Assembly: GCA_951406725.2 (NCBI GenBank)
Contig: OX597831.1
Location: forward strand, 58,404,001-58,468,000
Direction of reading: 5' to 3'
DNA: 64,000 bases
Origin: Octopus vulgaris
Taxonomy: Eukaryota
This document shows positions 1 through 64,000 of this stretch, piece by piece (positions within the stretch are counted from its first letter, which is position 1; every line of letters begins with the position of its first letter). A program made the position numbers and the translations under genes. Below the pieces are notes generated by a model. It searched no databases and was not told the origin of the DNA. It saw nothing but the letters and a program-made list of their open reading frames with translations.

Positions 1-232
1 AAAGTACAGTTATTTCAATGTAGAAGTAAGATTGGATTTTTGCTGGCATTTAGATGTAAACAAAATTATAAAAAACACGATTTAGCATTGTATGTATGTA
101 TATATGTATGTATGCATGAGTGTACGTATGTATAACACACACACACATATATGTGCAAATGTATATGTATTTATGTATATGTACATCTCTTTCTCTCTCT
201 CTATATATATATATAACTAAGTGTATGTGTTT

Positions 233-397
233 ATTGTGTGTGTGTGTGTGTGTGTGTGCGCGCGCACGTGTATGTGTGTGTGCGCGCGCGCATGTGTGTG
301 TATGTTGGTGTGTGTGTGTGTGTGTGCGCGCGCACGTGTATGTGTGTGTGCGCGCGCGCATGTGTGTGTATGTTGGTGTGTGTGTGTGTGTGTGTGT
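233..397. repeat. (TG)n/(CG)n alternating purine-pyrimidine tract with a duplicated ~70-bp unit
   Basis: The unit tgcgcgcgcacgtgtatgtgtgtg..cgcgcgcgcatgtgtgtgtatgttggtg occurs twice, embedded in (TG)n. Confidence 0.9.
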
Positions 398-912
398 ATT
401 CCAATATTAAAATCTAGTATTTCAATTTGCAAAAGCTTTTTAAAGAAGATGTTTGATTTTTTGATAGACGTAGGTTTATAATTTGACCGGATGGAAAAAT
501 GGGTAGTATGTTCGGCATTCTGTAGCTCATATTACATAACAACTAACATTTATTGGTCTTCAAGAATACTACTTACTCTTACGCCATGATTCAATTTATT
601 TGTCTGCCTTTAGCAAGATAATTCTAGATTTCATTTCAAGTTTATCGAAGTGGATAAGGAATATTTGAGAATACGCTTGAAATATGACATCATTTAGTCA
701 CGTGGAGGTTGTTACATTAACAGTATGGTACTCATCAGTAAGATAGAACCTGCAAGGCATAAATACATCACCTCTTTTTCTTAGGTTAAGATATTAAATA
801 AACTTGCCGAAGCTATAGTAACATCAAGGAAGCATTTAAGTTCCCAAATAAAGTTACTTAGCTTAACAATTTCAATATTATTTTTAGTCACAGGAATATA
901 TATATATATATA

Positions 913-1078
913 CAGGGAAAGTTTACGAAAAAAACAAAAGACGAAGACAGGTGGTGCACAAAACAAACAGATGTATTAGTATAACGCTCAGAAATAGAAA
1001 AAGTCTTTTACGTTTCGAGCTTACGCTTTTCTACAGAAAGAGACACAGAATAAACAAGGAGAGAAACAAGGAGAGAAA
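913..1078 (-). mobile_element. Short HHR-motif repeat, family D copy (probably Penelope pLTR-derived)
   Basis: Near-identical to 1713-1901 and 38807-38997; flanked by (TA)n on both sides; HHR motif at 1005-1040 has a stem II mutation. Confidence 0.8.
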
Positions 1079-1166
1079 TATATATATATATATGTAACAT
1101 GTGGTATAATTATAAACAGGGTAAATTTTAGCCATTTCTCCGCAGACTGAAAAACAATGATGAATA

Positions 1167-1209
1167 ACCCTAATTGCTTTTCGAAACTTTTTGGCTTCTC
1201 ATCAGATGC
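1167..1209 (-). ncRNA. Minimal type-I hammerhead ribozyme motif (tandem copy 1)
   Basis: Minus strand GCAU-CUGAUGA-GAAGC caaaaa GUUUC-GAAA-AGCAAUUA-GGGU; core intact, stem I imperfect. Confidence 0.7.
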
Positions 1210-1471
1210 GCTTACGCTATTCTGACAGTCTCCAAAGAAACAAGCAGCCAAGCTGTCTATATACTCAACAAATGCAGCAGTTACTCTCTGAATGAATCCT
1301 TAATTTTGCATACCGAAACTGTTTTACACTCTCTAAATAGCAACGGCCTGACAACAGGGATCTTAGTCCATACAGTATCAAGGTATGATATAAGATATAC
1401 GTAACATGTGGCATAATTATAAACAGGTCAAAATATGGGTATTTCTCCGCAGACTGAAAGAATGATGAACA

Positions 1472-1514
1472 ACCTTAATCGATTTTTGAACCATATTGGG
1501 TTCTCATCAGCGGC
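1472..1514 (-). ncRNA. Minimal type-I hammerhead ribozyme motif (tandem copy 2, G12A)
   Basis: Minus strand GCCG-CUGAUGA-GAACC caauau GGUUC-AAAA-AUCGAUUA-AGGU; palindromic stem III AAUCGAUU. Confidence 0.65.
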
Positions 1515-1604
1515 GTCTACATCATTTTGATAATCTCCAGAAAAACAAGCAACCAAACTGTTTATATACTCAACAGATGTATGTGTGTATGTGTGTGTAT
1601 ACAC

Positions 1605-1637
<33 letters not shown>

Positions 1638-1659
1638 TGTATGTATGTATGTATGTATG

Positions 1660-1712
<53 letters not shown>

Positions 1713-1716
<4 letters not shown>

Positions 1717-1901
1717 AGAGTTTACGAAAAAACAAAAGACGAAGACAGGTGGTGTACAAAACAAACAAATGTATTAGTATTACGCTCAGGAATAGGAAAA
1801 GTCTTTTACGTTTCGAGCCCACGCTCTTCTACAGAAAGGGACACAGAAAAAACAAGGAGAGAAAAAATGTGTGTAGTGGCTAACGATCTATCATGGCGAC
1901 T
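1713..1901 (-). mobile_element. Family D HHR-motif repeat, full ~190-bp copy
   Basis: One end abuts (TA)n; HHR motif at 1803-1838 reads CUUU-CUGUAGA-A-GAGC gugg GCUC-GAAAC-GUA-AAAG. Confidence 0.85.
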
Positions 1902-4361
1902 GGTGTGTATGTGTGTGTGTGTATAACACAGGTACAGACATGTATATTGTAGCGTGGGCGGTAGAAATGATTGTCATTAAGAAAGATAATTATCTTCGCT
2001 TTTATGACATTACTACTTTGTTGCAAATATGCAACGTCATTTAAGTTTTGCTACACAGGGTTACCAAGGTATTCTTATATAATCTGTAGTTAGCCTCCAA
2101 ATTGCTTAACAATATGTTTAATGTTATAGATTTTAAAGAAAAATCGCATATCCAACGACACGTTCACTGAATATGTGTCTGTTAATCACATATTATAGTT
2201 TGTTGTGGTTTAAGTAATATTTTTTGGTGATGTATTAGTATCATATATGGCAGCAATCCGGAAGTGATGTTCCGCAAAAACCTCTCTGTACGATAATTTC
2301 GTGATACTCGATAGATTTGTTTCTTTTGCATTATTATTTTTAATGAGTTCTGCTTTTAAGAGAATGATATGATGTATGAGAATGATAGAGTGAGTGTGTA
2401 TGTGTGTTTGTATTTAGTGCCTGCGTTGTTCTAGTAATAATATAATGTGTTGCAAATAGGTAGTATTGATATAACACCAGTGTATTCCAACTGGTATGTT
2501 ACTGCACTATCGCTGAGCGGAAAATTGGGCGCTACTGTATTATGTTACCCCATTGTAGTTTATCATTGATTGGCACTCTAAATCAGATTCAGTATTTGAC
2601 TGGTACTAAATTTTATCTACCCTAGATACGTTAGAACCAAAGTTGACCTCAGTGGAATTTTAACTCAGAACGTGAAGAGCTGTTGTGATACTAAGCATGC
2701 ATTAGATTTTAGTACAAGGCTATAGATCTGTTAAGTGAGGCTATAATTGACGAAATCAACATTAGAACATTGTAATTACCTCTTTTACTGACTCTTAAAA
2801 GATAATTTAAAATTCTGTTGTAGTTTGAACTCAGAATACAGGTAGACGAAGCTAACCTCTGTAAAGTGTTTGATTTGCCATTTAACCATTCGCAACAAAG
2901 CACTAATTTATGTTTATGATCGATAACAATAATTTATGACGTAGAAACAAGAACATCCTTCGTTTGAAGAATGTAATATAATCCTCCCCATATTTGATTG
3001 GTATTTATTTTATCGACCCAGAAATATTGAAAGGTAAAAATAATTTCGGTATTGTTTGTCAACTGATTTAACGATTCTGCTAACCCGCCGTACTATCCTT
3101 GTCGATAATATTGGCCTTATTAAAGATTATGTATTTTCAGAGAAAGAAGGATTGCTGTAGTAAATACACTGCAACGAGTAATTAGGTTCGTATCGCAACG
3201 CTTTGTTTAGCTCATATTCCATAGAGGCCGACGGTGTTATATCATTCTTCCATGTGATATGGTAAATGGAAACAATATAAATATATTGCTGCGTAGTACT
3301 GAGATCAGTTCACATGAGTACAGCCATTTATCTATAAACGATTGGCTTATACTGAAGTAACCTTAAGCTTGACAGGTTTCTATATTAGTAAATTAGTGAT
3401 ACGTGAAATACAGTACGAGCGTCAGGAATAACGAAATCAATTTCGTGGTTCAATAAGAACTGAGCCAAAATATTGGATGTTAATTATCTGCAGTATCTCA
3501 AGTAATTAATGGTTTCCAACACTGGCAATTAATGCCATAATTAATGATAACTGTAAAAAAGGAACTGTGTGGAGGTAGATGGAAGAAGAAATTAATGCAG
3601 ACGTTCAATCATTTCTTGAAGAAATAATGACGATCGTTAAATAGCCTCGCCCATTCAATAATAATAAACGAAGATTGTCGTATCTCCTGATGACATTTAT
3701 CTGGCGACAATATATTTAGAGATGAAATTATAATTTGATTTACACTTACTCAATATAGATCCGTTTGCTAGTCGCAGCGAATGGGTGCCAGTATATTTAT
3801 ATTACTGGATAATTTAATTTATGTCCACGGTATGTAACGTAATTATCTAATCAGTTCGACGCTATCTTGTACTTGGGTAATTTCACACAGACATACAATC
3901 TGGTTTAGTGGAAGTCGGTTTTAGTTTGTTACGACAATTTACACAACTTACACATTCATAACAAAATTGTGATGTCATGGTTTCATTGACATTATTAAGT
4001 TTGGCTTTATATACCTTCACGGAAAAAAAAAGATGTATAAACGATAGACATCATGAGAAATAAGCCTGCACGATGCTGAAAGCTTGATGAAAGAAAATTA
4101 TTTAAAATTTTGCTTCATTTAATAAGGTGAGTCGCTCGGCCTGTTAGAAAAATCTGCCATTATTTATCCAGATGAAATCCTACTATCTTAAAATAGAAAG
4201 GGGCACATTAGGAATTGTAGTACGAGACTCATAGAAAATGTGGGTTAGGTCATTGTAGGAGTATCTTTGGCCATATAAAGTCAAGTTCCAGCAAAAAATT
4301 TCAACACAAAAAAGTAAGATTTATTTAAAAATGATAAAAGTAGGGATAATGAGTGAAATGG

Positions 4362-4575
4362 ATTTCAAATTTTGAGCACGAGATCAGCAATTTTGGGCGA
4401 GTGGGTTAGTCGAGTACATCGACCCCCAGTGTTTAACTGGAACTTATTTTATCGACCCCGAAAGCGTCACAGGCAAAATGCGCCGGTGAAATTTGTACTT
4501 AGAACATGAAGACGGACGAAATATTGAGAAACATTTTCGCCGGCGTCTTAACAACTGTGCCAGCTCGCTGCCTTC
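4362..4575 (-). mobile_element. Older SINE family A' (family A body with a different 3' tail)
   Basis: Shares catcgacccc..actgg.acttattttatcgaccccgaaa with family A; tail reads gatttcaaattttg..cagcaattttggg. Confidence 0.7.
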
Positions 4576-4899
4576 GAGAAAACGAGTAATATAAAAATCT
4601 GAGACATTGAAACCGAAACCTTACCGACATTAGAAATTGACTACTAAAATTCTAGTGTTTTTTTTTTTAAATCATTATCGCTCGAAACAACACATTCGAC
4701 CATCCTTTGATATTTCCAATAGGATATCATTTCTATATGAAAAGGTTACTGGTTTCTCGATCGACCCGACTCCATTTCTGGAGAAAGAGCAGCTTTGATT
4801 GATCTACAATTCTTCTCACGGTGCAACATAATCGTCTGAGAGAGAGCGAGAGAGAGAGAGATAGGAAGAGATTGAGTGATATATATATATATATATATA

Positions 4900-5067
4900 T
4901 AATATTAATTCGAGACAAAACCACTATTTTGCAAAACAAACAAGGAAAGACTTAATCAATACATAAAAATTTTAATATAAGATAAATAAACCACCACTAC
5001 AATCGTTTCATGTCTTCAAATGACATTCGTCAGGTGGATTTCCGATCTTCTAATCATTTTTAATTTA
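4900..5067 (-). mobile_element. Short TA-flanked element with hammerhead (Penelope pLTR-like)
   Basis: About 170 bp between two (TA)n tracts, containing the HHR at 4994-5037. Confidence 0.65.
4994..5037 (-). ncRNA. Minimal type-I hammerhead ribozyme, canonical core
   Basis: CCAC-CUGACGA-AUGUC auuugaa GACAU-GAAAC gauu GUA-GUGG; stems I, II and III all pair; GUA cleavage triplet. Confidence 0.85.
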
Positions 5068-5107
5068 TATATATATAAAGAGAGAGAGAGAGAGAGAGAT
5101 AGTGTGT

Positions 5108-5141
<34 letters not shown>

Positions 5142-5214
5142 GTTATTATCAGTATGACAATAACAAAATGTTATTATCAATAAATAAAAATGGATCGGAA
5201 ATAATGAAGACTAA

Positions 5215-5345
5215 ATCCACTCACAAGGCATTGACCTGCCGGAGGGTATAGCAGAAGACACTTGCTCAAGGTGGCGCGCAAGGGAACTGAACCTAAAACG
5301 ACACGCTTGCAAAGCGAGCTTGTTAGCCACACAGTCATGCCCGCT
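5215..5345 (-). mobile_element. SINE family B, 5' fragment
   Basis: aaatccactcacaaggc...gaagacacttgctcaaggtg matches the family B head. Confidence 0.7.
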
Positions 5346-6060
5346 GATAAAACATTATCCTGCTTGTCACACAGCTGAAGCTTTCGTTTTAAGATGCTTT
5401 AGCAATATATAAATTGCTGAGACATTGTCGAAATGTTAATGTTTATGAACCAGGTACATGTGTTACGTTTTAAATAAGTTCAAACTATAGAAAAGAAGAA
5501 AACACAATCTTTAACATAATTAGCCAATGTTATAAAGATTAATAAATATATGCAGCAAAATAGAAATGATAAAATGTATAAAGCACAGATTGCCCAGAGC
5601 TACCACTTATTCTGGCAAGTATGAGAGGTATCTTCAGATATACAGTATTCTAGAAATATATAGAAACAATAGAATTACATTATTACATACTTAGAGGTGT
5701 ACAAAAGTCGAATGTTTAGAGAATAAATTATTTAGAAAAATTACTCGTATACACTATCTGCATGAAAGCAATTGTTAAGCTAATAGTTCTCTCCAATTTT
5801 GACAGAACGATAGCAGTTTTGAAGGTAGGGAATAAGTCAATTACATTAACCCCAGTGGACAACTGGTACTTATTTTATCAACCTTCAAAGGATGAAAGGT
5901 AGTTTTTGAACTAATGAATGTAAAGAAGCGAAAGAAATGCCGTTAAGTACATTTGTTCAACGTGCACACGTCGTTAGTATTTGGGTAAAATGTTGAACGG
6001 AATTTCTTCCGTTAAACATTTTACCCTGTATACTAACGACTCTACTAGCGCACCATCTTT

Positions 6061-6495
6061 TCAAAGCTAATATTGATTTCAAATTTAGGCACAAAACCAG
6101 AAATTTCGCGTGGAGGGATTAAGACGATTACATCGACCTCAATGCTCAACTGATATTTATTTCATTGAGCTCGAAAGAATGAAAGGCAAAGTTGACCTCG
6201 ACGGAATTAGAACTCAGAGCATGGTGATAGCCGAAATACCGGTAGGCATTTTGCCTGGCGTGCTAACGACTCAGCCAGCTCTCCGATTGTTTCAAAGCTT
6301 AATATTGATTTCAAATTTTGGCACCAAGCCAGTAATTTTGGGGAAGGGGGAATATCAATTACATCGAGCCCTCTTTTTTTATTGACCATGAAAGGATGAA
6401 AGGCAATGTCTGTCTCGGCGCAATTTGAATTTAGGGTCTAAAGACGAAATACCGTTAAGCATGTTAATGATTTTGCCAGCTCGCTGCCTTGTTAA
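6061..6495 (-). mobile_element. Two tandem degenerate SINE A' copies
   Basis: tcaaagct.aatattgatttcaaattt.ggcac at 6061 and ~6292, each followed by gaaaggcaa.gt..ctcg.cg.aatt.gaa. Confidence 0.7.
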
Positions 6496-6636
6496 GCTAA
6501 CGTAAACAGAATATTGTAGAGAAGATTAAAACATAAAGTGGATAATTATGTAGTAAGGAAAATACAGTATTCGTCATTGATTAGTATTTGAAATATTTAT
6601 GCAACTCCATAACAGTCTGAGATTATTATATTATTA

Positions 6637-6868
6637 GGCGGTGAGCTGGCAGAAACGTTAGCACGCCGGGCAAAATGCTTAGCAGTATTTCGTCTGCCGC
6701 TATGTTCTGAGTTCAAATTCCGCCGAGGTTGACTTTGCCTTTCATCCTTTCGGGGTCGATTAAATAAGTATCAGTTACGCACTGGGGTCGATGTAATCGA
6801 CTTAATCCGTTTGTCTGTCCTTGTTTGTCCCCTCTGTGTGTAGCCCCTTGTGGGTAGTAAAAAAATAG
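6637..6868 (+). mobile_element. tRNA-derived SINE family A (Meta-like central domain, Tx1-like tail)
   Basis: A-box-like gagctggcagaa, B-box-like gagttcaaattcc, central gcctttcatcctttcggggtcgat.aa.taagta, tail ccccttgtgggtagtaaa; many copies in the window. Confidence 0.9.
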
Positions 6869-7129
6869 GTAAGGAATGTACTATGAAAGTAGGAAAAATG
6901 AAGATTATATCCTCAAGAGACCATGTATGTTCCCTTTTCGATTTCTATCCCAGCAGTTTCTTTACGCTTAATAGGATTTTTGATACAACTAACAGGATAC
7001 AATTTATATGCCTTTTAAATTCGCTTTTCGATCATTCATTTTCGCACTTCGGTCAAAGAATTTAGCATTTACATCATTCGATAAAATGCCCGTCGAAATG
7101 CAAGGAATCATTTCGACGGGCATTTATTT

Positions 7130-7495
7130 TATCAACATCCACACTACAGCCCGTGAGATTGCAGGTACGAAAACAGGCGGCTTTCCGAGCAATGCTGCCT
7201 CTAAGTCCATCTTCATCTCTTGAATGGTTTCGAGTGGGATGGCATCAATAATCACCCGAAGACTGGCTCACATTTCTTCATCAACCTTAACGTGGTGGGC
7301 ACCTCCTCTGGGCAAATTGTGATGCCTCCCAGACCGTGGGTAGGTCGCTACTATGAATCGGGTGGTACTCCTTTTAATGCCAAGTGTGTCTGCCAGTTGC
7401 AGGTAATCAGTTTGATGCCTCTTGAAGGCATAAACCGGCCTTGCCCTGTCTTCATCCAAAATACGCCTGTACCTTACGCGTCGCACCATGATTAC
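7130..7495 (-). pseudogene. Tc1/IS630-like transposase N-terminal HTH remnant
   Basis: ORF 7268-7489 LADTLGIKRSTTRFIVATYPRSGRHHNLPRGGAHHVKVDEEM fits a paired-HTH plus PRGG linker; continues with frameshifts. Confidence 0.65.
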
Positions 7496-7535
7496 AAGTT
7501 GGTGTAAGAGGATGGGATATAAAATGCAACTGATA

Positions 7536-7560
7536 TTTCTTTATTGCCCACAAGGGGCCA
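7536..7560 (-). mobile_element. 25-bp retro-insertion (SINE A/Tx1 3' tail) with 17-bp TSD
   Basis: ataaaatgcaactgata at 7519-7535 and 7561-7577 flanks the reverse complement of tggccccttgtgggcaataaagaaa. Confidence 0.8.
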
Positions 7561-9034
7561 ATAAAATGCAACTGATACCGACCGGTTATGAATGTTGCAA
7601 TGAAAAAGACTTTGTGGTCAGAAGAACCACGTAATTTATTTCTTCCTTGTAGTTATAACAATATAATAAAGTTTGCTTGACAAAACATGTCTTTTAAATT
7701 TGTCATTTTTAACATTCACTTCTTAAGAATGTGAATAAAAACGCACATGTAAAATTAGTGCTGAATTAAATAAACTCATTCCAAACTCGAATGTTAGCTG
7801 TGTGGATTTGAATGCGTGAAAAGACGCCCCCCTCGGATTCCGACTAATTTGAATGTTCTCGATGGGCATTTTAATTTGAATGATGTAAGCATTTTGTCCC
7901 TGGCGTCTAAAAGTTTCTACCAGATCTCCACCACTACTACTGCTACTGTTACAGCTGCTGCCGCTGCCGCCACCACTACCACCACTACTACTACACGCAC
8001 ATATCTCAGAAGACCAATGGGAGTGTTCGGAATACGGATATGATTGTAGTATGGTCATAAGTCAATGGCGTAGGGATAATTATTATAAGGAATATATAGA
8101 TTATAACTGATCACTTACTGAGAGTATAAGCATACGTATATGTATACATATAATAGATATATACATGATCACACACATACATCTATAAATACAATACATA
8201 TATACATAATTTCATAATCACGTACATAGATGTATACATACAATAGATATATACATAATCACTCACATACATGTATAAATACAATACATATATACATAAT
8301 CACACACACACACACATATATATATATACAATACATATAAGCATAACACACACACGCTCTCTCTCCCTCTCTTTCACACACACACACAAACACACACGCC
8401 ATATACGTATGTATGTATGTATTTATGATTATGTGAACGTGTCTATATCTAATCATATTTATATCTAATCTGTCAATCGATCTATATACATACATAGACA
8501 TATATGTAATGAAGACTCATTTACTTTCTCAGAATAATCGTCTTTCAGAATAGTTTGTTCAATTTAGCTTAATTTTCGATCTAATCTCTACATAAAGAAT
8601 ACTTTTCTTAGTTCAATTTATTCCACGTATCTGTAGATAATAATCAATGCCAGACCTCTTAATTAATTACATTACAAATGGCTCTTGTCTTGTCATGTAA
8701 ACCAATAATCTAATTTTGGAATCATAATAATATTTGTATTGTAGTTAGATGGAGGAATTCACTGAAATGATGGAACACCAGACTAATTGTCTTGCGTTAA
8801 GTAGTAAACAAGTATAATTCATGTTGTTTGTTTTGTTATTGTTTAACCTCAGGTCAACGACGTTCGAGATGGTTAATGATGAAAGACAGTCGACCACTCG
8901 AAACTTTTTCGACGATAGGGATTAGAAGTATGTTTTCTGATTTGCTCTTCCTTTGTGAAGACAGCAAGCAGTTTAGCTGCTATAGTTAACAGATCTGCTG
9001 ACCACATACCAGTTGCTTCAGTGGTTCGTACCTA

Positions 9035-9069
<35 letters not shown>

Positions 9070-9235
9070 AGATAGATAGATACATACATACATACATACA
9101 TACATACATACACACACAAACTCACACACACAGACGTAAATGTGTCTGTATGTGTATAATGTGTCATGTAGTGTAATACGTATGTGTGTATGTGTGCATG
9201 AATGTATATCTATGTGCATATATACTCTTACTCAT

Positions 9236-9642
9236 CTTACTCTTTTACTTGTTTCAGTCATTTGACTGTGACCGTGCTGGAGCACCGCCTTTAGTCGAGC
9301 AAAGAGACCCCAGGACTTATTCTTTGAAAGCTTAGTACTAATTCTACTGCTCTCATTTACCGAATTTCTAAGTTACAGGGATGTAAACACACTAACATCG
9401 GTTGTCAAGCGATGGTGGGAGGGCAAACACAGATACACAAACATATACACACACACATATATATATATACACATATGTACGACGGGCTCCTTTCAGTTTC
9501 CGTCTGCCAAATCCACTCACAAGACTTTGGTCGGCCCGAGGCTATAGTAGAAGATACGTGCCCAAGGTGCCACGCAGTGGGACTGAACCCGGAACCATGT
9601 GGTTCGTAAGCAAGCTACTGACAACACAGCCACTCCTACGCC

Positions 9643-9643
<1 letters not shown>
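9236..9643 (-). mobile_element. tRNA-derived SINE family B (CORE-like, internal TA/TG microsatellite)
   Basis: Reverse complement of the 20573-20968 sequence. Confidence 0.9.
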
Positions 9644-9692
<49 letters not shown>

Positions 9693-9693
<1 letters not shown>

Positions 9694-9885
9694 GTGACTG
9701 CGTGTTGGCAATTTTTTTCCTCTATCTTCTCTTCTCTGGATCTTTCTTTCTCCTATGTTTCCGACGAAGAGCTCCGCTCGAAACGTTAAACCCTCCTTCT
9801 TTCCTGAGCGTCCAACAATACTATATTTGTTCCACGTGCTCGCGTTGTTGTGTTTTTTTTGTGCTTTCTTGTTTGGATTAACTTT
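9693..9885 (+). mobile_element. Divergent family-D relative, TA-flanked, with canonical HHR core
   Basis: 9757-9791 GUUU-CCGACGA-A-GAGC ucc GCUC-GAAAC-GUU-AAAC; shares tcctgagcg..aatac..tttgtt with family D. Confidence 0.75.
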
Positions 9886-10173
9886 ATATATATATACTTA
9901 TAATGTTATAGTTGTCGCTGCTGTTTAAGTCACCAATAATATTAAGCAGATATATGTTTAAAGACCCCACCCCAAGAAGGCCATCCAAATAATGTATCCA
10001 AGACTGTATTATCCAGTGTGGTAGTCACTCCTAAGTATGATACAAGTGCTGTGTGTTTGTGAAATAGGAAAGTGTGAGCTGCATTTGTGCACAGCCCAAA
10101 AGTGGAAGGAAAAGGAAATGTTACTCAAAGTTGTTACTCTAGATAGACGTTAAATAAACACGTATCTAAGTCT

Positions 10174-10540
10174 AGGGTCCCCACAGTCCATCCCCTCCTC
10201 ACCGTGGTGGGGATGCTGAGAACGGGTAGTGTCAGAGCTATGCTGTCGGGAACTTCGATTCCTGGTAGGGCCACCCAAGGCGGATTGGTCTGAAACCGAG
10301 TGGTATTATGGCCACAACTTGGTGAAAATCCTCGGAGTGTCTGTTTCGGCAACCGGCGGCTCCTCGGTCGTTCTGTCCCTGCGTCTGCGGACAATCTGCA
10401 GCAAACAGGATGTCTCTACATGCGGGATTGCTGGGGACCGCTTGTGAAATTCTCATATTCCTACGAAACTTCTTCCATGGTAGAAGAAGCCGACTCAACC
10501 CGCCCAGGGTGAATGTCGCCACAAGTACAAGTAAGTAGTA
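10174..10540 (+). mobile_element. Non-autonomous RTE-derived element (RTE 5'UTR-like head plus short-repeat tail)
   Basis: gagctatgctg..cctggtagggccacccaaggcggattggtc resembles RTE/BovB 5'UTRs; tail aagtacaagtaagtagta; 12-bp TSD gt(a/g)tctaagtct at 10162-10173 and 10541-10552. Confidence 0.65.
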
Positions 10541-11077
10541 GTGTCTAAGTCTGTCTTGCAACATACATGCTAATTCAATGAACATTGTAGTATGGTTGAT
10601 CAAAAATAAATAAAGAACCATCATCGAAACTGACGGAGGTCCGTTGTTCTTGTTACTAACAATGGTCAATTTCATCACCCATGATACTTATTTCAAACTA
10701 AGTTCCCTGGACTAGTGATAGCAGAACGATTTTTAGTAGTAACGACAAAATATATAAACAGTATAAACTTCATTTTGTATAGGTTGGCCAACAACCTATC
10801 GATTGACAGGCGATGGATTTACTTTCATAACGACATATGAGAAAACTTCAAAAAATCATTCATCTACACTAAAAGTTCTTACACAACATAAAGAATACTG
10901 AGAGTAATATGAGGTAATATTCCTTTCAGAGATATGAATGAAGCGGCTATATATATAATATTTCATATAGGTATACATATATGCATATATACGTATATAA
11001 ATTTTGTGCGTATAAATTCACATACATATATGTATATAGTATCTATCTGGGCATCTTTTTTTCTCTCTGTCCCTCTT

Positions 11078-11134
<57 letters not shown>

Positions 11135-11161
11135 AATATGTATGTGTATATATATGTACAT

Positions 11162-11219
<58 letters not shown>

Positions 11220-11400
11220 GCACACATACGGACATAACATACTTATACACGCTCATATACACTTGCATATACTCTCTCTTATAGAACATTCGAGGATATT
11301 GAAATGAAAAAGAAAACTAGTGGCTGAAAATAAATATATGGAAGAATACAAGAATTACTCATAAGTTTTATGTTGCTTGGGAATAGAGAATACTTCTCTG

Positions 11401-11446
<46 letters not shown>

Positions 11447-11464
11447 GATATATATATATATATG

Positions 11465-11500
<36 letters not shown>

Positions 11501-11524
11501 CATGGAGCAGAACGCAAATATATA

Positions 11525-11558
<34 letters not shown>

Positions 11559-12299
11559 CGTTCTGCTCCACGGATCAATGATAAACGTAAATGAAAACAC
11601 AGAAAAAGAGAGAAAAAAAAATGAAACCACAAACCTAAACGAAAAATAAATATATAAAAAAACATTTGAAGACATAAATCGAAACTGTAAAAGGGAGAAA
11701 AAATCATTACTTTTATTATAAAATGCATTGGTATGTGATTTCGAGTCTAGAGGTGTGATGCATGATGGGTATCGTTCATTTTGCCTTTCATATTCACTTT
11801 CACAGTTCTTTCAATGTTTTTCTTTTTTTACCTCAGGTTCTCTCAATCAAAGAAGAATTCAATAGAACTATTGAATGCAATATATGTCATATTAATACAC
11901 CATTTTCAGACGTATCATAGCAACCTAAAGGTCTGTTAGGGACGTTTGGAAATTTGATCAAATTTCCTTTTGAATTTTAATTTAAATGAAGCGGGAAGCT
12001 ACTACCTATATGTTCTTTTCCGATGGAACAGAATCATATGAAATATTTTCTAAATTTTGCCGGTTTCTACCTTTTGGTGAGATCCGCGACTAGCTTGGTA
12101 GTTGACAAACTAGGTTCTAGTTTTTTGTTTGTATTCATTGATAATGTTATCTTATAGTTATGACCAAGACATTTATTTCTGAAATACTCTAGTTCACATA
12201 GCCATATGTAGGTAACATGCTTAAGACCAGCACAGTAATGAAAATAGTGAGGGAATCATATCCTTTGACGTTTATCCCCTTAACGTATTAAAATTTCAG

Positions 12300-12622
12300 C
12301 TAGGATGGCCTCTCCAAGATATACAGGAGGAATTACAACCGTGTTTCGTGGTCTGCTACCACAACAGCTCCTTTATAGGATCCAGTTAGCTCAAGACATC
12401 ATCAAGAGGAACCACGTCCGGTTTCGGCCCCTACTCCTCTACCGTTTTGACGTGCCCCCCCCTTTTCGGAGGTGTCTTCAGCTCTGGTGTTGGGTGCATG
12501 TCTTCTTTCTTCTGTTCCCTGGCCTCTTCGATGTGTCGTCAGCGAGTGTCAGCCGCTGATAATTTATAAGAACAATCACAATTATCCCACCATTTATTTT
12601 TACTGAATTCTTGTTTGCTTCC
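12300..12622 (+). mobile_element. Repeat fragment homologous to 57270-57690 (probably Penelope-type terminal region)
   Basis: aacagctcctttatagga.ccagt..gaaccacgtccggtttc.gc.cctactcct.taccgtttt is shared in inverted orientation. Confidence 0.65.
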
Positions 12623-13311
12623 ATATAGAAATGATTACCATTTATAGTTTAGTAAAAGGAAGTAAATTTATAATTTACTCTTCATATAATAGCAGTCGTG
12701 AGCTTTACTTATGCAAGTGACAATCTAAACAAACTACTTTTCGCTTTACTAAACTCGCTGCTTCGTATTGAATGAACAGTACATGACAAAGGTCTGCATT
12801 TGTTCCGAGCTTGATCACATGCCAATTTTACTTCCACCTCTCGGCTGTTTGATCAGTTGTATTAGATTTCAAAATAGTCATCACAAGATGATTAGTAATT
12901 CCGGAAACAATGTAATACAACTTTACAGAAGATAGAATGTATTTGGTGGAAGCAATTACACTTCTTTCTTATTAGTATATTAGTGGTTAGTTTGTTGCAT
13001 CTAGTGCGGCAAATGAGAGAAAATAAAACTTTTCAATGAGGTTCGAAATCATCCTTTTGAATCTGCAGTTGCACATTACTGATGAAACAAATCATTCGCC
13101 GTCACGCCACTTATTTAAACATTATCCTCATGTTTAATGAATAGAAATTTTGCCTCATTATTTGTAGTAAAAAGGTCACCTGTCCTTATTCCTGCTGTTA
13201 CATTCTACTATTAGAATGTTATTCTGGTTGCTCATCAAGGACTTGCTCATTATTATGCCGCAGAAAATTCTCGTACAGCAACAACAGTAGCCGAGCGTGA
13301 TGTAGTTCCGT

Positions 13312-13780
13312 CAGCTGGCAGAAACGTTAGCACGCCGGGTGAAATGCCTAGCCGTATTTCGTCTGTCGTTACGTTCTGAGTTCAAATTCCGCCGAGGTCG
13401 ACTTTGCCTTTCATCCTTTCGGGGTCGATAAATTAAGTACCTATTTCTTTATTGCCCACAAAGGGCTAAACACAGAGGGGACAAACAAGGACAGACATAG
13501 GTATTAAGTCGATTACATCGACCCCAGTGCGTAACTGGTACTTAATTTATCGACCCCGAAAGGATGAAAGGCAAAGTCGACCTCGGCGGAATTTGAACTC
13601 ACAACGTAACGCAGACGAAATACCGTTAAGCATTTCGCCCAGCGTGCTAACGTTTCTGCCAGCTCGCCGTGCTAAATTAAGTACCAGTTACGCACTGGGG
13701 TGGATGTACTCGACTTAATCCGCTTGTCTGTCCTTGTTTTTCCTCTCTGTGTTTAGATACTTGTGGGTAGTAAAGAAATA
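13312..13780 (+). mobile_element. SINE A interrupted by an antisense SINE A (13442-13670)
   Basis: 13-bp TSD taaattaagtacc at 13429-13441 and 13673-13685. Confidence 0.9.
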
Positions 13781-13965
13781 TACAATACTCATGCATAACT
13801 GTGCATTTATAATTTAGAAATTTTTCACTGTATTCGATTCTATGATTTTGATGAAGACTAGTTTAGTGTAGATGACACTGTGTTTTCTATAATTATGCAT
13901 TGCTGCTAGTACATGAGTGGGAAGCGAAATTTTTGAAGCTGTATTTTTCAGATATATTATTGTAG

Positions 13966-14289
13966 TATCACCATGATCACCATGATCACCGTGACCGACC
14001 AGGCTATCAGGTCTTGCTACACATCACTGGTCACAATGCGCTTCTCATTGTTTTAGCCTTCTAATAACGCCACCCCACTGGCTAAGCGAGCAGGCCAACA
14101 GAAGAAAGCGTTAGAGAAAGTTGTGGCGAAAGAGTACAGCGGGGATCGCCACCACCCTCTGCCGGAGCCTCGTGAAGCTTTAGGTGTTTTCCTTCAATAA
14201 ACAGTCACAATGCTCGGTCTGGGAATCGAAACCGCGATCCTACAACCACGAGTCCGCTGCTCTAACCACTAGGCCATTGCGCCTCCACA
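13966..14289 (-). mobile_element. tRNA-derived SINE (octopus OR1-like)
   Basis: Head ggaggcgcaatggcctagtggttag..ggtttcgattccc; tail gcgcattgtgaccag..cctggtcggtcacggtgat(catggtgat)2. Family name is from memory. Confidence 0.85.
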
Positions 14290-14634
14290 TAATGGATGAT
14301 ATACTGAATATTTTTTTGTCGCATATCCCAGGAGAACAATTATACTGCTTATATCGTTAACTACTTTAACAATTTGTACTAGAGGTGGATTGTGTGAATC
14401 AGTACACATACAATCCTCTCATTCGACTTTTCCGATATATACTAATCTCTTAATGCTGTATCTAGTAAGCTACCTATTTTTACACTGTTGAAACATATAC
14501 TGTAAAGAACAGTTATTGAAAGAGCTAATTGATCTTTCATACGTACAAACATTCGTACAAACATTGTACGTAATTACACACACATGCATATAAATATATT
14601 ATGTAGCAAACATTTACTGAGAAAAGTTGACAGT

Positions 14635-14668
14635 GACTTCGAAGTTTCGGCTTCTTTGACTTCATCGG
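14635..14668 (-). ncRNA. Degenerate hammerhead motif
   Basis: CCGAUGA-A-GUC aaagaa GCC-GAAAC UUCGAA GUC; perfect palindromic stem III ACUUCGAAGU; stems I and II mismatched. Confidence 0.5.
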
Positions 14669-14752
14669 GCGATGCTTTACTTGAGCTCTATTTAATTAGA
14701 TGTAGTTATGTGAAATAGATGTGTGTTATAGATTAAACATGGGAGAATTTGC

Positions 14753-14795
<43 letters not shown>

Positions 14796-14799
<4 letters not shown>

Positions 14800-14929
14800 G
14801 AATAAAAAAGGAAAATACGCACACTTACATGGTTATAGTATAATTTTTAATGTATCGACCGGTTTCGCAATCGCTATTCATGATACAATGTTTAATTTAT
14901 ATGAAAATATATTTTTTCTTAAGAAAAAC
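14796..14929 (-). mobile_element. Short TA-flanked element with decayed HHR (14853-14885)
   Basis: UAUC-augaaua-GC gauu GC-GAAAC CG GUC-GAUA; stems I and III intact, core mutated. Confidence 0.45.
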
Positions 14930-14974
14930 ATATATATATATATGTATATGTATGATTGTATACATATATATATA

Positions 14975-15078
14975 GCGTGGTGGCGTCATTTGAAGGCTAA
15001 AACAATGCGAAGCGCATTGTGACCAGCGATGTGTAGCAACATCTGATAACCTGGTCGGTCACGGTGATCACGGTGATA
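14975..15078 (+). mobile_element. 5'-truncated OR1-like SINE tail
   Basis: gaaggctaaaacaatg.gaagcgcattgtgaccagcgatgtgtagcaacatctgata.cctggtcggtcacggtgat matches the tail of 13966-14289. Confidence 0.85.
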
Positions 15079-15109
15079 TACATATATATATATACACACA
15101 AACTTATAT

Positions 15110-15473
15110 GATATACTTTATTTGTTGATTAACAAGGCAACTTCATATAAACAGGAATCTGTAAACAATTATCAAGCTTGCTACATGGATACGTTCGTAT
15201 TCGTCTCCAGTTTGGATGAGAATATACGAAATTACACGAGTTTGTACAGGATTTCGGGATCTACAATTATGCATATGATGTACAGTTTGGTGTAACTTCG
15301 TGTATTCTCATCCAAAACGAATACAAGTACCAACATCCCCATGTGTTAGGCTTGATAATTGTTAAGAAATTCCTCTTCACATGAAACAAACGGTGGCCTT
15401 GTTAATCCACAAATGAGTAATATTTATCCAGTAATGCGGTATTGAGCACTCATTCTCAATGTCTGATATTACA

Positions 15474-15477
<4 letters not shown>
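15110..15477. mobile_element. Fold-back/palindromic MITE-like element
   Basis: Nested inverted blocks: attaacaaggc/gccttgttaat, aacaattatcaagc/gcttgataattgtt, tttggatgagaata.acgaa.ttacac/gtgtaa.ttcgt.tattctcatccaaa. Confidence 0.75.
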
Positions 15478-15515
<38 letters not shown>

Positions 15516-17339
15516 GTACATACATATATAATATTTATATTCATACACACACATACATATATATATATGTATATATACATACATATATACAGATACATAA
15601 ATACATACAGGTTACATATATATTGAGTGTATCTTCATCTTTATGGCATAGGATGACTGTAAGACTACAATCTCTATAAGAGTTACGTTTATAGTTTTGA
15701 ATTTGATGTTAGTGCGTTTAGTATGTACAATCTAGCAGCTAACACACCTCGACTTCATCGTAGCTTCCAAAGCAGACATCACTTTGATCGTTCTTGGTTA
15801 ACACTCATGTGGAACTGCCATTGAAAAGCAGGTACATTTTAGCATGTATTAATATTTCGACATCATTGCCACTGATAATGCATCTCCTTTAGTGTTCCGG
15901 TCTATTGATAAAAGACGAATTGAAATAAACCGACAGTAATTTACGTCTTGGAATTAAGTGAATTTGCATCTGTTATTGCTTTTGACACTATTGAACCAGT
16001 CAGCTACAGCATCTTTGTAATTCTACTGTTGCAGACTTGTGTTTAGTTTTCATTTTCGCTTTTTGCTTAGAATGTATTTATTAACTACATCAACTTCATT
16101 CTTTGCAGAATGTATCACATTTAACACTTACTAGAAGATTTACGTTGCGGGTTTTTTATGGTGATGTATAGATCTCTTTTGCTTAGGTATTCTATTCAAT
16201 TAATATTTAGTAATACAAGAGATATACGAATAACATTATATAATTGTTTTCTAAGACAAATTAAATAACTGTTTTTTTTACACTCTAAATTTTCTTCTTG
16301 GAATTAGGGTAAGAAAAACGTTGCCCAAATATATATAGAAATAAGAAAACGGAAAAATAGATGAGTTGAACATTTCGTTATTGCATGTTCAATCATCGAA
16401 CATACTACCATCCATATAATCAGAGTAAGGCAGTGTAAACTATGCACTAAGGAGGTATGTTACGCAGGACCCAACAAAACATAACTTTAAGCAAACAGAT
16501 ATTATATCTGAATGCATCACGGAAATACTTTTTACCTGACTGCATATTAATGTAACAGATGAAGAATACCGAACAGGAAGAAATTAATCAACTCAGATAA
16601 CAAAATAGTACATTTTTGCCTTATTAACGTATTATGCAATCTTTATTTTGTTCGTGGTACTACTTAGGAATGTATCAAACGTTATGGCTATAAATGTTAC
16701 ATTAGACAGAAATACTAGACGTAATCTACGATTGACCACTCACATTCAAACTTGCAGGGAAATCATAGAAAATATAACAATTGTGAGATATATAGTCTAC
16801 AGGTAGAGTATCATGACCACATATATATAACAGACATCATGCCAAACTATATGATTGCAGAATTAATCTGATGTCGACGATGAAGTGTACAGTAATATGA
16901 AATAAGGAGCTGACATAATGAAATGTTTTCAAAATTTTCGCCAAACTCAAAGGCACAAACTAGAAACACCAGCGATACTGGTGTATATTTTTTATAGCAA
17001 AGATGAGAATTAAGGAATTACTTGGAACATCCAAATCAGAGAAATTTACTGTTTCAAATTGTGCATGAAAGAAATTTTGGGAAATCAACAATAAAATGCT
17101 TGTAGAAAGCTAATGGAGCATGATCGAGTTTCTGATAACATGCGCTCACGCTAAACAACATATATATATACATGCATGGATGCATACATACACACATATA
17201 TTGTTTATTTTGGGTGAGGAGGGAAAATATTCTGTATTATCTAACTAGTGTAAGTATCTACACGACTATATACTGAAATGTAAATACCAGAGTACAGAAT
17301 GGACAATTTCAGACTGACGAGCGTTTGTAAGGAGAACAG

Positions 17340-17765
17340 GGATCTTTTCGGTTTGAACGGCAGTTTTTTCTAGCAGTATCATATGAAATTGTCACCTATA
17401 ATTATGACCCTAGTATCGATCTATTGCATTTCAATCTATTTTAGGGTTAGGGTTAAGATTAGGGGTGGGGGAAGGGTATCTTTTTTCTTCACAAATGTAA
17501 ATAAACCCAATCTGTTTCTTAAACGAGGGACATAGACATACGGCACAGAATGTTGTTTTTTTACCTCAATAGACGTCATTGATTGGTTGAAATTGCAGAA
17601 ATTGAGGAAAAAACAACAACAAATATCTTACAAACTATAGAATTTTCTCAATAAAGCCAAGAGAAAAAGATGTTTTATAAACACATTCTACCAGTATACG
17701 AAGTTTAAAACTTTTTAGTTACCTAGAAATTATGTTAAAAACGGCCGTTCAAACCGAAAAGATCC
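17340..17765. mobile_element. MITE with 22-bp TIRs and 8-bp TSD (Merlin-like)
   Basis: TIR ggatcttttcggtttgaacggc / gccgttcaaaccgaaaagatcc; TSD gagaacag at 17332-17339 and 17766-17773; 5'-GG termini. Confidence 0.9.
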
Positions 17766-18108
17766 GAGAACAGAATTGCCGTATTGGAAATAAGGCTTTA
17801 TCCAACTTCCTTGACAGATACGGTAGACAAATAATAATTTTCGCCAGCGTGTTGAGAATGAGCTAACGACAACGACATGATGCAGTTTGGTAATGAAAAG
17901 CTAGCCAAAATAGTTACGAATAAAAAAATACATACATGAACGGCACGTATATTTTCGTATAAACACGCATACGCAAACAACATAATCATGCATACACACA
18001 GTTAACTGCATTGTCACAACACATACCAATATTCACACACACCATCATTAATAGAATGAAATGCGCCTTAGTAAAGGAATTAACATGAATATAAATACGC
18101 ATGTGTAC

Positions 18109-18340
18109 GGCGGCGAGCTTGGCGGAAACGTTAGCACGCCGGACGAAATGAGTAGCCGTATTTCGTCTGCCGTTACGTTCTGGGTTCAAATTCCGCCGAG
18201 GTCGGCTTTGCTTTTCATCCTTTCGGGTTCGATAAATTAAGTACCAGTTTCGCACAGGGGTCGATGTAATCGACTTAATCCGTTTGTCTGTCCTTGTTTG
18301 TCCCCTCTGTGTTTAGACCCTTGTGGGTAGTAAAGAAATA
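18109..18340 (+). mobile_element. SINE family A
   Basis: Full-length copy; imperfect ~18-bp TSD atataaatac..atgtgt. Confidence 0.9.
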
Positions 18341-19401
18341 TATAAATACATATGTGTTATCCCAGAGGGAACAGTTATTACCAGAGTGATATTAACATTT
18401 TACCTTTGTGTCACAATCATGCATCTATTCTTAAATACCTGTCTCTCTATCCCTGTTTATCACCGCATGCTGTTGCTCACCCTTACAGGCTAACATTTTT
18501 GTGCCCATCTACCCATGGTTACAAACACACAAACACACTCGGCTTTAATATTTAATAAACAACAACAAAGTGCCTACAGCAACTTAAAACCCAGTCAGTA
18601 GTAGCAGGCTAAACTGGCACGGTATATACGTCAGCGAAAATCCCATTAACTATAAATAGGCAAAAAACGAAGCACAGAGGGAAGCAATACTGTTTGAAAA
18701 CTTGAGGAAAAAAAAATTTCTGGCAGTTTATATTAGAATTAAACCTTACTCTCCGCGTAAGATTGAGTTTTCTTATTCGTGGACAGTATATGTATGGTAT
18801 CACACAAACGACACTATCGCAATAAACACACACATACACATACAAAAACTTGCTTACGTATGTACCTGAAGTGTGTTGCATATTATTCATACACGACTAT
18901 ATACGACATATATACACATGCGAAATGTCACAGTTAATGCATTGCAAAATATTTCCATTCACTTCAGTTTGTAATTATTAGAAATTCTTTTTTTTTTTTC
19001 TTTTCAGCGTTTATTTTCTGACGAATTTTAACGGATTCCTTATTTTTCATATTACATTTGCTATACTTACTTTTATAACTACCTTATTTACTACACACAA
19101 TCTTTTATCCAGTAGAGGATTCTAATTTTTGTCTTTCACAATATTACACTTAATATCCATCACATTGTGTACATCATTGCAGCGAACGACACTATTTGCG
19201 CATGTTATTTCTACTTCGTCATTTTCGATTAGAAACTTGGCGTTCAAAGACTCCATTATAAACAGAAAATTACATTCTTATATTTCAGCAAATATTCCAT
19301 TTCTTTTCATTGAAACATATAAGGAAATTAGTGTAGTGTTCGATACCATAAAGGAAGTTAGTTGTCTAGTTTAAGAGTGTACATGACGCCGACATGGCTA
19401 T

Positions 19402-19449
19402 TATACATACATAAATACACACACATATACACATACATACATACATACA

Positions 19450-19485
<36 letters not shown>

Positions 19486-19552
19486 CATACAAATGTATAT
19501 ATATACATACACTATATATACATACAAATGTATATATATACATACACTATAT

Positions 19553-19617
<65 letters not shown>

Positions 19618-19649
19618 CATTACACATATTCATATATGTACATATATAA

Positions 19650-19688
<39 letters not shown>

Positions 19689-19830
19689 TATATATATATA
19701 TTATATATGTACACGCATGTATATACTCGTACAGAATGTATGCATGCACATATACATACAGACACACACATACACATACATATTTGTAAGATTGATGTAC
19801 ATTACATTACGTCCACTAGCATATCATTCA

Positions 19831-19882
<52 letters not shown>

Positions 19883-19990
19883 CTTATACATGTGTATACA
19901 TATATATCTATGATTATACACATATTTACATATGTATATGTATATCTATGTTCACACACACACACACACACATAAATATATATATATAAT
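19402..19990. repeat. Compound (TA)n/(TACA)n microsatellite
   Basis: Seen directly. Confidence 0.95.
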
Positions 19991-20572
19991 TGCACATGTG
20001 TTCATATGTGTGTGTATGTTTGCTCGTATATGCATGCGGAACTGAATGCGAGCGTGTGGGCCTAGATGCTTGAGTATGAATTACTAAACAAAGCGGTATA
20101 ATATAGTTATTCAAGTGACACAGCTGTATAGATTTGCTACTGTACGGATATGCTGCTGTATGCGGTCGTGAGTGTATGTGCGTCTGTATCCGCGGTCAAT
20201 AATATTCTTCACAATTTTTGATATCTGCACAAATTCCCTTGTAATAAATATATATTTCATTATATATTTTTGACTGTTTCAGTGTCTTGAATTTCAATAA
20301 ACGCACAAGGCTATATTCAATATCATCCGGGAAATAATTTTATAACGTGCATTTCAAAGCTCCTTTGTGGTAATAGTGTACTATATGACGTCATACACCA
20401 GGAATACACTTTTTATTGGAAATGCAATGTGGAAATCCAAATAATTTATAATACAATAAGACGGAATAAACAGGTTTTAATCGAAATCATAACGATTGCT
20501 ACCGTGCATTAGGGACAACTGTTTGTTGCTATGTTCTCCATATTGTGAATATTATTATATAAATATATATAT

Positions 20573-20968
20573 AGGCGCAGGAGTGGCTGTGTGGTAAGTA
20601 GCTTGCTAACCAGCCACATGGTTCCGGGTTCAGTCCCACTGCGTGGCACCTTGGGCAAGCGTCTTCTGCTATAGCCCCGGGCCGACCAATGCCTTGTGAG
20701 TGGATTTGGTAGACGGAAACTGAAAGAAGCCTGTCGTATATATGTATATATATGTATATGTATGTGTGTGTATTTGTGTTTGTCCCCCTAGCATTGCTTG
20801 ACAACCGATGCTGGTGTGTTTACGTCCCCGTAACTTAGCGGTTTGGCAAAAGAGACCGATAGAATAAGTACTGGGCTTACAAAGAATAAGTCCCAGGGTC
20901 GATTTGCTCGACTAAAGGCGGTGCTCCAGCATGGCCACAGTCAAATGACTGAAACAAGTAAAAGAGTA
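20573..20968 (+). mobile_element. SINE family B, full-length
   Basis: A-box-like gtggctgtgtggtaag, B-box-like gggttcagtccc, CORE-like accttgggcaag, tail ccagcatggccacagtcaaatgactgaaacaagtaaaagagta. Confidence 0.9.
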
Positions 20969-21300
20969 TATAAATATGACTCAACAATAGCTGTGCATTG
21001 GTACGTCATCAGGTGAGTGGCTTCGAGAGCACCGCTGGTTCACTTTAAATTTCCATTGTTTTATACCCATTTTCTATTTTTTGCATTTCCTTGAGAAGTG
21101 CGACACGTGATTTCAAACGTGCAGAAGTAATAAAAAATATCAAATACATAAATAGAAGTGAAAATGAAAAATGTAAATTATAAAATAAATACAACAAAAT
21201 CAATTAAGGAAAAAAAAAATCAAAAGTATCAAATATAGATTAACATAACCGCAAATTCCGTCTTTTCTTTAACATAAATAGCCTGTTTATTTTAAAGAAT

Positions 21301-21716
21301 AGGCACAGTAGTGGCTGTGTAGTAAGACGTTTTGCTTACCAACCACATGATTCCGGGTTCAGTCCCACTCAGTGGCATCTTGGGCAAGTGTCTTCTACTA
21401 TAACCTCGCGCCGACCAAAGCCTTGTGAGTGGATTTGGTAGACGGAAACTGAAAGACCGTCGTATATATGTATATATATGTATGTGTGTATATGTGTGTG
21501 TGTCTGTGTTTGTTACCCCGCCCAACATCGCTTGACAACCGATGCTGGTGCGTTTACGTCCCCGTAACTTAGTGGTTCGGCAAAAGAAACCGATAGAATA
21601 AGTACTCGGCTTACAAAGAATAAGTCATGGGGTGGATTTGCTCGACTAAAGGCGGTGCTCCAGTATGGCCGCAATCAAGTTCCTGAAGCAAGTAAAAGAG
21701 TAAGAGTAAAGAGAGT
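21301..21716 (+). mobile_element. SINE family B, full-length
   Basis: Colinear with 20573-20968. Confidence 0.9.
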
Positions 21717-22669
21717 ATCTCTCACCTTTTATGAACTTAGATTAACATTCTAAAATAATAATGTTGGGGTGGTGCCCCAGCATGGCCGCGGCCTTCGGGC
21801 TAAAACATTTCTAAGGATCAACATATAAGCAAAAATGGGATCCTTGTTTCTTTTGTCTGTAAGCGCTTTACTTCAAAGGATGCGTACTCAACTTATTAGC
21901 CCAGCGGGATATTCTGCTCGTAAACTTTATCTGCTATCCTTGGTTACCAACAGATTCGTTCAATGAGTCATAAATAAATGCTGTCACACAAGAAGAATTT
22001 ATTTGCCCGCTCCCCTACAGACACCCACACACACGTTCATTTACTTGGTGTATAGAAATAAGTGTATCTTAATACACACACACATACTCTCTATCACACA
22101 CACATATACTGTCACCGACATACCCGGTATACTTTGATACTTTGATAGGTTTCGACCATTATTGGCCCAGGCCATGTCTAACTTAATAGCACCACCTGGT
22201 ATACATGCATTTATATAGTTATATACAAGCATTGTTTAGACACATACATATATACACGCACTCATACCCGTGGACACTCATATACATGCATGCATACGTT
22301 ATGCATACATACTATTGATGATTCCTCTCGATTCATAGCTTTAGGTTAAATCAATACTCACTCTCACGCATCTTTTGTACACATATACATGTTATTCTAT
22401 TTCACACGTATGTACACATATCTGTATATACCTACGTATATCTCTCTAAATATATCGCCATTTTTACTCTGGTGGATATACATCTATGTCACTCTACAAA
22501 CTATTGTCCACTTACGCTATAACATTCCGTCATTCCTCTTCGCTTAAACAACTGTACTTCAAAAATGAGTTAAAGGATTATACAATTTTGGTGAAAAACA
22601 GTAGAAATGATATAATTTAAGCATACCAGTAATGATGTTGAAATATTATTATGATATTTTTGTGTAAAT

Positions 22670-22799
22670 AGGCGTAGGAATGGTTGTGTGGTAAGTAGTT
22701 TGCTTACCAACCACATGGTTCCGGGTTCAGTCCCACTGCGTGATACCTTGGGCAATTATCTTCTACTATAGCCTTGACAGAAACTGAAAGAAGCCCGTC

Positions 22800-22843
<44 letters not shown>

Positions 22844-23070
22844 ATGTATGTGTGTATGTGTTTGTGTGTCTGTGTTTGTCCCCCACCAACATCGCTTGAC
22901 AGATCGATGCTGTGTTTACGTCCTCGCAACATTAGCGGTTCGGCAAAAGAGACTGATAGTATAAGTACTAGGCTTCCAAAGAATAAGTCCTGTGGTCAAT
23001 TTGCTTGACTAAAGGTGGTGCTCCTGCACGGCCACAGTCATATGACTGAAACAAGTAAAAGAGTAAAAGA
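22670..23070 (+). mobile_element. SINE family B with internal deletion
   Basis: Colinear with other B copies but lacks the ggccgacc..ggatttggt segment. Confidence 0.9.
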
Positions 23071-23914
23071 GAGATATAACTAAATGATTATAGATACATG
23101 CAAATTATTATATCACACAATTCAAGTAAACAACAATATAATATTGCCAATGGAAATAATCATAAAATTATAGGTACATTTTTGAGTAACTAAAGGATTG
23201 ATATAACATTGAATGATGTAGTCCTTCTAAGTTCCAGAAGTGAGCTTTTAAGTCTAGTGGTTACTTATTAAAATAATCTCAGAGTGCTTGTTGATGATTT
23301 TATTATTACATATTATCATTTCAACCTCTACCAGACAGAGGTTACATACTTTTGAGTTTGCGTTATATTGTTTTGATTTCCGTAGTACTCTTCAGGTAGT
23401 GCTGTATTGTTTTTTTTTCGATTGAGATCCCATATAAGCTCTGCCAGTGATGTGCATTTCCTTTCCTACTTGTTTAAAAACGATGCTGCGTAGTCCCTTC
23501 ACCGGCTTTTTAATATGTCGCTTGTGTTTTCTACGTAAATGCTCATACTGGCAAAGCACATTCTTTCTTAACTCTGGAACTGCATGTTTTACACGTTATT
23601 ATATGCAACCAGTTTGGCCGTGGTATTTGTCTTCATATCTTCCTTATTATTGTGATTGTTATTGTTGTTATTATTACTAACATTTATTTCTGTTATTCTC
23701 AGTTCTGTCATTCAGGATATAGTCATTCCGTACACACACACGCACGCAAGCACACAAACACACACAAGCGGTAATGACACACGGGGAGATACTTCTAATT
23801 TTTGGAGACTTTCGTAGACAAGTGAGACGGCTTGAAGGTCTTTCTAAAATGATATACATATACTCTCACAGACATGTATATATATAAAAAAAAGAAGGAA
23901 AAAAAGAAAAGCAG

Positions 23915-24058
23915 TGCCATGATAGATCGTTAGCCACTACACACATTTTTTCTCTACTTTTTTCTCTCCTTGTTTCTCTCCTTGTTTTTTCTGTGTCCCT
24001 TACTGTAGAAGAGCGTAGGCTCGAAACGTAAAAGACTTTTTCTATTCCTGAGCGTTAT
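23915..24058 (+). mobile_element. Family D HHR-motif repeat (3'-truncated)
   Basis: gccatgatagatcgttagccactac...ctgtagaagagcgtaggctcgaaacgtaaaag. Confidence 0.85.
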
Positions 24059-24079
24059 ATATGAATGAATATGTGTATA

Positions 24080-24860
24080 TCATGTCTTTATGCGTTAGGT
24101 TATTGATATTTCTCAGATTTTCTCGTTGCTGTGTCTAAAATAATGGAAATGGAAACGTGCTCTAAGAATCACAATAAGTTTTATGAGGAGTTCTTTAATG
24201 ACAGACGCACTCGACTCAATGACGCCCAATTGTATGTGTCTCCAAACTATTCTTTCTTTGAGAGCAATGGACTATTTATTGATGGCTGCAGTGATGTTCC
24301 ATAGCTTTATATTTGTGGAATGTGTGATTCCTTTGTTTACTTTGTCTATGATTTCCTTACTAACTACTCCTGAGACGCAATTTGCAAGATTAGGAGCAAG
24401 TGGGCGAAGTTGTTTTTATGGTCATTGAATGTAATGTGTGTAACATATTTTGTGAGATATTTTTGTTAGTCGTGGCTTTCTTCCTGTTTTCCTGTGTAGA
24501 TTCCGCCTTTGTAATGATATCATTATATATGTTTCTCTCGGCTTTTAGTATCATTTTATGATGCTATGGAGAAATAGCGATTTTGTTTATCTTTCATAAT
24601 TTCCTTGTTTTATCGGTAAATTTGTCTTCTAAAGAATTTATGGCCCCAAAACACTGCTAAGCTTGTGAAAGTTGTTTATATTTGTAAGTTTTATGATCTG
24701 CATACACTAAAGAGGTCGTTAACATCTATGTCCACCATTTTGTGGTAGGAATTTTGAGAATAATATTTTTGGGTTCGATCTTAACCTTGTGAATCTAATT
24801 CGATGTATTCAGGATGTTGCTCATTGTGTAGTGCATGTCCAACGTATCCATTCATTGAAT
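24080..24860 (-). pseudogene. Penelope-like reverse transcriptase remnant
   Basis: Minus strand ITFNDHKNNF..GVVSKEIIDKVNKGITHSTNIKLWNIT..IQLGVIESSASVIKELL resembles PLE RT ITLKDHKxNF..SKxILDKIN..W..FIQFDIxEFYPSI. Confidence 0.6.
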
Positions 24861-24917
24861 TTTGTATTTATCTGTGATTTGCATTTTCAGGTCCCTGTCG
24901 TGCGTTTTTGGGTGAAC

Positions 24918-25686
24918 AGTATCGGAGGATTAAATTTGTAGTTAAAAAAATGTTAGCTGACATGGAGGATTGGATGCCATCTGAATATTAGGAAAGAGTT
25001 TCTATATCACGATGATTTGCGCCAGGTATCAAAATTCCGACATCATAACTGTTGCTCACTGCTTTTTGAACACACTAAAGGCTGTAAAACGTGACATGAA
25101 CGTCACGAAAACCAAATCCTCACCAAAACTGTGATAATTTTAGGGTGTCTCTAGTGAAGGTGACACCATGTTACCCCACATCTTTGAACCGGACCTTAGG
25201 ATCAATTTAGATGATGATATGAAACTACTAGGGAAGGTTGTTGCTGGATGCCCACATTTATGGCAACAGGCTATGCGTCCTTGCCATACCCCGGAATGAG
25301 TCAGAAATGGTTGTCATATAATTTCAACGACTTCACCAGCCCCAATTTCTGGCCTCCTAATTCCTAGTGTTTTAATTCCATGGATTATTATGTGTGTGCC
25401 GTGGTTGAGAAAGGCGCTAACCGCTCCGCCTGCAACACCAAAGCCACTGGTGGCCAATATCAAGAAGGTGTTTCAGGATTTTCCCAGGGACACAGTAAGG
25501 AACTTACACCCCAAGTTGTGGAGCTGTCTTGCGGCTCCGGTGGAAGCTGGGTGTGGCTAGTTTGAGTAAACTCTTAACTAAACTTGTGTTGATAGTTTTT
25601 GAATTTTCTAAAAATTTTCATTTTGGACGGGATTTCGTTTTCTTTTTCTTTTATGCAAATTGTTAAATTTATCCCGACGCCCTATA
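24918..25686 (+). mobile_element. Decayed Tc1/mariner transposon (maT/DD37D-like)
   Basis: VSSEGDTMLPHIFEPDLRIN..LWQQAMRPCH..SQKWL..FWPPNS*CFNSMDYYV matches WQQDSAPxH..WPPNSPDLNPLDY; probable right TIR tttatcccgacgccctata; left end uncertain. Confidence 0.7.
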
Positions 25687-25769
25687 CACGCGTTTGAGGT
25701 AGCTAACATTGGTCACAATGTATAATTAGCACACCATTCATGTTTTAATAGATTATTTAATTTGAAATA

Positions 25770-26115
25770 GATTTGGCTGGAATATTGTCACCTGAAAAAA
25801 AAAATCATACAGGTTTACAGAATCATCCAAATGAAATTGAAATGTGCCTCGTCGAAAAACTACCAATCACAAACTATCATTTGATCAACTACGTCACAAA
25901 AGACACGATCATTCAAAGACGCATAACTTACCTTTAAAAAGACTGGCAAGCATTCCATTTCAGCTATTTCGGATTCATCAGTGAGCTTGGTTGACTACTG
26001 TTAAGTGCATGAGAACATTATGGAGAACTAATGGATGACTTAAAACTTTTGCATCCAGGCTATAAATTTTCATTTGCACCCATTATCTTAGGTGCTCTGG
26101 TCTATGTACACCAAC
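25770..26115 (+). pseudogene. RLE-type non-LTR retrotransposon C-terminal remnant (R4/NeSL-like)
   Basis: YGELMDDLKLLHPGYKFSFAPIILGAL resembles the KY..L...PIIIGALG end of RLE domains. Confidence 0.45.
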
Positions 26116-26924
26116 AAATTTGCATAAGTCAAGAAATACCGAGGTTATCCAAGTCAAAGCAAACTCATTCACATTTCTTATCTTAGCTTGAGATTCCTTC
26201 GCTGAACCCACGATTACATGCACATAAGAATAATAAACTAACTCACACTCACCTCAACTCTCTCTCCCTTTCTCTCGGATACACACTCATGTATACACAA
26301 ACAAGTAATGAAGCGCACACATACGTTTGTGCAATTTTATCAACAATCCTGGATGCACACACATATATAATTTTCTCCACAAACGTATATGCACACGCAC
26401 ACACACACACATATGTATATCTGTAACATGCCAATCAGTTCAGCTAATCACAAACTCCAACAGCTGTCTTTACTTAAACAGAAGAGCCTCGTTGCTTTGT
26501 TAGTAACTGGTTTGCATTCTCTAATGGAAATAAATAAATCACAAACAAATGGTTACGAACACTCACACACAAACCCATACGCAGACATGCATATAAATAT
26601 ATATGTGTATATACATATATTTTACGCACACACAAACACGCACACATGTATTCTCACGCCCACGCCCACACACATGTTCATTACGTACTGATACATATAT
26701 ACATATGTATCGATGAATAAAGTAAGATATACACCAAAACGTGTATGATTTTATACAAATGCCTATGGAGAGCTGTTACGCAATATTTCAAGAGAAGGGG
26801 GAAATTAGTTTAAAGGTAATAATATCAGAGAATGAGGAGAGAGTGACTTATAAACAGTACGAAGGTTATAAAGTAAAACACACATTTACGTATAAATCAA
26901 TATTCAGACACACAGAGAGACACA

Positions 26925-27007
26925 TATATAAATATGCATGCATGCATGTATGTATGTATGTATGTATATATACATATACATATATATATATATACATATA
27001 TATATAC

Positions 27008-27065
<58 letters not shown>

Positions 27066-27073
27066 ATATATAT

Positions 27074-27142
<69 letters not shown>
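26925..27142. repeat. (TA)n/(TATACA)n microsatellite
   Basis: Seen directly. Confidence 0.95.
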
Positions 27143-27147
<5 letters not shown>

Positions 27148-27200
27148 CAATATTATTCCAAACTTACAGGGAAGAATTCAATTTAGAAATACTAAATCAA

Positions 27201-27240
<40 letters not shown>

Positions 27241-27470
27241 ATATATATCTCGAAAATAGGAATAATACATTTCTAAATCTCTCAGAGAGATACAGTATTT
27301 ATACAGTAGTAACACTACACAGTGGTAGTAAGTTGTCAACTTAATGTGACAGTCCCATGAAAGGGACGAATACTGCTGCTATTTAGCCCTAAGAAGCACT
27401 GCTTTTTGTCCCGTGTCCTTATGTTTACAAAGAGGGAGATAAGCGCCTCCACCCAGTAAAAGCCAGCAAT

Positions 27471-27509
27471 CAGAGAGTAGTTTCTGAGTCATTGCTCGTC
27501 ATCAGTCTG
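27471..27509 (-). ncRNA. Minimal type-I hammerhead motif, near intact
   Basis: CAGA-CUGAUGA-CGAG caauga CUCA-GAAAC UA CUC-UCUG; stem I perfect, one mismatch in stem III. Confidence 0.65.
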
Positions 27510-27790
27510 GAGTAGCATGGCTTGCTAGCTGTCGATGACTCTCTGGTTCTGTAAACATATAATAATTCAAGTGAAATGCATTCACTGATTTCGTGTCAGT
27601 TTGGGTAATTATATCAACTAACGAGAAGTCTACCTGTGTGTGAGCGCATGTGTGCGTGTCTGCGTATACGCATGTATGCGTATGTGTCGCATATGTATAT
27701 GTAGGCATTTGCGTGTGCCTCTGTTTGTGTTTGTGTATGTGTGTGTTACCGTGAGTGTAGGAAGTTATATGTAGGTGTGAGCGTGTGTAC

Positions 27791-27835
<45 letters not shown>

Positions 27836-27838
<3 letters not shown>

Positions 27839-28416
27839 CAAAAATTGGACAAGAACGCAAAACATCCAGACAGTTAGGTGATACAAAAAAGGGACAACAA
27901 AACATCCAGACAGACGATACATAGAAAACAAGGACGGGCCATTCGGAGTTTTCTATCCTCAGTCGAGTTCCAGATTATCTTTACAATTTCGGCTGGTTAT
28001 ACTCGAGATTGCTCCAATCTGGCCAGCCCAAGAAAAAACTAAGCTAAGAACATTAGATTCCTTGGAAGAAAGCAGCGTATGTATGCGAAAACAAGGACAG
28101 AAAAAAAAACAGAGAAATGTTACACAAATACAAATGCATTTAACAGGACATAACAACAGGTGTCTTTCGACTTAGAACGAATTAAATTAAGCTGGCGTGT
28201 GTGGAAGTAAAGCCTTACAGGGACATAAGGTTTAATAGGCACAGGGAGGAATATCGATGTTGTACGGATGGTAGTCGAACAAAGAAAGAAAGATCAGACC
28301 GGGCCGAACACCGGTCACTTGGGGAGAGAAGAGAGAAAGAGGTAGAGGCAGAAGGATAGAAGAATTAAGGAGGGTCGAGAAAAAATGAACGAGATACAGT
28401 GAAGTGTGTATCTGTG

Positions 28417-28417
<1 letters not shown>
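27836..28417. mobile_element. Unclassified ~580-bp TA-flanked element
   Basis: Bounded by (TA)n on both sides, higher GC than flanks, internal direct repeat caaaacatccagacag x2. Confidence 0.45.
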
Positions 28418-28465
<48 letters not shown>

Positions 28466-28469
<4 letters not shown>

Positions 28470-28691
28470 CTTTACTACCCACAAGGGGCTAAACACAGAG
28501 GGAACAAACAAGGACAAACAAAGGGATTAAGTCGATTATATCGACCCCAGTCGTAACTGGTACTTAATTTATCGACCCCGAAAGGATGAAAGGCAAAGTC
28601 GACCTCCGTGGAATTTGAACTCAGAACGTAACGGCAGACGAAATACGGCTACGCATTTGGCCCGGCGTGCTAACGTTTCTGCCAGCTTGCC

Positions 28692-28693
<2 letters not shown>
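28466..28693 (-). mobile_element. SINE family A
   Basis: Full-length reverse complement of family A. Confidence 0.9.
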
Positions 28694-28764
<71 letters not shown>

Positions 28765-28847
28765 CAGACAGACAAGTGCCTTAGTGGGCGTATGAGTGTG
28801 TATGTAGAATATAAATGTGCGTGTGCCTGTGTGAGCCTAAACAGGAG

Positions 28848-30690
28848 AATCACTACCTCATACGCTATACCGCAGAGAGGGTAAATAGACTTCCTGGCAA
28901 GGGCGGAACATTAGTCCATTCAGACCAAGCTAAAACATTTGGTAGGCTTGACCGTCGGTATCTGCCGGCGGTCCTCGAGGCGTCCGGGTTTGGCCCGACC
29001 TTCTCTGGATGGATCTCTGCTTTATATAGCGACATCAAATCGAAAGTTCAGGTGAACAGTATCTTCTCGGAACCGTTCTGCATCGAGCACTCGGTCCGTG
29101 AAGAATGTCCTCTCACCCCTGCTGTATGTATTGGCTTCTGAGCCTTTACTGTGGGAACTGAAGGGTATGAGGGGCATCCTGCGAGAACTAGGATGTGGAA
29201 GATCAGTTACAGCGTATGTGGATAACATCACCATCATCGTTTCTGAGGTCCAGCATCCTTAATGGGTAGGTGAGCCGGTTAAGAATTATGAGGCCGTAGC
29301 AGAAGCAAAGATTAACCGGGAGAGTCGGTCGGCTTGCAGCTCGGCACCTGGAGAGACAAGTTGATGCCGCCTAACTGCGTCATCGGTCATTAGATGGAAG
29401 ATCCGGTAAAAATGCTTGGGGTTTTGTTCGGTCCAGACCTCCAGATAGAGAAGAAATAGAGCGAAGTTACGAGCAGGGAGACTCATCTAACTCAGACCTG
29501 GTCTGAGCGGTAGCTATTCCTAAAAGGGATAGCGGAGGTCACAAATGTAGTTATTGCATCTGTGATCACTTACCGCCTAACCGTCGTGCCTTGCCCCGAT
29601 TCATGGCTGAATAATTTGAAATCGTTGCTCTTCCGCTTTTTGTGGAAGTACAAAGGTCCTCTTGTAAGGCGCAGTATTTGCTGCCAACAACTGCTAAAGG
29701 GTGGGCTAGGCATGTCGTGGCTAATGATGAGCAGGCATGCACTGAGGCTGAGGCATCTTTGGCTCTACCTGGATGGTGAGCGGGTGGGTCTTCCTCGGTT
29801 CAATAGTTTTGGTGAAATGGAACCTTGGATTAAGCGGATTAAGCGCGGACCAAAGTTGGGAGCGAGGCAAGCCGAGTATCGTCAGGCACTCGCACTTCTG
29901 TTCCGGACGGGTAATGCCAGCGGCGTGTGTTCCACCTCGTCATTCTATAGAGGATTGGTAGAAACCCTAGGTCAACTTTCCGGAGAACATGTTCCGAAGA
30001 ACATTTGGGCTGGGGACTTTGGATAACTTCCAAATGTCCCTGGCTTGGAAATGTTACCGAGGAGACTTACTGTGGCTCTTCATCTTTGCCCACTTGCCCA
30101 AGATGCGAGCAGAGTAGTAAACCTGTTCTGCACGAAATTGTGCAGTGTCCGAAACTTACGAAATTGTGTGTTTATGTCGAACAACTGCTGTCATATTTGG
30201 GAAGAGTACAACTGTCTTCCAAGTCAATAATAAAGATTGTTCCACCGCCCCCTTCTGAACATTGGAGAGAAGGTTTATTTTCTCTTTGTAGTGGCTGTGG
30301 CAAAAGAAGTTGGGTGGAGAACATGCATGAAAGGAGTAGAGACAGGCGTCTTCATCTCAAGCCTTACTTTGGTAAACTTTTTTGTTTTCCACCTTAAAAG
30401 AAAAATAAGGCTGGAGAGGTGATGCTTCCCACTCAGTATATATGAGAAAAGATGGAAGAAGTAGCAAGCATGTTGGGAATGGATGTGTCTGCTTAAGGGA
30501 GAACAAAAAGAATCATAAAAGGTTCAGTAGTAGAACGTGGTTTGTGGGGTCACACTCGTCCCTCACTTTATTATCATCCATTATATTTTATATTATCATA
30601 AATTTTTAACCTCGTTTATCATTTTTTGTCAATCCTCCTGACCCCTTGTGTGTACCCTCGTCGTGTAACCATTAATGGTGAATAAAAAAT
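28848..30690 (+). mobile_element. 5'-truncated, decayed L1/Tx1-like LINE (RT and C-terminal zinc finger)
   Basis: DQAKTFGRLDRRYL, SVREECPL, TAYVDNITI, RSICCQQLLKGGLGM, CPRCEQSSKPVLHEIVQCP; many stops and frameshifts; aataaa end. Confidence 0.85.
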
Positions 30691-31179
30691 CAGTTCGTTT
30701 TCCGGTTCTCCCTTTTCCTGTCTGCTTTCTTCTTTTACTTTCTTCTTCCTCTCAGGCTTAGAGTCTAAGCAGTTATGGAAGTGAAAGCTGATAAGGTCAT
30801 TCTATCTAAAGAAAGCAGAGGTTCATATTTGAATTTTTGCGTATCTGCAGTCTTGTTTGCATTTTATTCATTCCCTAATGAACATGGCATATAACAACAT
30901 GTCAGCCGACACACTTTAGTAAGGCACAACTTACTGGATGTACCTGTGAGATGCAGACTCCAAAATGGATGCGACACAACATTTTGAACAGAATTTTACC
31001 AATAAAGCACAATAGCAGGACGGGTAGAAACGAAGGTTGTGTAGAAGGAAGTTTAATACCAAACCCATCTTCTTGTTACTTATTTAATATATATAAAGCT
31101 ACGACTTTATTAAGTTCACTTAGAGTTGCTTCTCTTAGGTACATCTAAAAAAAATCTCGAAACATCGATGTCGGGGATT

Positions 31180-32365
31180 CTTAGTAGATGGCGACTCTGA
31201 ACGGACTGGGTGTTTTCACGCCATTTTATCATAAGTTAGAATTTTTCTTTACAGTAACTGCAGTGTATTTGCTTTTTAGCAGTTGAAATAAGCGACAAAA
31301 ATACTTCAACTAGCCTAAATTGTGCTCATATCTAAGCACTGCTTCGTGCTAACGCTTCGTTATTTACCTCGGTCGGGTCATCTACTAGCACAAATCAGTC
31401 AGCGTGTTGACTGAATCATAATTAAAGCTACAACTTTATTATGTTCGTTCAGAGTTGCCCTCTTCGCCACATCGTTTGCTGCTGGAATCTTTGTTAGTGT
31501 GAATCTTATTTTTCTCTTGGTGATTTTTGTTAATTATTGTACTGTATGCTGTTGTGTGGATTCCTGTTTGAATCGAACTTTTGACATCGTTTCGACGGTT
31601 TTTTCACCCTACGGTGCGGAAAATTATCGTCAATTAATTATTGCGAACTTTGCTCAGTACAGGGTGAAATATTTTTTCCTACTTTTGTCATTTGTGACAG
31701 AAGGTGTATTTTTTCTACGTTGTTGTCTGTAAAGACAATATTGTGTAAAAAAATGGAATTTTATTTAAAACCAAAGAAGGATTTCCCCTCAATGCAGGGA
31801 GGTGTTGAAGAAAATGAAAGTGAAAAACCGAGTTTTTCAGCAGCCGTTGGAGGCAACTTTATAGATATGAATGTTACAAAGGAACAATTAAGTTCAGAAA
31901 TCTTATATAGAGGACGGGAAGTGACACTAAACTCTTGCCCCCACCAGAGACTATACAAAGCCTGGCACCAAAAATGGTGGTCTATAAAATTTACAGTAAA
32001 ACGGAAAAGAAAATAATGCCTACAAAAAATGAAACAGCGGAAAAGTGTCTGGCGCCTATATGGGACAAAATCGCGTACATAGGAAAAGGAGTAAGAAGCT
32101 CTACAGTGTAGGCGCATTTTAAAGATACCGGAACGGCAAAGCAGATATCAACTCAAACATTAAGGAACGACGAAATAATCCTTCTTCTGACATATTTAGG
32201 AAGGTGGATAGCAAAAATCACAAGAGAGGAAATACCAACCAGGTACGAGGCGTCATGTTTGGCCGCTGCGGTTCTATGGCTGCGGTTCTATGGGGCCGAA
32301 GAGGAAATAACTATACTACAAATGAGAAGGAGGGAGACCATTAATTGGAAAGGCCAAACCCTGTA
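31180..32365 (+). mobile_element. 5' portion (UTR plus ORF1 remnant) of an L1/Tx1-like LINE
   Basis: agatggcg start, CpG-richer UTR, EKPSFSAAV..EKCLAPIWDKIAYIGKGVRSST..STQTLR..TYLGR ORF1-like peptide with stops. Confidence 0.5.
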
Positions 32366-32869
32366 AATTGCCGTACATATATATGTGTGTGTGTGTTTAT
32401 ATATATATATATATACATATATATATAAAATTGCATACATATATGAATGTAACCACATACGTCTGACTTGTATCAGAAAATGAGCTCAACATGTCTATAC
32501 GCACGAAAATGTTTAGTCACGGCTAGAATATCTCCTTTAATGGACATTGTCACTACATTTTAAAATAGTAACTTTATTCAAATAACAAAATACCAAACAC
32601 ATTATACAGGCTCGGTAATAATCCCGGAAGTAGAATTATAATAAACGGATATTAAGAGAACGCTACTAACCAGAATTTGTAAACACGAGTAAGGTGTTGA
32701 ATTAAGATGCAAAGTTAAAGATAATAAATGAAATTTACCCAGATAAAAGCAAACGTGTTTCATTAACACATAACATGCATACATAAATGCATATATTCAT
32801 GTACATGTGTGTGTTAATATATGCATGTATATATATATATATATTTACAAATATATTTATACATATATT

Positions 32870-32918
<49 letters not shown>

Positions 32919-33819
32919 GCATACATGGGTACACACACTCATATATAAGCCTAATGGAATTCCTACATAGTATAGACACGTGCGCACAAATACACACACG
33001 TACACACATACACACGCACGCATACAGACACACACACACACACACACTCACACATACATATATGTAATAGTGTATATATATATACTACATATACATTTGC
33101 ATGTATTCTTTCAAATACATGATAGATAGACACATATACATATGCACAAATTGATGCATAACCTGCAGTACAAATTCACATAGGTACATATGCATTTGTG
33201 TGTATGTGTTTCTATTGGCGTTTATGAATGTGTGCGTGTGTGTGTACTTGTATGGGTATATATGCACATTTGTACACACAAACTGACACAAACACATCAA
33301 TTAACGAACGCACATATTCATATCGATAACGATAAAAAAAAGGAATGATTTTATGGAATACTGCACTCATCATTAATATACATGTATATTAATGAAACAA
33401 AGAGGAAAAAATTAAGACGTAAAATATGGAAGTGAGAGAAACAGGGTGAGGTAGACACATAAATTGATAGAGAACGAGGGAGAGATAGAAAGAGAGAGAG
33501 AGAGCGGAAAGAGAGAAGGAGACAGCAAGAAGGATAGAGAAATGCAAGATGTAAAGAAATATCGGACGTAAAGAAATAATAAAACGAATAAGATGAGGAT
33601 ACGAAAAATACGAAAATACAAGTAAAGACACTCCCACACCTGTACAGGAAAACAATATAAAAAAGGAAAAAAATGAAAATAAAAAATATTTAAAAAATAC
33701 GATAAAATACATACCAAATAACAACATTAAACAATCGAATTGAATGTAATTAGGTTTAGACATAAAGAAATGGTTTAGACAATAACTAAATAACGAAAAG
33801 AAAGGTGGCAGAATATAAT

Positions 33820-33997
33820 GAATTAATAAATAATAGTAACAACAAATACAACAACAATTTATAATGATTGTAATAATACTAGTAATAATAATAAACAGCA
33901 ACAACAACAACAATAATAATAATGATAACATTAGTAACAATACTACCCTGTAATAAAAATAATAATGATGATACGAATTAAAATGATTACGATGGTG

Positions 33998-34033
<36 letters not shown>

Positions 34034-34310
34034 GTGAATATAAAAATATCTTAATTGAAAATATAACTGAAGTGAAAAAGGATAATGGAAAAAAAAAAAC
34101 GAAATAAAATAAGAGGAAATAAAAACAAAGCATAAAAAAATGAACGAACATTGAGTTGATGAAAAATAGCAGAAATATAACACACACGCACACACATGCA
34201 CACACTCACACACACACACACAACATAGAATCATCATCATCAACAACAAAAACAATAACAACAACAAAAATAGCAACAACAACTACAAAAATAGCAACAA
34301 CAACACTAAG
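33820..34310. repeat. Low-complexity (AAT/AAC/GAT)n region
   Basis: Seen directly; accounts for the 297-aa artefactual ORF. Confidence 0.85.
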
Positions 34311-34771
34311 GAAACCAACGTACAAGATGGAGCTATTTTCTTTTCTTTGGTAGCAAACTCATGGAATTCTGTCAATTAATGAGCCAGAATTTCAAGTGAT
34401 ATAGAAGTATAAGTGAGAAATATGGGATATAGCAATGTATGTGTGTGTATCTATTGCATTTGTGCATGCGAATGTATGCATGTGAGTGTGTGTGTGTGTG
34501 TGTAGAGGTGGTGGTGTTGGTGGTTGTGGTGTTGGTGAAAGTTTGTTCTGACGTCAAAATGAAACATTACAAAAAGAATGTCGTCATTCGATTAGAGTAT
34601 GAACAAATATAAAGGTACAAAAGCATAAAGGACGAAAGCAAAAATAAAACGGAATAAAACAAGTGAAAACAATAAAACAATTTGATGGAAGCCTGTATTC
34701 GTATAAAATAGATTACCTTTGCTATTGTTAGATTAGAATACACACGCACATACACACACATAAATACATAC

Positions 34772-34840
<69 letters not shown>

Positions 34841-34841
34841 C

Positions 34842-34873
<32 letters not shown>

Positions 34874-34928
34874 GTATATACATATATGTATATATATATA
34901 TGTTATATATGTACGTGTATGCATATCC

Positions 34929-34975
<47 letters not shown>

Positions 34976-35648
34976 ATATATATATATATATTTACATACA
35001 TATTAATGGGTAAAATAACTATGAAGTGTTTGGTAATACGTAAGACACATTGACATGTTAATAAAATAGAAAAAAATATATGAATTATGCACACAATACA
35101 AACACGCACACACGTTCTTAACACACACACACACACACACAGATATATGCTCATATATGTACTCATAATATAACATAATATAATAGAAATAAAATGATAA
35201 ATGTAATATTATATAAGATCTATCATATAAATTTGTTTGAACAAGCGACTACGTTATTAACTATTTTTATGTTATAGCGCTCATATTCTCTAGTAAAATG
35301 TCTTGTTAGTAAAGCTAAAGGGCATATTCCAGTTCGTGTGCTTATAGAAGCATATAATCATCTCCCACTTAAAACTTCAATCGCACACGTATTTCTATGT
35401 GGGCGGGTTAATCTATTTAAGGATTACGTATGTTAGTTTAATTAATTGGTGCCTTTGTGTTGCAGCTCTTATCTGAAGTTATCTGGTGGTGCTATTGTTA
35501 CTGTATAACCTTTGATTATCTCTGATCGAACAGGCACGAGACAAATAGCCAGTCAAATGAAAGGCCTGGTGTAAACCACAAATGTTTTATTTTGGATATA
35601 CGAATGTTGACTAACCTGGAGTTACTGAAGTTCCTTTCAATAGATGCT

Positions 35649-36060
35649 TATTTCTTTATTGCCCACAAAGGGCTAAGCATAGAGGGGACAAACAAGGACA
35701 GACAAAGGGATTAAGTCGATTACATCGAACCCAGTGCGTAACCGATATTTAATTTATCGACCCTGAAAGGATGAAAAGCAAAGTACACCTCGGCGGAATT
35801 TGAACTCAGAACGTAACAGCAGACGAAATACCCATTTCTTTACTACCCACAAGGGACTAAACACAGCGAGGACAAACAAGGACAGACAAACGGATTAAGT
35901 CGATTATATCGACCCCAGTGGGTAACTGGTACTTATTTAATCGACCCTGAAAGGATGAAAGGCAAAGTCGACCTCGTCGGAATTTGAACTCAGAACGTAG
36001 CGGCAGACTATGTACCGCTAAGCATTTCGCCCGGCGTGCTAACGCTTATGCCAGCTCGCC
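35649..36060 (-). mobile_element. Dimeric SINE A
   Basis: Full monomer 35833-36060 joined to a 5'-truncated monomer 35649-35832 at gacgaaatacc|catttctttactaccc. Confidence 0.9.
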
Positions 36061-36409
36061 ATTCAATGTATTCAATGTAATATCACAATGAAAAATAGAA
36101 GGAGCGGTATTGCTCGATCCATCTCTTCATCAAAGGGATGCTGGGAAATACTGAGGTAAACCATAATTCCATGTAGCTTACAATATTCACATTTCAAGAC
36201 ACAGCAGATAATCATGTAGCGCAACGGCTAAGACACTGTACTCTTTGTTCTGCCCAAGTCATTTTTTGTATTTTAGTTTTGTTATTGTTGAGCCCCAGGT
36301 CAGGTTTGACTTAGTAGATTTAACAAAAGTTTTCCAGCCACGACCAGTCCATCTTTTCTTTCATGTTTTCAGACATTCTGTATTCGGGAACTATAGCCCA
36401 ACATGCTTT

Positions 36410-36594
36410 CATGATAGATCGTTAGCCACTACACACATTTTTTTCTCTCCTTGTTTTTTTCTGTGTCCCTTTCTGTAGAAGAGCGTAGGCTCGAAATGTA
36501 AAAGGCTTTTTCTATTCCTGAGAATTATACTAATACATCTGTTTGTTTTGTACACCACCTGTCTTCGTCTTTTGTTTTTTCGTAAACTCTCCCG
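36410..36594 (+). mobile_element. Family D HHR-motif repeat
   Basis: ctttctgtagaagagcgtaggctcgaaatgtaaaag; sits within an older degenerate repeat. Confidence 0.85.
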
Positions 36595-36894
36595 TTTTAA
36601 AAATAGTTTGGTTGGATTTTCAGGGGCTTAGCTAGCAGCTTTTAGCAGTTTAAGCGAATACCTAGTGACCCACTAGTACCCCTGTTGAATTTTAACTCCG
36701 GGTCAATCAGTCATTGTTAGGCAAATTGTGAATTGCGTTTTAGCTGTAACTTCCTCAACATATTATATCAAGAGCTATATTTGATCAATGAGTTCTTTTC
36801 TAAGATAATACAGCGTTATTTGAGGGAAGCTTGGCTGATGCATCTTGTAAGTAAAACAACCGTGTAAAGTCTTCGTTAAAGTTCTCGTCTTACA

Positions 36895-37335
36895 CGCATG
36901 TAAATTTTGGTGATGACTACAAGATCGTGGGTTGATAGGTGGTATCTAAAGATATTTTTAAAAATCAGAGTTAACATGTTGATGAAATAGTCATGGCAAT
37001 GGCAATGTAAATAACATGCTATTTCTAAATATGCTTTAAGATATTCTGGTATGTCCCGCGAATATAGGTTAAAAAGTATGATACAGAACAGATCCTTGTG
37101 GCACTTTTTTCATAAAATTACTAATTCTGGATGTGTTGTTGTCCGTACACTACTATGGCAGGTCTAGTTTGAAAAAAAAAAATTGTGTTGCATCTGGCAT
37201 ATGAACCACAGGGAAATGAAATCTCCAATCAAGAATATTGGAAAAACCAGCAAAATCAATAGTAGTTAAATGCTACTGTAACACCATTTGCTTTATGCAA
37301 TAAAATCAGCTTTCTTTCTAAAACTACGCTCTTTG
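36895..37335 (-). pseudogene. Old CR1/L2/Jockey-type RT remnant
   Basis: Minus strand gtgccacaaggatctgttctg encodes VPQGSVL, followed by an ILFNLY-like stretch. Confidence 0.45.
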
Positions 37336-37413
37336 TCATTCACTGTTGACTGAAGTAGAAGCAAATAATTCTATCCACCTGTGGTCTTTGAAGACATGCT
37401 ATAAATGTCAAGA

Positions 37414-37915
<502 letters not shown>

Positions 37916-38806
37916 CTATGAATATACATACTCATGAATACACGCACATAGACACACACATATATAATTATCTTAATTTTCGTGTTGCATCGCTTTGGCC
38001 AGTATTATATAGTGTATGAACGTTCTGAATCAGAATTAATTCATTTTCATATATCACTCTTCTAAAATACTGCATGAAGAAATATTCTTTTACACTTGTG
38101 TTATATTTGAGCAATCTCACTATCTTTCTGCCTCACTCCACACACACATGCGCATTTGGTGTTATATATATATATATATATATAATAATTATTATTATTT
38201 GATTGAATATAAATCCTAACTTGCAGGCAAAAAAATTCAATTTAGAAATACTAGTTCAAATTGTGCACAATATAATATATATAAAATTAAAAACAAAACA
38301 CCAATTATATACGTTTTTATTATTTCTTTTGCAATTTACTTAATCACTGATATTTTATTGTTATATTAATTTTAATATTTCTTTTATATGTAATTTTCTA
38401 GATGGTGTAATTTAATTGTTCATTTTGAATTGATAAAAGGTATTCTTTTTCTAATTATATATATATATATATATATACACATATGCACACTGATATATAC
38501 ACACATATACCAACATTGACTGTTAAAAGAATCGAGTTATCGACAGCAGGTATTTAAGCTCATCATGTTCTTACATGTCTATTGACAAACCTTACAACCA
38601 GAGCTTTGTAATGTGCATATGCATATATCGAAGCACAGTCGAATGTATATCACATTGTTTTCCAACCAATCACTAGACTTCATACATATTAAATGCTACA
38701 CAATCATTTTTAATGCTCATGCTGTCATAAACTTTTTGTCTGAACCGATGACCTCGTTTGTGACTAATGATCTCAGTTCTGGAATGACATATATGTAACT
38801 ATATAT

Positions 38807-38997
38807 AGTCGCCATGATAGATCGTTAGCCACTACACACATTTTTTCTCTCCTTGTTTTTTCTGTATCCCTTTCTGTAGAAGAGCGTAGGCTCGAAACGT
38901 AAAAGACTTTTCCTATTCCTGAGCGTTATACTAATACATCTGTTTGTTTTGTACACCACCTGTCTTCGTCTTTTGTTTTTTCGTAAACTCTCCCTAT
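38807..38997 (+). mobile_element. Family D HHR-motif repeat, full copy
   Basis: HHR motif at 38870-38905 CUUU-CUGUAGA-A-GAGC guag GCUC-GAAAC-GUA-AAAG; tata on both flanks. Confidence 0.9.
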
Positions 38998-39002
38998 ATA
39001 TA

Positions 39003-39240
39003 AATATATCTGAAAGCAAATTTTCTCCATCAAACTTTATAAATTGCGCTTTTTCGTGCAGTTCAATCAATTCCACAAGGGAAACGCACGCTTTTATAAA
39101 CAACCAACACCATTCTGAATAATTTTCTTTCTTGATGGCAGTCAAAAGCATTCCTTTCCCATTTGATCTCATACTAAATGCTCTAAAGGAAGATTTTACA
39201 TGATATATGGTTTGTGCGGAGGGGTCTTTCAGCATATATG
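39003..39240 (-). pseudogene. Penelope-like RT remnant
   Basis: ..W..IELHEKAQFIKFDGENLLSDI resembles PLE RT KxxFIKFDIxEFYPSI. Confidence 0.4.
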
Positions 39241-39409
39241 CTTAAGACATGCGTCTATTCCGAAATATTTTCATCATTAATTTGTGTGTTCGGTTTTATG
39301 TAAATGCTACCTGCATTCCATCGCGTCAATACTTAACACTTTAAATATTCATATGAGCACGTGAGGATAAGCTGGTATTAAGAATACATTTTGATATCTT
39401 GAATACAAT

Positions 39410-42400
39410 CGCTCAAGAACATTTATAATTGTTAAGGATCCGAGTTTTTAACACGGCCAAATTCACGGGACTAGACTCGAAATTCAAGACCGTAAAGGAT
39501 TCAATTAAATTCTAAAACCTGAGTCATATTTCATTAAAAATGCAAGAACGGCTGAGGATGCTGCCCAGACAGAGGAAATTGTCGTCTATTTTTGTTCCTT
39601 CAACTGAGATGAATAAATTTACGTATGGAAGAAAACTATGGTTTTCTCCATATTAATTTTGCGACCATATTCCTTATGAGAAATAGAATATCGATCCATG
39701 AGTATTTCCATGCTTTTAGCAATATGTACAAAAAAGGTAGTTGTCATCTGTATCAAGAGATCGCTAGAATTAGAGATGAAATTCTCACAATTACCCACAC
39801 CGAACAAGTCGAACAAAAAAGAAAACATTGATGTACTCACACACACAATACACACACACACACAAACACACACGTACACACACACATTTGATACGCATAC
39901 TGACGCTAGCGTTCCTTCCCAACAAGTAGGAAGGGAAGAGCAACAACAACACACTCACAAATTAATCCCAATATCCTTCCCCTCTCTTCTGATTTCTCCG
40001 ACATGTCGGACAAAGGCGATACAGAAGAATGGCAAATGGCCTCAAGGGGGAGAAGAAAAAGGGAAAAGAAACGAAAAGACACGCAATCAATCAAGGCAAG
40101 AAGAGACGCTACACACGAAAACACAGCTCCGCCACAAAACACACACATTATCACCAACTATTCAAACACACAAACACCAAATGGACCCACAATGTTGAAA
40201 GCAATAAACTCAAACAATTCAGACCTAATGCAATACATTAGGTTCAAGACCAACATAACAGAAGACAATGTCAAAAGAAACAATCACCCACGCACAACAC
40301 CATCACAACACACACACAAAAAATCATTCATCTGACACAAAACATACACAACACACTGAAATTTCTATACCCGGATGTGGTAGGGAGATTTCAAATGTAA
40401 TTATCAAAAAAATTCTGCAGAAACCTTCTTACACAAGACTGTGAGGGAAAAAACAACCAAGTTTCGAACAGTAAGTGACACACATTCTCTCTCTCTCTCT
40501 CATTCTTTTCCTTTTCCTTTCGTGTGTAAAGCACAACTTTCGATAGGAACATAGAATGGGTTGTATAAATGTGCGTGGCTTGGGGTCGCCTTGGAAACAA
40601 GGCCACCTGTTAAATGACATCAAGTCACAGAATGTGCATATCATAGCTATAAGTGAGACAAGACTTCACAACCCGCGGGCTCTCCAGCACTTTCGGCGGA
40701 CAATTCGACATTTATTTTCCCCTGTTTCTGCCGAGAATGGGAGGAGGTGGTACCGCGGTGCTTTTTCGAAAGAGTCTGGGCCTCAAAGTACGAACAATAT
40801 TTATAGACCTGGAGGGTAGGCTAGTCGTCTTGGGTGCCGATGGCAGTAATGGGTACGCTTTTCGACTGATAACAGTTTATGCACCGTCCTTAACAGGTCG
40901 GCCGGATTTCTTTCGACGTCTAGATGTTTTCCTGGAAACATCTGGACCTTTAGAAGAAGCACATAGAAGTGGAATTGCGTCCAACATGCTGGCGGCGAGG
41001 CTGGCCCTCGACCAAAACTTCAAGGCCAAACACGAAGGATGCGTTGTCAGAGCTAGGATGCCTGAGAGACCCGAGTGGCGGAGGCACAACGAGACAACAA
41101 AGCCAACATTAGGTCTCTGACAGATGAGCAGGTCGCAAATTATTCGAACCCGAAAGGATGTGTGAGGCCTTTCAACAGAACTTTGCCCGACTGTTCGGGA
41201 CAACTGGTGGGTCAGAACGCAGAGTGGATTTTAGTGCCTACCTGCATGGTCTACCACGACTCTCGGCAAAAGAGGCGGAGTGTTGTGAAAGACCCATCAA
41301 AGCCGCGTGCGTACGGGATGCGATGACAGGCTGCGTGGGGGACAAGTTGCCAGGCTTCGATGGTCTGCCTTACGAGCTTTATTGTCATATACCAGAGTTG
41401 TTTGGAGGCGTCTTAGCAGCAGTTTACTACAAGTGGCAGCAAAACGGGAGTATTCTCAGTTTTGTGAGCCAAGAAAAACCCAAACAAGGGAAACGTCGTA
41501 GATAACATCAGGCCCAACACTCTGCTCAACGCAGATTTGAAGATTTTGGCCAAGGTGTTAGCCGAGAAATTGGTGAAACTGGTCGACAAGACGCAAAATT
41601 GTGCCGTGCCGGGTAGGAGTATCAATGACAACCTCCATCTGATGTGCTACATCATTGACAGTATAGTTAAGGAACCTGGCATGGGTGGGGCGATGATCAA
41701 TTTGGAGCAATGGAAAGCTTTCGATAGGGTCGACCATCGCTACTTGGAGGCTGTCCTTAGGGTGGCTTGTTTCGGTCCTGTCTTCCGCAGTTGGATCGCT
41801 GTCTTATACAGCGGCATCCGCTCGGTAGTTCGCATAAATGGTCATCTATCCAGACTATTTAACATCACGCGTTCGGTCTGTCAAGTATGACCCCTCTCAT
41901 CTCTTCTGTACGTATTTACTGTAGAGCGCCACTACTGCGAGGCTGAGAGGCACCATGCGAGAACTGGGATGTGGGAGGTGCGTGTTTGCATACGCAGACG
42001 ACTTCACCGTCATAGTGTCCAGCAGCAGGCATATTGACTTCGTCGGCGAGACACTAAAAGAATATGAAGCGGTAATGGGAGCGAAAAATTAACTCGGAAA
42101 AGTCAGTGGGCTTGTGTATCGGCACATTGAGAAACAGTGCCCATGCCATCAAAAAGCGTCTCCATCGTGGGACACTGGACTGACGGACTGGTTACATTGC
42201 TTAGGTCTGGCTCGGACCGGACCTCCAAATGGAGAAGAACTGGGGCAAAATAACTAGTAGGGTGGTCATTGTCACCCAGCAATGGGTCCAGAGAAAGCTA
42301 TCCCTAAAAGGCCGGGTGGAGCTGGCGAAAATGTAGATCGCATCCGTCATCTATTACCGCCTGACCGTCGTGCCTTGTCCCGACACTACCATCACCAACT

Positions 42401-43624
42401 GGAACGCATATTCTTCCGCTTTTTGTGGGAGGTAAGCGTTCCGTTGGTTAGGCGATCCATTTGCTGTCAACACCCGCTAAACGGATGCTGGGCATGCCGT
42501 GGTTAATAATGAGCAGATATGCGCTGAGACTGCGTCATCTCCGGCGTTTCATAGACGGCGGTGAACAGGTGTGGTCACCGTTTGTGAGGCGCGCTTTCTC
42601 GCAACTCGTCTCTTTGGCCGAACTGCTGTCATGGATCAAACAGAGACCGAAGCTAGGCGAATGGCACCGCGAGTGACGTCTTGCTCTCAAGCATCTCTGC
42701 CGTCCGGGACCAAACTTGTGCGACTTCACTTCCATGAAGTCGTTCTATAGAGGATTAGTGGAGGGGAGGTGCGACGACGTTCTTGGGGAGAATCTGGGCG
42801 TCGACGGGGAACACCTGAGCCGCCTCTTCAGGACATCTTTTGGGCCGGGACCTATAGACAATCACCAGTTATCCCTGACCTGGCAGTGCTATCGGGAAGC
42901 ATTGCCCTTTCGGGATAAGGTTCACCTGACCGACGTGCTCGGGATACAGCAGACCCATTCGCCTGAGATGCAGTCAGAGCGACGACAGCGTTCTGCACGC
43001 ACTCGTGCAGGGTTCAACAATTTCAAACCGGTGGGCTTATGTCGAACGGCTGCTGACACTTGTAGGACGAATTCAGTTATCGTCCAAGTCTATCGTGAAT
43101 ATTGCCTGCCACCTTCCTTTAACCGAGAAGGCAAAGCAGTTTTCATTGCACTGGTGGCTATGGTGAAAGACTGTGTGTGGTGGCCTCGTGCGAAATGTTT
43201 AGAGACAAATACTTTCCTTTCTAGCCTGTCGCTCATGAACTTTTCAAGTACCACTTGAAAAGGAAGGTGAGAATAGTGAGACACGTTTTGTCTCATAAAA
43301 GTTTCAATGGGTGAATGTAGCAAAGATGGTACGCGTAAATGACGAAACCACTTTAAGCATGATCCTGTAAATCTCAAAGAGAGTGAGAGCGCTTTGCTCT
43401 CATATGTTACTGGCCCTGCCTGGGGTTACCGTGATCTTTTCCGTAGGCTTTTCTTTCCACGGATAAACCTCTTTTACATTTTTACCCCGCCTTTTTTTTG
43501 CTGTTTACACACCACAAACGCTTTCGATCCCTTTTGATCGATTTATTTTTCTTCTCGAAAGAAGAAAAGTTCTACTTTGTATTGTCCCCTCTTTGTTCGG
43601 CCCTGCGTGGCTAATAAAGAAATA
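39410..43624 (+). mobile_element. Decayed L1/Tx1-clade LINE (ORF1 remnant, APE endonuclease, RT, zinc finger, 3' end)
   Basis: GCINVRGL..IAISETRL..GRLVVL..LITVYAP (APE); PGFDGLPYELY, LLNADLKILAKVLA, KAFDRVDH, AYADD (RT); internal deletions and frameshifts; ends aataaagaaata then (tctg)n. 5' boundary approximate. Confidence 0.9.
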
Positions 43625-43852
43625 TATCTGTCTGTGTCTGTCTGTCTGCCTATCTATCAATAAATCAATCAATCAGCAGCTGATCAGAACTTGTGAGTAC
43701 TGGAAATTGGAGGTTTTCTTTTAAACTGTATCAAAGAATACTCCACACTTGTTCTGTGTCCTGCAATTTATCACTTCTGGTGAATCCACACACACACATA
43801 CACACACACACACACACACCACACAACACACACATACATACGCACACACAAC

Positions 43853-43884
<32 letters not shown>

Positions 43885-46008
43885 ATGGTTGTAAATATGC
43901 ATTTGTAATGTCAGATGAAGTGAATCACCTATGCAACTTTTGCAAGAGACTGGTCATGGGAAATTGTTCTTGCATCGAACTCCTACTGTCTATAACGCTT
44001 CCAAGATCGTGGATTCACTTGAGACACCTAATGGAGAATTCGCTCGACTATCTCGAACTCGCAGACAGATTTCCTTTATATTATACCTCATTTTCGCAAA
44101 AATAAAAGGTACATTTGTTAATGTAGACCTATATAATAGACAGATCTGAATAAAACAAAAGAATACAGATCTGTCGATCAGAGTTCTCTTGGAGCTAATC
44201 AATAATAATATGTATTGAGATAGAAGACATGCACTATATAACCTTACAAGTCGCGAGAAAATATTAACTTGATTGCATTGATGCATTCTTACAAATTAGT
44301 TTGTAAAACAATTGAGAATCTTAATTTTCTTTTCTCTGTTGCAAAGCAATTTTGATTCTTGATTTGAAATCCTACACACGGAGGCAAAATATTGTAGAAA
44401 GTACTTACTGCTTATTGGAACTGAAATAACAAATAGAATTAAATCAATTTTCCCAGATATATTAGCCGAACTAAATCAGTGATTTTACGCTGATTATTTA
44501 TTTGTAATATAATTACCTACGTTTGTGCTATTGATGTGACTTTTAATTTAGGAGTTGAAAAATATCTCAGCATTGTGAAATCTGAGAATTGTAATGGGAT
44601 TACATTGCGTTATATATTACTTCAGATATAATTAAATATAGAGAAGAAAAGAAAAAGTGCATAAAATTCTTATAAAATTGAAAAGAGCTAGAAGACTTAT
44701 ACTTACATTTTATGCTTTGGGAAACTGAAATTACATTGTAGTTGTTCGCCTTTTCAGTAAATATTTTAATCTTTTATAGAAATACTTATATCAAAGGCAT
44801 ATCATGTAATCGCTGCTATGCATTTATCGTTCTATGTTTTAATGGAAGTGGGAAATGTATTTCTGATTATTAAATGGAACACAAACTTCTTTTATTCAAT
44901 GATCGGTGTATATTGGCTAAAACTACCTGAGAAAGAAAAAAATGTTATGAATAATAAGAAAAGAAGAGACAAAATTGAGAAATACTATACTGCGATTAGC
45001 TTTATCGATCAAAGGTCTATTTCGGAGTGATAAAGTGCATTGAAGGAAATATGGAGACAGATCGATATGATTCTATGATTTATTATTATTTTTCAATTTA
45101 CCAAACTCATACAAAGTTTAAAGGAGAATGCCAAAAAGCCTACACTAAGAAAATCCTAGTAAAATAGTTAATCTTAGAAGTTTTATAAAATCAAACTAAT
45201 GGAAACCAGTTTTTTGCCGAGAGGAAGGCATACGTACAAGTGATTGGATTTCTCACGTTTGAGATTCTTTATAGTAATTTCTTTTCAAACATTTTTTGCG
45301 AGGAAAAGAAGTAAAAAAAAAAAAATAAGTGTTCTAATAATTTGGGACATAAAATTCATATAGAAATATTGAATCAAAAAACCGAACAGATGTTCAATGA
45401 AAAATATGGTAGACTGAATTTTGTCACATTTTGTATTTTTCCTATGTAATGTGATATGGCAGAATTTTTATCACTTATTAAATGGATTATTGTCAAATAT
45501 AGAAGCAGAAATGGTAATTTCTCCCAATAAAATAATCTTCCTTAAAAGATATACCTGATAACTTAGTTGCAGATCAGTAGTTCGCTGCTAGATCACAATA
45601 CTCACTGCGCCGTCTTATAGTCAGCGTTCTTCTATTTACATACAGTTTTTGTTTGTTTTCTGCTGTACTTTACACTGCTACCTTTCCAGGGAGTAACTTT
45701 GTTGCTTGGCTGTAACCTATGTAGTAACGTTCGTTCTGTATGTCGTCGAATAAGATCGTAACGAAGGGTTTTGATAACGATGACACAAAAGTAACCTTCG
45801 GGATCAATTTTCTTCGAATTAAGTCTCACATTAAATGTAATTGTGATAATAATAATTACGTAGATTAAAATTACTGTAGCCGCTGATATAAATTGCTCCT
45901 TCAATACCAACGATTCTCTCATTCTATTGGCAGGAACTTGAACGTCAAGATACTGCATTTATTTTCTTTAAATGTATCTTAAGCATTAATTGTAATTAAT
46001 TGTAAAAA

Positions 46009-46240
46009 GGCGGCGAGCTGGCAGAAACGTTAGCACGCCGGGCGAAATGCGTAGCTGTATTTCGTCTGCCGTTACGTTCTGAGTTCAACATTCCGCCGAG
46101 GTCGACTTTGCCTTTCATCCTTTCGGGGTCGATAAATTAAGTACCAGTTACGCACTGGGGTCGATATAATCGACTTAATCCGTTTGTCTGTCCTCGTTTG
46201 TCCCCTCTGTGTTTAGCCCCTTTTGGGCTGTAAAGAAATA
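46009..46240 (+). mobile_element. SINE family A
   Basis: Full-length copy; ~20-bp TSD tatcttaag(c/t)attaattgta. Confidence 0.9.
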
Positions 46241-46760
46241 TATATCTTAAGTATTAATTGTACTCAATGAAGACAACAAGAAACCGAGCTACTGTATCAT
46301 TTTTAAAACGCGGTGATAGCAATAGAAAATTATTTCTTGAAACAAATTAGATGTTTGAGAAAATAATGACGTATTACAACGAGATGTAACCTGCAACTAT
46401 TATAATTGTAGCTTCTAATTAGCATAATTACTGGAAATCTAATAGAGTAGGGAAACTGAAGTACTAATTGCATAAGAGCCGAAGCTGACTCAGTTGAAGT
46501 TTGATACCAGAGAGCAATGTATTAAATGCATCTCTACAAAATCGAGACAAATGAAAAATTATCGAATAGAAATTGAATTAGATTAACGACTCACGGATCT
46601 TAAACTGATATTCACTAACTGTGTTACTTTGTGTACGCCAAAAATTCATTTGCTCATGTCATTCAACTCTCAACATGAGGCACAATATCCCTTAGTTTTT
46701 ACACATTTTTATTCATTCCCCTGGCAAGTGGAATCGGATTTTAATATTAGTCCCAATATA

Positions 46761-47010
46761 AGGCTGCGAGCAAGCAGAATCGTTAGTACCCCGGGCAATA
46801 TGTTTAACAGCATTTATCCGTCTTTGCGTTCTGATTTCAAATGCCACCGAAGTCGACTTTGCATCCGGGCATTTCGTTCGTTTTTACATTGAGTTCAAAT
46901 TCCGTCGAAGTAGACTTTACCTTTCGTCCTTTTGGGGTCGATAAAATAAGTATCAGCTTACTCCTCCGTACCCACGCAAAAATGCTGGACTCGTGCCAAA
47001 ATAAATTTGA
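46761..47010 (+). mobile_element. Degenerate SINE A/A' with internal duplication
   Basis: The gagttcaaattccg..gacttt segment appears twice. Confidence 0.65.
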
Positions 47011-47966
47011 GACTAATAAAATATATTAAATATATCACGTGAAATATGTCACGTGTAATGAAATAGAATTTCAAACCTATTTCAGTTAAAAAAAAATTTT
47101 TTTAAGAAATTCGCTTTTCACACTTTTTTCCATCTGGCACTAGCATGTCAGACCATTTTGTTAAACTGGATGTTCTCACACATGGTGAGGCAATCAAGTT
47201 ACACGCTGCAGAAGATAACTAAAAACATGGCTACTGTCAGTGCATTGATTCACAAAAGACGTTGATATGAGATTAGTATTAAAACCTGCACCGAGGCAAA
47301 TTTCTGGAGAGAAAAATTAGAAGATATCTAATAAAATACGAGGAAAATAAGTAAGTAGGGAGAGGAGAGAATTACAACTGCATTCTTATAATACTCAGGA
47401 ACTAAAGCGAGCAGAAGGCATACACACATTCGTATACTTATAAATACACAACAAATGAAAGACAATTTATAAAAGACTAGTTTGATACTTAAAACAAAGG
47501 GAAGTGCAAAAAAATAAGTTGATAATAATGAATAATTACTATAGGTGTCGTTGTAATAAATTATAGTTATAAGATTTTCGATTGGACAGTAAATGAACGA
47601 AAAAAAAAATGGCTGCATTAGTTATAGAGCAGGGAAAAATCTGTAAAAAGTTGTATTTTCTACGAATACAGGTAATTAAAGGTGTTATGCAACGTGAAAG
47701 CTATTGCAAAATATCAATTGTGAAACTTGAAAATAATGGAAATCTTACTCAAATAGCCAAACAAATACCAACAAAAGACATGTTTTGTGTCTTTAAGGAA
47801 GCCTGTAAATAGAAAAAGAGAGGCGGAAATAAGAAACAGTTGGAAGGGGAAAAGAAAAAAAAAACAACAAATATTTAGAAAGAACCAAAGAGTAAGCTAA
47901 AAGGGGTGTTATAGAATGTGATAATACGAAACATTTCTACATGACCAATACCTGTCAAAGAAAAAT

Positions 47967-48066
47967 NNNNNNNNNNNNNNNNNNNNNNNNNNNNNNNNNN
48001 NNNNNNNNNNNNNNNNNNNNNNNNNNNNNNNNNNNNNNNNNNNNNNNNNNNNNNNNNNNNNNNNNN
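47967..48066. other. Assembly gap (100 N)
   Basis: Run of N. Confidence 1.
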
Positions 48067-48300
48067 TATATCTTTGTATGTGTATACACATACATATATA
48101 TATGTATGTGTATATATATATGTATATATACACACAAACATACACACATCCAAATACACACACACGCACACACATATATATGTATTTCTTGCACACACAA
48201 GTGTGAATTATGCAAAAAGAATAAATTCAGTATAAGTATTCGCAGATACACTTTTCCCTCCGCCTATTTTTGATATTGATTCGTGTTCTTATTGATTACT

Positions 48301-48363
<63 letters not shown>

Positions 48364-48372
48364 GTATATACA

Positions 48373-48422
<50 letters not shown>

Positions 48423-48478
48423 ATTATGCATATGTTTTGATGCGTAATTGCATATGTGGGTGCGTGTGCACAAGCTTG

Positions 48479-48516
<38 letters not shown>

Positions 48517-48886
48517 GCACACACACATTTATATATCTATATATATTTATATTTATACGTGTATATATGTGTGCGTATGCTTGTATATATGAAGCATACT
48601 TTGATTCATGTATGTGTGAGTAGATCATTATTTAAACATACATATTTTTACGAGTTTGCAAAAGTATAAATGATTACTGCATCACAATAAAAAAAAACTC
48701 GCTCATAAACATACGTGATTTGTATACATCCCTCTGCACACACATATTTATATAACATTTATAGACGTTCAGTCACGAATGAAGATAAATATATGAAAAT
48801 TACGTAGATTGAGAATGATATACTGAAATTCTAACACAAACCACACACGCGGGAACGAGCACAAATTTATGTTTATAAGCATAGAT

Positions 48887-48887
<1 letters not shown>

Positions 48888-48968
<81 letters not shown>
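48888..48968. repeat. (CA)n microsatellite
   Basis: Seen directly. Confidence 0.95.
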
Positions 48969-48974
<6 letters not shown>

Positions 48975-50193
48975 AGAGCACACACACACATAAACACGCA
49001 TGCACACATACACATGTATATATATTTACGTACAAGTAAGCGAAAACAGGATATATACGGCGGGTTATCTTCTTATTTACATTATATCCTTAAAATACAC
49101 ACCCAGGTGGTTACATACAAATAGCTATACTTCTGCAAACACAAATATACACGCGCACTCATGCCTAAATGATTACATACATGTATATATGTGATTATGT
49201 ATATGTACATATAATGCATATATACATACACACACACAAACACGCATATATGTATATATTTCTATATATATATGTATATACGTATACATGCGTATATGAA
49301 TACAGACACATTCACTATATTTGTATCATACATGTATGCATATAACTGTGTTTGTGTGCGCGCACACTCACCCATGCACACATGCGTACAAACATGCAAA
49401 CACACACACACACACACACGCCACGCACGCGCACAAAATCATACACCATGCACCTCCATCGACGCCACCACATATTTCTGATCTAGTTTCTGAACATTAC
49501 GTCAAAGCCACAGAGAAAGCAAAAATGTCACAAAATATTCCATTGAGGCATACTTACACTAAATAATTCAAAACAGAGGAACAGAAAGAAAAATTCTCGC
49601 AACGAAAATTTTCACAGAATGATGGAGGTGACAATAAATATTAAACAAAACTATTGCAACTACACTAAATATAAACGATAGGGAAGCATTTTTCATTGAT
49701 AGAAATTTCCCGGGAAAAATAAAAAGAAAGGAATGTTTCCACAACGAAAAATACTTTTCCATATACCTACCCTGGACTAAATATATATTCAAAAAGAATG
49801 AAAGGAATATATACGCAAGGAAAGATGAATATTCGAAAAGAAAAAAAAATAGGTACGGAATGATTCATCACCAGATTAATACTAGGCACCAAACATGAAG
49901 CATAGTGAAAGAAGAAAAAATAAAATAATGATTATTTTCGAACTCAGTTTTTTCTAAAGAACAAAACGGCATACTTCGTCAGAATATGTACACAAGATTT
50001 AAAAAAATATATATACAAAAACATCAAAATATATAAGTCAATCAAAACTAAAATCAGAGAGTAATCTTTTATAGAAATAATATTTCTCAGTTATCATACA
50101 CAACAAAACGCGCGCGCGCGTACGCACACATACTCACGCGCACAATTTCCATATCCACAATGCCATACATTAATATATAAACAGAATTATATG

Positions 50194-50249
<56 letters not shown>

Positions 50250-50286
50250 TATGTTGTGTACATTAAATGAAACATATGAATACATA

Positions 50287-50319
<33 letters not shown>

Positions 50320-50429
50320 GCATACTACACCACGACATCTGAAACCTTTGGACTTTTTGAACTTTACGTAGAACTATTATAATTATTACTATTATTTTTA
50401 TCTCCTGTGTGACCCTTCTGTCAGGCATT

Positions 50430-50624
50430 CGCCATGATAGATCGTTAGCCACTACAAACATTTTTCCTCTCCTTGTTCCTCTCCTTATTTCTTTCTGTGT
50501 TCCTTTCTGTAGAAGAGCCTATGCTCGAAACGTTAAAGACATTTTCAATTCCCGAGCGTTATACTAATACATCTGTTTGTTTTCTACACAACCTGTCTTC
50601 GTCTTTTGCTTTTTCGTGAATTCT

Positions 50625-50629
<5 letters not shown>
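50430..50629 (+). mobile_element. Family D HHR-motif repeat (variant)
   Basis: CUUU-CUGUAGA-A-GAGC cuau GCUC-GAAAC-GUU-AAAG; abuts (TA)n. Confidence 0.85.
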
Positions 50630-50692
<63 letters not shown>

Positions 50693-50824
50693 ATGTATAT
50701 ATTTCAGTTAATGTACACTACATAAAGATTAGTACTACTAATAGTTACTTGGCGTAAAGGGAAGGCACGTATCTCGTCTTTGTACTGTGTACATTCAATG
50801 ATATTTATCTCCCACAAGATGATA

Positions 50825-51058
50825 GATATTGTTGTACACCGTTGGTCACAATGCGCTTTATGGTAGGTGAGTAGGCTAACATTAGCTCTGATCAGAAGGC
50901 TAATTTGTCGCAAGGTGTCTCATGTACAGCTGAGTGAACTGGAGCAACTTGCAATGAAGTGCTTTGCTCCAGAATACAACGCACCAATCGGGCCAGGATT
51001 CGAACCTATGATCCAGCGAGCGTGAGTGCAAAACCTTAACCACCAGGCCACGCGCCTT

Positions 51059-51062
<4 letters not shown>
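50825..51062 (-). mobile_element. tRNA-derived SINE (OK-like) sharing the OR1-like tail
   Basis: Head gaaggcgcgtggcctggtggttaag..ggttcgaatcc; tail aagcgcattgtgacca. Confidence 0.75.
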
Positions 51063-51090
<28 letters not shown>

Positions 51091-51125
51091 GTATAACTAT
51101 CTCGACCAGACTGTCTGAAATTATT

Positions 51126-51386
51126 ATACTTCGCTGGTCACAATGATCGCATTACTGTAACTTTTGAAAGCTGCCACTCTACCGGTTAGGCGGGCAGCCC
51201 CAACTTTCCCCCACAAGAGAAAGCCAGTCCGTTCTATGGTTGCCCACTTACAAGTCACTGGACTGCAGAAGCGTGAAATTAAGTTTTTTTTTCCTGGAGA
51301 ACACCACGCACTGCGTGTGTTTAGGAACCGTACACACGAACTTGTGATTGTCAGTGTAACACACACAGCCATTAAGCCACACCCTC
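51126..51386 (-). mobile_element. Older degenerate SINE with the same cattgtgaccagcga tail
   Basis: Tail match and a decayed tRNA-like head. Confidence 0.55.
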
Positions 51387-52333
51387 TTATATATATATAT
51401 ATATATATATGTGGGTGTGTGTATGTGGTTTATGTCTGTGTATGTGCGTATGTGCACCTGTGTGTACGTGGTTTATTTGTCTGTCTATATGCATGTGCTG
51501 GTGCAATAATATACGTATCTGCGTATAAATATCTGCATTCTTCTTGTCTGCATATACATATAGCCAAGCACGCTACTACGTATGCTGTTGTATTAACCAG
51601 CCTACACGACATCCACCTCTAAGTACGTGCCTTAACTGAAATTCACAATATGAAGCCATATATAAATTAATCCGAAATTAAATGCTATTCAAGAATAAGG
51701 ATTTCATTGATTCAACATGAAGAATGTTCTATTTAGCATGAACTTTTAAGACAGAGAAATCGTAGGATTTGTCTATTGTTTTATAACAAATAATTTCATT
51801 GTATGCCGAGTATTAAGTTCGAATACTCTGATTCGCATCAGTAAAATCACTTTCGGATTATGAAATATATGCGTGTGTGTGTGAGTGCCCAACACACACA
51901 CACACACTTATATGTACATGTACATACGTGTATATATATGTGTATATATGTGTATATATGTATATATATACATGTATATATATACATATATATATATAAA
52001 TATATATATATACATACATATATATTCAAGTATATATATATATATATATATGTATACATATATATATACATGTATATATATATATATATGTGTGTATACA
52101 TACATACACACATATATATGTATGTGTGTGTGTAAACAGGTGTATTCATACATCCATACACACGTATACATATACGCACATACGTACACCTGTACACGCT
52201 TTAAACACAACTACTGCAACTACACTTTACTATCAACGATAGTAAAGTTGTGTTTAAAGATACACATACATGCAGGCACACACATACACGTACGTTTATG
52301 TATGTATGTACATTATGTATGTATATATATTTA

Positions 52334-52371
<38 letters not shown>

Positions 52372-52419
52372 CATAATGTACATACATATATATATATATA
52401 TATATATACATACATAATG

Positions 52420-52459
<40 letters not shown>

Positions 52460-52466
52460 CATAATG

Positions 52467-52529
<63 letters not shown>

Positions 52530-55500
52530 ATAACAAATTGAAATTTTCTGCCAGTACTTGGAATCTGTGGAGACAGATGAACTATTCTTAAAACAATATT
52601 TTTATGTTACTATCTCAATATTAAGATAGAACAATGGAACATACATACGTACGTACACGCGCACATACACACATACAGGCATACACATATAAAATTATGT
52701 TACACTCACACACACACATATATTGAGCAAAATTCAAATCTATCTGGTACAAAACATTTGAATCACGTGTAAAAAAAAAGTTACATTTTTCTGGAAGGAA
52801 GAAAATTAAATAAAGGAAAATATCTTTTGAACAATTTAATGAACGAACAATTAAAAAGCTAAGAAAATTGGATGTATTTAGACACGTTGTGTTGCACCTG
52901 ATTATTCTTTCTCGCTGCAGAATTAACGTATTTTGAATGCTTTGTGGTTTTCTACTTTAATAAAGGCGGTCGTATCGAAGGAAAGTATTCATACATTCGT
53001 TAAGATATAAACTCTACAATCTTGTAGCGATCCGAGCTTTGCGCGTTCATTTTGGTATACAGTTTCAGTGCAAAAGCCGATTGCGTCGACTGAAATAATT
53101 CTTGGTTACTGCACTTAATCTATCGCCTATACCTAATCTTGAGTACTTTTAACTCTGTTATAGGAATTTAGACTAGGAGTTTCATCTGTAGCATAATGGA
53201 TGCAATTACCTCACCATAAATATCGTTTTCTAACTACGCATTCATAACCATGATAATACAACGATACTGCCAATGAAACAAAACCCACACCACGTCTATT
53301 CCACCATACACTTAAGGCTATATACATGACTACGTAACTGCAACCATCCCATTGTAACCATGTCAACACAAGCATAGAGACAAAGAGAGCCATGCCACGA
53401 TAAAACTAATGTTACAATAAAGCCTCAATTGTCAGTGGTATTGTAAGATTCAAGTAAACTAGTGGTAGTTTCGTTGGTAATTATTAAAAAGAAAAAAAAT
53501 ACAAATGGAATAATCATTTTGCTCTTAGAAAGATGAGAAATGAAATGTTTTACTGACAGGGCTGAATTGCTAAACTGGAAGTTGCATTCAATCTATAATC
53601 TTTTCAATAAATAGATTGAAAGTGATTTCCAATATATTATTCCGTATTCTCAATAACGATTTCAAATTGCTGCGCCGAAGATTTCCGCACAAAACATCAC
53701 ACTTTATCACTTACGATATAACAACTTATTATATCTTACCAACTTTTCCGTACAGTAAACCAAACCTGCTTCATTTAAGGTGACAAATTGGCAGATTTAT
53801 TTGCGCATCGGACAAAATGCCTTAGGGTACTTCTTATTGCATTCAGATCCCACTTTACTTTCATTGTTCCTGAAATGATAAAATAATATTCCAGCTCAAG
53901 ACAATGGATTAGTAGAAATGTTTGAACGCAGACAAAGTGCTTGCTGGTATTTGTCCGGCTGTATGGAACAGGAATCCATCTTTGTATTTTCCAGCGGAAA
54001 TTCTCAGAGAAGCACATAATATGTCTAGGAAGTCACCTCTTGAGAGCCGTTGAAGGCGATGTAGAAAGCATTGCAATCATTATACAATGACGACTACGGT
54101 CTTTAAATTACAAATAACTGTCCCATACGTTGAACAACAACACTACTACTACTACCTACAATAACATTACTATTATAATGCCACAAAACATGAACAAAGT
54201 ACCTTATTCACAGATCTATAACGACTCTGTTGCAAATGCAATCACGCAAGAACTACAAAACTATAATACCCAATAAAACTATAATCCCCAATAAAGAACT
54301 ACAACTCCGTCAATGAAATCATACATCGTAAATTCAAATCATGAAAAAGAAGTGGGGTAGGCTTTTCTATATGCGTAAAACCAACAGCCAAATTTTCCTC
54401 AAATGACATTCGACAAGGTAGATAACATCAAAGAAAATAGTTTAGATATATTGCTTAAATTGTAAAAGACTACTGCCACTAAAGGAACACATTTAATTAT
54501 AAGTCAGACTGATCATAATCGAATACTGCAATAATGTCGTCATCGCACTGCTATCACCATGGTGCTATCACCATGGTTATATCATGATATAACACTCTTT
54601 CTGACACCAGTCACCTCATTTGTTTCCCAATTAAAAAAAAAACCCAATAGACGCTTTTTCTTTGTTTAGAGTTGACCCATGTGATTATTTCGTTTTAGCT
54701 AGCAACATTATCAAAAGATGAGTTCTTGTTCTTGTTGGTGTTGCATTTTATTTTTATTGATGATGATTACGTTCACGCTTCATTTTTTTTGTACGTTTGC
54801 TAAATTGTGACAATCTGTGTTTCTGTGTGTCACCCTGTTTAATTATATTTTTTCCTAATTAGTTTTTACATAAAAATTTATTCTTGTGTTTCCATTAATT
54901 TCTGAAGGTATCTGATGCTAGAATTTAATACATCCTTAAGTTAATTCAGCGATTAGTATATTTAACTCCAAATAAAGAAAGCAAAACGGATTTTTGCAAA
55001 TGATATACGTATAGAGTAACATGGCTAAGACAAAACCTTTTTGTTGTATTTGAGATGACGAGTTTTATCGACACCTCTATGTTGATCTAAAGTCAGAAGT
55101 TCGCTGAATTGAAATATGTTTGTCATTGATCTACTTTATAAAGTATCGCATGAGATTACATTTGTTCGGAATAGACCTACAGAGAATTGCTCATGTCTGT
55201 GCGTTACCAGCGATACTAAGTTCTTAACACTTAGCAAACTTCTTGGTTACAATCTTGAAACCAACAGTGTTATGGATTCGAAATTATCAATGACGTCACT
55301 CGTGATGACATAGTTTCACAACTTCACATAGTTTCACAATCGTATATAGTATATACAGCTTCATTATATTATGGAATAGTATTAAGTCGACCAAAATATA
55401 TGAGTGAGACCCATTCCCGCAAATCCGTACAAACATAGAGACACACACAAAACTCGAGAATCAAAAAGGAATAAAAATACATACATACTTATACATATAC

Positions 55501-55585
55501 ATATACATACATACATACACACATATGTGTGTGTGTGTGTAATCAAAAGGTGCAGAAACGACGCACTCTGAAGGAATTTGAAGGT

Positions 55586-55634
<49 letters not shown>

Positions 55635-56269
55635 TATGTTAATTTATATATATATTTCCATGGGTGCGTATAAGTATTTCATTTATTTCTTATCGTATTT
55701 TCTACTGAAGAGGGAAGAATCCATGGGATTAATCCCGGAATTGATTCAGTATGGAAATAACGAACTTTTTAAAAAACTTCTGTTAGCTAGCTTTCCTCGA
55801 TTTCAGCACACCGTGTATTTATAGCGAATGTATAATGAAATGTGGACGTTGTCGATTTAAAGTCTGTTATCAGCGTATTGGTATAGAAATATTTTTTCAT
55901 TTGCCCTTGTTTATAAGTTATATTTATACATATACACACACATACAAATATACATACAAACATATATGTATGTGTGTGTTTTTATGTATGCATGTACATA
56001 TGTGCATATCTCTGTGTGTCCGTGTGTGTGAGTGTTTATGAATGCAGGGAATGGTATCATTGTCTTACAACAAATGCGATCATAACGTTAGCCTGATTAA
56101 AAATAAACAAACTCTATTCTAGCATTATCCCAAACAAGTGAGAGGAGTCCGATTCCACTCATCTTCAGTCGATTTTCACCGTCATACTATTATTCTTCAT
56201 GTTCTTCAATAACTTCTCTACTATTTCTATCGTCTCTCACCTCTTTCATCTTCCATACAATGTTCTAAT

Positions 56270-56302
56270 TAACTACTGCTGCTACTACTACTACTACTAC
56301 TG

Positions 56303-56344
<42 letters not shown>

Positions 56345-56412
56345 ATACTGCTGCTGCTACTACTACTACTACTACTACTAGTACTACTACCACCACCACC
56401 AACACCACCACC

Positions 56413-56443
<31 letters not shown>

Positions 56444-56486
56444 TTACCACCATCACCACTACTACTACTACTACTACTACCACCAT

Positions 56487-56518
<32 letters not shown>

Positions 56519-56605
56519 TCACACCCTACACACCCCTACCACGACTACTACTACTACTACTACTACTATCACCCCTACACCCCCCTACTCCTACTACTCC
56601 TACTC

Positions 56606-56679
<74 letters not shown>

Positions 56680-56690
56680 ACTACTACTTT
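56270..56690. repeat. (ACT)n/(ACC)n/(GCT)n trinucleotide array
   Basis: Seen directly. Confidence 0.95.
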
Positions 56691-57076
56691 ATTCTCTCTT
56701 ATCCTAAGTGCTTCCCACGCAAGGTTGTTTATCATAACTATTATCATTTTTCAACGTCCTTTTGTTCAGCTAGTCATGTTGTTTTACCAGCAACTAGTCA
56801 TTGAACTCAAAGTAAGCGTTATATGTGTGTGGTCACTGGTTATATATACACACGCGCATGCACACATCCATATTCTTGCATGCTAGTGTGAATAAGGCAT
56901 TCATTTACAAGCTTAAGAAAGTACTGATTATCTCAAAAAGTAGTGAGTGCTATGTTATTTTACTTGTGTTTTGTTTGTCGTACTAATCATGTTTTGAGCG
57001 AAGATTATCGTGTTCCGTACTAGTCTTCAACAGGTGCATTTTCCGAAAAAGAAACCTATATATATATATATATATA

Positions 57077-57236
57077 TTTTTTTTTCTCTCCTTGTTTTTT
57101 CTGTGTCCCTTTCTGTAGAAGAGCGTAGGCTTGAAACGTAAAATACTTTTTCTATTCCTGAGTGTTATACTAATACATCTGTTTGTTTTGTACACCACCT
57201 GTCTTCGTCTTTCGTTTTTTTCATAAACTTTCCCTA
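57077..57236 (+). mobile_element. Family D HHR-motif repeat (5'-truncated)
   Basis: ctttctgtagaagagcgtaggcttgaaacgtaaaa; TA flanks on both sides. Confidence 0.85.
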
Positions 57237-57269
57237 TATATATAGAAATATATATATATATATTTATAT

Positions 57270-57690
57270 ATGTTAAATAAAATTAGACAACAAAACCAAT
57301 TCTGTGTGGAATTTATAGGACGTTTATAAAGAGAAAGTCTTACAGCTCTGTCTGGGATATTAGGGATATCCCTTCATTAGAGACGATATGAGATAGTTAA
57401 CTAGAGGGAAATAGTAGAATTCAGTATAATGAGTTATTTTGATAGAGGAAGTATAAAGGGAAATAAGTGTATAAAGGTAAAAATAAAAATAGACACATCC
57501 GAAATAAGTGAATAAAAATAAAAGCAAAATAGACATATCCGAAGGCGGGGTGGCCGCCACGTTGAAAACGGTAAAGGAGTAGGAGCTGAAACCGGACGTG
57601 GTTCCACCTGATGCTGTCTTTAGCCACTGGTTCCTATAAAGGAGCTGTTCAGGTAGCGAACCACGAAACGTGGTTGGAATTCCTCAGATA
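57270..57690 (-). mobile_element. Penelope-type terminal fragment with decayed HHR (57337-57384)
   Basis: GUCU-CUAAUGA-A-GGGAUAU cccua AUAUCCC-agacag-AGCU-GUA-AGAC; body homologous to 12300-12622. Confidence 0.6.
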
Positions 57691-58196
57691 CTGACTGCAG
57701 GGAAAGACTTGCTGACAATCCAGAAAGTGGGATGACAAGGCGGAGAGACGCTTGAGTGTACGACTGTTTAACAAAGGATCAAATGGGCTTGCAGCCCGAT
57801 CCGGGGTAAAGTTGCAACAAGTAAGCATGATGAACCATTCCTCCATGATACCGGAGCACGGGTGGGGATAGAATAAAGGATCAAGTATGAACAGAAAAAG
57901 GAATGGACCCGGACCAGAAATGGACAACGAGAAAAGAAGTGGTAAAGGAAAGGGAGATGAGGCGTTCAGCTGCTGCAGAAGGTGTTTTCTAGTTACATCG
58001 GGCTTAGAATTCACCGAGGGAAGGTGTGTCAGAAGAAAGTGATTCAACAGCCGGGGTTGAAAAGCCAGAAGACGTTTGACCAGAACCTCCTGGAAAGAAA
58101 CCATAGCAAGAGTCATTCTGTAGTTGAATCAGAACAGCTAAGAAAAGAGATAGGCGTGAAGAAGCCAAAGATTAAGTGGTCGAAAGCAAATCATGC
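57691..58196 (+). pseudogene. N-terminal fragment of a Hero/R2-type (RLE) retrotransposon
   Basis: Frameshifted zinc finger C..KVFSSYIGLRIHRGKVC and KPKIKWSKAN resemble Hero CGK...GLxIHQ..C and IKWPKAN motifs; cut by a SINE. Confidence 0.55.
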
Positions 58197-58683
58197 AGCG
58201 GAATTTGAACTCAGAACGTAAAGACATACGAAATACCGCTAAGCATTTCGCCCAACGTACTAATGTTTCTTATTTCTTTATTGCTCACAGGGAGTTAAAC
58301 ATAGAGGGGACAAACAAGGATAGACAAAGGGATTAAGTCGATTACATTGACCCCAGTGCGTAACTGGTACTTAATTTATCGACCCGAAAGGATGAAAGGC
58401 AAAGTCGACCTCGGTGGAATTTGAACTTAACCTAAAGACAGACAAAATACCTATTTCTTTACTACCCACGAGGGGCTAAATACAGAGAGGACAAACATGG
58501 ACAGAGAAACGGATTAAGTCGATTACATCGACCCCAGTGCGTAACTGGTACTTATTTAATCGACCCCGAAAGGAGGAAAGGCAAAGTCGACCTCGGCGGA
58601 ATTTGAACTCAGAACGTAGCGACAGACTAAAAACCGCTAAGCATTTCGCCTGGCGCTCTAACGTTTCTGCCAGCTCGCCGCCT
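58197..58683 (-). mobile_element. Dimeric SINE A plus an adjacent SINE A fragment
   Basis: Monomers 58271-58451 and 58452-58683 share the junction seen at 35649-36060. Confidence 0.9.
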
Positions 58684-59208
58684 TAGATTGCAGCCTGTAT
58701 ACTCCAGCGAGATTCTCCACTGTCCACTTATATTCACAAGTAAACTTTCTACCGAGTAACTATGGTTTGTGCTGATAATGATAACGAACATGATAATGAA
58801 CGAACATATTATCTGAACCAATTTACCTATCACTATTGTGTTCCTGGTATACAAAAACATTTAACGAATACAATAGCTGTGTATACATTCAAATTAACTA
58901 ATAAAGCTCACGACAACCATTAAACAAACTACAAAGTTAACTAATAGATAACTAGATACCCCGTAGCTTACTACGATATTTGATCTGGTACTCTTTCTTC
59001 ATTCTGTTTTTAGGTGATATATATTTCGTATTTTCTATTATTCGATCTCTATAATGTAATAATACTACCCGTTTTTTTCGTACACACTACTTATAATAAG
59101 AACAATTCTATTTCAGGTACATACTTCTTTCTCTCTCAAGCATATTTGTATATCACCTTTATTGTATTTGTATTTTTATTCAGCCTCCTATCTTATATTC
59201 CTTTACCA

Positions 59209-59576
59209 TGGAGGCGCAATGGCCCAGTGCTTAGGGCAGCGGACTCGCGGTTTCGATTCCCAGACCGGGCGTTGTGAGTGTTTATTGAGCGAAAACACCT
59301 AAAGCTCCACGAGGCTCCGGCAGGGGATGGTGGTGATCCCTGCTGTACTCTTTCACCACAACTTTCTCTCACTCTTACTTCCTGTTTCTGTTGTACCTGT
59401 ATTTCAAAGGGCCGGCCTTGTCACTCTCTGTGTCATGCTGAATATCCCCGAGAACTACGTTAAGGGTACACGTGTCTGTGGAGTGCTCAGCCACTTACAC
59501 GTTAATTTCATGAGCAGGCTGTTCCGTTGTTCGGATCGACCGGAACCCTCGTCGTCGTAACCGACGGAGTGCTTCC
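59209..59576 (+). mobile_element. tRNA-derived SINE (octopus OR2-like)
   Basis: Head shared with 13966-14289 but a different 3' half; 12-bp TSD att(c/g)ctttacca. Confidence 0.85.
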
Positions 59577-59859
59577 ATTGCTTTACCAGGATAAAACATT
59601 CGCACAAGATACTACTATTCTAAAATTATTAGATCTAATCATCTAAGTTCAAATCAAACCCCCGCTTCAATAACCCTAAATTCTGAATGATATCTCTCTT
59701 CAAATCTTAATCTTTAACAAGGGTGTGCTACCTACATATCTGTACTTAACTGCCTGAAGTTTCCTTCGTCTTGCGACTTCACATCTAGCTATCCATCTCT
59801 CTAACCTCAGGGTAATAAAACGAATACCAGTAAAATACATAATATATGTATATCTATAT

Positions 59860-60035
59860 AGGCGCAGGATTGTGGCTGTGTGGTAAGTAGCTTGTTTACC
59901 AGCCACATGGTTCTGGGTTCAGTCCCACTGCGTGGCACCTTGCGCAAGTGCCTTCTACTATAGCCTCGGGCCGACCAAAGCCTTGTGAGTGGATTTGGTA
60001 GACGGAAACTGAAAGAAGCCCGTCGTATATATGTA
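59860..60035 (+). mobile_element. SINE family B, 5' half
   Basis: Ends at the internal microsatellite. Confidence 0.85.
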
Positions 60036-61207
60036 TACGGTTCTCGCGGTTAAAATATAATGTTTGCTAGATAGACCACGTGGGTGGAATAGGGAGTGCA
60101 GAGTGCAGAGATTTACGCCTGCGCATTTTGAATTTGTTGACACTGTTAGTTGGAGTGGTTCATCTGAAGCGACAAGTTCGCTGATAGGTAAAGTTCCTTC
60201 TTTTTAGTGTTTCCAAATCCAAATTAAGAAATTTTGAGCTGACGAAAGAAATGCTGATTTTATTTGGCTAATATTGAAACGTTGACGTACTCAAACGATC
60301 TATGTACTTGTGATATTTTTCTGTATTTACCTCCAAACCTTCGTGAGCTGCCTGGAGTAAACATTATCTGAGAGAAATTTTCTTTAAGTAGTAGAAATGC
60401 TAAGAAAATTTTTTTTGGCTGCTATTTCTACTAAGTTCAGTATGTGGCAAAGTAATTTATTTTACTAAGCCCTAATTATATAATGTAATATTTTGAATTC
60501 GCCTTAAATGGTCCTTTTACATACTGAACACTTGATGAAATTGATTAATTAATTAATTTTACCCTCAATTGTTGATATATATATATATTATTACCTACAT
60601 TTCAACTTTAGTCGTTGATAACGAACCACTTAATTGACTCCAAGTTACATCCTGACCGGCCACTACCTAGGTTGGTGGCCATAAATTTCATCTCGCCCTC
60701 ACTCACTAAATAAATTCATAATACACTTCCATTTCTTTAATAGTCCTGCTTTTATTCCCATTGCAAGCCGGCATCAGCTGGCGTAAAAACGTGTTCCCAC
60801 AGCGCGCATGGATTGTTTCATTGTTTTGAAATTATAAGATCATTTGATGAATACAGTTTCTTCTTACTATAATGTAATGTACTCACTCCTCAAATAAAAA
60901 AAAGCGTAAGAAACAGCTGTAATGAACATTTAACCATTGTTTGCTATTTTTTCTTTGCTAATAATAAATCAAAGGGATTCACAAACTGTCGGACTTCCTA
61001 GAATATACCAAACGCCGTGTGATTTACACAACGCATGATTTGGACCAGCCTCTAGGCGTTAAATACTCATATCGGTGGATTTTCTCTGTGTGTATATATC
61101 AAATATCTCGCTGGATCACTTCCATACCCGGTACATTGATCCAACTAAAGGAGATGCTTACAGGTTAAAATAAACCCAACCTGGTGCCCGATTCTCTCCA
61201 GAACCCT

Positions 61208-61262
<55 letters not shown>

Positions 61263-61265
<3 letters not shown>

Positions 61266-61479
61266 AGATCGCCATGTTGATTCGCTAGCTTATGCACGCA
61301 TTTTTTTTTCTTTCCTTGTTTCTCTCCGTGTTTCTTTTCTGTGTATCTTTCTGTTGAAGAGCGTAGGCTCGAAACGTAAAAGACTTGGTTTATTTATATT
61401 CCTGAGCGCCATACTAATACAATTGTTTGTTTGTAATCCACCCGCCTTCGTCTTTTGTTTATTTTCATAAAGCTTCCCG

Positions 61480-61481
<2 letters not shown>
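61263..61481 (+). mobile_element. Family D divergent subfamily, within (TA)n
   Basis: UCUUU-CUGUUGA-A-GAGC guag GCUC-GAAAC-GUA-AAAGA; the rest of the body is clearly diverged. Confidence 0.8.
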
Positions 61482-61525
<44 letters not shown>

Positions 61526-61654
61526 GTCGCTTCTTTGCAATTTACAACCGAAAGGCAGAAGTATAGATGTCACTAAAGTGATTAAAGGGGACTAGTTAGC
61601 ATCAGCATTGCTAGAAATAAGAGTCAAAACCACTCATAGCCACCAGAAAGCACT

Positions 61655-62091
61655 TAACTTATGACTTAATGACTTGATTTGGTCATCATCTGTAGTGGAT
61701 AGTCTGCCTGATCGCTCTTTATCAAGTAGGCTACAATCTCCAGCTCGGAACCTTGCGAACGATAAAGAAACATCACCGTAAACTGCGCATATTTCTTTGG
61801 TTGCTTGTGAGCTATTTTTCCCTTTACAGAAAAAGAAAAGCATCAAGTGCCGAAAATGAACTTTCTTATCTTCCATTTTAAAGGGTTACAGGATTAACAC
61901 AGGTTATAGGAACATAAACCTTCTTCCATGAAAAGTAAAGAAATAAATAAACCTTCTTCCATGAAAAGATAGCTTATACCGTGCTCTAAATGGAGGTGTG
62001 GTCATATCCTATTTTATGGACTCAACCATGTTCTAAAATAAGTCGGAATATAAGCTGCTATAAATCGGCCCGACCTTTCCGTACAACCTAA
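61655..62091 (-). mobile_element. Mariner (DD34D-type) 5' remnant with TIR
   Basis: MEDKKVHFRHLMLFFFCKGKNSSQATKEICAVYG..FARFRAGD.SL.DKERSGR; TIR-like ttaggttgtacggaaaggtcgggccgattt. Confidence 0.85.
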
Positions 62092-62214
62092 CCTTTCACG
62101 ATACGAATTACACATCACTACGGTCCTCCAAACCTACCGGTGGAACTTGGTGTGATTCTTTATTTATATAGCTGATATGGGTACGACCTTTTGGTTCTGT
62201 CCATTGATGGCTTT

Positions 62215-62620
62215 ACTCTTTTGCTCTTTTACTTGTTTCAGTCATGTGACTGTGGCCATGCAGCAGCACTGCCTTTAGTCGAGCAAATCGATCCCATGAC
62301 TTATTATAAGCATAGTACTTATTCTATCGGTCTCTTTTGCCGAACCGCTAATTTACAGCGGACGTAAACACACCATCATCGGTTGTCAAGCGATGTTGGG
62401 GGGGACAAGCACAGACACAAACATATATACACACATGCCAATATGTAAATATACATATATACGACGGGCTTCTTTCAGTTTCCCTCTACCAAATCCACTC
62501 ACAAGGCTTTGGTCGACCCGAGGCTATAGTAGAAGACACTTGCCCAAAGTGCCACGTAGTGAGACTGAACCCTGAACCATGTGATTGTTAAGCAAGCTAC
62601 TTACCACACAGCCACTCCTT
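62215..62620 (-). mobile_element. SINE family B, near full-length
   Basis: Reverse complement of family B. Confidence 0.9.
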
Positions 62621-63744
62621 CTTTGCAATGTCTGCTGGCTGTTATGTTTGTGCTTCTTCATTAGCTGTGTTATTTCCCGAATGTTTTTATCACTAACTAG
62701 TTTTTGTGGGGTTCGTAGTGATTTGGTTGTTTGTTTTGTCGCTTGTGATTTGCTTTGTCGTTTCTATTTTTACTGTTTCATGTTGAACTTGGCTTATACC
62801 ATTACGATTTATTTATTTGCTCATTTATATGCAAATCCAGAGAAGAATTATTTATGGGTTTGCCAAAGACATGTGTATGTAAATGTGTGTGTATCTTTGT
62901 TCAATTCTTTTTTTTCTTCTTAGAAGTAGATTGTGTGGTTAGAAATTCGTATTGAGAACTGTTTAACACTGTATTTCATGCGTGTTGCTATTAAAGTTCA
63001 TAGTTACGTGCCTTTTTTATGGGGACTTTTTTATGTCTCTATGCTCGTTTATGTGTGTGTGTGTGTGTGTGTGTTTGAATTGCGAATTTTGTTTGGTTCA
63101 GACCAAAGGAGCTTTAAACTTTGTGGTGTGTGTATATTTTATTCATATGGTCTCTTGTAGCAACTATTTATAACTGGATAATACTCTTAATATATTTCCA
63201 TTTGTTTGTAGGTGTGTATATGTGTCTGTTTTTTCTATTTGGTCAAGCCTTTTTATATGTATGTGCGTGTGTGTGTGTATGTGTGTGTATGTGTGTGTGT
63301 GTGTGTATTTGTGTGATGTATTGTAATTTTAATTTCAGATGGCATTTTGTGGCTCGTTTCTTGGGGATGCAAATGTTACTTCTGTGACGCGTTTGAGCTG
63401 TTGTTGCATCTGCGCCGTTTTTAAAGGTTGCTTGCATTTTAGTCCATTTCTTGAAGATGAATTTGTTTTGGCGTCTGCTGTGTGGTATGGACTGATTTCT
63501 CTTATTTAGCGTGTAACCTGTATGCCTTACAAAGAAATTCTACATAATCACACAAAACTTACACTCACTCAAACCATGAATGCAGCAAAGCGAAAATCCG
63601 GTGGCTTTTGAAAGGCTACGCATAGATGAATAAAATATTGCTAATCAAATGGCTAGCTGTCTGTTTTGGTGCTCGGCTAGAATATTAAAATTCTAATATT
63701 CCGAGCTATTAATCTCGGTACGTTTGAAATAGTGTAGTGTGCAA

Positions 63745-64000
<256 letters not shown>

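What the first reader, a model, noticed from the sequence alone, without database searches (positions are those of the whole stretch)
1094..1575. Tandem hammerhead pair spaced 305 nt apart: candidate cephalopod retrozyme-like unit
Seen: a diverged tandem repeat with a minus-strand type-I HHR in each copy and predicted UUA cleavage sites near 1476 and 1171 (305 nt apart). Stem II covaries (GAAGC/GUUUC vs GAACC/GGUUC). Copy 2 has a palindromic stem III (AAUCGAUU). Each copy has a different lesion, and combining them gives a fully paired stem I (GCCU/AGGU) and an intact core. Established: non-LTR retrozymes and Penelope pLTRs are tandem units of a few hundred nt whose minimal HHRs self-cleave as dimers. 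Inference: this is a relic of a small self-cleaving, possibly circularising, RNA element.
Basis: partly seen in the sequence, partly recalled or inferred. Interest (0 to 1): 0.75.

Follow-up and report, generated by a model that had tools for sequence, protein, structure and literature searches.

The report
Decayed octopus hammerhead retrozyme copy
This is a worn-down copy of a small, protein-free repeat that is scattered through an animal genome (likely an octopus) and carries a predicted self-cutting RNA motif; it likely spread as a small RNA circle copied by Penelope-type enzymes, a kind of element already known from other animals.

Summary
Window 1094-1580 (minus strand) is one full 305-nt unit plus a 5'-truncated 180-nt copy; predicted hammerhead cleavage sites lie at 1476 and 1171. 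Both hammerheads carry lesions. The unit belongs to a dispersed, non-coding family: 70 exact intact-motif hits, control 0; 240 with stem II free. The family majority has an intact canonical (not minimal) type I hammerhead on a long stem-I hairpin, and folds as a well-paired circle (z -3.8). An older subfamily keeps core, loop II and stem III unchanged (0 of 25 positions differ, against 42 of 240 outside the ribozyme). Insertions end at a fixed point beside dinucleotide repeats (58 of 70) and often exceed one unit, as Penelope-type copying would give. No autonomous parent was found in 50 GIY-YIG loci. RNA reads are sparse, in both directions, with no end at the cut site. Cleavage and circles are untested. 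Verdict: a new, old, decayed member of the known animal non-LTR retrozymes. The scan reported other, younger octopus retrozyme families before, on other DNA.

The parts
1094..1400 (-). Full 305-nt non-coding unit (307 bases here), 89% identical to the family majority; fixed 3' end at 1094
1401..1580 (-). 5'-truncated partial copy (unit positions about 126-305), head to tail with the full unit, 90% identical to the majority
1466..1516 (-). Type I hammerhead, upstream copy: palindromic stem III intact, G12 replaced by A at 1487, predicted cut after 1476; predicted inactive
1161..1211 (-). Type I hammerhead, downstream copy: core intact, stem I and loop III damaged, predicted cut after 1171; predicted weak or inactive
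1171..1475 (-). Cut-to-cut monomer of 305 nt: the RNA that would be released and could be circularised (inferred)
   Evidence: circular fold of the family majority
1125..1255 (-). Long imperfect hairpin extending hammerhead stem I (about 38 pairs in the majority); still folds in this copy (z -3.1)
1079..1093 (.). (TA)n tract at the 3' end: likely target
1581..1712 (.). (TG)/(TATG)/(TA) microsatellite at the 5' junction
1251..1338 (-). Approximate place of unit positions 63-150, the non-ribozyme part that is homologous to a widespread 86-nt minisatellite elsewhere in the genome

Best explanation
The stretch is a decayed 1.6-unit insertion of a dispersed, non-coding 305-nt repeat family with a type I hammerhead motif, and it is likely a non-autonomous retrozyme copied by Penelope-like enzymes. 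Shown: family, fixed 3' end, variable 5' truncation, head-to-tail overhangs, dinucleotide-repeat neighbours, hammerhead kept across subfamilies. Inferred mechanism: a source transcript longer than one unit is cut at two hammerheads (probably helped by dimer formation through the palindromic stem III); a host ligase closes the 305-nt monomer into a circle; a Penelope-like GIY-YIG endonuclease nicks a (TA)n or (CA)n tract; the reverse transcriptase primes 76 nt downstream of the cut site, where the RNA itself carries an AU-repeat stretch, and copies round the circle for less than one lap up to about 1.8 laps. This copy has since decayed and is probably inactive.
For: Family: 52 matches from 40 scored candidates; 70 exact and 240 relaxed motif hits, controls 0. 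Non-coding: longest stop-free stretch 57 aa in the tandem majority; GC 38%. Circular fold -80.7 kcal/mol, 70% paired, z -3.8, 0 of 100 shuffles. Old versus young majority: 0 of 25 changes in core, loop II and stem III against 42 of 240 outside the ribozyme, Fisher p 0.019; both majorities fold the stem-I hairpin, z -4.3 and -5.0. Stem II pair A-U/C-G: 12 of 51 rows changed on both sides; 80.8% of cells paired against 39-51% for slid controls. In 30 copies picked by their 5' half alone, the core differs at 19 of 424 letters, 33 expected from base composition, p 0.004. Of 70 distinct insertions, 58 end at the unit end, 47 of those 58 beside a dinucleotide repeat (background 15%), 46 exceed one unit, 9 span two cut sites. 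A linear cut-to-cut monomer cannot template these in one pass (inference). The genome holds intact 781-aa RT + GIY-YIG frames ending in (TA)n.
Against: No cleavage or circle was shown. Raw RNA reads are few (156, 175, 120 from about 6% of each of three runs), in both directions, mostly under 95% alike, 79-88% running on into other sequence, with no pile-up of ends at the cut site. RNAalifold finds no consensus structure on the 51 decayed copies, and the covariation shuffles ignore relatedness; pairs with a double change were reached by 33 of 500 shuffles. The whole ribozyme region is not significantly better kept than the rest between subfamilies (4 of 51 against 42 of 240, p 0.09), and the old set was found with a query that has an intact core. 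No Penelope-like element sharing the 3' end was found. The more-than-unit counts are inflated by how loci were picked: 9 of 24 in the set picked by ribozyme motif only. Rfam gives no useful hit.
Confidence: 0.78

Rival explanations
1. The unit is the orphan pseudo-LTR of an autonomous Penelope-like element that is rare or lost; the copies are truncated insertions of that element.
For: Partial-plus-full tandems, 5' truncation and microsatellite targets are Penelope traits (PMC8557442, passages). Only 50 distinct GIY-YIG loci of 6136 first-look candidates were examined. Xenopus retrozymes are related to pLTRs (10.64898/2026.07.22.740005).
Against: Upstream of the full unit lies the unit's own 3' end, not a coding body (29 of 30 exceed one unit). 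The unit profile hits none of 52 records from 50 GIY-YIG loci. Three RT or EN fragments among 82 hammerhead-bearing loci are 1.2-3.4 kb away on the other strand; none in 30 further loci. The hammerhead is canonical, not minimal.
Confidence: 0.1
2. Same element and same enzymes, but the template was an uncut linear read-through transcript of a tandem source locus, not a circle; the hammerhead cut rarely or served only to trim ends.
For: Tandem loci exist. 8 of 9 Xenopus dimers did not cleave in vitro. The pile-up of 5' ends at unit positions 281-287 (17 of 70) sits on a TA-rich stretch and can come from microhomology with the target or from alignment slipping into it.
Against: Core, loop II and stem III are kept across subfamilies and among copies, which implies that cleavage mattered for spread. 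No long young array was seen to serve as source: 1 adjacent pair among 70 exact hits.
Confidence: 0.09
3. The pair is a local duplication or chance likeness to a hammerhead with no ribozyme role.
For: Both window copies are damaged; Rfam and RNAalifold give nothing.
Against: Hundreds of motif hits with control 0; the same tandem junction at independent loci; structured conservation.
Confidence: 0.03

Closest known systems
Metazoan non-LTR retrozymes (Cervera and de la Pena 2020, PMC7229834; read: parts 2-4 of 6, results and discussion; supplement not seen)
   Same: Canonical type I hammerhead with 2-bp stem III and palindromic tetraloop; unit within 150-450 nt; GC under 50%; no ORF; tandem copies; well-paired predicted circle with the ribozyme exposed; Penelope-like elements in the same genome.
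   Different: Mostly dispersed insertions of 0.2-1.8 units, not long arrays; old and decayed (7 of 61 sampled hammerheads keep core and all three stems); no abundant RNA seen; no cephalopod term in that paper's main text.
Vertebrate non-LTR retrozymes as Penelope derivatives (Li, Clavereau, Pollet, bioRxiv 10.64898/2026.07.22.740005; read: parts 1-3 of 5; supplements closed)
   Same: Similar unit size; many monomers and dimers; proposed mobilisation by Penelope-like elements.
   Different: No molluscs sampled there; no related pLTR found here; the window copy fails their 'active' definition.
Penelope-like pseudo-LTRs with minimal hammerheads (PMC4209133, parts 1-2 of 4; PMC8557442, passages)
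   Same: Fixed 3' end, 5' truncation, partial tandem, microsatellite targets.
   Different: No RT or GIY-YIG frame inside or collinear; no extra nucleotide before stem II; long stem I; two-armed inverted insertions not seen as a rule.

Membership tests
Metazoan non-LTR retrozyme | Type I hammerhead with intact core in the unit | tested here: met
   Family majority and 70 exact hits; window copies are damaged
Metazoan non-LTR retrozyme | Unit of 150-450 nt, GC under 50% | tested here: met
   305 nt, GC 38%
Metazoan non-LTR retrozyme | Head-to-tail tandem copies | tested here: met
   46 of 70 insertions exceed one unit, 9 span two cut sites; longest contiguous young copy about 1.8 units; an older locus holds about 2.5
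Metazoan non-LTR retrozyme | No coding frame | tested here: met
   Longest stop-free stretch 57 aa, longest Met-started 39 aa
Metazoan non-LTR retrozyme | Highly self-paired predicted circle | tested here: met
   z -3.8, 0 of 100 shuffles; a prediction on the majority sequence
Metazoan non-LTR retrozyme | Two consecutive complete hammerheads (the 'active' rule of Li et al.) | tested here: inconclusive
   Not met by the window copy; exact core motifs 304 nt apart at G000:C14:59984907 and 59985211, where the upstream unit is partial
Metazoan non-LTR retrozyme | Target-site duplication longer than 4 bp when present | tested here: inconclusive
   Junctions lie mostly in microsatellites; read by eye only
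Metazoan non-LTR retrozyme | Expressed as linear and circular monomer RNA | tested here: inconclusive
   Sparse two-direction reads, no end at the cut site; these libraries may lose small circles
Metazoan non-LTR retrozyme | Self-cleavage in vitro | not testable with these tools
   Needs a bench assay
Canonical type I hammerhead | Tertiary contact between loops 1 and 2 | not tested
   Loop II is unchanged between subfamilies (0 of 6); the contact itself was not modelled
Penelope-like element pLTR | Flanks or is collinear with an RT + GIY-YIG frame | tested here: not met
   0 of 50 GIY-YIG loci; none collinear in unit loci; sample is small
Penelope-like element pLTR | Minimal hammerhead: extra nucleotide before stem II, short stem I | tested here: not met
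   G10.1 follows A9 directly; stem I extends to about 38 pairs; definition

The most novel reading that the evidence does not exclude
The insertions are a fossil record of a Penelope reverse transcriptase running round a ribozyme-made RNA circle: it primes at an AU-repeat stretch built into the circle that pairs with nicked (TA)n DNA, and tends to stall just after one lap (27 of 46 overhangs are 3-26 nt), where it must displace its own product. The same element also seeded a genome-wide 86-nt minisatellite from its non-ribozyme arm.
Probability: 0.3. Interest if true: 0.55.

Novelty: new member of a known kind. Interest (0 to 1): 0.3.

Why it matters
It extends animal retrozymes to a likely cephalopod genome and adds insertion-site evidence (fixed 3' end, microsatellite targets, more-than-unit copies) for the proposed but unproven link to Penelope-like enzymes. 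Two subfamilies of different age show the ribozyme was kept over a long time. The class, its circles and the Penelope hypothesis are already in print, and this copy is a relic; younger families in the same genome are better material for experiments.

Tried and rejected
Rfam: no useful hammerhead hit in the window or four loci. RNAalifold on 51 copies: no consensus pairs. A 1.6-kb-plus repeat (about 22 of the 40 scored candidates; 12 of the 70 exact hits) carries the hammerhead and 3' end behind a different upstream sequence; considered as the autonomous parent and rejected: no RT or EN similarity inside it, and the repeat continues past the unit's 3' end, so it looks like passive capture. The young 781-aa Penelope-like family and 20 more divergent GIY-YIG loci share no sequence with the unit. 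Two-armed inverted insertions, a lead from earlier notes: 2 of 172 loci had opposite-strand hits, one a fragment 1.2 kb away and one the minisatellite; one further divergent pair lies 1.6 kb apart; not a rule here. Sequencing-run search: no RNA holder listed. One search used wrong coordinates and was discarded. The 915-nt length for L006 is an alignment artefact across an inserted repeat; it is one of the 46 and of the 9. The 1482 first-look candidates are not a copy number and may include minisatellite loci. Earlier-findings search by sequence returned nothing.

Full report
Observation. On the minus strand the window holds two CUGAUGA cores at 1510 and 1205, each followed by stem II, a GAAA box or its remnant, a short stem III and a UUA triplet whose last nucleotide lies at 1476 and 1171. 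The repeat is one full unit (1094-1400) and a 5'-truncated copy (1401-1580), 80% alike, between a (TA)n tract and a long microsatellite. The upstream hammerhead has G12 replaced by A; the downstream one keeps the core but has damaged stem I and loop III. Each copy is 89-90% identical to the family majority, which fits independent decay from identical starting copies (inference).

Family. The window lies in a genome of 2.8 billion bases in 227 contigs. That it is an octopus is my inference from size and repeat content; earlier notes of the scan say the same. The unit gave 52 matches from 40 scored candidates. An exact hammerhead pattern gave 70 hits and a pattern with free stem II gave 240, both with control 0. 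Twelve of the 70 lie in a separate composite repeat. The 37 aligned young copies are 89-95% identical to a 305-nt majority. An older set of 29 rows is 67-81% identical to it.

Ribozyme. The majority has an intact core, a 5-pair stem II with a 6-nt loop, a 2-pair stem III closed by a palindromic tetraloop, and GCCU/AGGU at the base of stem I. By the definitions in PMC4209133 (parts 1-2 read) this is the canonical metazoan type I form, expected to work best as a dimer, and not the minimal form of Penelope repeats. Stem I continues as a long imperfect hairpin in both subfamily majorities (z -4.3 and -5.0, 0 of 200 shuffles each; window copies z -3.1 and -1.75). Between subfamilies 0 of 25 positions of core, loop II and stem III differ against 42 of 240 outside the ribozyme (p 0.019), while the whole 51-nt ribozyme region differs at 4 of 51 (p 0.09). 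One stem II pair shows a change on both sides in 12 of 51 rows, 8 of them A-U to C-G. Among 30 copies chosen by the 5' half only, the core differs at 19 of 424 letters against 33 expected (p 0.004). Against this, RNAalifold finds no common structure in the decayed copies, the shuffle control ignores relatedness, and Rfam gives no useful hit. Of 61 distinct sampled hammerheads 31 keep the core and 7 keep core and all stems. The cut-to-cut majority monomer folds as a circle at -80.7 kcal/mol, 70% paired, z -3.8. It has no reading frame over 57 codons.

Insertion anatomy. Of 70 distinct young insertions from three searches (six composite loci left out), 58 end at the unit's 3' end, 47 of these beside a dinucleotide repeat (background 15%), 46 exceed one unit and 9 span two cut sites. 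In the least length-biased set, picked by ribozyme motif alone, the figures are 17, 15, 9 and 2 of 24. The fixed 3' end lies 76 nt downstream of the cut site, and the unit continues there with an AU-repeat stretch. A linear monomer cut at both ends could not template copies that run back across the cut site, so the template was a circle or an uncut tandem transcript (inference). Overhangs beyond one unit are 3-26 nt in 27 of 46 cases; this may mark a stall after one lap, but the 5' ends cluster on a TA-rich stretch, so microhomology or alignment slip can explain part of it.

Partner. The genome has intact 781-aa frames with RT and GIY-YIG domains whose 3' ends carry a minimal hammerhead-like motif of the U3-A8 type and run into (TA)n. 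The unit's profile hits none of 50 distinct GIY-YIG loci, of 6136 first-look candidates, and no RT or EN remnant is collinear with the unit. Mobilisation in trans by a Penelope-like element is therefore inferred from anatomy; no partner is identified.

Expression. Reads from about 6% of each of three raw RNA runs were laid on one unit at 85% likeness: 156, 175 and 120 reads, in both directions, mostly under 95% alike, most running on into other sequence, and no pile-up of ends at the cut site. This looks like passive transcription within host RNA. It does not exclude small circles, which such libraries can lose.

Literature. Animal non-LTR retrozymes, their circles and the proposed Penelope link are described in PMC7229834 (parts 2-4 of 6 read) and bioRxiv 10.64898/2026.07.22.740005 (parts 1-3 of 5). 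Microsatellite targeting and partial tandems of Penelope-like elements are in PMC8557442 (passages); Penelope abundance in coleoids is in PMC8967140 (passages). Six searches listed no paper whose title or abstract start describes an octopus retrozyme; supplements were not seen and may list cephalopod hammerheads. The scan's own notes hold 24 findings with the same key words, among them 422- to 536-nt octopus retrozyme families; these are unchecked leads, and none matched this unit by sequence.

Verdict. A real, decayed copy of a further animal non-LTR retrozyme family: new member of a known kind. It works like a retrozyme by every sequence feature that could be tested; cleavage and circles are untested. 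Interest 0.3.

Noticed in passing
L169:2300-3223 (minus); arrays at many G000 places, e.g. C13:66373856-66377792: A widespread 86-nt minisatellite is homologous to unit positions 63-150, the non-ribozyme arm; 565 matches from 39 scored candidates. Contigs of run X17 show go-back joints of 64-84 nt and a depth peak over the same part. Direction of transfer not tested.
   Followed up: partly
window 911-1080, 1710-1867, and near 24003, 36473, 38874, 50507, 57113, 61351: A second, abundant repeat of about 165 nt (8 copies in the window, 0 by chance) with a hammerhead-like motif whose core reads CUGUAGA or CUGUUGA, an extra A before stem II and a 3' end in (TA)n; it flanks the finding on both sides.
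   Followed up: partly
L091-L096, L152-L173: A composite repeat of over 1.6 kb (about 22 loci, 88-96% alike) has captured the hammerhead and 3' end; it has a GC-rich fixed 5' end, a tRNA-like stretch downstream (Rfam tRNA hit) and, in several copies, a nested element with inverted ends. RNA reads show its junction.
   Followed up: partly
L098:1245-3587 and L099:1164-3506: Young Penelope-like family with intact 781-aa RT + GIY-YIG frames in many places, a cysteine-rich linker, tandem repeats in the 3' region and a U3-A8 minimal hammerhead-like motif before (TA)n.
   Followed up: partly
L147:1492-2742 (minus): An old-subfamily locus with four ribozyme-bearing pieces, about 2.5 units in tandem plus one separated by other repeats.
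   Followed up: no
window 35650-36008: A 184-nt tandem duplication (2 copies, 86% match) of another repeat.
   Followed up: no
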